From the NCBI GenBank assembly GCA_051294905.1, contig CM119376.1:8494001-8558000 (forward strand): a stretch of 64,000 bases of DNA. Reading direction: 5' to 3'. Made by a program: the position numbers and the translations under genes. Origin of the DNA: Botryllus schlosseri. Lineage: Eukaryota. Below, piece by piece: positions 1-64,000 of this stretch; position 1 is the first letter of the stretch, and the number at the start of each line of letters is the position of its first letter. The notes beneath the pieces are model-generated. The model ran no database searches. It was given only the letters and a program-made list of their open reading frames with translations, and was not told where the DNA came from.

Positions 1-23
1 GGTGATCTGTGAATTGGTCTTCC

Positions 24-170
24 GTGACGTGTCGTGATCCTGTCATTAAGCTGTTGGCTATCGTTTGCATGTGTTTGTTGTCGCTATGATGTGCCAACGC
101 ATATCTTGAGGCGATGCGATGCGAACCTGACGTCAATCATAATGTCACGTCATGGCGGGTCATCTATAAA
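24..170 (+). promoter_or_regulatory. Candidate CRE/ATF + TATA core promoter of the LRR gene
   Basis: Perfect TGACGTCA at 128-135, TGACG half-sites at ~25 and ~148 (reverse), TATAAA at 165-170. A plausible non-coding exon ends at donor CAG|GTGCGG (250), and acceptor ttcatcaag| (470) lies 17 nt before the ATG at 487. Confidence 0.55.
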
Positions 171-486
171 TTTAGGTGTAATCTGGAAATTATCCCACTT
201 TAATTTCTTGGAACTGTGATCTTTGCGACTCGACAAAATAAAACCATCAGGTGCGGGTGTAGTCAGTCGGACACAGATATTTCTTGGTCACTGTTGTGGA
301 ATAGAGGAAACATCGTTATGAAGGATTTGATTAGAAGTGATGAAGTTATCTACATTTAAAAGTCTTGCGATTTCAACTGAAACAAATAAACGGCGAGTGT
401 TCGGCCCAAAATTTCAAGGTAATCCTATACATATTGTCAGCAGAATTATATAAATATATTCATTCATCAAGTATTATACCGACAAA

Positions 487-3400
487 ATGATCTGCGACAG
501 AGTATTGCACGTGGTCATATTTTTGATTGCAACAACATCGTCAACGGATACAGGTAAGTGTACAAGTTCCATTTCACTGCCGTATGAGTAAGAACATCCC
601 TGAAGGGGCAATGAATTTCTACAAACCTCAGTCTCATTTTGATAAGTATCGATAAATTGACTTCGCCTTTTCTGTAAGCCATTCTTTCATTAGTCGCTTC
701 AGTCACATATCGTCATCGGCGAGATTGCAATCAGTGATTTTAACATTCAAGGAAATCCTATCACTGAGACATTGTTATCACGATAACCCTATTTGTAGTA
801 ACGAAGAAATGAGCCTTGAGTCGTTCAAACTCCTAGTGCGATATACTGGTATGATTTGCTAGCTATTCCCGAAGCAGAGGCAATATCCACCCGTGAAAAT
901 ATTTAAGTAATAGTTACATTTTACAGCCTATTGTTCTATAAATTCATTGTCATTCTTCTTCTGTTTTAGATAGGAAATGTAGACGGTACGAAATGACTTC
1001 GTCTCCCGTCAAAAAGTCGGCTGGTGGTACAGACAGAGTGATGGTTCGCTGCGACGGACGCAAATTGACGCAACTAACATCTGCCTTCCTTTACGAGACA
1101 TTGGTTGGTCCGCCAACGCCAGTGGAAGGTTTGAGATGTTTTAGCTGTTGTTTTGGTAAAACTTTAGGTAGCACGGCAACTGTATACCAACAAAAAATGG
1201 TACCCGAGTAAAAGTGTTTAAGAAACACCGATATGGACGATATTATTTATATTTTTCACGGTGTTTTTTGTCAGATAATTGTGATATGAATGTTAGATAA
1301 GCGATTCAAAAACTCATAAGATGAAATAACACAGTTTCATCGAGCACGGCATCACGTAAGTTGACCTTTAGATCATACGTAATTGGCATGCCGGTGTAAA
1401 CACTGCAAGCCATCTTTTGTGATCAAGGAACGCTTTTCTCCTCCCTTGGACGTGCTGCATGTACGCAATTTCCGATTTTCATTGCTTAAAAGGTGAATTA
1501 ATCAATAGTGTCACAATAGAATGACGTCGGACATTTATAAGCTCACAGTAAATTATGGCTTCTTTTGGCCTGAAATATATTCATCCCCGACTTGTTACTA
1601 TATACGAGATATAAGGATAACTGTGCAGAATCAGGTACTAATGAATTGTATGAACTAATGACAGTGCAAGCAGATGTTGAGGTCGGGACTGGTATATTAC
1701 ACGATGAGCCACGCACTACATCTGCCGAACCGATCTACCAGCTCAATTTACAAAACGCAGATTTGGAAACGATTCAAGATGGTGTCTTTCGTACAGTACC
1801 TACGTTAGAGGTATGTGCTTGCCGCCAATGTGTTTGGTAACAATTGTTATATGAATAGATTCCTTCTCACCAGGTGTTAAATCTAAGAATGAACAGAGTG
1901 AAGGAAATAGGGAAGCGCACATTTGAAGGACTACTCGGTCTGAAAGACTTAAACCTGGGGCGAAATGACATTGCAACAGTCGAGCCATTCTCGTTTTCCC
2001 AGCAAAACGAGCTTGTCTATTTGACATTAGCGGAGAACCACTTAGAAGAATTGAGTTATTTCACTTTCAGAGGTCTCACCAGAGTAAGACGAATGATCTT
2101 TATAAGTGTGGCGGCATTCAGATGTCCATATCTAACTGATTCTTCCTTCTTTCAGTCACAATATCTGAATTTGGAGTTGAACAACATCACCGCGTTGCGT
2201 GCCGGTACCTTTGCGGCTATGCCAAATTTGGAAAACTTGCGTCTCTCGCTGAACAGGATTAGAAAATTGGACGGAGGAATGCTCGCAGGACTTTATCGCT
2301 TGAAGCACCTGTATTTCACTTCGAATAACTTGGAGCGTATTTTGGACGGCGCATTTCGATCGAACAAAAGATTAGAATCCTTGGATTTATCGGGTAATGG
2401 TTTACCTTGAACAATCTACGGATAACTTAATTCTATTTATACCTTTTAGAATTTAGACAGACGCTCTATGATGACATGTTAAATGAGTAATATTAATAAG
2501 ACATTATTATCCATGACTAACGCGAATTTGAATTATATAATGGTTACTATTTATGGCTTTGGCATTTTACCCCCTCCCAATGTATTTTATTGACTGCCAA
2601 TGTTCAATAGTTTATACATATAGTAAAATTAAATTATATATAATATGCTGTGACTTTGTATGATTTCACTGTTTGGTTATTACCGATCTGTAAGACTACG
2701 TATTGCATCAACGTAATCGATTTCAATTAGGTTTACTTCTGAAACTCGCGATTACGACTGCGATAACGATAACACCAAACTCTACCGGGATTCGATTACG
2801 ATTAAGTGGAAAAGTGATTACCGCTATGCACGATTACTTCTAAATAGTTTTATCGAACTTGAGCCGTGGACAAATATTGGAACACAATATTACGGTTTAG
2901 ATGAGGCTGGTCCATGCGATGACAAATTTTTGAAAATTATCTTGTCATTTGCTTTTAGCGTCGCAACATGTCCGTTGAATAAGATACGTCGGGTTCAATC
3001 AGTCAATAGACGTCAGATTATATTTTCATCTGATCAAGACACACACAATGTACAATGCGATAAGGTGCAATGGGATGTAATGAACAGATAGGATGATGCC
3101 GAACGACCAGTTGCGGTATCTTAAACTAGCATCCACCTCGACCTAGTGCCCGGTGGCACAGATCTCTTTCGAAGTTACTCTCTATTCCGCGGCTCTTTAT
3201 TTGCTCTTTCCATTCTTTGTGAGTGCGTTCTTTCATCGCGTCTTTTTCCGGGCTTTTGTCGCCGTCAGAACAGCGACACGTGGGAAGATAAGCTACTATG
3301 CTAACTCCCCCGCTGGTTATTTCTTGTTGAGTTTACACCTTAGTCCTCTTAGGACTAAGTTTTGAAGTAGTCGTCCATTTGCAACCCAATCGATTCTACA

Positions 3401-4129
3401 CGCAAAATTTTCGATGACGATCACTTCGGAATTTCTCAAATGGAATCCAGTACGATTGCGTGAAAAGAGAACGCCCTGTTTTATTGAACCTGAGTTAATA
3501 TTATTAATCCAAGATATTTCAGTGACACTTATAGCCTTTTTAGGTCTTGTGCATCACTACGATATTTGTTGTGTAGGCTGATCGACTCTGCATATTTCAG
3601 TATCTTTAATATTTTCAATTGTCGTAGGAAACCAGTTAACGACAATCAACTCAGCTACTTTCGATGGCCTGAAAAACTTGCGTCGTCTATCACTCAGTAA
3701 TAATAAAATCGTTCACATTGATGACGTAGCCTTTCAAAAGATGCCTTTATTACGGGAGTTGGATCTTTCTCATAATGGTGAGTCAATATTAACAATTGTT
3801 TTGCTAGAAACACTAACATGTTTGCTTCTGCCTCTCAGAAATGAAAACATTATCGAGAGGTATGTTTATGGGTTTGGTGAACTTGAACTATTTTTATGCG
3901 GAATCGAATCAACTTGGCGAAACAGGATCGCTCTCTAAAGAAACCGATTCATATCAGCGCTTAGTAAGTCTTCAAACATTGACGATAAAAAAAGATAGTA
4001 ATATTACATAATATATACTCTTTCTTTGAGCAGACTGAAGCGTTGTCACTTCTCTGTAGAAAACGTGGGATGCATTTTGTTAATCTTCGCAACAACGGCC
4101 TGTCGACATATTTGAAGGTGAAGTTATGA
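487..4129 (+). CDS. Secreted leucine-rich-repeat protein, ~446 aa, ~11-12 typical-class LRRs, multi-exon
   Basis: Phase-consistent GT-AG model: 487-553 (signal peptide MICDRVLHVVIFLIATTSSTDT), 735-848, 970-1128, 1629-1810, 1874-2083, 2156-2393, 3628-3777, 3839-3963, 4034-4129; total 1341 nt. Repeats LxxLxLxxNxIxxIxxxxF, e.g. LKDLNLGRNDI, LENLRLSLNRI, LRRLSLSNNKI, LRELDLSHN. LRRNT-like VRCDGRKLTQL. Exon 3/4 boundaries and the last exon are less certain. Confidence 0.85.
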
Positions 4130-4505
4130 GATCATAAATAGTACCTTGCGGTGCGATGCCGTACACAAACTGTGACCCATGACTTGCAGATATGGCCGGT
4201 CCTATATCCAATACAAATATAATAATTGCGAAATTTGTTCCAAAGTCGCATGTATATTGAAATGTATCTAATTCGAAATCCAATTCCAGCTTCAAGATAA
4301 TCGTAAATCCATATCCGATCCAAATTCTGCCGGAATCGTCAAATCCAGAGTTTTTCAACCCAAATCCATGCTTATTTGCTTTTATGCTCAATTGCTCATC
4401 TCCGATGACTTGTAGTTAATAAGTTATTGAATCTCTAGCACGATCTAGCGACTTGATATTGCGCTGCCTCTGAAAACTAATTCTGTTCATGGAAGTACCC
4501 TTGGC

Positions 4506-6373
4506 CAGCGGTCCCCAAACTATTGTTTTTCACGACGCACTTTGAAAACGTATTATCAATCGCGACGCTGCTAATAAATAATTTATAATAATAGCAATTT
4601 GACAAAGTTCAATATAAGCCGTCATTATACAGGGATATTTAGATATCCTTGACAATAAATATGTAACCACAAAATATTGTTCACTCAAAACGGCCATTAC
4701 TGAAATAATTTACTGTAATTCAGCAATTTGGCTGATGATTTTACCCCGTATAACACCGCGGCATTATGTGGAATATTGCATACGGATTACGACGTGATGT
4801 CAATTCGATCATACATTGAGCTGATAGAAATTGCTAATAATAACGAACTCAAGACAGCTGTTGCCGTTGAAACACACGCTTTGCAGAAGTAGGATGAGCA
4901 ACATCAAATAGTACGGAGATCTCAACGTCCTTTGGTCAAATTTCATATCGATCCTTAACGCTAAATGAATCGCTGGCGTAGTCAGGCGGGCGAAATTTTT
5001 CGTAAATCAATATAAGGTTTAGTATTTTTGAGCATATGACTATAACTCGAAATGTTTCTTCTCGTTTCGCGCGAAATATAGTTTCAGCAGTTTTTTTTTA
5101 TTGCTGAGTACCAATGTTCCGTCTAATTTTCCACGAGTCTGCGCGCACTCACCAACTCATTGTGCGGCCCCTTGGCCAACAGTGCGAAACGACTAAAAAA
5201 AAAGGTCATCACTTCGGATTTTTTGTGCGCAGCTTAGATTTTCTGTGAGCATAGACCGAGTCAGCACTGCACAATTGCGCACGTGCGCAGCTGAGAGTAG
5301 CCTCTTCTCGATAAATCAAAATCAAGAAATAGGCCAATGTACCGAATTGAATATAAGTGTATTCGTGGGTCCTGCCAGCTTTTCGGCGCCAAAAAGACAC
5401 GCCAAGACAGATAGGATTGCATTTAAAACAAAGAACTTTAAAAAAATTGTGTTTTTTTAAGTTGTAAAATTATGCCATAATTGTGTAAATACTTTCCAAA
5501 AACTTGTTGTATGAGCCTACGGACAATCACCAGCCGATAGAGCTGACGTATGCGATATGGGATGGTTGGAATCCTGAAAATAGTCGGTCCAACAGCAATA
5601 GTCCGTAGATATTTCGTCAAATGATCTATATTTACCCTATATTTTCAATTGTCAATCCACTATGACATCACAATATACTATTCGTGATGTATTGGCTTAA
5701 AAACAATAAAAAACATGTTTTAAACAAGGGCGACGAGCATATAGGCAATAAATGTGAATTGAATTGAATAAATGCAAATTGGGAATCGTGCGCATCTCAC
5801 CAAAGACCAAGTTTCCCTTTTATTTGGTTGTGATACGTGTGCGCGATCTTTTGAGTGGTGACAACTTTCTCCGAAGGTCACGAAGGGGACGAAGCCCCCC
5901 AGGCCCCAGGAGTGGGGAGTGGGGTGTCCAAGACAATTGCGAGTAACAATATTATTGACCAAATTCATCCATTAGCTTTGAAAATTTTCGCGCTTGTCGC
6001 GGAAGTTGAGGCACTCTGATATTCCTTAACATTATGTAGGTGGGTGTTTTAATTTGTTTGAAAAAAGTATTGCGGAATGTGGTATTTTCTGCATGCATGT
6101 GTAAGGTGTATTTTATATCTATATCAAGCAGTTAATTTATTACTTTGGTGGTTCTACTACTGGATAAGATGAAACCCCTACGGCCTACAGTCCTACACCT
6201 ACAGCTACACTAAAGCGCAGACTTTAGACAAGGGAAGTGGCCATCCGCCGACTTACTATTAGTTGAATATGCTGCGTTTGCAGTCTCTTAACACACTACA
6301 GAAGAAGCATGAGAATGCAACAACTTACACATGTCTCCGCGACGCCTATGGCCTCCCAGTTCGGGAGCCGCTG
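4506..6373. mobile_element. Non-autonomous hAT (Charlie/Buster-like) element, old
   Basis: Ends CAGCGGTCCCCAAAC and GTTCGGGAGCCGCTG are imperfect TIRs. Flanks CCCTTGGC / CCCTAGTC give a 6/8 TSD match. Confidence 0.5.
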
Positions 6374-6996
6374 CCCTAGTCACATAAACCGCCGTACTTG
6401 TTATTTCAAGATGCGCTAAACTAATTAACTCGCTGACTACTGTGATCTAAATCGACTCTAGATAATATTTTTCAATCTATTGTAAATGTGATGCGATATC
6501 GAGAACCTGATATGTTTTGAGAGCATAGACGGACGAAGTCGTTTCATTTACAGCAGTGGTTCTTAACCTTTTTTCCTCCAGCGCCCCCTTTCAAAACTTT
6601 CCGTGCTCTAGCGCCCCCCTCCCACCCCATATTTTAAAGACTGTAATAAAAACAATGGGTAAGAGGACGGGCCGTAACAGCACTTCGTCTGCCTCCTGGG
6701 CCCCAATAGTATATGTGGGGCTTTCCCCCAAGACCCCCGCGTTGCGTGATTTCGATGTTGAGCAAAGTTTTATGTGGCCTGGTCGCCCAGAAAGTTTTTT
6801 ATAATGGATGAATAAATCGGTCAAAAATATTCGTAATTACATGTATATATATCGCTATAATTTTTTATCCTTCACCGGTAGAGTTGAATTAGCTGTTGTC
6901 TTGGAAAATGTAGGGCACGTAATTAATAATTAAACATATTCGGACGGGCCCGTTGGTGCAATTACTTCGTTGCATGTTGTTATTTTGTGACCTCCT

Positions 6997-7528
6997 CAGG
7001 GTTGTAACCAAGTCACAAGGCTCCGAGTCACAAGTCAATCTCACTTTTATATTTTTGACTCGAGTCAAGTCGAGTCATTTTCAATTCCCACCGAGTCAAG
7101 TCCGAGTCCAAGTCAGCGAACAGAGGATCGAGTCCGAGTCATGGTATTATGACTCGAGTCCGAGTCCAAGTCATTGTGTTGACTGCTCAATTTCCAGTTA
7201 AAGTCTACCTAAACCCACTTTTTTTTAACTCTGTTTGGTGATATTGAATAGTTCGCATTTATAATATATCAATTTTCCTCACTTTTAGCAGTTTCTGGTC
7301 GCATTTTCAACACCAGTACCAACAAACGAAATCCCAATAGTGGCCGTCTGAATCTCGAGTCAATGACTTGCTTCGAGTCATGCGCAATGACTCGAGTCCA
7401 AGTCGAGTCAATACACAGATTGACTCGAGTCGAGTCGAGTCATTTCCGTATTTTGAGAAAATGACTCGAGTCGAGTCGAGTCATCTGAAAATCGTGCCTC
7501 GAGTCTGACTCGAGTCATTACAACCCTG
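6997..7528 (-). mobile_element. MITE derivative of the GACTCGAGTC hAT family
   Basis: CAGGGTTGTAA TIRs. Both ends match the ends of 8130-10828 in reverse orientation. Only a 6-bp flank match (CCTCCT). Confidence 0.85.
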
Positions 7529-8129
7529 CCTCCTATCCGCTGGCTATATAGTCAAAAGATATTGAAATCGCATAAAGGTACAGTACTAAACTAAAATATG
7601 CACACGATTCGAAATTGATATTACTTATGGCAAATAATTTTTATTTGCTGGATGTTATTTGTCCTGTGGGGTTCAGATTGTCACGACATGATAATTCGGC
7701 ACGAGCCATTTATACACCTATGGACAATTAGACATATTTATATCTAAATTTACGGTGAACATGAGGGCAATTCTTTTTAGCAAATGTTTTTTCGCTGACG
7801 ATGTTTTGGCACACCTCTCGGAGTCCCATATTGGCCGAAACTTCATGTGTCTTTGTGCATCGTGGCGTGGTAATAGCCGACGCCGAAATGCCTACTTATA
7901 TTTTCGATGAATAATGCGTATATTTTCGTTGTGGATGGGAACCTAATAATTTAAAATTAGGCAACGGTAATTCGCGCGCAGTGCGAAATAAAAGTAAAAA
8001 ACTTGTATAGATCGTCAAAAATTGATGAGTAAATTTTGAGAGAACATATGTAGCAAACATCGTCGAAAAATTCAGAGATTTCACATTTTGTCGAATCTTA
8101 ATTTGCTCTGAAAACTCGTTAATGATATG

Positions 8130-10828
8130 CAGGGTTGTAATGACTCGAGTCATGACTCGACTCGAGTCAGACTCGAGTCACGTTTTTTTTGTGACTCGAC
8201 TTGACTCGAGTCATTTTCTTGAAATGGGAAAATGACTCGACTCGACTCGAGTCAATATTTGAATTGACTCGACTTGTACTCGAGTCATTACGCATGACTC
8301 GACCCAAGTCAATGACTCGGCTTATTTTATATGACTTGAAGATGAATAAATTTGCGAATCGTAATGGCTAGTTCAACACATCTGACGAATTCTGCCGACA
8401 TCGCTATTTGTCACCACTACTTTCGTTGCACTCGTCTGATATCAGATATGCCGCCGCAAAAACAACAGACAATGGTACCATAGTGTCCTATATGGTGTCG
8501 ACACAACCAAATCTCACGCCCCAAAGAATTGATTCACGTCACAATTTCGATTTGGCAACAGGCAATTTTAAGGTCATTTTTGACCGGCTTGGCGAGCATT
8601 AAATTTGGTAAAACGGGTATCAATCGAAAGCTGACTCCGCACTGATTACGAAAATATAAATGTTATTCCGCTCGTGGCCCTGGAACCCCCACAATCAGCC
8701 TCGAATTTTTCATTGTTATGGAGATCGGCATTGGGACGCAATAATGCTGTCTGGCTCTTTTGCTCTTGAGCTACCCTCTCGTTTCGCCAGACAGCATTGT
8801 TGCGTCCCAATGCCAATCAGGGTAGTACCAACTACCAACCCTGCTCTCCCTCTCACTCTACAACCATGCAATTAGGCACACTATCACTGTCAATTACTTG
8901 CGCGCATTAGTGGAGGCATTGAAAAATTCTATTTTAAAGCGTTTTGCAGGAGTGTTTGTAAATGTGAACATGATCACAACTGATGAGTCTTTGGATTGGC
9001 CTATCGGTAATCCCAAACCGTTTGGTGACACCATCTTCTTCACATCATGCGTGTTCGATCCGAAATTTGCTTTCCATTAGCTTATGGATCTAAATTGCTC
9101 AGAACAATCCCGAATTGCACTGCGGCAGAAAATAATCGAGTTGATGATGACTGAGCCTGACACTCATTCATACAGGATCACCAGTCAAGGTACAAAATCA
9201 TCAGACGAAGAGGTACTAGATCCTCCGCAATCAAAGTACTTGAGACTTTTCAATTATACAAGCAAACAATCGAAGCAAAGTTCAATTAGACCCAACGCAA
9301 TGACTCAGATAGTCAAGTACTTGGAAGAGACTGATAAGCTCATGTGTAGATTTGAAAGCGATGATTCTTTGCATTTTTGGGCGACTCGAAAGAATGAGTA
9401 TCCTATGCTCTTCAGTGTGGTTCAAAAATGCTTATCAATTCCTCCATCTAGTGCACCAGTGGAACGTGTATTCAGTAGATGTGGATTTATTCTAAGGCCA
9501 TGCCGCTCTAATATATCTGAGGATCTCCTTTCCACTTTGATATTTTTAAAGTGTAACTCATCATTGACGTGATCTGCTGTCTGTTTTGTTAGGTATGTGC
9601 ATTGTGCATGTGAGTAATAATGAATGACTAATGCTGTGTGATATTTGTAGAATAGGACTGTTCAAAAGTAACTTCTTTTTTATTTTACTCGGTGGCTACT
9701 TGATGAAATTGTTACGTTGCATAAAAAGAACATTGAATCTGGCTCAATTTTAAAAAGTAGAATCAATGATATGATAGGAGAAAATTTTGGATTTGAAAAT
9801 AAATGAAGTATTTTTAGTGAGAAATTCTTTCATATAATATAATTACATACTAGTAGTAAGCCGACTATTTTTTCATATCCAAAATATTCTACTCTAATAA
9901 CTTCATTTCTTCTAGTTGGAATTTGCTATGAATCCTATTTTTACACAATGTAACAATATCATGAGATAGCCGGTAAAATTCGAAAATCTCTAGTTGTAAT
10001 TGGTAAAATTCGAAAATCTCTATTTGTAATTAATCTAAATTTTTTTTCATAGCATTGGTTTCTACTGGTTGGAGTTGAGCCAAATTTGATTTTTTTAGGC
10101 AATCTAACAATTTAAAGAAGTAGCCGAAAAACTTGAAAAAATGTTTTTGAACAGCCCCATTGTACAATTATTCCTCTAATGCTCTGTAGCTGCGATGCCA
10201 TTGGGAAAACCTTAAGTAATATCAAAAGGTATCTGTTTTTTGTCACTGCACAATGCACATAGCTGCATGCACGCTTTTACAGCAGGCTGGCCTGGTGTAA
10301 ATACCTCTACATAAACATGCATATGTTGATTCTCTATCAGCTGGTATCTTGACGTGAACTCGTTGGTTTTCTATCAGCAATTTATGAGCTATCGTCGATG
10401 TGCTTATCATAAAAACTGAATGCTTGAATTGGTGATGTATCAGACTGACAAGACAGATATTTGATTTTACGTTCTAACTTAGTGAAGTTATCTGTAGCAT
10501 CGGTAAATGAGGCCAGGACCTATCCGTTAACTGCCTAAATAAACACGTGCCAAAACGCTGATAGGGACAAAATGAGCATGTTTGGCAAGCTAGGAATTTG
10601 ATATCACCCAAGCAGGATTGAAAACATGAGCTGAACATGACTTCAATACTGTGACTTGGACTCGACTCGAGTCATAACACTATGACTCGGACTTGACCCT
10701 TTGAACGGTGACTTGGACTCGGACTCGAGTCGGTGATGAATTGAAAATGACTCGACTTGACTCGAGTCAAAACCACAAAAGTAAGATTGACTCGTGACTC
10801 GGAACCATGTGACTTGGTTACAACCCTG
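8130..10828 (+). mobile_element. Internally deleted hAT transposon (GACTCGAGTC subterminal repeats)
   Basis: TIR CAGGGTTGTAA, exact 8-bp TSD ATGATATG (8122-8129 / 10829-10836), transposase remnant inside. Confidence 0.93.
8898..9572 (+). pseudogene. hAT transposase C-terminal remnant including the dimerisation domain
   Basis: Two same-frame ORFs separated by one TAG (9078-9080). Motifs LKRF...FDPKF and FWATRKNEYPML...LSIPPSSAPVERVFS...LSTLIFLKCN. The N-terminal part is absent. Confidence 0.88.
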
Positions 10829-11706
10829 ATGATATGTTTTACTATACTAAACCACCTACTGCGAAACCATTTTGCTTCAGCGCCCCCGAGCGTTTCCGCC
10901 CCCTTCAAAATCCAAATCGCCACTTGGGGGGCGCTGGAGGCAAGGTTAAGAACCACTGATTCACAGTAACCGTTTTACTGGGCGCTATTATAAGAACATT
11001 GTACTTCACAGGAAGTGGATCCAAATCATTTTGGATACGATATCACAGATCCCGCACGGCACCTTTGCTCGTTCTGACTTCAAAGCAAGAGAAAAGGGAT
11101 TGAGAAGATTGACACAACCCTAGGCGTATAAACTCCGCCAAACCTTTATATCCTTATTTTGCTACGATGCTGGCTGTGGCTTTTCTACTTACTGTTACTT
11201 TCTCAATACCTGAATAAATCAAATCAAATCAGTGGTTTCCGATTTCTACTAAGCAAATTCCGTGAGGCAAGTGAAAACAGCACATCTCATGGCATGTTTG
11301 TTTATTGAAAGTAATAGTCGGAAAAGCAATTACAAAAATAGCATCGAGTAACAAAAAATACAAAAGCAATCACAATAAGCAGTTATTTACAAGTAAGCAT
11401 TTCGGATTAACGGCGTTTCCACCTCTCCACATGCATAGCAGTGCTCCCAAGCGTCAACAAAATGGGCAAGACAGCCGGTAACAAACCAAACAGTGCCACA
11501 ATATCCCGCAACAGGCGGTAACATCAACGTAAACGAGAAACTGCCAATCACAATCGTGTATCAAAATAGTTTGTGTCATAATAATGGCTCGTTGCACAGG
11601 ACTTAGAACTAGAGTTGCAGAAACGTAATAAAAGCGTTGGGCAATAGAAAATAATCAAACGCGAAATGCAATGTGGGTAAAATCATTATTCAACTTTTGC
11701 TCTAAC

Positions 11707-12732
11707 TCAGTTGTCTTCTTGGATGAAGGCATTTTCGCTTTTCAAATCAGACAGGTAATCTTTAACATTGGAAAACCCATGAAATCTGGCAAGCCCGATC
11801 AGAATCCCAGTAGCTGCCTTACCGGCTCGGTTTCTGCAAATGCTGCAGTTACAGAACCCCCTGCAAACAGGGCACGACCAGTCGGGGTCCAACAAGGCAT
11901 CGTGCACCGACTCGCCATAACGGTTTTTCAGACACGGCCCGCAAAACTGCCCCCTCACGCCGACACACTCCTTGTTCCTGCAGCACGACTTTGTGTCCAT
12001 AGTTTTCTGCCGGCACTGATGACAACTGGTGCCGTTGACAGCGTCGTACTTCTTACCGACCGAGTGTACCGCAATATTTAGCAGCATATCATCAGTAACG
12101 TCTTTCACATCGATGATCACATGCTCCTGAGCCAAAGATGATCTCGAATAAGACCTTTTTTTCTTCGGGGACAAGCAATTCAAATCGGATTTCCTTTTAG
12201 GCCCGAATCGGACTATAAGTTTGGGCTTGATGTCATCTTCGTCTTCCTTATAATTTGGATCTCCGAGTTTAGAACGTCGTCTGGTCACTGGCGGTAAACT
12301 ACGGGTGGCGTAAACTGGATTTCTACGATACGATCTCCTCGAAGATTGCAGCGTTTTGAGCGTGGATGGCGATGTAGTTGCCATTTTCTTGAATACTGCG
12401 TCGTTACGTAGGTCAGACATCAAATTTTTTAAGAGGCTGCGCCTTTCTTTCATTGCATTTTCGCGTTGGCTGGTGGCTTCCTCGTAATCCGAATCCGAGA
12501 GAATATCGGAATCAGAACCTGAATCTAATTCCCGGCCGCTGCTCCCGTATCCTGACGTCTTCGCGTTGCTGTCCTGGCTGCAAATTTCCAATTCTACAGG
12601 GTCACTCGAGAAGGGCTTGCTGGTAATTCCGTCGATTTCGGAATCGGAAAATCCAAGAAATTCATCAGTTTCATCTTCGGTTTCAGTAAAAATGTTCTGC
12701 AACTTTGTGCGCGATTCAGATTCGTAGTCCAT
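11707..12732 (-). CDS. CDCA7: CDCA7/CDCA7L-family zf-4CXXC_R1 protein, 341 aa, CDS without introns
   Basis: C-terminal SCHQCRQKT...CRNKEC...GQFCGPCLKNRYGE...WSCPVCRGFCNCSICR...ATGIL is the 4CXXC_R1 finger. Central RENAMKERRSLLKNLMSDL resembles the HELLS-binding helix. N-terminal acidic DEFLGF motif. Probable 5'UTR intron (acceptor ttttag 6 nt before ATG, donor near 12944). Confidence 0.95.
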   Translation of the reverse strand: MDYESESRTKLQNIFTETEDETDEFLGFSDSEIDGITSKPFSSDPVELEICSQDSNAKTSGYGSSGRELDSGSDSDILSDSDYEEATSQRENAMKERRSLLKNLMSDLRNDAVFKKMATTSPSTLKTLQSSRRSYRRNPVYATRSLPPVTRRRSKLGDPNYKEDEDDIKPKLIVRFGPKRKSDLNCLSPKKKRSYSRSSLAQEHVIIDVKDVTDDMLLNIAVHSVGKKYDAVNGTSCHQCRQKTMDTKSCCRNKECVGVRGQFCGPCLKNRYGESVHDALLDPDWSCPVCRGFCNCSICRNRAGKAATGILIGLARFHGFSNVKDYLSDLKSENAFIQEDN

Positions 12733-13161
12733 AGTAGGCTAAAAGTTTATAGAACGGATCTACAGTTTTACTGCTGTGGAAAAATATGATTCAAAACACT
12801 CCACCGATACTTCACTTGACAAAATGAAGGTAAGAAAATATTACTACGCATTGTGAGATAGAAATCTCATGGCATTGTAGCCTACATTGTGTGTGTCGTG
12901 TCTTGTTCGGATAAAAATATAATCTGAAGATTATCTTATCTTACTTGCAATACAGTCATAAATATCAAGTCTAGGAACTAGAGCCTCAGGTATCCGTGAT
13001 GGAACGCCTTTTCATGCAGAATATTTTCAGATGACATGGTATTTAAAGTACATACCCAGCAGGCAGTCAGGTTACATGTCTGTTTTTGAATTACTTGATA
13101 TTTTCTTATTTACATTGAGTTAGCTGAAGAGCTTCTTGGAGGCAGAGAAGTTCAATACTGG

Positions 13162-13409
13162 TATACAATTGAGTAGTATATTCACATTAAAATGAACCAG
13201 AATATTTTCGGTTGTCACTCATCAGGGGTTATGGTCAGCAACTATAGTAAAAAATTGGTAAGAACATTGTATATGAACAATCGTGTAACACAAAATACGA
13301 CGTCACAGGCGTAAAATTTCGAATAATCGGGGTGGAGAGAGCGCTCAAGCTCAATGTATTCGGGTTCATTTCAATATGAATATCTTCAGTATCAGTATTC
13401 AATTGTATA
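13162..13409. mobile_element. Small inverted-repeat element (MITE-like) upstream of CDCA7
   Basis: TATACAATTGAGTAGTATATTCACATTAAAATGAACC is imperfectly inverted at 13361-13409. The same arm recurs at ~39525-39565. Confidence 0.55.
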
Positions 13410-15017
13410 TAGTGAATTAGATCTAAACACCTATTATGGCTTGAATTTAGTTATCTGTTGTCAGTTGTATTACTCAAATATCAAGCAGCAGAATGGACAC
13501 ATTTCTCGAACATACAATGTGGCAAAGACATTATCAGAGACCTTTTTGGCTATAAGAACGTATTATTCGGAATGCGGACTTGATTTAACTAGTTCGATTG
13601 GTTTGATACCGGTAGGCCAGAAAAATAAAACGATATCAAGTTGATTACTCATTCTAACTGGATACAATGAAATAAAATCGGAGTAGGCTACGCTATACAA
13701 TCTACACGTAGACGCAGCGAGGATGGATGACCCCAAACGTCGTGATCAGCCTGATTGGAATCGCTGGCCTTTTTGCCTGATATATCAGGTGAACAGCGAT
13801 GATTTTCCAAGTTAAAGCAATTTAATAAAAAATAGAATATAGTGTGAGCACAGGACACGGATTCCATACAGGGTGCTCACTGCTCAGTGGTCTCTTGCTA
13901 AGTTGCGACAGTAGACAGACTTTGCCATACAAATACGACCAGCACGCAGCTGTAGTCTCGTCACGCCACTAAATTGGACCATGCATGCGAGGGATATTTC
14001 TATCGTGCGCACTGCGCAATCAATTGCAGAAAACTTTAACAATCAACATATTATTCGCATTCGCATCAGGTCAATGTGACAAACACGATGTTACGACCGT
14101 TGTGTTGCATTGATCCTGGGGTAAGTGGCATATTGTTCTAAATAACATATCCACACCAGGAACTACATGAAATATTTTTGTACCAATAAATAACTTTCAA
14201 ATATAGCTTTACCCGATTCGATTGCTGCTTTGCATTGCATATTGTCGCTTGCCAGGCGGAAAGGTTTGCGTTAGTTCGCGCCACACGGGTGATTCCCCAT
14301 TTAAATGCACGTTTACTGAAACCATTGATATCGAAAACTCATGTGTATTCTGGAATTTATGGTCTAATTATACTTGACGGGTCAATTACTCGACTTGGAC
14401 TCCAGTCATTGCGCATCACTCCAACCAAGTCATATGAATCGAGACTCGTACGACCAAGACCGACATTTCATTGTAATTTTGAAGAATAGTAAAGTATCCA
14501 CAACGCTGTGCATTTGGGCGTCCTCCGAGGACCAGATGAGTAGCCCGCTATCCTGCTCTAAAAATAGATCGAATAGCAGCATTCACCAATATTCGTCAGT
14601 GAGCTTTTAAATATATAGATTGATTTATTTAGCTATTCTTGTTTAAATCACACTATCATTATTGTCCTCTTTATGACTTTTCTGAAAGTGTCCCCGGAGG
14701 ACGCCCAAATGTCCTCTTTTTGAGGTTATGTCCTCTTTTTTGAGAATTTGAGAGACTAATTGAGAAACTAATTGCCAAAGTCTCGCTTTCGGCATATTCA
14801 TATTTCTTAGTCATTAGTAGTGTGAAACAGCATCCCGCCGGCTATCCGACAGTCGCCTATAGCAGGTCCACATTCATATCGAAATACAAGCAATCTCTAC
14901 TGAATCAATACTAGTCAATCCTCAAGATTACCGGACCAAGCCTACCAACATATGCACCATTCCTTTTTGTCGCTTCCTTTTATGATCTCCTTTTTTAAAC
15001 CCAGTGTAGGCCTACAT

Positions 15018-16326
15018 CAGTGTCGGGATGACTCGACTCATATAACTTGACTCGAGTCACTTTATAAAAAATGACTTAATTGGCTTGACTTGATTCGACG
15101 TTCCAGAAATGTGGATTGACTCGTGAGTCGTGACTCGGAGCAAAATTTATGAGTCAATTTCAAGTCATCAAGTAACGGTGTTAATAAAATGACTGATCTT
15201 GCATATATTCGGATTGTTCACGATACGTTGGTATGACCTGTGAGTGTGAGCAATCACTCAATTATTGCGCGTTTTACTGAGCCTTCATTGTTATATCACA
15301 AATAAATTGACCGCAAACGAAGTGATCGGAGCTAACAGCTTACGTAAGAGTGTTGGGATCAAGTCACTATCTTCGAGTCACGAGTCATTTCGAGTCATTG
15401 CACATTTTGACTCGAGTCAAGTCAAGTCCATCGATTTTCGAAGGTGACTCGAGTCAAGTCAAGTCACTCGATTTTTGGAGGTGACTCGAGTCAAGTCGAG
15501 TCAAGTCAAGTCAAGTCACGAGTCAAGTTACGATTCAAGTCAAATTGTCTTTTCGAAAGTATGAGGCATGATTTCGTCATTGCATTTTGCTAGCTGTCTG
15601 ATTAACAGATTAATGTGGTCATTGATTCTGAACCGATGAACGAATATAAAGTTAAATATACACGCAAGAAGGCACTGTATCGCTCCCATATAGGCATATA
15701 CGTAGAACTGTTCAACTACGTAAGTAATTGCATAGCCTCAGTTTATAGTTACCAGCCAAACTTGAAAAACGAATTGATAAGATGCAATACATTACTCATT
15801 TACATGTTGATGTGATACCATTCGAGCCTACACGAATGGTTGAGGATTATATAAACTATATATTCGAATTCAACTTCAATAAAACAAGAGGTTTGGTTAA
15901 GGTATAAGAACAGAAAACAGAAATGAATATTATGCTATTAAAATACCTCACTACTAGTTTACGACAACCTAAGCTGTACGCTTCAATTACTACGTGTGTG
16001 GTTATTTTATTTATGTGAGACAATGGTGGCTCAGTGACACACACCATCATTGAGTGATTTGTCGCTCTCACGGGTTACACCAGCGTTTCGCGAACAATCC
16101 GAACATATGGAAGATACAGTGATTTTTATCGACACCGATTACTTGATGACTTGAAATTGACTCGTGAATTTTGCTCCGAGTCACGAGTCAATCCACATTT
16201 TTGATGCGCCGAGTCAAGTCAAGTCAAGTCATTTTTGCAAAGTGACTCGAGTCAAGTCAAGTCATACGAAAAAGGTGACTCGAGTCTGACTCGAGTCAAG
16301 TCATGACTCGAGTCATCCCAACACTG
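15018..16326. mobile_element. hAT-type element, or two head-to-head ends, with ~170-bp inverted arms
   Basis: CAGTGTCGGGATGACTCGA and TCGAGTCATCCCAACACTG. 15018-15190 is the reverse complement of ~16130-16326. GAGTCAAGTC repeats at 15350-15545. No TSD. Confidence 0.7.
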
Positions 16327-16479
16327 ACGTAAGCTAGCTTACGTATCAGACTGTTCGGTTCATTGTGGTGAGTACGCACCTTAACGAAACCTCTTGTATG
16401 ATTTAAATGTAATTTCTAATATAGTTTATACGTTTATTACTCGTCGACCATCGGCGCAGGCTTCTCACGGATGAGTAGG

Positions 16480-18660
16480 TGGCTCGTGCATTGCATCATA
16501 TCAATTCGTTTCAACTTTCTGAGGTTTCGAGAAAGATTTCGACGTTTCAGGAATCGCACACGTGCATCTCATTTCCAAGGCAAAAGCACAGTACAATGAG
16601 AGATTTTTCAACAGACACAAAAAGGACACTCGAAAAACATTGTCAGGACTTAACTCTCTCCTACATCGGAAAAAAGGCCATAACTCTGTTTCGGAAATTG
16701 TGAATTCGGATAATGGAAACAAACTTTCAGACCCGGCAGCCATCGCGAATCACTTCAATGAATATTTTTGTAACGTAGGCCCTAATATTGCTTCTTCTAT
16801 TACAAAACCTGTGTCGGCCAGGCCAGAGGTCAGATTGATATCCCAGTCGATTGTGCTTGAACCTTCGACCAAATACGAAGTAGAAGTAGCCATCCACAAA
16901 CTGAAATCGCACAAGGCCGTCGGCTATGACCAAATCCCATCATGGTTTTTAAAAATGATAAGCCTGCATATCGGTCAATATATGGCCCATTTTTTCAACT
17001 TCATGATAGAAAATGGAGTCTACCCAAGCTATCTAAAAAAGCCAGAGTAGTCCCTGTACACAAAGCTGGGGATAGAACTAATATCACCAACTACCGTCCG
17101 ATATCCGTTCTCCCATGCATCGGGGTTGTATTCGAAAAGTTGCTCCTCTCCCGCCTGTCCTCATTCCTCGCCAAAATGTCTATCATTTCCCCTCAACAAT
17201 TTGGCTTCCGAAACAAACACCAAACCGCACATGTCCTCCTAACAGTGGCCGAGCAGTATTATGATATCTCAGAGAAGCGAAATGTGGGATGTAGCATTTT
17301 TCTCGATCTAAAAAAAGCGTTTGACTGCGTAGATCATAAAATTCTCATCTCGAAATTGGCGCGTTACGGACTTCGGGCCCACAACTTGAGCTCATGAAAA
17401 GTTACCTCACTGGACGCCAACAAATGGTTGCGATCTCAAACACATTGTCCTCTCATCACCTGGTGACCTGTGGTGTGCCCCAAGGCTCAGTACTTGTTGG
17501 ACCGGTCCTCTTCACCTTATATGTCAACGACATTTTTGAAACCTCCTCATTGAACACCACACTGTTCGATGATGATACTCACCTCCTCTCTTCCGCATCT
17601 TCGACGGCAGAGCTGGATGCCCTGACTGGTGACCAAATGCCTAAAGTCCATAAGTGGACGGCCAAGAACAACCTTTGCATAAACGCCTCGAAATCCCAAT
17701 TGCTGACAGTAAATTAAAAAAATAACCTAACCGTTAATATCGCTGTTCAGCCCGTTTCCAACACAGATAATGCCAAATATCTCGGGGTTTTACTGGACTC
17801 GAACATGTCCTGGAAGAGTCATATTCAGTCCCTAGAAACTAAATTATATCACCGAAGTGCGGCCTGTTCTACAGCCTTGGGCGCTTCATGCCTACATGGG
17901 TTCTTCTGATACTCTTTAAATCCTTAATCCAATCGAAGTTACATTATGGCATCCTCTGTTGGGGGGCTGCCAGTAAAACTGCACTCAAGCCACTGCAAAA
18001 ACTACAGCATAAAGCACTCCGAATCATAGCTAGGGTCCCAAAGGGGCCTGGCTGCCCATCCAATAAGTCGCTGCTGAAGAGATTCGGCGTCCTAAACATA
18101 GAAGATATGCGGAAACTAGAAATCGCCAAGTTTATGTATCAGTTTCACTGCGGTCGTTGCCCCGAATATTTCAATGACTTCTTTACCTCTGAATCAAAAG
18201 CGCACAAGTAGGCTACAACACACGCGCGTCCACGTCGTCCAAATATCATATGATCGACCGAAAAGATCATCGCTCTATCAAATATGCCGGACCTGATGTG
18301 TGCAACAGTATCCCGCCGGCCATCAGGCAGTCGACGAGCATGTCCAGATTCAAGTCGAAATACAAGCAATTACTACTAAATAAATACAGTCCATCCTCAA
18401 GATTACCGGACCACGACTGACCTATCGATCTCGCTTCCCATGACATGCCGCCCTATTTCTTGTTACTTCCTTTTTCTATACTATCTACTTTAATTTCATT
18501 CAGTGTGCATGCCTCCTCTTTACATCGCCTAGGCCAAGGTGGGTGTCTGATTCCATAGACAACTCCTAGTCGCTTCGACATCTTCCTTTCTTTTCATAGT
18601 ATCGCATTTTTTGTGGTGTATTGAACTGATAAAATAGCTAATAAACCAATGATGATGATT
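16480..18660 (+). mobile_element. 5'-truncated, decayed non-LTR retrotransposon (CR1/L2-group ORF2, RT domain)
   Basis: [34 protein letters not shown], degenerate FADD (LFDDDT), KYLGV across several frameshifted ORFs. 3' AATAAA plus (ATG)n tail at ~18640-18658. Confidence 0.92.
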
Positions 18661-18877
18661 ATATATTCTGACTGATAAAATTATAGACTGCGACTGTACA
18701 GTTACTTATAAGTAGGCTATAGTTTAGCAGTTCTAGGCCTACTTATGCGTGAACGATAAGATGCCTTTTTGCATGTTTATTAAACTCTATATTCGCCCAG
18801 CCTTCCAAAATAAAGGCAACTTTCAAGCAGCTATCAAAATGCAATGAAGTAAGTATGCTTAGTACTGCGATAAATCA

Positions 18878-18990
18878 ACTTGACTTGACTTGACTTGACT
18901 TGACTTGACTTGACTTGACTTGACTTGAATTGACTCGACTTGACTCGATTCACCTTAAAAAACCGAATGACTTGACTTGACTACGACCTA
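18878..18990. repeat. (TTGAC)n pentamer array, remnant of hAT subterminal repeats
   Basis: About 10 near-perfect ACTTG units grading into TTGACTCG, the motif of the elements above. Confidence 0.8.
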
Positions 18991-19929
18991 CTGATCGAGA
19001 AGCCGGACGCATAACCATTACACTATCTACATTATCACCCATAATCGTTACAATGAATATATAGTGTGACTTTTCTGCTGTTCCCATTTATAGTAGGGTC
19101 ACCATATGTTCTCCTTTAAGAGGATTTGTCATCCATCTTCAGGAAATCGAAAATGCCCTCCGTTTTGGAAATCCTTCCTTCTTTATAGCTTTGAAAGTCA
19201 GGGTAACGGATATGCTGAATTAAAAAAACGCCGTAAATGACGCGAAATCAGTAATGTGGACGTTATTCGAGCGGGTCATTCGGGAGTAGGACCGGAAAAC
19301 TACACTCTTTTTAGTCAACACCACATGGATATATATATCCCTGCAACATCACACCAGTGACATTTGTTGCCTGTGGTATTCATGGTGTTTGTCAACTTCT
19401 ATGGTCATTTACACCAGGCCAATTTTCATCATTTTATTCCGTAGCTGCCGACTTGTAGCACGGTACACTAGTAGGCTTTTTATAAGACACCGCTTATACA
19501 CGGGGGATATGGCCTGGAGGAACCTAAATAAACCTCCGGCATCTCATTAGTAAGGCACGCAGCATCAGGAACACAAAGAGGAGTCGACACACTCGATCTT
19601 GAATAAGTGACGGTTGAGACGACAGTGGACTAGCCGAAGACGAAATAAAAACCACTCATGGAAGCATATACATTCGCAAATCGCTATACACTTTCTCTCG
19701 ACATCTCAGTGCCGATTCGAAATAAATAATTCGTAATTCAATTCAATTCAATTGTATTTTACAGGCTCCGGAAACCGTAATATTTCACTTCCGTTCGAAT
19801 TTACTGGTAACCGGGATGAAACTTTCATTATTATCGTACAATCGATACGCTCATGCGATGTTTCATATTATTTACACTCACCGTAAATACTATTTAATTT
19901 TGTTTCGCGGTGATATATACTTATGCGCT

Positions 19930-20140
19930 GCCCGTCACAGCGGGTTGTCCGTGTGGCGTGCGCTGACCGTGAAATCCCTCATGAGTAGCAACCGGAGCGT
20001 GGATGAAGCTTGCCGAGTTGCAATTAATCGAGTTGTGCCCCGTGATGACGATAGCCCAGAGTAGAGGCAGACGTCGTAGGCACCTGACGCGTTCTCCACA
20101 TCTGTAGACTTCCTTTTGTGTTTACGCACAACAACAATAT
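19930..20140 (+). mobile_element. SINE-like repeat with (AAC)n tail
   Basis: 3' ~120 bp is homologous to the reverse complement of 29507-29625 and ends ACAACAACAA. Confidence 0.6.
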
Positions 20141-20558
20141 TCAGATTGGTCCAACGCAGGGGTTGGCAGTCCTGCTTCATACGCGATTCGCATATAAAAA
20201 TCTTGGCTTAAAAGAAGTAACAACACAAAAATTCAAAATACGAATTTATTACGTCACAATGAAATGTGGGCTATCGAATGAAGTTTTTTTGTGTGGTGAT
20301 ACGGTGCGTCTCCACCTTGGCTGCATGTGTGTTCGATATCAAGCTGATATGACGTCAGAGTAGTGAGCAGCAGTTCCTTTAATCGCGGCTGAGCATTTAA
20401 GGAAGATTTATGCTCAGTAATCTTTTTCTTCCGTGAATCTGTCTTCGCTGAGTAACTCGTGGCAAAGTTTTGGTGTTTGGTGTCGTAATAACGTTTCAAG
20501 TTACTAGCTTTGTAATTATTGAGCGAATCTTGACAGTTCAGGCCAATGATATCCAGAG

Positions 20559-22121
20559 CAGAGTTGGATCAATTGTAATTTGTAATTGTAATTGAATGTA
20601 ATCAATTACATTTTTCAATGTAATTGTAATGTAATTGTAATTGAAGCATTTTTATTTTGTGTAATTGTAATTGTAATTGTAATTTGACAAAAATTTTGCT
20701 CCATTACAATTTCAATTACATTAAATTGCTATTGAGACCTGACAAGCACAACATAAAATAATTGACTTATAATGCATTCTCGTTAAATGTCGACAAGGAA
20801 TTTGGTGGATCCATTCGCGGAAGCCCTAGACTGCGCCCTTGCGGGCGAAGTTTTTTTTATATTTACCGCTATGCTGGCCTCGGCTGCCATTGTATACAAT
20901 TTTTAGATTACTAACCAACGGATGGATTCGCAACACGTGACTCGCGATTGAATACGCCGAGAATCGAACTGCTGAGCCGGCTAAAAGCAGCAGCATTGAT
21001 AGTCCCATAGCTGGCGATCCAAGCGTCGAAATTTGATATGTATGGTCCTAATCGAAAGCTAGTGTCGCACTGGTTCCGCAATAAAAGTATATTTCCAGGC
21101 AATGGTACCATCCCAAAATAGTCGTGAAAGTCTGGGAATCAGCATTGTTCTGAACAATCGCTGGGCGTAATTGGTAATTGTTGTGGTCATGCTGCTGCAG
21201 CGCTCTCACTTTTCAGAACAGTCGGCCTTAAACGGCTATTTTGGAGCAGTTGTATTGCACTGACGAGATTTTATTTTGTATTTTCGGAATTAGTACATCA
21301 ATAACTTACGATGAAGACCAGATGCATCAAATTTGGACGCATGGATCGCCAGCTCTAGGACTACAAAGTTGCTGCTTTTAGCCGGCTCTGCAGTACGTTT
21401 GTCGGTGCATTCATCCGTGACTCACATCTTGCGCATCTATCCGTGGGTTGGCAATCTACAATACGATTTCAGATCACGATGCTGCATCGTTATTTCGTCT
21501 GGCTAACTAACCAGACCACTGGATATTATATAACGTCTTATCTGACAAAGCACGGTTTTGTTTTTACTGCTCATCCTAATTCCTACGTCCCTCAATAAAA
21601 ATAATATTATTTCTTTAATTATATACTATATACGCAAATCCAACACATGCATACATTATAATACTTTTTCAACGACATACTGCAGCCTATCCTTAATCCT
21701 AACCCATAGGAAATTAGGTAAATAACATTTTTCATTTCCAATTACGTGAGCCATAATTACCGAGCATACAAAACAAGCTTATATTACGTCACAATGACAT
21801 CTTACATAGCATACTATGTACGCACATAAGCGCATTTATTACTACACAATCTGAACTTGACTTGAATTGTTGTTAAATACGACGCTACGGTTGTCAAGGA
21901 GCACGGTTGAATATATGATTATTCAATTACATGTTCAACAGCAGCAATTGTAATTGTAATTGTAATGTAATTGAAGCATGCAAGGAGTAATTGTAATTGT
22001 AATTGTAATTTGATATTTTTAGCATGGAGTAATTGTAATTGTAATGTAATTGAAACATTCATGAAAGTAATTGTAATTGTAATTGTAATTGAACTAAAAT
22101 AATGTAATTGATCCAACTCTG
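20559..22121. mobile_element. Non-autonomous hAT element A (CAGAGTTGGATCAATT TIR, GTAATT subterminal repeats)
   Basis: 16-bp perfect TIR, exact TSD ATCCAGAG (20551-20558 / 22122-22129). Confidence 0.92.
20895..21480. repeat. Long-arm inverted repeat inside element A
   Basis: ~20900-21040 is the reverse complement of ~21328-21475 at roughly 80% identity by eye, with a ~290-bp spacer. Confidence 0.75.
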
Positions 22122-23390
22122 ATCCAGAGGTGGTCAAAGTAGTCAAGAAAGCTACTCAAGTAGAAGTAGAAGTAGCGACGAAAAAATCTACTCAAGTACG
22201 AGTAGAAGTACTTCTTCCACAAGCCACTTAAAACTACTTGAAGTAGAAGTAGAATTGACTAACTTTAAATCTACTCAAGTAGGTAAGTAGTTTTGAAAAC
22301 AGTCTTAATTCGTTCGCATGGACTGTAAAAAGCTGCAAATTGAGCTATGCGGAAGATGCAGAGAGCTTGATTCGTATTGATGCATCCCAGGAGGAAGGTA
22401 TCAATTTTCGACAGAATAAGCATTCTTTCGCATCATGGGATGCAAGTTATAGTATTGATATGAAAATGCGATACTAACTCTTTGTTTACTAGAAGACCCC
22501 GTTGCGAATATCATGGCATGGTGCCCTACCCCAAGTTTAGGCGAAGAGCAATACGGGGAAGTTGTATCGGATACGGTTTCGACACTTTGCGCGATTATAG
22601 TATACGTTAATAACAAATATTGCGGATCGTAAAATTTATATTTTACTGTAGCTTTATTTTCGGAAAACAGAGGCATTTGCTTTTATGCTTCAACATGTAT
22701 GTTCTGCAGACAAAAGAACTAAAAGTAATTAGAACTAAAAATGTGATACTCGGAATTAAAAGTGAAATACAAATTCCACTTCTAAAAAGCGGAAAATATA
22801 TTTCATGTCTTTTGTCCATAAAGCTTCAAAGGTGAACTGCTAAAACAGGTGTAACGTTCAAAAAAGTCGGATTTTCCAGATGAGCAGGACATATCGTGGG
22901 CAACTAAACTAGATTACGATATGATAGATAATTGCTAGATTGTGAAACAGTAGTTTCAAACGTTATTTACTAGGATGAGATATTTGATATGGGCGACAAT
23001 GCAGTGTGAGCGGAACCAAGCAATGCGGTACCTAAATTATATTCACTGATAATTTCGTGAAATCATATTGCCGCTCCATAACTACTGGGCGCGAAGCGCA
23101 ACAAAATGTCCGGGCTTTACTTGACTTTTATGAATATTAAATGTTGGTACTTCGTGAAAACAGCCCCGGAATTCCTCAGGCTATCTTTCGTATTGGGGGA
23201 ATAAACCACTTCTACTTGACAAACTGAAAATAGCGAAAAGTAAGTAAGTAGATCACAAAATATTACGAAGTAAAAGTAGAAGTAGAGAAAGTGAGATCTA
23301 CTTGAGTAAGTACCAGAAGTAGAGGAATACTACTGGAGTACTTCCAAAAAGTAGAAGTACTTCGTTACTGACCACCTCTGATGATATCTA

Positions 23391-24000
23391 CACTGTAAAA
23401 ACTGTGGCCACCTTACAGAGGTGTTTCAAAAATCACCCAAAGGAGGTGGTATTTTCTCCACCCGTAAAGGGTGGTGGACTCCCCCACCTATTTTAGGTGG
23501 AAAATTTCCCTCCCCTATGCTATCGGTAAACCACCTCATCAGCCTATCCAGATACCACCTCATCCTATCCGGATGTCTTCGTCAAACGACGTAGATGCGC
23601 ACAAAATCCGAATTAAATCTTCATAATTCACGTTGACATAAATCACAACATGGCCATTATTCCAAAACTTTATTTTTAAATTAGTCACAGATTTTACCAA
23701 GTTTGGTGCGAACAGCAGAACTCATCTCTTTCAACAGTGTGCTAGAACTGATATGAAAGTGAGGGAATTTCTGATGTTTGTCGAAAACTGTATATCGAAT
23801 ATCCAGTAGACTGAAAGCATCACTGCAAATCCCTCATGGAAGCTGTTGATATCTCGGACTGTCTCCTTATCAAAGTAGATGGCCCACTCCTTCTTTTCCA
23901 CAGCAGAACAAATTGTAAGGTAGGCTGATCTGGGCATCTGAAGAAAGGTTTGGTATTGTGAAACAGGTTAAACATACATATTGGCAGCGTATTATAACTA
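23391..24000 (-). mobile_element. Probable CMC/EnSpm (CACTG-ended) transposon remnant with an accessory-ORF exon
   Basis: CACTGTAAAAA terminus at 23391. Minus-strand exon 23937-23731 after a ctttcttcag acceptor encodes AIYFDKETV...SFHEGFAVMLSVYWIFDIQF...SLTFI, resembling the C-terminal domain of animal CMC accessory proteins. The second TIR was not found. Confidence 0.45.
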
Positions 24001-25789
24001 TTCAAAAATACATGCTCACTTGAGTAGTATCAAAAGACTGTCAAACTACTTCTACTTGTAGCTGGTTTACAACATAACTCGTACCGAGTAAAATTATGTC
24101 TTCCTACTTCTACTTCAGTATAGCCTTGTTAACTGCGTTTAACGCCACTGGCTCGGGCATATGAACATTAGATGGACTTGACAACCAGGTGTTAGTCAGC
24201 AGCTCACGCTGACACCAACTTTTTGTCGTCACCATGCCGACCTCTTTTTGACCGTCCAGTCCTGCGGGCTGGACACCCTCAAAAGTTTTTAAATTTGTAA
24301 CTCTGTTTTACTGCAACTGTCATGTTATTACTCATATTGAGTAAGTTGCGAATATGCATCTATCGAGTTGAAAAGTGGCCACCTTCGAAATACAGCTAAA
24401 ATTATGCGTTTAGTTCTACTTTTTGAAAAAGCTGTACTACTCAAGATGTCCACTTGAAGTATATAACATCTATAGATATCCCTGAGTTTAGGCACAGTTG
24501 CTTACCTTCATTATCACTGATTGCGAATGGAACAGTCGTAATCACCTTTGTATAATCGTGACGTCCGCTGTTTTGATTAATTTTCACAATGGTTTATCAT
24601 ATCAGCGATCGACGACCATTGACCATTGACCATGCACCATTGTTGCGGGTGAAAAGTTTATGTGAACTCGATTAGAGTGTTCAATTGCAAAGTTCCAACA
24701 CTGTACTGCACCTTCCCCTAAACCAGAGATGGGCACATATTTTTCTCCGCGGGTCAAATGAGAAGCAGAAAATACGTTGGTGGGCCGAGTCAAAAAGTTT
24801 AGCTGATGTGTTCTCCAGCGCATTCATTTTATATCGAAATTGAAAGCAGTGAATTACACTGTTATTAAATGCTGCTCAGTAGATGTGTCGATATTAGGGA
24901 CCTAGAAAGTCCCAGTTAATTACCAAAAAATAATATTTATTTGCCGTCATATGTCGAAACAGTGTTAAACATGAACTCTCTTTAGATCCCTATCCAACAA
25001 ACTGCTACTGTCGAACGTTCTTTCTCTATTCTTGGCAAGCTACTTAGACACTTTTAACAGTACTTGAAAATGTGACCAGAAACTGTAAAAATTGAGGGAA
25101 GTTGGTATATTATGAACGCGAAGCATATTTCATATCACCCAGATGAGTTGTAAAAATTCAGTTTCACAAGATTTCAACTCGACCATCACTGCTCGCCGAC
25201 TTCGACTAGGACTTGGCATGGTGGTGAAATGAAAATGACTCGACCTGACTCGAGTCAAAACTGTGAAAATGAGACTGACTTTGCGACATATTTTTTGCTT
25301 CCAGCAGATTTTTCTCGAATTCTTGGACACTTCTACCGGAGAATGTAAGAAAGTATCTTTCGTTGTACTACAACAAATTTAAAATTATTTCTACCATAAT
25401 ACGTGATGTAACTACTGGAATTCTTAATAGGGCCATATTTCGTCAAAATACCGTTTTTTCATGTACAAATTTGTCAGTTTTTGAGTCAAAAAATTTTTTT
25501 CAGGTTAAAATACGTCGTAAGGACAGGCAGTTCGAATCAGAAATGAAGGTAAGTAGTACAATTCTAACATTATGTGGGAAAACACCTAATTTGCATACGT
25601 TTGGTCAAAATTTGGCCAAAATGAAGTTTTTGTGGTCCGCACTTTTCCCAGGTCTGCCATAAACAAATCGTTTATTGTTAATACCCGATAGAATTCATCA
25701 GCTTAATCAAGTTAAACTTCTCTAGCAAAAGGACGAAATACATGTGCAATCATTGAAAAGCCGCAATCTAAGGCTCAAAGAGCCGCATG

Positions 25790-26190
25790 CGGCTTGCATG
25801 TTCCGCGGTCCGCCGTTTAAATTTGAGCTATTTTGTTATGGTCGGTTCGCAGTTCCGCTTCGTCCGCCGTTTACTATTGGAAGTTCCGCTAGTTTCGCAG
25901 TTCGATCGTTCCGCTGTTTAAAGTTCCCCTTATATCTTTTGTTATATCACAATCTTGAGGGAAACTCTAAACAGCGGACCGCGGAACATGTAATACTAAA
26001 CGGCGGACCGAGCGGAACTGCGGACCGAGCGCACCAAGACAAAATAGCTCAGATCTAAACAGCCGAACGAGCGGACAGCGGAACAGGCAGAGCTTGCAAC
26101 ACTAAACGATGGATCGAGCGGAACTGCTGGTCGAGCGGACTACTACAAAGACCACAACGGAAACGGCGGACCGTGGATCATGCGCAATTC
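25790..26190. mobile_element. Foldback/MITE-like element with GGTCCGCCGTTT repeats
   Basis: CCGCGGTCCGCCGTTTAAATTTGAGCTATTTT is inverted as AAAATAGCTCAGATCTAAAC (26042) and AAACGGCGGACCG (25998, 26161). Confidence 0.6.
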
Positions 26191-26531
26191 GAAAATGTCG
26201 CAATACTCCTGGTCTCTTCATTTTAGACAATAAAGAGCATACCGAACATAAGGACATCTTAACTATAGGGTAACTATAGGGTGTGATCGAGTGTGGCGAC
26301 GCAGTACCAACATACTCCTAACACACCCCAGACATAACGTCCGAGTGGCAACGGAGTATAGACACGCTCCAAACGTACCCAAGACCTGATGTCCGGACTG
26401 CAATGCAGTACGAACAAACTCCATACATACCCTAGAATGATGTCCAGATTTTATTGCAGTACGAACGCACTCTAAACATACCCCAGACATTATGACCGCG
26501 TTGCAATGCAGTACGAACACACTCCAAACAT

Positions 26532-26972
26532 TAGGCTTACCATATTTTGGAAATGTAAAAAGAGGACACTTTTTCAGAAATTTCAGACATGCAAAACTGG
26601 AGAAGAATTCTCAAAAACCGGTAAATTTTTCCCACTTCGTGATCGGTTGACTAAAAAAAAAAGGTCATCACTTTCGCTCACAGCTCAAAATAACGTTTTT
26701 CTCTCCACAGTGCCAGGTGGATGACTAAAAAAAAGGTCTTCTTTTCGCTCGGAGCTAAAATCACCGCTTTTCCCTCCGAAATACCCGCCGGAGCGTCACT
26801 TCTCGGCTAATTTGCGGCATATCGCTCGCAATTTGATCTAAATCTGACCTAAATTTTCAAAAAAGAGGACAAAATCTCAAAAAAGAGGGCAAAAGGGCGT
26901 CCTCCGAGGACACTTTCAAAAAAGTCAAAAAAGAGGACAAATCCTCTTAAAAGAGGACGTATGGTAAGCCTA
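26532..26972. mobile_element. hAT MITE (TAGG-ended, AAAAGAGGAC repeats)
   Basis: TIR TAGGCTTACCATA, exact TSD CCAAACAT. Relatives at 46277-46678 and fragments at ~14650-14760, 19095-19200 and 62110-62290. Confidence 0.92.
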
Positions 26973-27150
26973 CCAAACATACGCCATAGATAATGTCCCA
27001 GTGGCAACGGAGTATAGACACGCTCCAAACATACCCCAGACATGATGTCCGGATTGCAATGCAGTACGAACACACTCCAAACATGCCGCAGGCATGATGC
27101 AAGGGTGGTAACGGAGTATAGACACACTGCAAAATACCCCAGACATGATG

Positions 27151-27436
27151 GGGAAGCGAGTGGCGCAGTTGGTTAAACACTGCAGTCACGACAACGATGG
27201 TTGATGGATCGAGTCTCGGCTCTGCCATGTTTCTATGTGTCGGAGGTTTATCTGGGCTCATCATCGCCGAACCCGCTGTAACACAGCGCATTGAAAAAGC
27301 TCAGATAAAGAGAGAGCCGAAAAAAGACTCAAGTTCAAGAAGACATGCCATTATGAAATTTATGAAATTTACTGTGTGGGCGCAAATAACCACGATGTTG
27401 CAAGCGCCAATTATATGCGTTAATAAAACAACAACA
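27151..27436 (+). mobile_element. tRNA-derived SINE with 15-bp TSD
   Basis: A-box GTGGCGCAGTTGGTTA, degenerate B-box GATCGAGTC, AATAAA+(AAC)n tail, TSD ACCCCAGACATGATG (27136-27150 / 27437-27451). Confidence 0.88.
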
Positions 27437-27904
27437 ACCCCAGACATGATGTCCAGGTTGCAACGAAGTATACGAGCACTCTCCAAACATACCCCAGACA
27501 GTCCGAGTGGTGACGGAGTACGAACACACTCCAAACACAGCCCAGGCATGCTCTCCGAGTAACAACGAAGTACGAACACTCTCCAAACATACCACAGCAG
27601 ACATGATGGCCGAGTGGCAACAGAGTATAGACTTAATTTTCAAACGGGCACATTAGACGAAGTATTTTGGATCTGTATCTGTTAGAACTACTCCAAGTCG
27701 GTTAGACACCTTGCTATCTTTTCATTGTAGCGCAGTGTTGTGGTCTTTTAAAATGATGAAATTGTTAATAAAACTGATACTGTATTCTGGTGTCAACTGA
27801 TTAAAATGTCATGACAATTAAAAGTTTAGTACATAGATATACAATACATACATAGTGCAAAACGACAAGCAATAGAGCAAAGTTGTTCCGCCGTTTAGAG
27901 TTGT

Positions 27905-28250
27905 CCCAATGTTGTTGTTTGTTTGTTTGTTTTATTTACACACGCACAGTGGCGCTTATCGCCTATTATCATTTGCAACACGACATTGATTTCAGTAATT
28001 TCAGTCCTTTGTCTTTGTAATGTTGCGGACGACTTCCATGCTCGCTCTCTTTCATCATCGGTCTCGCTCGTTTTTCCTGCGCCCATATCTTTCACCTTCA
28101 CTCTGGGCTTTGGAAACACTGCTACGGCAGTGAGGTCAGCGATGAGGCACCCTGAGAAACCCAATCTTGTGGTGTTTCGAATTCAAGAAAACATTACCAA
28201 ACAGAGTTGAAATTAATGTGCTTTAAATTTCTCCTTAAATCCGACTGAAC
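27905..28250 (-). mobile_element. Diverged SINE related to 27151-27436
   Basis: Minus strand ends AATAAAACAAACAAACAAACAACAAC. Body shares CATCGC.GA.C and TGTTGCAA...AGCGCCA blocks with the neighbouring SINE. Confidence 0.55.
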
Positions 28251-28284
28251 ACGGCACAAGAATATAAATGATACGGACATACGG

Positions 28285-29378
28285 TAGGGTTACCATATTT
28301 CTGCGACCCAAATTCCGGACACTCTTCAGCGCCCACCATTGGATTTTAAAATGAGTTATGACGCCACACTAGCAAAGCTTTGCACATAGACCAGAGGTGG
28401 TCACGATCCGGTTCAGGAGTAACCGGGACCGAAAGCACATGTTTTCAGCCCTTCCCCGCTCAAATAAACAATGACTTTAAGCCCACGCTATGGGGTAATC
28501 GATGCAACTTCTAGGGGGTGCTTGCTATATGAATCTGGTTTCTATATGCATCTGGTCGTTAAATTTTTTGAATGAATTCTGTCAATAATATTGGATGTTC
28601 CATATATTACTATATAGATACTACTCTCCGCCCACATGATCAGAGTTAGCGGTAGAGCTGGTGGAGGATCATGACTTGAGACATTGACTTGCGTCATTGT
28701 ACATCGAAGTCATGTTCATGTCCTATCGATAAGATTTCTATCGGCCTTATGCCGGTACGCACCATAGAGCTTTATAAACACCCCAGATTCAGTGATTTCC
28801 TTTCCTCTTATGGTCGCGACTTCATCTCCAATTTGAAAATATTCCGTGGCCCAGATCAATATTTTACGATCCGATTACTAAAAGAAGTCAGCACCTTTAC
28901 CCAGACTTACTCACGGGCTATTTTGGAAGCTGATTACGTTCAACATATTCGCATACCCTAGAATAAGGCAAACGACCCCTACGTTTGGAACCACTATATT
29001 TGAATAAAGCATTTTAACGGCTTTAACGATCTCTAGGAATATACCGTCCTCCTATAGTTGCGATTACAATTAGGCTTATTCCAGTAAATGAAGGTTGTTT
29101 TCAATATTTTATTGCAGTTTTTGCGAGGGTGGTAGTCTCCATATTGAAATAAATAAATGTGATGGTAAATCGCGCGCAGCGCGAAGAAAAATATTATGCA
29201 TCAGCAAAAATAGTCTCAAAATTAATGTTTTCATGTTGATTTATGGAGAAAATATAAGCCTACGTCAAGTCTTCAAAATTCCGGACATTTGGCATATTTT
29301 AGAAATTCCTCCCGGACGCTAGATCGAACAGTAAAATTCCGGACATGTCCGGGAAATTCCGGACGTATGGCAACCTTA
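28285..29378. mobile_element. Non-autonomous hAT element (TAGGGTTACCATA TIR, TTCCGGAC repeats)
   Basis: 11/13 TIR match, exact TSD ACATACGG. Confidence 0.9.
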
Positions 29379-29506
29379 ACATACGGTAGTCTGCGAAATG
29401 CTGTCCCACTGGCGCCGGATTAGCTTGATAGACTGATTGCGTTTTACTGAATACTCAGACATGTCTTAAATATGATGCATTCCCATATTCTTCGAACCAG
29501 TCGTTA

Positions 29507-29625
29507 TATTGTTGTTGTGTATGAAGACAAACGGAAGTCTACCGATGTGACGTACGCCTCAAATGCCACGAAGTCCGCCTCCACACTGGGCTATCGTCAT
29601 CGAAGGCACAACTCGATCAACAGTA
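29507..29625 (-). mobile_element. SINE 3' fragment
   Basis: Reverse-complement homologue of 20020-20140 with a (TTG)n tail on the plus strand. Confidence 0.6.
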
Positions 29626-30640
29626 TCATTGCATCACCATCATCATCAACGTAAACATGGAATTAACAGTCAGCGTACGTCACAGGGACAACTAGCAAAA
29701 GGAAGGAGCGCATTAGTAGCCTATATATCTCTAATAAATAGTATTAAATAGTATTTACGGCGAGTCTCATTTTAGTTGGACAGTAAATTCGGACGGAGGT
29801 GAGCTGCGATACCATTTCCGGAACATGCAAAATACTATTGAATTACCCAAATATCAATTATGCATTTAGGTAGCATTGGCGCTGAGATGTCGCCAGAAAG
29901 TCTAAACATTTGCCAATGTGCGCGCCATTGAATGGTTTTTATTTCGTCATCGGCCCGGCAACTGTCGTGTCAACTCTCACTCGTACAAGATCGGATTCCA
30001 CACCATACCATGACCTGATTGTGGGGATACGCAGGACCGTAACTGACGTCCCCAAACGCCTCAATTGGGGGGGGGAGGGCGTGAGCGAGCTCGAAGGGGC
30101 CCAAAATTATTTTTTGAGAATTTATGCAACTTTTTAAAAAGATTTCGCGCTGTGCGCGATATAATGCTGTCAAATATCTTGATTATGGGGTACACTTCAC
30201 CAAGAAAAAATGCGCATGCTTTATAGAAATGGGCATTTCGGCCTCGGCCATTACCGCGCCACGACGTACCAAGACATATGAAGTTTTAGGCCATATAGCA
30301 TGCGACTTATACGTACCAAATGACCCATACAATACCAATCATTTTGACGAGTTTAAATATTTTATTGTAGCAAAAACACTCAACGCAATTGAATCACTGC
30401 GCATTTCATAGACACCGTTAGTAAACGTTTACAACTATTATTTGTGATATTTAGCATTGATACAGATGCACGAGCAATTGATGCTCGAATCGCACAGCTC
30501 TGCACTGAGTTTGCTGATAGCAAATTGTTGTGCATTTGCATTGAATGGAATCATTATCGTACCGTTTTACAAATAGTTTTCCATTCTGTTATCTAATCAC
30601 GATGTTATTCAATAAAACCAAACGATCCTGGGGTCCTGTG

Positions 30641-30770
30641 CAGGGCTTTGGAGCTGGCACAAATTTTAAATTGCTCCAGCTCCGGCTCCGGAGCTCTCTT
30701 CTATGAGGAATTAGCTTCGGAGCTCATTGATAGCGCTGCTCTGGCTCCAGCTCCGGCTCTGGTCCGTGAA
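30641..30770 (+). mobile_element. Truncated hAT-like MITE end (GGCTCC repeats)
   Basis: CAGGGCTTTGGAGC start followed by GCTCCGGCTCC repeats; no second TIR found. Confidence 0.45.
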
Positions 30771-31839
30771 CTATCGAACGGTCTGGTCATGTAGTGAATA
30801 ACTACTGTATCAGGTACTCCGAGAAGTGTTAAAGAACGATCGGCATTGAGAAGACCTTGGCCGAAAAGGACTGTCCTTATGCTGACCGAAAACTTCGATA
30901 TATTGCCTACACATATGTTTATGTTTAATTGTCAACAGGCGATAAATGTCTGGCGCCGAATGCTCCTGTCCTGGCAATCTGATCCCCACAAGATAATTGC
31001 CATCACTCAGGGAAAAAGTATTTGCCAGTGCAGGAATACCAATTTGAAATCGTGTGCGTCTTTTAGTGCGTTTCGCCGATTTCAATATCTTTTAGACATA
31101 ACAGATAGGAGGTCACGAAATAACGAAGTCACTAAACCAACGGGTCCGCCCGATGTTGTTTTATTCTTATTTACGGCCTCTACATTTTCCAAGACACCTC
31201 AGCTCTACAGGTAAATCTGATTACGTGAGCAGAGACAAGGTAAAAAGAAAATTGCAATATGTATGCAACTCCCGATTGACCGATTCAAAGTTGTCTTATC
31301 TGAAGGGGAACGGCCGAAGTCACATTGATATACAGCGAATATTCATTTTAATCTTTTTTTATAATCACGTTTTACTGCTTTTGTTATTGATGCGCCTTTA
31401 TCACCTTTACTTACCAAGAGCAGCAGTTGCACGCATAAACAAATTATTCTGAAAATACTCTTAAGAAATATAAAAACGCCAAAAGCGCGACTTTGGCAAT
31501 TAATTTCCATAGGCTAACACACATGATTGCGAGTGTTTCCGTTATGAAAATGAAGTGTGAGCTCGTTCGTTTACCGCGATAAGCTTTATCATGATATTCG
31601 ATGAATTTCGTAAAATATAATTCATATATACCATGTATTAATAAGACAGTATACTCAGGCATATTTGGCATTCTTTTTGGAGTGCCTAACTAAAGTGAAT
31701 GTACAGAATCTGACATCCATGTACGGCGAATGATAACTATTGTGCAACGTGGGGGGCTTAAACGTGATGACGGATGCAGGTGGGTATAATCACGAGCTTT
31801 TCGAGAGTTGTCGCCAGGGAGCATCACCCCTCCTAAATT

Positions 31840-33225
31840 TATGGAGAACCATGTCTATAGGGTTGCATTTAAAACAAGCATGTTTAAAACACGGCCCTAT
31901 AGTTTAAAACATGTTTTGTTAATGTTTTTATTTACTATTTTTTTCACCATGATATCTCGCAAATCCGATTTTGAAGTCACTATGGATTGACATTGTTCTA
32001 TGGATTCGTATTAATTGCAATTAAAAATATAGGGTCAACATGGCTCCTTTGGCGAGAAATGTTCCCGACCCATCTTTTAAACGGAGCAAAAATATATTTG
32101 ACGAGGACTACATCGTCATGCAGCATTCTTGCAGTCAGCATCCATTTTGTTCGAGCGATATGTGTTGAGCCGACGACGATGTGGAAATTTTAACCATTCC
32201 ATATCGTATGCGTCGACTACATGTTTATCTAGTGCAGGGGTGTCAAACTCAACTTGACTCGCGGGCCGGACTCAAACCTTCAAGTCCTTACGGGCCGCAC
32301 CAGTCAAATTATCCAAAATGTTACCTTGAAATCCATGGCCTTGTTTTTCACTTGATGACTTTCGAGCAATATATTTTATTGCAGATTAATGTGGGTACTA
32401 TTCTAGCAACACCGTTATTCGATGACAACGGGATTGACAAAATCACGGTGATTGGCCGGTTGAATACAGCTATAAACCGCTAAAGAATGCCGTTATGGCA
32501 ATGCAAGTTGGCATATCCCCATACTTCCTATGTTTCAGTCGTAATCTGGCAATAGCCCTGTTTATGCGTTGTGAAGAATACGGGACGTTAACCGAATTTG
32601 GTTCATTAAATCGTCATACGGGTTTTAAGGCGGTCGGGGAATTTTTGAGTCAGAAGTGACCCAGCATTGCGATCACGAATTATTTAATTTTATTTTTTTG
32701 GAACTAATCGCCCTGTAACCTGCAACGGTTTGCCACTGTAGGCTCCGCTTTGGCAATGACTAATTTTTGGTAATTTTCGGTAAAACTCTGAATAAAGTGT
32801 GCAATTTTTGCCTTCTTGTCAATGTCCCCTAAAGGTGATTAAAGTGAAACTACAACACCACTGTCGGGTGGATATAATATGACCTATAACATGCTCGACA
32901 TTTACAGTCTGGAGGGAGTATTTAATGGAAGTATACTTGCCCGTATATCACAATAAAAACATTGCAAGTATTTTTCAATCTACTCAGAATTGCTTCGCGG
33001 GCCGGATAAAATGGTCTGGCGGATGCGACCCGAGGGTAGTATATTTGACACCCCTGATCTAGTGCAAGTCGGCCGAATGTTCATATTACATGTTATTTCC
33101 GAAGTATTTACACAATTAAAGACATCATTTTTTTTGAAATGGCATTTGTTTAAAACAATGTTTAATACATAATTTAGACAACGTGTTTTAGAACACCTCT
33201 TGTTTGAAATCCAACGCTAATTATT
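31840..33225. mobile_element. Old inverted-arm element hosting a hAT MITE
   Basis: 31845-31930 is roughly the reverse complement of 33130-33220. A related half-copy lies at ~48280-48480. Confidence 0.45.
32235..33056. mobile_element. hAT-Charlie-type MITE
   Basis: TIR CAGGGGTGTCAAA, subterminal GCGGGCCG motifs, exact TSD ATCTAGTG. Confidence 0.92.
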
Positions 33226-33325
33226 TCGCAGATCAGAAATTAAAAAATAACCGGACCTCTGGTATATAGATCATTGCCACTCCAAACCTAATGAAATCGT
33301 TGCCACTTGCTAGACACCGCGAGCT

Positions 33326-33600
33326 GGGGGAGGGGGGGGGGCGAGATAGCGTAGTGCTATATTCCACAGCTACAACACCATGGGTTGTGGGTTCGAGTCC
33401 GACCGAGGTCTACTCCAGAATTCCTACCTAAGTGTTGGAGGTTAAACGCGGTCATCTCATCCGCGTAAGCGGTGTCTAACAAAATGCCTAGAAGTGGCCC
33501 GCGCTAAGAGTCAGCAGTTACGGAATCAAAACAAGGAATATCGGCCTGGTTGAAATGGCCATTGTAGTCGACAAACACAATGAATATACCATAAACAACA
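33326..33600 (+). mobile_element. tRNA-derived SINE
   Basis: A-box GGCGAGATAGCGTAGTG, B-box GGTTCGAGTCC, (AAC)n tail, near-TSD ACAC(C/A)GCGAGCT. Homologues at 51705 and 52420. Confidence 0.88.
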
Positions 33601-34565
33601 ACACAGCGAGCTCATTGCGCGAGGCACTTGCTATTCGAATTAAAACTTCTGTGGGGGTTTGTACCATTATATGACGTAATCGATGTATGGGAATGTGGCG
33701 CACATATGGCGTCAAATTGACTAAGTGCTAACTTGCGTACCGATGGGGAAATCACCTTTAATGCCCACTCCTTGGCAAGGCCAGGTGTATCTCTAACTCG
33801 CCGTAAGTATACAGCCTACTTGCTATTATGCGCTTTGATGTCGGTCTGCATCTCGAACGACTTCTTTCCGTAATGAAATCAATGTCTGTAAATTGCTGCG
33901 CGTGAAGATTCATATTGGATGCGAACATTCGAGCTACATAAACTTCCCTGCACCCATAAACCTGTTTTGCAATTCGATCCTATTGTGACACTCGATATTC
34001 ATACCATCTGTATCATTACACGTGTTCGCATGCCTGTTTCTGCCGATGACGCGTTTCGGAGCTTACCATTTAAAAAGCACTGTCACCCTTGACCGGCAAG
34101 CGTTGTTCTTTTGCAAACACTTCATCAAATCAAGGCGCGACGGTGGCTTGCTCACGATAATGCGACATTGTTCGTGATATTTCACCAGCCTAGTATATTA
34201 CTATCGTGGGCAGTAAGGAGTACATAAAGGATTGTTTGACGTATACGTGCTTGAAAAACAACATTCAGTGGTTATTTTATAGTTCGCATGAAATGCAAAG
34301 AATACTGACTGTATGGCATCAAAAAAGAATCAAACGTGGTCGTTTCGAAAATAGTACAATGCTCCAGAATTTTGATTCGCTTCTCATGACAAATTTCGCA
34401 TAGACAACGTGGCGAAAATGTGAATTTCTAATTGGATTCGAATGGTATATGGGTGCAGCATTTTTGCTAGTGAAGTGTCTTGCGGTATTTTTCTCATACG
34501 GAATTTTCAGGCAAGGTATTAGTATATCGTGGATTGTTTGGCGAAGGCCTGCTATAGCGATTAGG

Positions 34566-37210
34566 TCATCTTCTCCTGCAGTATGACTGCAAGTCGGCAA
34601 TCGAGCATTGTCCATAACAGCACCGGGAGTTGATGGTCTGCCCAACGAAGTTTCGTCTTGTTTGATGTCGCCGGGATCTCGCCAAACTTCTGCAACAAAA
34701 TTAGGCATTCGATTTTAACGTATTATACAAACTCACAAACGCAACGACACAATCTAACACTAAACCAGAGGTCTCAAACACGGCCGTGAAGTTTTTACGT
34801 GCTGCCCACGACAATATTCTATCAAACTTCCCGAGCTAATTTCTTCCCTGTTGGTGGCGCGATTTTTTCTTATTATTCAAATCTTATGCTTGATCTAAAT
34901 AGTTTATTACTTTCCAATACCCCGAGCGTAACCAACATTAATTTGACCATCTCTTATATCTGGTTTCAAGAGTTTCATCTTTCCATGTGACATTATATTC
35001 TCCAGGATAAACCTATATATGCATATTGTAGAACTTGTGTAGGATATGTTGCGTCTTTTCAACAGCCTTTGTTGCGAAAAGCACCACTGAATGATTTTAT
35101 ATATAATAGCAATAGGATCTGCATGCGGCGTATGTAGTGTTTGCAGTAAACAACGGCCGTACAATGTGCACAGGTACAGTGATCATTATGATCCAGAATC
35201 GCAAACTAGTGACGAGAGTAATCATCCACGAAACAATACCAAATTTAATCGCAAAACAGACGCGAACCGAGAAGAAAGTTTTTTTGCGAGCTCGAACCTC
35301 CGAATTACTACGGCTAGCATACCGAAAACAAACTTGTACCCTGAGTTCGCACAATCCTTACGTTACACACATTTTAGGAATTCGAAAGTCACTATTAGGT
35401 AGTCGTAATTAAATTACCACTGTCAGCTGTGCCATTGCCATATAAATGCACAGGCATAGTTGGACTGTTGATGACGTTTTCAATCAATGCTTTAAAGTCT
35501 GCTCCGTCACGAGAACAAATGGCCGTCTGTGGCAATCGAGAGTATTACGTCACAAGGTCCTGTTGACTTGGCCCTCATTTCCTTTTGCCTCGCGACTGAG
35601 TCAATCTCCTTAGTCCTTATTCTCCGGCAAGCTGTTTGTATGTTACGTGGGTGCACTGCTGATTACGAGTTTGTTGGACAGCTGTATTGTTTGTTATGAT
35701 TTTGCGTAGTGATTTGACCTGATTGCTCCGTTTCGACCGAACGGGTCCTGAGTAGCATTTTATTTATATTTTCACAACAAACTGATTGAATTACCGCCAT
35801 CTCGTCGATATTTCGTGTCCACAGATTCAAAACAAAAGCTTATGTCATCACGAGAATGTTGTTTTTGGAATGTTGCTCAAAATTACATCATGATGTAAAT
35901 CTACATCGGAGATGATAGATGCAGTAATACTGATGTTAACATACATTCGAGGGTTGAATTTTATGACATGTCTATGCATTTATCCATCACATTACTTCAG
36001 TGACTCATATACATAGTAAGTCGCTAAGAAACTTACCGATTCGAACGCTTCACGCGATTGATGAATTCCATTTCTTCTTCGGATAAAATGTCTTCTGATC
36101 TCTCTGAAAAAAAGTGAAAAAACTGTGTTTAAATATTAGAATAACGTTAAAATATTTATAGATATAATATGGATATTTTGAAAGTGAGGTTCATCCCCTC
36201 TTCACATATACTGCAAATAAATAACGTGCGAAGTATGATAATTTGTTGTCAAATATTATCATATTTCCAAGAATATGCTCCAATGAAGGACGTTACTCAA
36301 AAATTTTAGTTGGCTGAATTCTATTCGTTTTTATGCGCCAAGCTACATCAGTATACTGGGTGATGTTTACTTGAGCCTTTTATTTGAATTATTTCTTCGC
36401 AGCTATGAGCTGCCAGTCGGTGACACTGACATCCGTAATCGGTCTTACTCGTTAATTAAATCCATTCCGCATACACTCAAGATTAGTCAAATCAAAACCA
36501 ATATAAATCTCGTACGCAAATGTAAATATAATTGAAAGCCATTATTATCTCGTGAGACACATCTGCGCTCGGAGAAATAGCGAGTTCTGCAGCTGATATT
36601 TGAGATCATCGCACAGACTTATTGCTGCAAGAAAACTATTTTCCTAAATACCCGCTAGAGTTCAGTTTCTCAAATATATCACGTCATAAACGAAGGGAGA
36701 CATTTGTGAGGATGAAATAGAATTTACACGAAATCCGATGATATTCATACCTAATGTGGTAAAAATAATTGTTGCTGTGCGTAGGCTTGTGACGAAAATA
36801 TTATGGGACTTCATTTGCCTCCATTGACCTATGCAGGGGGTCAAGCGTTTGCAGTTTCATACTTGAAGCACGTACAAACTATCGCAGATCCTCAAAGCAA
36901 GATTGCAAAAGGAATGATATCGCAGCTTACTTGTACGTCTAAAACCACAGTTGATTCTGCATATGGCCAGGGTGTTTCTATTTCTCGTCGTTCTGCATAG
37001 AACCCTGGAGGCAATGTAACATTTTTTCTGTTCCGCGATACCATTCCGACAATACGAGTTCAGCTCGTCGACTAATAGCGAGCCACACGCTTGTATATTG
37101 CCCCTCCGCCTATACGGGCGCCTCCTTACGGCATTGCTCGCCGCGAATGCCGCCACAATGATGACTAAACAGATCGTGGACGTAATACTCATCTTCACAA
37201 GTCGGGCCAT
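34566..37210 (-). CDS. Insulin-like preprohormone (156 aa) with an extra four-cysteine module on the B chain
   Basis: Exons 37210-36931 (phase 1), 36103-36037 (phase 2), 34689-34566, all with strong GT-AG sites. Protein: signal MARLVKMSITSTICLVIIVAAFAAS; B chain ACGSLLVDELNSYC; insert KCYIASRVLCRTTRNRNTLAICRINCGF; TKR / acidic C-peptide SEDILSEEEMEFIN / RVKR; A chain TINSRCCYGQCSIADLQSYCRRR-stop. An acceptor directly precedes the ATG (cag|aATG), as in insulin genes with a 5'UTR intron. Confidence 0.93.
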
Positions 37211-37701
37211 TCTGATGTGGTGATTTCAACGAGCGAGCCTGGTATATATATACTTGTCGGCATTTTGAGAAAAAATAACAGTATGTACTAAAAGACCGCA
37301 GGCCGCAAATCTGTTTTTTTCATGGACCAGGAATGTCCACTCCTTGCAACAGACGCACGATCCCACGTAGCCGTAACTGTTTATCCTGAGCTGTTCATTC
37401 AGTCCCATTCCTATCATTTGTAAACGACAATAAAAATAAGTTGAATTTAGAACAAGGGTGAATCCCCTTTACGACATCAACATATCATATTCCACTATTT
37501 ATAGACCCTCTACCATGTCTACATGTAGTGATAGTATTCATGACACGACACAATTAAATGCCTCCTATGCTCTCTTGGCCTCTAAGATAAAGTGGCAGAT
37601 TAATCAATTGCTCGAATACAATGTATGTTGCTTCGTCTGCTTATAAAATCTATAGATCCGATGTAAGGACTGGAAATGTGCGTTGGTGAAGATCTAAATA
37701 C

Positions 37702-37893
37702 CTTGCTCGAATTTTGAAAAACATAATCTTTGATGTCACCGAATGATTGTGATGCTGCTAGGATTGACTTGAAGGTGCGTCAGATATATTGAATTGTTTG
37801 CGTGAATACACAATGTAAACTATATACATACATACGCTGGTTGTGTACATGGATGGCAGCAGGTCTGGCGATCTGCATATTTAATTTTATATA
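37702..37893 (-). promoter_or_regulatory. Candidate TATA box and non-coding first exon of the insulin-like gene
   Basis: TATATAAAA on the minus strand at 37893-37885; donor CAAG|GTATTT at 37701; matching acceptor at 37212. Confidence 0.45.
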
Positions 37894-38317
37894 CTCCCAA
37901 CTGTATTCGGACTTTCAGCAGAAAACAGGTTGATCCACACTTTAGGGAGTGCATAATTCACGATTTTGCACGGAGCGCCGGTGGTTTCAACAAAGGAGCT
38001 ATATTTATCCGTGCAGACAGGTCCATGAACTTGGATTAAGGACCACATAATAAGACTCCCTCTTCCATACTAGCATCCGTCTCAAAAACACCCTGTGACG
38101 CGTGTAAACTAAAGGCGGAGAAAATAGAACGCCAGTCTATAAATGGCAAAAATGCCGGTAAAACTATTTCTTGGAAAATTTTTCGGCGAGTCAACATACG
38201 TTTCTGTTATCCCAGATTATTTATGACCCGCGTTATGGCAATGTTACTTTCATTTTGATAACATGCGGCGAGCATGTAGCATAAACAAGTAAACATTGAA
38301 GAGCGAAGAGGCTATAA

Positions 38318-38650
38318 CAGTGGTTCCCAACGTGGGCGATATCGACTCCCAGGGGGCGATTTAGCGGTATAGGAGGGGGCGAAAATAACGAAGGGGGCGA
38401 TAGGGGGCGATGGCGCGTTAAAACGGCTATATTGGAGTCAAGTCGGAGAAATGACCTTTTACTAGTCAACTCACGAAAATTTAGCTGTAAAAGTGTAATT
38501 TCGAAGTCGATCCGGAAAGTTGACCTTTCTTCAGTCAACTCGCCGGTGATAACAGTTTGTATGTGTTTTTCGGTTCCCAATATTTGGGGGCGATGATCGG
38601 TGTGGAGCTTGAAAAGGGGGCGATGAGTCGAAAAAGGTTGGGAACCACTG
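38318..38650. mobile_element. hAT (Buster/Charlie-like) MITE upstream of the insulin-like gene
   Basis: TIR CAGTGGTTCCCAAC, GGGGCGA repeats, exact TSD GGCTATAA. Confidence 0.92.
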
Positions 38651-40399
38651 GGCTATAAGCTGGTCATCGACACCCATACACGATTATATTGTTTGAATTT
38701 AATTCTGTCATACAGCCTAAATAAGTGTCACATAACCGTATGGGGGCAGCCAATTACAATGGCGTGCACTACAGCTTAATCTCTGATTTCAACTCACGCA
38801 CCCATCACACTTGTGAGTACTAGTATATTTCATGTCGTAATTCTGACACAACTTTTAATTTGCATTATGGAATCATACCACTGAAGAATTATTCTCAGTT
38901 AGCGCCTGATGCAAGATTGTAACGTGATCGTCAGGTATAGGGACGGTGGGATGCGAAATGTTCTGTTCGTTATGCAAACGTTATAATTTAGAGGTTCGCG
39001 TTCGACATTTAGTCGGCTGCCTCCTGTAGACATTTTTGCGAAATATCAGAAAATTGCAGAACTCCTAACAGCTTTGATCAAAATTCCTTGAATTCTAGCA
39101 CGAAGAAAAATATTTCCTTGAATTTTAGAACGAAGACCATCAAACTGACAAGAACCACCGGAATTATAGTGAATCCCAAGAATTTTGCTTGAAACATCAC
39201 GCTATTGCAGATGTAACCAATGTATTGGCTAGCTTTCGATGGAGCTCACACGGGACTTAAATTCAGTCTTGCAAAATCGTTTCTGGACTCCGAAGACCCC
39301 GTGCAGTTCAAGGACACTTGGTTTGGTACCCCAGGCCGGTCGAAAAATAGCCCGACTACGATAATTTTTCCAACAAATTGATAAAAGATGAAATCATGAT
39401 CGGACATTTTGCTGCAGTCTCTGACACCAAGCGACGCATACTCTGCATAAAACCACAGCGGCGTATAGACACCAAGGCGACAATGGTTTCCAAGAGGTTC
39501 TTGAAGGTACCGAACTCTAATATACAATTGAATAGTATATTCATATTGAAATGAACCCCAGTATTGATTTTTGTTTGAATGATCTTCATAAAAATTTCGT
39601 GTTTGCTCGAACCCGGACCTTTTAGGGATTCGCACCAACTCGACCATCCGGATGTTCTCGTTAAATTTAAATTAAGGTGCTGGAGCAATTATTATGCTCA
39701 TTTTCAAAAGACCGCTGTCGTGACTTCCAAAGATCTGCTCTGTATTATGACTGAGTGCAGGATTTATTAAATATTTTTCCGATGCGTTTGAGACGTGAGA
39801 ATCTTGCAAGCTCAAGGTGGCATCATTGATATTTTATACTGATCAATGGTCTTCGTACCTCAAGTCAGACTCTCAGGGCTTGGTCTGAATCCCCCTTTTT
39901 CAAAGGTGCATCTCTTGCAATAAGTGATATCAGCTGTCAAGAGTAGGTATTAGGTATGCACATAAATTTCATTAACTTGAAGAGTTATTTGCTAATTTAC
40001 TTCAATTGAATACAATGAAGGGTATGGTCGCAGCGAACCAGTGCCAACTATATCCAACCACAGTATTATTCGTTGTCAATATATGACCTCGTGAGGCATA
40101 TTTGCTTTTAGTGTACTTTTAAATTTAGGAGGGGCGTGAAGCATAGTACTGTTAGTTATGAGGTGCCAAAGAGAAAAGGTTAAGAATCACTTACCAATAT
40201 CAGATTTCACATTGCAATAGGCATTGGCGGCACAAGAAATCGTAGTGGTTTTGTCACATTTTAAGAATGGACTTGCTTGGTTACAATCTAATTTGCGCTG
40301 GGAATTGCATGTGTTCATTCGTTAGAGCGATTGTGTGCTTTTCTCCATCGTGCGACTGAGCAACGTGACTATTCTTGATTTCATGAGAATATTCAATAG

Positions 40400-40927
40400 C
40401 AGGGGCGGGCAACATACGGCCCGCGTGCCGGATCCGACCCGCGAAGGAATTCTGAGCGATCCGCAGAGAGTTTCTACCCCGAAAGTGAAATTCTGAAAGT
40501 ATTATTGAGAAATTTTATGCGTCACAGAATGAATCCAAGTTTTCCAACCTGAGAAAGATAGACATGAAACTACTTGCTGGAAGTACAACCGTACATATAT
40601 TTACGACCATGACTTCCCATATGACCGATGTTCGCGTGCAGTCTTTAGTAATAGTTTCTACATTCGACATGCTGCCAGAGTTCAAAGAACTAGTTGACAA
40701 CTCTGACCAACCACAGATGTCTGATAGACTTCAACGGCTACTGTCAATGAATTCATTAAATACTGTTTTTGGTCTCTATGCTTTAAACTTAAAGTTTACA
40801 TTAAATATGATTTATTCCTTGAATAGGTGGATAACTACGCGATTAATGTATATATTCTGTTATCTGCCCCGCCAAGTTATTATTTTTCGATATCCGGCCC
40901 GCCCACCGGAGAAGTTACCCGCCGCTG
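40400..40927. mobile_element. hAT-Charlie-type MITE
   Basis: CAGGGGCGGGCAAC / GTTACCCGCCGCTG, TSD TTCAATAG / TGCAATAG (7/8). Confidence 0.8.
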
Positions 40928-43186
40928 TGCAATAGCATTCCATATATAGATCGGTCGCTTTCTTTGTATTCGTTATATACCTATCGGGTTCTCGACATAA
41001 AAGCACATATCGAGAATTGACGAAATTTAGCAGGAATTTCATGCTATTATTGGTAAAGCAACTTTGATTTCAACCTCGAGTCTCTTGCTGCATCGTTTCG
41101 ACAGCCTGAAAAATATCTGCAATTGGACAGTAATGTATGTAACACTCCTTACAACCTTGTCATACGTATAAGAATAACATATGCTTTTATCTCGGTGAGG
41201 GAGAGATAATGCAGTTTGTTTTACCTAATGAAGGATTATTTTAGGTATATTTTGCAAGCATCATGACACCGTATTAGTTGACAGTGTCAAAGCTGACATA
41301 TGAAGGTCCGTATCTGTGCCTATTACGAACACTCTGCGATAAGATTGGTCACGTGACGTCGCAGGCACGCGTTTGTGTTGACTATTCGATTCACGCAACA
41401 AGCTTTATCAAAATAGATATACGTTATGACGTGTACGCCGAATCTATATTAATAGATACGCGTACTAAATCCGTATGCTTATAAACATCCCTGCATTTAC
41501 ACCAGCCCCTAACAGCATGGTACTAGCGATCAACGTTAAATTTACACATGGATTCGTATTATGTGACAATGTACTGTGCAATCCTATTGAGTATGACATA
41601 TAGTTTATTTGATTTGAATTCGCTGTGGCTGGATCTTGAATATTTGTTGCGGTTCCCCAGTTCATGTAGGGTTGTATTGACCTAAACAACTGGCATGTGT
41701 ACCCGAAACACTTCTTACATGTTGATCTAATTATTACCCAACTCGCTGCAGTACTGTTGATACAGAAGTATAGCGCCATTCTGTAACACCAGTGCGAAAA
41801 CAGAAATCCAAATTATCGGTTTCGGCAATAACATCCCTTGACTGCATTGAAAGCGAATCTTCGAACTGGAAATCACACTAGCAGGGACGGGGAGCCTTTT
41901 TGTTGAAGTAGTCATGAAAGCCACCTATACCGCGGTAGCCATATCATATTTTGTAAACTATATAAGTGGAATGCTCATATTTACGACGGATACGACACTG
42001 CTCAAAGTGCTCATACATGAGATGGAACGCTATGATGTAGCATTTGTAGTTTAAAAACTTACTGCGACCATAAAAATCCTTTTAAGGCAATATCAACTTA
42101 CGACATCATTCTCATTTGGATTCTAATTTATCTTCAACTTTGTTTCATATCCGCTTGGCGAGCAAAATATCGAGCGCGCTATATATAAAGTACGTCATTT
42201 TTACATCACCATATTTTGTCCACATGTTTTGTTTTTGTTTGAAATGTCATTGGTATTATCCAATTCTTACCAAGTCAAGAAATATCAGCGGCGGTTTATA
42301 TACGAGTCAGATGCAGTCGCAAAAGTCATATAGGTTACCAATACCTCCACTATAGTTCATTGTTTACGTCATGATAAGTAGATTTCTAATCATCCTATAT
42401 AATTATATTGTTGTTTACAAACTAGCATTACCTTCAAGTCGAACGTAGACCGCGAATCGGTAATAGTCCAGAAAATAAGGCGTATATTAAATTTCTTACG
42501 CGGAAAGATACGTTGCTTGGTATAAAAATAAGTTGCAAATATTCCACAGTCTTCACACAAAAAAACAAGCGACATTTTTGGTTCTCTGACACGTTCTCGG
42601 CAGCCTATAGGGCGCTATCTCGTCACACGGAGAAGATGTATAACTGTTGTCATATATCCGTAGTCGGACCGCGTGGTCAATCATGATAGTACCTTGTTAA
42701 ATAACGGTACGGCGAATGGTGCTTCATAACGCGATTGGCTTAAATGATCGGCACGGATCGACTGTTAATTTGCAAGGGCCCCTTATTATGTTATGCCAAC
42801 AAAGTTTGCGAATTGATATACACGTTTGTATGCAAGAATACTGCCAATAAAGGAAAGTAATCAAGTTACTGATGCCACTGCAATTTCAGCTGTAAACAGG
42901 GTTGTCATATTTAAGATAACAATTAAGCAACATCTTTCCAGTGTACTGATAATTACAACTTCAATACCGCGAATGCTATCAAGATACCGGCGAGTACTAT
43001 GTTTCGACATGTACCGCCTTGTAATTTAGATATTTGCTGCTTTGGCTCATTTACAATGTGTCTTGAGTGTACAAGACCGGATGCGTTCGCGTTGCTATGG
43101 TATGGCCACAATATAAATATGTAGATGTTACTGGCGTAGCCTACGTTTACCGGAGGGGGGGGCATGGCGCGATACTTTCCTTTAAA

Positions 43187-43978
43187 CAGGGGTTCTTAAA
43201 GTATGGGCCGCGTCGGGCATAATTTTGGGTCGCGACAGCACCAGAGATAGTTTTCAATATGTATGTAATATTTGTTAAAATTTCTTGCAACAATAATATA
43301 TCTATTCGCGTGATATCCTGTGGATAGGCTGTACATATCCCAGGTCATTGTGTTGGGTACTGTAGCCAATAAGCGAGACGCGTATAGTAAAGTTATTACT
43401 ACAATAGCTTCATTAGGAAAATGCACCGACTTTTGCGTTACACAAATTGGTTCGAATTCATGTAAATAATTTTTCGAGATTGGTTTCTCTGGAAAACACC
43501 GTCGAAGACCGTTGGGATGCTTTAATGTAGGGGTGTGCAACGAGCGGGTGCAGGAAAATGATATGAAGATATGAGGTTTTGACTAACATGCGGCTGGGCA
43601 ATGTGTGGTGCCAAAAATATCGGCGTCTATTAAACCTTGGTCGAAATTGACTGTGACCGTCGTTGGTTGTCCAAAATCTTCGAAATCGAGATGCCGAAAT
43701 GGTGGGCAACGAATTGTCCCGTTCTTACAATTTGAGTTAGCAGTAGTACAAATGCGACTCGCAGAGGAAATTAATGAACCCCGATTTGAAATCGCATGCG
43801 CCAAACATGTTTTCGTAGAGCTGCGCTGCATATAACGGCTGTCGTTATCTCATACATTCCCACCGAAGACGTATCGCAATAACATTAAAAGTGAATTATT
43901 TTTCATGTGTGAGGCTTGGGTCGCGAGATGCCATTAAAACTCAGATCTGGGTCTCGGCTGAAAGTTCAAGAACCACTG
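43187..43978. mobile_element. Non-autonomous hAT element
   Basis: CAGGGGTTCTTAAA / TTCAAGAACCACTG, GGGTCGCG subterminal motifs, partial flank match CTTTAA. Confidence 0.65.
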
Positions 43979-46276
43979 CTTTAATAGTATGCTATTTCTG
44001 CACATATTGTATGCTTCAGATTAAGATATCATGTATAATTTTGTGTTCCAGTATTCACAGCCGGTTTCCAAAGTAAATCTATTATTCCTATGTAGGTATA
44101 GTAGGTACAGGACACTGTTCCATTATTTCCGCCGGGGTTTGTTTAGTCAAATACCCACTCACAAGTTGGATACTTCTCCGTACGCTGATCTAGTTTGGCT
44201 GATATAAATTTATGTTCTCCCGATAGTGGCTATCCTTCATATTTCCATTTATGTCAGTCATAGAGACCATCCTTAGGGAGGTTTCATATAAAATAATATA
44301 TTGTTATCCTGGGGCTGAATGAAAATGATTCCAGAAGGGATTGCTCGGAAACAGTTCTCGCAATGCCACAAAATATAAAAATTCACTCTTATTTAGCCTA
44401 GTAATGACAGCAGGGATATCCACATATCTATATCCCTGTAATGACGGTATAATTAGGACAATCTAGTAAAATTCCCATAAAGGCGGCGGGTTTGGCATTA
44501 TTGACATTGTTGTTGTACTGAACGATATCAATAATGTCTCACGAAACGCAATAGTGACATAACATTCAATGAACTGACCGATATATTAGGTCTCCACCCA
44601 TGCAGTTTCAATCACCATAGACGGGCATGCTTAAGATAACTCAACATTGTTGGGAATAACCCGACCCAAGTGCTTTTAACTCGATTTAACAGATGTTACT
44701 ACAGCCCTGAAACGCGTCAAAACGGGACTCAGCTATCTAACGCAACCGATCGGGGGAATTGTTGGTAATGTTGTGAAAGTCACATCATACAAACTGATCA
44801 AGTTTGTTTTGATTCAACGTTACGTCATGGTTTCTTTACACAGCACTCACATCTTGAGGACGTCGTTCGCATTATACGCAGTTTCGCATAGATGTATCGA
44901 TACTGCACGAACCGGCGTACTTATCATTTTGCAACACCTTCTTCGAAAGGAGATTGTTTTTGTTTGTGATTGCATTTGAACTGAAGGAAGACATGTCGAT
45001 TTCTGCGCCCAGTATGGACATGTACAATCCAGGGGATGCTGTTGTCAAAACTTCATAACAGTTGGTCAGTCACGCGAGGAATCGCTCTGAATTCAGAGGC
45101 CTATATATGGTGCTCATTTACTCTCCTATTCCCCACGATAATATACGTGCATAGGGTGACTTCATAAGTATCGATCAGAGCATTGCATCGTCGTGTAGCA
45201 CTTTGCGGCTGTCCGCATTGTATCCCATTATCTTCATTGTGTCATGATCACATGGTGGTATTACTGCTCCGACAATAGTAGATTGCGTCATACGTTCCGT
45301 AAAACTGAGTAAAAAGAACGCTTTTCGCCCCAAATTGAGTCTATTGATTACAGGTTTACTTCCACAAACAACGTCACCACAGATGTGTCAGCGTTCAATG
45401 TAGAGCTGCAAAAGTTTACAACGTATATTTTCAACTTCATCGATCCAGATTGCAATAGTAACGTCACGAAAAAGTGTGCGCTAATGAAAAAGATTAGCTA
45501 ATGCGTTGAAAAATGGTTGTAGTTAACGACGTTGTCTCATAGCTAATTACTAAGGGCGTTAGGTCATTGGATCAGGGTGGGGCGGGGTGAGGGATTGGCC
45601 GAACGGGCTGGAAGTCCCTGCTTCGTTCCGAATTATAACTAAATGTGCTGTACAGTGTCTTCACCATCAACCAGAGCTTCACGTGTTAGAGAGTCGTGCG
45701 ATGATACGAGTGTAAAATCTTAATAAATTCACGCACGGGCATATTACAGATAATGATAACGATTGAAACTCCGCATTCCATAAACAAGCATCCAACCGAG
45801 GTATGTTATCTGGTGATCACACGCTGCAGTATCGGTTAGCGTCCTAACAAGAAATGCGCTCCTTATTGCACAACATGTTCCAACCTCGAGTATGGTTTAC
45901 CATCCCAAATAATATGATTGCGTTAGCAATCGAGACCTGATGCGTAAACCAATAATAATGTACACCACGCTGGATTGGGATTTTGCATTCCAACCGGACG
46001 GACGTCCTGCGAGTTTGTTTTTCTGCAAAGAAGGATTGCTTCCTTACTGTGCAAACTTCCAATACCTAACGCAATGGCGCAGCAACTATGTTAACAAGGT
46101 TAACAACCAGAGATTTCAAACTGCAGAATGGTCCGGTCAGTACTCTAATTTACCGAGATAATTGAGAAAGAACCTTATTAATGAAAAAATGTTCAAGGTT
46201 GCAAATAGTCCAACCACATAATTACATAGTTCGACGTATATACAATAGCTATTTACTCCGGTACTTACATCAATAG

Positions 46277-46678
46277 TAGGGTTACCATATTTTGGAAATC
46301 TGAAAAGAATACACCTTTTCAAAATTTTCAAACTTGCAAAACCGGAGGAAAATCTTGAAAAAATGGTCAATTTTTCCCAAATCGCGGTCGGTTGACTAAA
46401 AAAAAAAAACTTTCTCGCTTAGCGCCCAAAATACAGTTTTTCCTTTCACATTATCAGGCGGTTGACTAAAAAAATATCAACTTTCCGGATCTGCTCCCAA
46501 AATACCGTCAGAGCGTTACCTCGGTGCTAATTTACGGTATTTCAGTCGAATTTGGCCGTAAATGTGACCAATATTCTCAAAAAAGAGGACAATTGGGCGT
46601 CCTCCGAGGACACTTTCAAAAAAGTCAAAAAAGAAGACAAATACTCTTAAAAGAGTAGGCCTAGGTATGGTAACCCCA
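46277..46678. mobile_element. TAGG-ended hAT MITE (family of 26532-26972)
   Basis: TAGGGTTACCATA / TATGGTAACCCCA, TSD ATCAATAG / ATAAATAG (7/8). Confidence 0.88.
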
Positions 46679-47617
46679 ATAAATAGGTGACTTTACTGTA
46701 GCGACCCAGATTTCTGACTTCTATAGTTATGAGGTCGCCTGCCGAATTCTATTTTATATGTTACTACATTGCCACGTTGGGATCTGTCTATATTTCTCAC
46801 TAACGAAATATTTCCAACCCGACAGAGTCGATACAGTATGTATACTTGAAGAGGAGTATACTGTGCATAGAATATGGCCTAGTCTATTCAGAAACGTGTG
46901 TCCTATAGGCTTTATCGGTCAGTTGGTATAATTTGTTGTTTATACCGAACAAAGTCTACTTTTCGGGGTTATGGGCAATGCTGCTTCGGCAATGGCATAC
47001 TTTGGCATCAAAGTCGTTTATCAAAGCTCAGTATCAAGACACTGCTAGACATTAATTGTGAGAACTTTATGCAATAACTGGAACTATTAATGTGTTGTCC
47101 TGCGATATCGCATGTATGTCAACGGCGAAAAGTTTGAAAATTATTGAAGCTGCGCAGCCGACAAACGCAGGTACTTTTGTAGACGGGAATTTCCCGATCA
47201 CCAGCTGCTCGAAGAATTCCTGGAATCCGCCAACGGAATGGAACGCTGTTGTGGTGCGGGAAATAATTTGCGCGCTGTTACGTAAATATCGCTGGAGTAA
47301 ACAACAATATCCATTTCTCTGTTACGAGTAATTTCCCTTCTATAAGTAGACAACAAAAAGGTGGGTGGCGAGTTGTTCGTCGTGTAGTAGCACGCGCAAC
47401 AGTCACCTGCTGCGTGATTATCGAGTGCCGTTAATATTACGACGACCCTTCCAGTGTCGCAATAGAGCAATGAATTGATGCGGCCGGGGTCGATCTTGAT
47501 CAAATTAGTAGTTTTATGCCCTATGTCGAATTCAACGTAACGTACAACCGACGGTCCCACTGTACTGAGAAGTCTTATTTGTTACATTTTTACATTTTAC
47601 CGAACTTTCAACAATGT

Positions 47618-48042
47618 CACTGGTTCCGAACGTGGGCGATATCGCCCCCCCCCAGTGATGTTGAGAAACAAGGGGGCGAAAATACCAAAGGGGGCGACTG
47701 GGGACGGGGGCGATAGGGCGCGAAGATGTTGGAATATCAAGTGGTATATATCAAATTAACACGATAAAAATGCGCGTGAAGACTACTTATTCTGAATATG
47801 ACGCGATGAAAGTATACTCAACGGAAAGTAGACGCGGAAACCGGTTTGCCAACCACCTACCACCTCGGAAAATGGCCTCTTTTGTGGTAAATTCTCCAGC
47901 GATCAGAGTTAGGTGAATACATTTCCCGATTATTATGTGTCCTCATTTTCGGAGCCATATTTATGGGGGGGGGGGGGGGGGGCGAAAATATGTGTCGAGA
48001 TTGATAAGGAGGTCATGAGTCGAAAAAGGTTGGGAATCACTG
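47618..48042. mobile_element. Diverged copy of the 38318-38650 MITE family
   Basis: CACTGGTTCCGAACGTGGGCGATATC ... GAAAAAGGTTGGGAATCACTG; TSD not recognisable. Further fragments at ~49973-50090 and ~51270-51480. Confidence 0.8.
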
Positions 48043-51000
48043 AACTAGGCGCATAACAACCGAGTAGCAATTCAGAACCAAATGATATGGGCGTGACGAG
48101 AATGGGGTATTGAGTTATTAATGTTGTATAAATCCGACGACTCTTATCTGTTTTGTGATGTCTCACGTGACTCAGATAATATAATTTTGATTATTTGTAA
48201 AAAAATCATTTCACCAGTAATCTTTTAGATAAGTGATACAGTGATCCAGAAGTGTTGAACTGTCGACGATTTCGAGAATTCAGACCATTCCATATCGTAT
48301 GCATCGACTATATCTGGTGACTGTCGTCGCAAGGATCATAATACAAGCTTTTCTATAGTATTTACACACAATATACATATTATACATATTTCGAAAAAAA
48401 TTAATGACATTTGTGTAAAACACGGCTTAAACCATGCTATAAACAAATTCTTTCAAAATACGTCTTGCAACCCTAGACACAAGTCATTCCTTATATTGCT
48501 CCACTAAGAAGGTTGGATTTCCAAGTAAAGCAACGGCTTCAAAACATATTTCACCTGTGAATCTTAGCTGTAAATCCGATTTAGTGATAAGTTCAAGTAT
48601 TGGCTGGCTGTCATAAAAATTTATGGAGTTTAGGGGCGATATAAAGGGATCAGTCTGTATATATTGAAATCAGAATATAAGCCAAGATGGCAAAAAATAC
48701 TTATTGCTACCATAATTCGAGCGTGCATATTCGCTATGCAAACAAGTATTCATTACCAATAAGGGTTTGACTATATCCCAAAGTGACAATTAATTTAATA
48801 ATGTAGTACTTCCGACAATTTCATTATTTTTTATTGGCGTTAATTATATCACTCTCGAAGGCTTACTGAGATTTGTGTCACCCTGACGTTGCTCGTTATG
48901 TAAGGAGATGCAGCTTGCAAGATGTTAAACAGATAACACACATAATGATATGTCTATGCATGGTTCATTCGAACAGCAGTGCTTTGGAGACAATTCAATG
49001 AAATCACCTCTTTAAAACAATTTCTATTGCTCGTTTTTTCGCACGAGTAAACAGTAAGCACTCATGATACTACTTATTAACTTGATTCCGCTCACCTGCG
49101 CTTAATATATAAATTACTGTGTAAAAGCAAATGCTTCAATTTGTGATCGAGTTAACATGATCAAATTAATAATGATCTGTGCCCATCAATTTAATTCTGT
49201 TGATTTGTTCGTAGTTAATTTGAATATATGGGGTCGACGTTGATTCGTGAGATGGAGTTGAGACCACGTGAGTAGAACTTCGATAAAACGTAGCCCAAGC
49301 CAGATTCGAATTAACGATCAAGTCAACTCAACGATCAGCTCAATGGTATCATCCCGTTTTACTGTATTACCCCAAGCTTTTCGCCAACTTGTTACAAGAG
49401 GGCCACGCACATTACGTGTTTATTAGGGATGGTGTAAACGTGAGGTTCGCGTTAGCGTTCTGTGTGTGAACCTAAGAAATCTAGAGGTTCCCGTTCACAA
49501 ACGAACCTCGGAAGGTTCTGCACTGCGAACCTTTTTCATATATTACAATTTTCGCTTCATTATTACATCTTCGATGGAAATTTATTGCATTTCAACTGCG
49601 GGTCACTCTATGCATGGCGCTGGCAGCATAAAATAAAATCAACACTAAATAAGCATGCACCTTGACCATCTCAAAAATCTTATTTGCTCCGTTACAAAAG
49701 TTTGCTCGAAATATCCAGCTTTCCGTTTGTGAATATTTAGCGACTCTCTGCTGTGAACTACACTACATGTAGTCAGCGAATGATGCTTTTGCAGCCAATC
49801 AACGGAATTGATATCGTTGTCTGATGTAAAAAATCTTGCAGGCGTACGGGATCAATCTTGATTTGATATGTTTATTGTATCATAAAAACAAAATCGGGGC
49901 GATTGGGGTGTTGGCTGCTGTATAACTTGTTAATGGGGTAATATCGGTAGCAAGTATACAATCCCGTTTTACACCAGTAGTTCCCAATGTGGGCGATATC
50001 TACCCCAGGGAGCGATTTTGGGAAACAAGGGGGCGATATTACCAAAGGGGACGACTGGGGGCGATGGGGGGGGGGCGAAAATATTAGAATGTCCTGTGAG
50101 GTACCGTAATTTCCGTGTATAATACGTCCCCATGTATAGTAGCCTACGCACCCTGAAAATGGCATGTAGATTCTGGGAAAAGCCTTTACCCGTGTAGAAA
50201 AGGTGTAACAATTATAGTCACCAGCCGTCACTGTTTCCAGATAGGTCTAGCTTAGTGCAAATCTTCCGTAGGCCTACTGCCATTGTCACATTTACACGTG
50301 CAGTGCTTGAAATTGTTACGTGATACGTTTCCAAATCTCTAATTCGTAAAACAAGACTAGTGCTTGCCAATCATCATCACCCAGGCCATAAATGATGAAC
50401 CGGCGGGCATGTCAAAAAAAAGAGAACGGCCATTCTGTTTATGTGAGTCCTGAAGTTTTGGCAGTAATGAAGTCAGTCTTCCTCGTGTTTTCTCTAATTT
50501 AAAAAATACACATTATAGCTCATCGACCATTTTGCAAATTATTGCTGCTTCGCGGACCCCCTGAAAATGCTTTCGTGGACCGCCGGTTGAGAACCAGACG
50601 TATAATGTATATGTTTACCAAAGTTGAATTACGACGACGAATAATGATCATTGACCGTCACCGTGATGACAATATTTACAATTTAGCTCGCTGAATTCAA
50701 TGTAGAAAACAATTATTACGCCACACAATATAGTTAAAATTTCTGACTCGACCCCAAACGTCTTGTCTGCTTTTTATTTGACTCGCGGGAAAAAATAATC
50801 GCCTACGCCTGATTTAGGCCAGCCATTATATCTTGCGCACATATGGCCTGCGTTGTAGATGCGATTGTTCAGGCCTGTTGTCGACGCGGTAAATTAGCAA
50901 GGATTGCGTGCGCGTGCAGCAATCGACAAATTAGCGAGGATTGCGCGTGTACAAATCACTGAGCTAATTTCTATCGTGCACAAATACCCACGGGTATCTA

Positions 51001-51704
51001 GATATCCCTGACAAATAGCAAACCGACTCAGCAGGAGATCGCGTGCTGAGCAGAATCTCGCAATTGGCAACACGCTTCTCGCTAATTGGATGAGCCCAAC
51101 ACTGAAAATACGAATTACTGGGCAGGACACAGACTGCGATGTGGGATTGGCAATAAACATGATGAAAGGTGTGATTTTAGGACAAAAAATCGGTAATATT
51201 TTGTGCATTATTCATGGACAATGACGGTATGTTTAATTAACACTGCAAATAAATGCACGTGAAGAAGGCCTATTCTGCATGTGACGCGAAAGTTGACTAA
51301 TAAAAGGCCAACTCAAAGGAAAGTAGACGCGGATGTCGGTTTTCCGAGCCCCTAATCGGAAAAATGACCGGTTTTAGAAAATTCAACAGCGATCACGGTT
51401 GATTGAATAAATCTCCCGCATGTAGACATGTCCTCTTTTACGAATCCGTAAATATTGGGGGGGGGCGAAAATTTGTGTCGAGCATATACGTCTCTGTAGA
51501 GACCGGAGCTTAGTTCAAATAATCTTCCGAGCATGAACTAGGACTCGATGAATGAGTTCCAGATAAGGTATTTAAAAAATGTCTCTTGATCATATGCTTA
51601 AAATCAAGTTAGGCTTAAAAACACGGTCGCGAGAGTTTGTTCACTACGCGTTGAATGCGCCTATTCTCCATGTAGGTGTAAAGTGAGTGGGTAACAGCAT
51701 GCAG

Positions 51705-51960
51705 TGGGGTGGCGAGATAGCGTAGTGGTATATAGTCCACAGTTACAACACCAATGGGTTGTAGGTTCGAGTCCGACCGGGGTCTACTCAAGAATTCCTA
51801 CCTAAGTGTTTGACGTATATCTAGGCTCCTCTTCGCCACGTATTCCGCGTGAGCGGTCTCTTGTAAAGCCTAGAAGTGGGCCGTGCTAAAAGTCGACAGA
51901 TACCGAATCACAATGAAGAATATCGGTCTGGTGTAAAACGACCAATGAACAACAACCACA
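51705..51960 (+). mobile_element. tRNA-derived SINE
   Basis: Same A/B boxes and body as 33326-33600; (AAC) tail; near-TSD AACAGCA(T)GCA. Confidence 0.88.
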
Positions 51961-52419
51961 ACAGCAGCAACGTATGAAGAACATTGAATGATTCGTGACT
52001 CGGACACAAATTTTTGATTCAATCTTCATGTCCTCAAATAACCTACTTTGCTACTCCGCGAGATCAAAACTGATCTTTTATTTACTGGATTCCATTTACG
52101 TCTACGTTTTCGAATGATGTTAATTTCATCAGAATACACGACTTATGAAATGAAGGTAGATCAAGCAACGATGGTAAGACTAGAAATTCCGTGCACGGAG
52201 TCACAAGGTAAAATATCTGCATGCCTAACAGTCTGTTCGCGACGAGGAAACCACGAAACGTAGTTTCATGCATCCGCATGACGGCACTATGGATCATATT
52301 CAAGTAACTCCAACAACAACACGTAGCTGGGTGGTGTCGTTTCAAGGAAGCGATACGTAGAAAATACAACAGTCCCTTTAAAATGTACCCGTTCAGTATT
52401 CACTTACGCCGCCAAAAGC

Positions 52420-52605
52420 ATCAGCTGCAACACCAATATGTAGAGGATTCGAGTCTGACCGAGATCGACTCCAAATTCCTTTCCCAAATGTTCGAGGTTT
52501 ATCTATGCTCCTCCTCACCATCTGATTCCCGTAAGCGTTGTTCGACAGCCTAGACGTGGAGTAAATGACCATTGCAGTCGACATGAATACCGCAAACAAC
52601 AACAA
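52420..52605 (+). mobile_element. Degenerate 5'-eroded copy of the same SINE
   Basis: CAGCTGCAACACC...GATTCGAGTCTGACCGAG...CGTAAGCG...GCCTAGA...AACAACAAC aligns to 33367-33600. Confidence 0.75.
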
Positions 52606-55139
52606 AATAGACATATCTATTTAGCAAATTCATGACCCCCATCGCACTACACAGCATTATTCAAAGAGTTGCTTTGGCGAACATAATTAATCTCACAAGT
52701 GCCGACGCAGTCTTCGCATTAAAGCTGAATATGTTTGGCGTCAGTACATATATTCGAGCTTCGGTGCCGATCCTCATTTTCGTGTAATTGCGCCAATATA
52801 TTTTAAACAGTCATGATTTGTGGCGCGAGACATTGTCACGTGACGATATCTTCTTGTCCAATATTCGCGTCTTCGGTATAGCCCACCAACAAGACATGGC
52901 CATGAATCATTTAAAATGCATTTAGCTTTTGCCCGTAAACAGAAATGTGAATCAAAGTAGAACCAATGAACACAAAAGTTTGTTAGCAAAAACGTTGACG
53001 GATAGTATCTCATTAATTTAATAAACAGTGACTTATTGGTGTCGGTAAGATCAATGCACAAGATCACGTCCGGTTTGCAAGTATCGTTTTGTTATACTGG
53101 TAATCATGTAAGAGTGTGGTTGTGAAAACGTCTGAGTTTCAAAATACTTATATTGCAGAGCACCATAAACCGACTTCCGTGAACAGACTGTTTCCTGTTA
53201 TGCACGCTCGCAGTAATCGCGCCGCACAGTTTTGAACCCTCTCAGACACGCAAATTCCAGTAGGTGGCCTTGCGGGATACTTACCAAACCGAAAATGGAG
53301 CGCGCCGCGCGAAACGCGAGCCACTTATGACTAATCATCAAATTTCGGTCCCATTCCCACCCACCAAACGCAGATACTCAAGCGCGAGCACTCCACATTT
53401 TCGTTCGTGTTGTAGCAACAAAGTCTGGTACCGTAAGGATGTGAAATTATGATGGTTTATGACGGGGCGTCTGCACATATTTCGTGACTTTCCCCCATAT
53501 ATCACAAAAGGTTTCGCTAATGAGTACACAACAGTATTTTACTTCGTAAAGCAATTACAATGGTTTACGACTAGCCCCCTTACATATTTCGTAGCTCATT
53601 CACATATTTCACAAAGTTTACGCAAACAAACTCATAATGTACTTGATTAACCAATGATAATGAGAATTGCAGCTTGAGTCACGAAACAATAGGAAACATG
53701 TACATCAAGTTATCGTAATCTCACTGTCCCGCATGCGTTTTGTACACGTGTATTCCGCTGGGCCGCTGTGATAATGTTTGCGTTTCTGGTAGGAACAGAA
53801 GAATTAGACGATACTTATCGATCGACCGGTATGTGTACAGGTAAAACAAAATAGCTTTCGAAAATCGCTGGAATCGAAACCATTCCACAGGATTTCTTCA
53901 CGGTAAATTTGTTGCATACTGACTAATTCGATATTTACACAACGCTCCCCCGTCAACTAAAACTGTTATACAGCGCGAGCCGTCACAGACCTTCTTCGAC
54001 TCGTTTGTTATCGCGTCGACTTCGGACTCGTGTTTATCTCGGGGGCCGGGGTGAGAGGTGAAGCGTTTAGTTTCGCATCGTGCCCGCGTTGGAATACTTG
54101 GCGGCTTCTGGATCGCTCTAAATTGGGTTCGTAGCGTCTTCGTCATAATTTTCGCCTTCAAGTAGCTCAAGGAATTTTCTGGTTCGAGGGAGCCGAGGCT
54201 TTTGCTCTGGCTGCACGCCACATAGAATGCCCATGACTCAGTTGGTGAACATACCGGAGCTTATCGGCGTTGCACGATATCGTAGCATGCTGCAAAAGCG
54301 GCACAATTGCACAGTATTGCGACAGAGTCACTGCATTCCCGCCACCGAAAATACAATGTAGCTGGCGTGTGCCGAATGCCGATATCTGTAATTCACGCAA
54401 GGGCGTTGCCTCACACTTCGACAGTACAAAATCCTCACCCCACGCAGAAAAGATATGAGTCAACCGACGTAGAGTAATGCCTAGCATTCCTGAGATTAGG
54501 AGCCGGCGAAAAGTAGTATGCAAATCGCAGGGACACCCGGGGTCTCCTGTAATAGAAGTAACGCGTTGATTCAGGCAGTACGCTTACCGTACGTATTCTT
54601 CACGTGCTCTAATATAATTTCGAATGTAATACTTCATTAATGAATAATCATTATACGGCAACAATTGTTGCGCAAAGCACCGGCGTGGCAATCGCGTCTA
54701 CAAGCGTAAACTCGCTCACGGTATTGACAGTCGGAAGGTGGCAGATATGCGTCGCTAAATTGAAACTCACCTCTGTTTTGTGCGCCTGGCCTAGGCCAAC
54801 TCGCGGAAAATACATTCACCTCCAAATACGAATTGGAAACTCACACAACACTAAGCAGCACTAAGATGGTGTTCTGTTCGTCCAGTTTCATTATCAGAAT
54901 TGCTTGGAATGATTCTGATTACTTAGCGTAACCTTGGATTTGTTAGTATTAATCAATCACAACTCGAAGTCGTAATTATGGACCGACATTACGAGCATTA
55001 GAAACCTTGTGGTGCGTTCAGTCGATGTTTCCTATTCCAGCGGAAGAGATCTATATGAGCAATTCATAGTGTTTTCATGCGGATTTCAATTCGTTGTTAT
55101 CTGACAGAAATTCGCTTTTGACAAACTGATCCCAAATAG

Positions 55140-55537
55140 ATAACATCAACAACCTTTGGTGCTACAAATGTCAGTACAACATGACCAAAAACCATATCAA
55201 TTCAACTGACACGAATATGAACACATCCACGAAGATCAGAGATACGCATACATCAACCCAAGTAGTCACACAGTCATCAAGTTATGCAAACAATGTGACA
55301 CCTTTTTGCGGTAGACAAAGTCCTAATCCAAGGGTCAACGGACCATTATCAACCCAATCTTAGTCGTAACGGGTTATGAGTGCGACACCCGCCCATTAAC
55401 ATGCATACAGACCTATCCACCTAATTAGTAACCTGATTCGATGGTTTCCTGGGGAATGTAAATTGCCGTCTTTACAGGACATTGTTACAGAGACTGTTCA
55501 CTAGAATATATGTGCACGTACAGTAGCGGTATCGCAG
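55140..55537 (+). CDS. Candidate exon pair of a cysteine-rich extracellular protein (Ly6/uPAR-like start LWCYKC)
   Basis: Exons 55140-55310 and 55478-55537 are both phase 1-1 with GT-AG ends. They splice to DNINNLWCYKCQYNMT...NVTPFCGHCYRDCSLEYMCTYSSGIA with four N-x-S/T sequons. No signal exon or CCxxDxCN end was found. Confidence 0.3.
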
Positions 55538-58500
55538 GTAATTGCATCCAACTATATTTCATGTCCTCGGCACTATAACACCTCGTATACCGCCCATGCG
55601 ATGAAAGCTTAGTCACTGTTCGACTGCGATGCGTTATCTCAGCAACGTCAGCATTTACTCGCGATAAAAGATTGAGGTTTCAGCGCAGTGTAAACATTTT
55701 ACGCAAGCGGGTACAACTGATTGATGACCCCGCCAGATACGTTGCCACTGATCCCGGAGATATTGAAGCCTATCGCTGTGTAATCTTATAATGCTCGAGT
55801 ACATGCAATGCACACATCCGCGCGGGTTTGGGAAGGAAACCTGATTTGTACGATAACCATAGCAAAAAATGTCTGCGGAGTTTTATTTGTTAGCTATCCG
55901 ATTACCCGTATTATCCGTTTACACTTTTTCTGCCTTTCAGCACGACTCGCACCTTATATGTGCACTCTCCCTTCAAATATTTGGTTCCATGGGGGTTAAA
56001 TCTTCATTGTCGGCAATTTGAGTCTTTAGGGTCACGCTTGATCCTCATCCCCCAGCCCATAGCTATATATAGGCTATATCTATAAATTCTGTAACAGTTA
56101 AATACCATATAAATTAGTCAGACAAATCCTTAATATCGACTCTAGGCGTGGCGTGCACTAGAGTCTTCGACTAAACGCCGTGAACCTGTGGGGGTGCATA
56201 CGAATCAAAGTAGGCAAAAGTTGTTTTTATAAATTCACCGGGATTCGCAATTGACATTCGCGTGTGTCCTCGCACCTGCGCCCACGGTTAGATATGGGTG
56301 TGTTGAGCATAATCCGGGTGGAGTAATATGGACTCGGCCTCTTCAAGTCAAGCCAGCAATCAGCTCGCGTGCCAAAGGTAATTTAATCCCCTCATTGTTA
56401 TGGATGAATCTTGAACTTGCGTTGCGTGAGTTATTCCATCAGATAAGAAAACACTGTGGGGTATTTTTGTATTCGATACGAAGCTGGCTGCGACATTCGT
56501 ACGTCATAGCCTACAGCCAGGTGTTCGAAACGCACGTTACTTGCCGCTTGATGACAAATTTGTGTCAGCGCCACAATTCGCAATTTCCAGAAACACCCCG
56601 TACGGTTTTCCGGGCTAATAAAGCATTTGCGTGTAGGATGTGGCCCTCCCCCGTGACTCACACATTTAATCCACCCATCCGAGGTTAGCGTAACATCACG
56701 AAGGCATATATTCAAAGATCTATATAACTATAAAATTGCCGTAATCATATTACAAACACTTTTCTGCTGAAATTAGCGGTGTATTTCAAGACTTATTCGT
56801 TGGAAAAACAGTAGTGCAACCAATAATAGCTCGTCGTGTACCAAGGCACCGGAGTGTTCAAACCTAGGTACTGATAAATATATCCGTGCTTATCTTACGA
56901 AGTAAGGCTTCGAAGAACTTACGCCGGAATGCGTCTCATTTGGATGTAATCGCGGAAAATTAGAAGATTATTCGTCGCGGTATGGATATCAATACTTGAA
57001 CGCACGCTTGCCGTATTAGTATGAACAATGAACATGAACAACGCATGAAAATCAGCGCACGGATATTACGTTGCAAGGTCGTCACCTTGCTAATTCTCAT
57101 CGGACGTGTCATGTCTTCGAGGTGTTGTCGGAATTCCTTTTCGTAATCATCACGTCATTCGCAATCTGTAAACCCGTTTAAACGCCGTGTACGAAAATAG
57201 TCCTCCATTGTCGCCGATTGTGATGGAAATATGTTAGGAATGATTGATTATCCGCTGCTGCCGTGCTACCATGCCTGATTACGCGTCATTAGCTTATACG
57301 TGCCTATTGTAGTCATTGTTGCCGCAATACCGTGCCATTCTGTCTTCTATGTAAACCATGCGTAAGAGATACAAGATCTTCTTACCTGATCCCACATAAT
57401 GCCACGACTGGAATATAGCCGGCAGGTTGTTGACAATTAACAGCATTGCCGCAAACGCCATCGAAAAATGCCACAACCCAAATACACTACAGTTCCGGAA
57501 TGCTGGTTATGCAATAACGATGCTTGGATGGGGTTAATAATGTCCGCTACAGAGGGCAATGAATTCCTCGCGTAACCACACGAGTCTGCAGGCCGTTAGC
57601 TAAGGAGGACTTGACGAAAACACGCATACATTATATATTCGACTCATCGGTGTATTTCCGAGAAACCATCTGCATGGACTCGTTAATCGCGATACACGAT
57701 ATCACTATCGACGAGAAGTAGCCGCAAATCATGTGCGAACGGAACAAACGCGTGTGATCAGACACACGCGCCCGGTAGAGATGTAGATTCTTCGTTCTAG
57801 ATTTTATCTCCATCAATTTTTTGCAAACGAGATTCACTCAAAGACGGTAACATCAGCTATAGTTTATTGCGTTGTGGTTTCAGTAATCGAAGATATCGAT
57901 GCAAATAATAATGATTATAATCAACGCTATGCATCGCCGATAAAGGCGGAAATGCGTGACTTGCTATCCGAATCAGTGATCGACCAATTGTGTTGTATAT
58001 TCCGTCGGCTATTGTCGCCTTGTTTGCGTTGTTTCAAGTGACGAAGGCTTACCGTCAAAGCAATCAGGTCTTACGAAAAGGATCGTTTCCGAAAAAAACG
58101 CTAACGTGGATGAAAACATGGTTTTGTGTGTTTCATTTCCTCTCTTAGACAATAGTACACTTCTGTCTGCTCGAGTGCGTGCGTAAGTGTATGTGTGTTT
58201 GTACGTATGTCATATGGTATTTGAATTTCTTTGGAACAATAACCTTGGAGTCTAGAAGCCATCTACAAGTATAGAACGTTTTCACGTAATATTATGGTGT
58301 GCAGTTTCCAGGGCGTAGTGTGGTATGGCATTGAAAGACGACTTTTCATATTACGTTCTAGACTCCTTCATTCCGTACCGTACTTACATTTTCCAAACTG
58401 CAGAAACATTCCTCCATACCTTATTTGATACATTTTCCCTACTTCCTAAGTTGCCCGATATTTCAAATGCAATATTATTGCGAATATGTGCGGAAATCTT

Positions 58501-60800
58501 GCTGTGTTTATTTTGAAATTATTTCGGGCGGAATTATGCATTTACACGGCCCTGCTGCATCAATTTAATATCTCAAATATCATTGTGTCAAATGCCCACA
58601 GTGGGGGCTATTGTTATAATCGAATATGGGACGTGCCTATACGCACGGTTTTCACTGGGAGTCAGGATATAAGCGAGGTAGGTTTGTCGCACGTGACATG
58701 CGAGAAATGATTTTCAAATTTAGGAAAGTTGACAGAAGCCTACGCTTAACCTCGAGAGTTGATAATAATTAAAATCTCCCACATTGTATTGCTCTTTGAG
58801 TGGTCGTTGCGCTACGTCCGACTTGATTATATTATGGATTAGAATATAAGTAAAGAATATTTTCCTCCGTATCCGCGCTCCACAATTTGAAATGGTCCCG
58901 TCAAAACTGAAGAAAAGTGGAAATATGATAGTAAAAATATTTGAAAAAAGCAAAAATAATTCCCTATTTCATAGTTCTTAGATTTCAATTCCAAATCATA
59001 GGCTACTTGCACGACATACTATACAGATTTTCACCTTCCATACCGAAATTTCGTTCCACGCCATACCATATTTAAAAACCATATCACACCAAGATAGGTC
59101 CTGAAGGGTGCTATCATGACGCTGTGATAGAACCAAGCCGGTATTGAATAAGATCAGTTGATGTATTTTATTTTTCAAATACCCGATACTGAGACAATTT
59201 TCAACCCGGAGCCCTGCAGGATAATCCAGGATACTTGATCCTGCCAGGCATGTAAGGTCACTCGGAAGCAGGCGATCATATAGATATTTCGCTTCTCGTA
59301 CGATGTTGTACAGATTTCTTCGATCATGGTGTCGAACTCACGTTTGCGTCAACATAATCGGTGTAGCGGGATGAATGAACGCAATACGCAAATGCAGCGT
59401 TAATTAAATGCAGTTTGACCAATGAATACCGTAATTCAGAATGTATCATTTGTATATAGAAAGAAACATGAATTGCTGTTGTTCCGTTTTAATGTATTAA
59501 CCTTCTATAACTAAGAATGTTTTCGAACTCACTTGACTATATCAGTGCAGAATCAATCGATTCAAGCGACAGAACATGATGTATCAATAAACATAACACG
59601 AAACACAAGTTAATAGCGTCAACTTCGGCGGACAATACATGCAACAGTCGCATTATTTTATTGGCATCGAACCATCGATTCTTGGAGGTTTGGAGATTAT
59701 ACTAGTGACTTGTTGGGTAGCGCAATACAAGTATATACTGCATTGAGGTCTATACATCCGGGAATATTAATGTGTGCGCTATTAATGTATTTTCACAGTC
59801 GCATATTTTAGCTTTTTCGGAATACACGAATAGTGTCGCTTGCCGCAGTTGTCTTGACATGCGTGTACCAGTCCATGTGATATAGTACAGGTAATTGAAG
59901 ACTGAAGCTTATGATACGGGATTCTTCATACGGTAGGCAGGCCTACCTTCATATATTCTGAATTTGAATTTCGCGTATAAATTGCGCGCCCTGTGGCAGA
60001 TCGCACTGAATTCCATGCAACTGAATGTGGAAATATTCCAGACCACTAATCAATCAACTATTCATTGTTTCTCAGTACAGAGCCCAGGAAATCTGACCCC
60101 CCTCTGACGGGTAATGTTGCCGGTTATTACGCAACCACACGAGAAGACCCTCGCGTGCCTAGTTCATTGCTTTGTAAACCCAGAATTGTGAGAAACATCC
60201 GCTTCACTAACTGGCGAGGCAACCAGGTAACGATAATGAAAACCACGCTATTATCTTATTCCACTTGTTGACCTTTGATCGGAATGGAATTATAGTCTTC
60301 ACACGGGAATGAAAATGATGAAGCAAACTGATTGGACATCGAATGTAAAGGAGTTAGACAAGATCAGGTTCCACAAGTCGACACCCCATACTGATAAAAA
60401 GCACGCATCTAATCTTATGGTGACTACGCTGCAATTGTTAATCGTTAAGGTGTCAGGTGTTGATGAAATCGACGTGAACTATGCGAACATGCCATGGGCT
60501 TGTTTTCAGCGTTGAATAACCCTGTGACCCATATCATTAGCTGAGGCTGCGGACGTGCCAATTAACGTTTACTGGGTATTGCGGCATCGGCACGTTCTCT
60601 AGTGCGGATAGCTGGATGCGCGGTCACGAGATACCCGTGGAACGCTAACACCGATGCTTGACATGGATTCTACGATGATTTGCATGACCTGTATATACTC
60701 AGCGTCGATATAAGAACACGATGGGCATTTGCAATGTGTTGGACCATACACATTGCATATATCTTCGTCATATATTTACTTCACGTTGTGGGTTGCTATC

Positions 60801-62890
60801 CAGGGTTGTAATGACTCGAGTCATGACTCGACTCGAGTCAGACTCGAGTCACGATTTTTTTGTGACTCGACTTGACTCGAGTCATTTTCTTGAAATGGGA
60901 ATATGACTCGACTCGACTCGAGTCAATATTTGGATTGACTCGACTTGTACTCGAGTCATTACGCATGACTCGACCCAAGTCATTGACTCGGCTTATTTTG
61001 TATGACTTGAAGATAAAGAAATTTACGAATCGTAATGGTTAGATCAATGCATCTGACGAATTCTGCCGACATCGCTATTTGTCACCACTGCTTTTGTTGC
61101 ACTCGTCTGATATCAGATATGCCGCCGTAAAAAGAATAGACAATGATACATAGTAGCAATGCATATTGCATTGTACAAAATCTTCCAGTGAGAGGTAATA
61201 GATCCTCCGCAATCTAAGTACTGAAGACTTTTCAATTATATAAGCAAATAGTCGAAGCAAAGTTCAATTAGAGCCAATGAAATGACTCAGATGGTCAAGT
61301 ACTTGGAAGAGACTGTAAGCTCATGTGTAGATTTGAAGGTGGTGATTCTTTGCATTTTGAGCGATTAGAAAGAATGAGAATCCAATGCTCTTCGGTGTGG
61401 TTCAAAGATGCTTGTCAATTCCTGCATCTAGTGCGCCAGTGGAACGTGTATTCAGTAGATGTGGATTTATTCTAAGGCCATGCCACTTTAACATATCCGA
61501 GGATCTCCTTTCCACTTTAGTATTTTTGAAGTGTAACTCATTGATTTGATCTGCTGTCTGTGAAAACACACAACACCCCCCCGTCCATTTGACGTTTTGT
61601 TAGGTATGCGCATTGTGCACGTGAGTAGCCTACTAATGAATGGCTAATGTTGTGTGATGTTTGTACAATAGGGCTGTTCAAAAATAACTTCTTTTTTATT
61701 CTATTTAGTCGCTTTGATAAAATTATTATGTTGCATAAAAAGAACACCGAATGTGGTTTAATTTTAAAAAGTAGAATCAATGATATGAGTGGGGAAATTT
61801 TGGATTTCAGAATAAATGGAGTATTTTTAGAGGCAAATTCTTTCAAAAATATAATAACATACTATAGTAGTAAGCCGACTATATTTTCATATCCAAAATA
61901 TTCCACTCTAATAACTTCGCTTCTTCTTGTTGGAATTGAGCCAAATTTGCTGTGAATCATATTTTTACACAATCTTACAATATCATGAGGTAGCCGGTAA
62001 AATTCGAAAGTCTCTATTTGTAATTATTCCAAAATTTTATCTCATAGCATTGCTTTCTACAGGTTGGAATTGAGCCAAATTTAAGTACTTTTAGGCAATC
62101 TAACAATTTTAACAAGTAGTCTCCTTTTGAAGATTTTGTCCTTTTTTGAGAATTTTTGGTAAATGTAGGGCAAATTCGACTAAGATGCAGTAAATCAGCA
62201 CTGAAGTAAAGCTCCAGCGGCTATTTCGGGAGCTGAGCAGGATAGTTGACCTTTTCTTTAGTCAACCACCTGATAGCGTAAAAGAAAAACTGTACCTCTA
62301 CAGAAGCATGCATCTGTTGATTCTCTATCGGCTGGTATCTAGACGTGAATTCGTTGGTTCTCTATCGGATAGTATATGTAGACATGAAATCGTTGGTTCT
62401 CTATAAGCAATTTGTGGGATGTCGTCGATGTGCTCGTAATAAAAACTGAATGCTTGTATTTGTGATGTATCAGACCGACAAGACATATATTTGATTTTAT
62501 GTTCTAAGATTAGTAGGCCAAAGCTATCATATTGGCGGCATGTCTCGTCTATCTGTAGCATCGTTAAATGAGGCCAGGAACTGTCCGTGATCTGCCTAAA
62601 TAAACATGTGCCAAGACTCAGATAGGGACAAAATGAGCATGTTTGGCAAGCAAGGAATTCGATATCACCCAAGCTGGATTGAAAACATAAGTTGAACATG
62701 ACTTCAATACTGTGACTTGGATTCGGACTCGAGTCATAACACTATGACTCGGATTTGACCCTTTAAACGGTGACTTGGACTCGGACTCGACTCGGTGATG
62801 AATTGAAAATGACTCGACTTGACTCGAGTCAAAACCACAAAAGTAAGATTGACTCGTGACCCGGAACAGTGTGACTTGGTTACAACTCTG
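60801..62890 (+). mobile_element. Second, further-deleted copy of the 8130-10828 hAT element
   Basis: Same TIRs and ends, exact TSD TTGCTATC. Lacks ~700 bp equivalent to 8485-9188, the transposase remnant is disrupted, and it carries a TAGG-family fragment at ~62110-62290. Confidence 0.93.
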
Positions 62891-62966
62891 TTGCTATCCT
62901 CCGTGTCATTCCGAAAGTAACGCCACGTCAAAGCAATTGGAGTTATGTTGCAGATATAATTATTAT

Positions 62967-63269
62967 GGTCCGTGGACATATGAGCATGCGACATTACAGC
63001 ATGCGAGACTTCGGCATGCGACAATTTGGCATGCGACACATGAGCATGTGGGTTAAACTACGGGTTAGGGGTAGGTTAGGGTTGGATTTATGGTTGGGTT
63101 AGGGTTAGGTTTTAGGTTAGGTTAGGCTAGGTTAGGTTAGGTTAGGCTATGTTTCGGGTTAGGGTAAGTTTTAGGGTTATACAGTCACATGCTGAAGTGA
63201 CGCATGCTGATGTGTTCCATGCTGAACTGTCGTTTTCCATTGTATCGCATGCTCATATGTCGGGCAACC
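62967..63269. mobile_element. Mutator-like MITE with central telomere-like (TTAGG/TTAGGG) tract
   Basis: Exact 9-bp TSD AATTATTAT (62958-62966 / 63270-63278), GGT...ACC ends, inverted GACATATGAGCATGCGA arms with GCATG repeats, GGTTA-type repeats at 63061-63172. Confidence 0.8.
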
Positions 63270-63280
63270 AATTATTATTT

Positions 63281-63358
63281 GCAAAGGGGAGGGAGAGAGA
63301 GAGAGATAGAGAGGGAGAGAAAGATCGAGAGGGACAGCGAAAGATATAGAGAGAGTGG
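63281..63358. repeat. Imperfect (GA)n microsatellite
   Basis: GGGAGGGAGAGAGAGAGAGATAGAGAGGGAGAGA... Confidence 0.85.
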
Positions 63359-63514
63359 AAGAGTTTATTGGGATTGTTATTGCGCTTTTTCACCTGAAGT
63401 ATTGTACAAAAATACTGGGGTTTGGAGCAGTGACGCCACGTTATATCATAGGTTCGCGTTGCTATTCGCGTTAGATGTTCGTGATCGAACGAATTAGAAC
63501 CATTCAGGGGTTCG

Positions 63515-63950
63515 CATAGGAGCGGGACGTGGACCGAAGCCGGATTGGATATCCGGCCGGATTTTTTTTTCATTTTTGGCCGGAGCCGGATCGGTACTTT
63601 TTACTAAGAATAGGACAGCCTTACCCTCTTGCACCCTAGAATCAATAGGTAAAGTGAAACGTTCTCGGAAATAAACCACATGCTGAGTCCAAGTTGGCAT
63701 AATTACTTCGTATAAGGGTCAGGCTTGATATCTGAGTTTTTAGTTTCCTGTTTGCATTGTTTCAATCAACATTCAATACCATCCTGTGATTATAGATCAT
63801 TATTATCGGAGCTTTTCGGACCGGATCGCGGTCATTTCTAGAATCTGGCCTATAGGAGTCGGACCAGAGTCGAACCAGAGCTTTTAAAAACAGGATCGGA
63901 GTAGGACCAGAGAATTTGTCGATCCGCTCCGCACAAGCTCGCAACAAAGT
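63515..63950. repeat. Degenerate CCGGAT/GGACC-repeat element, probably a MITE remnant
   Basis: Clustered GCCGGAT, CCGGATC and GGACCAGAG motifs; ends not resolved. Confidence 0.35.
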
Positions 63951-64000
63951 ACTTGGTCAAATACGCGAGGCCTGCTTCCACCACTTACCCCGACGGTAAT

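Follow-up and report, generated by a model that had tools for sequence, protein, structure and literature searches.

We consider it likely that the window, a 64,000-nucleotide stretch of Botryllus schlosseri DNA (GenBank assembly GCA_051294905.1, contig CM119376.1, positions 8,494,001 to 8,558,000 of the forward strand), carries an intact prohormone gene of the insulin/IGF type belonging to a small lineage-restricted family, in which the B domain is extended by a conserved four-cysteine stretch of about 27 residues (the module) and is then followed by a polybasic site. The gene lies on the minus strand, and all positions are given in window coordinates unless stated otherwise.

Gene structure and insulin-family identity

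Three predicted exons of the minus strand, joined in frame, translate into an insulin-type precursor of 156 residues, with a single cysteine in the signal peptide and a further ten distributed over the B chain, the module and the A chain. The longest open reading frame of this strand (36857-37210) opens with a hydrophobic signal-like segment and continues into an arginine-rich stretch; its start codon ATG is found at 37210, and a TATA-like box read directly from the sequence some 35-40 nucleotides upstream (37243-37252, minus strand) is a candidate core promoter. Exon 1 (36931-37210, minus strand) runs from the start codon into the polybasic site, ends in phase 1 and comprises the signal peptide, a basic pro-segment, the B chain, the four-cysteine module and the leading residues of that site. 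Inspection of the translation by eye places the predicted signal peptide at residues 1-27 (37130-37210, minus strand), with a hydrophobic core from I13 to A24, and the translation places a short arginine-rich pro-segment at residues 28-36 (37103-37129, minus strand), before the B chain. In the relatives from Styela-type ascidians described below the pro-segment is longer and likewise ends in R-G-R-R right before the B chain.

The B-chain core (residues 37-63; 37022-37102, minus strand) carries the C42-x11-C54 framework and aligns to the B-chain helix of insulins and IGFs in the PDB. The codon of C42 begins at 37087, G43 is next to it and C54 follows after eleven residues. The B domain runs past its usual end, about ten residues after the second cysteine, into the module (residues 64-90; 36941-37021, minus strand), for which translation, conservation, a nonsynonymous divergence as low as in the B chain and a weak helix-loop-helix model are the evidence, and which shows the pattern C64-x7-C72-x11-C84-x3-C88-G-F, with the codon of F90 ending at 36941. 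The minus-strand translation reproduces exactly the coordinates and cysteine positions given in a preliminary description of this DNA, and with them its claim that the four cysteines are encoded in the same exon as the B chain. Directly after the module the translation gives the polybasic site R91-R92-T93-K94-R95, whose exon 1 part occupies 36931-36940 (minus strand); K94 is completed and R95 is encoded at 36099-36103 in exon 2, with RRTKR spanning the exon 1/2 junction. The same description regarded TKR as the first dibasic site; the site is indeed present, but K62-K63 and R76-N-R78 come earlier in the chain.

Intron 1 (36104-36930, minus strand, phase 1) and intron 2 (34690-36036, minus strand, phase 2) are both predicted with GT...AG borders. 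Between them the predicted exon 2 (36037-36103, minus strand) encodes an acidic C-peptide segment and then a basic site, and exon 3 (34566-34689, minus strand) encodes the last part of the C-peptide, in which several basic sites lie, followed by the A chain, a C-terminal RRR and the stop codon. Exons 2 and 3 are both short, each with a polypyrimidine-AG acceptor, and the exon 1/2 junction KRSE has its counterpart in a contiguous KKRSE of a transcript contig from a relative (L001, see below). The donor of exon 1, CAA|GTAAGC at 36931/36930, matches the consensus at seven of nine positions and is the best of the region in a comparison that took in all in-frame GTs from C54 to the end of the read-through open reading frame; those upstream of it reach at most five of nine. 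An earlier donor excising the module is thus unlikely in the window gene, the in-frame ATG|GTATCG just past the B chain scoring 5/9 vs 7/9.

The A chain (residues 129-153; 34578-34652, minus strand) was identified by translation, by PDB alignment and by a six-frame motif scan in which its CC-x3-C-x8-C motif was unique within the window. Its cysteines are C139, C140, C144 and C153, and this framework is kept in the relatives, as is the B-chain C-x11-C with a glycine after the first cysteine, which is found in the window gene and in both relatives (P0121 and P0124). The Pfam insulin profile (PF00049) matches the A-chain piece of the window gene with E 1.8e-4 and 22.9 bits, and spans B to A chain in the full-length relatives with 20.8 bits (P0124) and 17.6 bits (P0121); these scores lie just under the cut-off of 23 bits, the long insertion between the chains lowering the score. 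In a search of PDB sequences with the family profile at E<=10, all 29 matches were insulin, proinsulin or IGF, the best of them, at E 0.008, being aligned over the B helix as well as the A chain. Intron 1, in phase 1, lies in the conceptual C domain of both the window gene and its Styela clava counterpart, and such an intron is the hallmark of insulin-type genes (PMC8286064). The cysteine frameworks of the two chains, the profile matches in the PDB and this intron bear out the preliminary assignment to the insulin-like genes.

Within the superfamily, the receptor-binding cassette of relaxins consists of two arginines of the B helix, four residues apart, followed by isoleucine or valine. This cassette is absent here: the window B helix from C42 to C54 is devoid of arginine and the Styela relatives have one arginine each. 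Without this arginine pair, the peptide looks like one of the insulin/IGF type.

Elsewhere in the window, an intronless open reading frame at 11707-12732 (minus strand) encodes a CDCA7-type zinc-finger protein (PF10497, E 3.6e-39). Its top match is 67% identical, which shows that proteins of the window species are absent from the collections searched, and its best named relatives are all ascidian, with Styela clava (62%) followed by Clavelina, Ciona and Phallusia. By this gene the window is assigned to a stolidobranch-type ascidian distinct from S. clava. Scans of the window for tRNAs and against Rfam gave no matches.

Conservation of the module in related ascidians

A phmmer search of 1.84 billion representative proteins, with a 67-residue query made up of the B chain and the module, returned a single match, P0121 (E 3.4e-8), which extends from just upstream of the B chain across the entire module. 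A profile search added a second relative, P0124, which is 73% identical to P0121 and corresponds to Styela clava LOC120336578, labelled at NCBI as "uncharacterized protein". All four module cysteines, whose conservation the preliminary description had proposed as a check, are kept in both relatives, where the pattern reads C-x7-C-x9/10-C-x3-C-G-Y and runs into a polybasic stretch; across the three species the spacings are thus x7, x9-11 and x3, and the polybasic site directly follows the module in all three. The seven-residue block ICRINCG is invariant in the three species, and no other part of the precursor is as well conserved. Judging from these sequences, the pattern of the module is not a product of chance: cysteines, spacing and ICRINCG are kept at about 48% identity to the window protein.

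The analysis of the S. clava gene reveals the same architecture. It consists of three exons (10001-10370, 11219-11285 and 13183-13306 of locus L002), its phase-1 intron lies six codons past the fourth cysteine of the module, precisely where the window gene has its own, and its second intron is in phase 2. Upstream of it, synteny with the window is limited to weak collinear matches, one of them a repeat; the putative orthology of the window and Styela genes, with paralogy as the alternative, is based on the shared exon structure and this weak upstream collinearity. P0121 is encoded as a single uninterrupted open reading frame by the Logan contig L001 (SRR3402057; 1169 nucleotides). When aligned to the S. 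clava locus, this contig falls into three blocks, each of them bounded by exon borders, the introns being absent, and therefore L001 represents a spliced mRNA of a related styelid with the module included. Removal of the module by an earlier donor, which had been named as a possible refutation of the preliminary reading, is accordingly not seen in this relative. As a candidate it was rejected for the relatives, S. clava having no GT at the corresponding place and the mRNA of the other relative retaining the module.

Further searches did not enlarge the family. A word-indexed protein search with exon 1 gave zero candidates, a word-indexed search of 5.8 billion clusters placed the motif in an insulin context in no further protein, and a metagenome scan with the module alignment yielded 142 pattern matches, none of which was confirmed. 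So far, module-bearing insulins are restricted to three stolidobranch ascidians.

In order to compare the constraint on the different parts of the precursor, Nei-Gojobori counts were obtained for the species of L001 vs S. clava. The proportion of nonsynonymous differences (pN) is 0.049 in the module and 0.050 in the B chain, with 0.018 in the A chain, 0.26 in the region preceding the B chain and 0.18 in the C-peptide, while synonymous sites are near saturation in all regions; the comparisons of the window gene with the Styela genes rank the regions alike. The module is under purifying selection, being as strongly constrained at the protein level as the B chain, and its low pN therefore places it in the constrained portion of the precursor that is presumably kept in the mature hormone. 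The segment beyond the polybasic site, with a nonsynonymous divergence about four times that of the module, behaves like a discarded C-peptide.

Processing of the precursor and nature of the module

Because the conserved polybasic cleavage site comes after the module, the natural prediction is that of a mature peptide with ten cysteines. In the mechanism that we propose, the signal peptide would be removed first, convertases would then cut behind the arginine run that precedes the B chain, behind the polybasic site that follows the module and ahead of the A chain, carboxypeptidase would trim the basic tails and the variable acidic C-peptide would be discarded. The mature hormone would thus be made of two chains, an A chain and a long B chain, held by the two canonical interchain bonds together with the intra-A bond, and two more disulfides would form among the four module cysteines, where they are placed because no other partners remain. 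AlphaFold run on the alignment of the three modules gives a weak helix-loop-helix model (mean pLDDT 64.9), the model of the full precursor being too poor for use (pLDDT 46.6). In the weak model the cysteines would be spaced i/i+8 and i/i+4 on two putative helices, an arrangement compatible with several pairings. The module would then prolong the B chain at its C terminus as a probably helical extension stapled by disulfides. It would most likely tune the recognition of the receptor or of a binding partner, or the stability of the hormone, and would not confer a second, toxin-like activity; this role is proposed because the extension starts ten residues past the second B-chain cysteine, approximately at the end of the insulin B chain and at the start of the IGF C domain.

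The basic residues of the loop between the second and third module cysteines raise an alternative, in which the module itself is cut there, leading either to a three-chain hormone, with a piece of 12-13 residues ending in ICRINCG-F/Y held by disulfides, or to a free small cyclic peptide, which requires pairing of the first cysteine with the second and of the third with the fourth. In both Styela-type sequences the loop contains a run of four or five basic residues (KRRRR or KRRR), a possible cleavage site, an R-x-R is invariant there in all three species, and the outstanding conservation of the ICRINCG block is as expected of a separate functional unit. However, the R-T-T-R-N-R of the window gene is a poor convertase site, and disulfides nearby may block convertases, as stated in general terms in the literature (PMC8286064). 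We regard such a cut as unlikely. Quite unlikely, too, is the broader proposal that the module is an independent functional unit, either as a second recognition surface for a partner not shared with ordinary insulins or, by way of the loop cleavage, as a separate disulfide-closed ICRINCG-F/Y peptide; if true in this latter form, the gene would encode a prohormone with two products in the invertebrate group closest to the vertebrates.

It is very unlikely that the precursor remains uncut and works as one chain in the manner of an IGF, with a long C domain made up of the module plus the acidic segment. IGF-I and IGF-II stand beside insulin among the best PDB matches, and a single-chain relative with ten cysteines exists in the locust aIGF (PMC8220825). 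Nevertheless, the variable segment is flanked by polybasic sites at both ends in all three species, and its fast nonsynonymous evolution relative to the module is the pattern of an excised C-peptide.

The least probable reading is that of the preliminary description, in which the module was taken as a truncated ShKT domain with C2-C5 surviving and paired as C64-C84 and C72-C88, so that the gene would encode a chimera of hormone and toxin fold with a possible ion-channel target. The ShKT domain (PF01549; ShK of Stichodactyla helianthus) packs six cysteines into some 35-40 residues, with disulfides C1-C6, C2-C4 and C3-C5 and a C4-x3-C5 spacing. Like it, the module is small, cysteine-rich and, by its weak model, partly helical, the last two of its four cysteines are also x3 apart, and the helical model of the module alone would be compatible with a small helical toxin fold. 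Four cysteines at such spacings are nevertheless a low-information pattern. The module has four cysteines in each of the three species, so two of the six that define ShKT are missing, and the nearest upstream cysteine, proposed as C1, is the B-chain cysteine needed for the bond to the A chain. The profile search at relaxed thresholds that had been suggested as a check found no Pfam ShK match at E<=10 in the window module, in the three separate modules or in the full-length relatives, a setting in which HMMER's own filters leave few matches beyond about E 0.1. A search of all PDB sequences with the module profile gave one match, an unrelated lysozyme-like sperm protein (E 1.1), and no ShK-type chain; Foldseek, which is insensitive for peptides of fewer than 40 residues, returned two PDB matches for the weak module model, both with E>=8 and neither ShK-like. 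ShK itself was returned by none of these searches. The module is not demonstrably a ShKT domain, and the correspondence to ShKT C2-C5 is not supported. A duplicated A chain as the origin of the module was rejected, with an hhalign probability of 0.4%.

Comparison with known insulin-like peptides

The window family has in common with the insulin/IGF/relaxin superfamily the signal peptide, the C-x11-C of the B chain, the C-peptide between basic sites, the CC-x3-C-x8-C of the A chain and the phase-1 intron. Unlike the superfamily norm, it carries the four-cysteine stretch after the B chain, with ten cysteines in all, and a basic pro-segment before it. The insulin-like genes of other ascidians share animal group and superfamily with the window family. 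Ciona intestinalis is cited with three such genes and Chelyosoma productum with two, and these are likewise described as strongly divergent and difficult to classify (PMC4361685); extra cysteines are not mentioned for them in the accessible papers. None of these genes, Ciona-type insulins included, came up in the phmmer search with the B chain plus module, a weak test for short, fast-evolving peptides. Furthermore, a comprehensive 2025 survey that used three tunicate ligands mentions no extra cysteines (PMC12796670).

Insulins with additional cysteines are known from other animals. Eight cysteines, together with KR-type convertase sites of the usual kind, are found in the octinsulins of ambulacrarians and in some multinsulins (PMC8286064); these eight-cysteine insulins add two cysteines and one bridge, whereas the window family adds four contiguous cysteines in an extension of the B chain, and the literature descriptions thus uphold the distinction between the two that had been drawn beforehand (PMC8286064). 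The dilp7-type and multinsulin genes carry an extra phase-2 intron (PMC8286064), as does the window gene, the likeness being one of phase alone. The locust aIGF is an insect peptide of the IGF type with ten cysteines, four above the typical insulin-like peptide, and five predicted disulfide bridges (PMC8220825). Its A-E domains are not delineable and it is not obviously cut into two chains; its likeness to the window family lies in the number of cysteines, with no sign of common descent of the extra ones. It is the sole relevant case found among ten-cysteine or five-disulfide insulin-like peptides in the literature, and a claim that ten cysteines are without precedent would be too strong (PMC8220825). 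In the literature searched, including searches with the peptide words of this gene, no published description of a B chain followed by a four-cysteine module was found. The architecture appears to be new, yet insulins with extra cysteines are well known, and the gene is best described as an insulin confined to one lineage whose B chain is prolonged by a cysteine-stapled segment.

This gene offers no evidence for the grafting of a toxin fold on a hormone. It does illustrate that divergent insulin genes are missed by automated annotation, the S. clava member bearing only its uninformative label. The extension sits where the B chain must move on receptor engagement and where IGFs have their C domain, and the family represents in this respect a natural experiment in the tolerance of the insulin scaffold.

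Start of the Styela-type precursors and hypothetical read-through of intron 1

The two Styela-type precursors, encoded by a spliced mRNA of a related styelid (Logan contig L001) and by the insulin-like locus of Styela clava (L002), were called from an upstream ATG located about 26 residues before the hydrophobic signal-like segment (leader at L001 265-345 and L002 10001-10081). Analyzing both precursors it is possible to see a second in-frame methionine immediately before this segment, which may represent the true start. The leader is present in the Styela-type precursors as called, whereas the insulin-like gene of the window lacks it. At the 3' end of exon 1 of the latter gene the frame remains open into intron 1 (36857-36930, minus strand), and, were this intron retained, translation would run on for 24 codons, with two further cysteines, until it met a stop codon. 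Such read-through is not supported by L001, the spliced relative.

Neighbouring reading frames and mobile-element remnants

An intronless ORF of 341 residues at 11707-12732 (minus strand) encodes a CDCA7-type zinc finger (PF10497, E 3.6e-39) with 62% identity to a Styela clava CDCA7-like protein; it was from this ORF that the source of the window was recognised as an ascidian. A leucine-rich repeat ORF at 1874-2410 (plus strand; LRR_8, E 1.9e-39) is probably a single exon of a bigger LRR gene. The ORF at 9084-9572 (plus strand), containing a hAT-family dimerisation domain (E 1.9e-11), is a transposase remnant. In Styela clava, hAT/ZBED-type genes are found 3.6-5 kb downstream of the insulin-like gene (L002 16931-18320). 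Reverse-transcriptase similarity (RVT_1) at 16562-17397 (plus strand), in the second ORF of an overlapping pair in different frames, looks like a degenerate retroelement copy.

A short repeat and weak upstream collinearity

A repeat of about 85 nt occurs in three copies in the window (38312-38401, 47618-47697 and 49970-50036), in which tRNA and Rfam scans assigned it to no tRNA and no Rfam family. A further copy is localised in Styela clava 6.5 kb upstream of the insulin-like gene (L002 3395-3481), and L002 1399-1439 matches window 38616-38657. Thus, the repeat copies together with this match indicate a weak collinearity between the window and S. clava upstream of the insulin-like gene.
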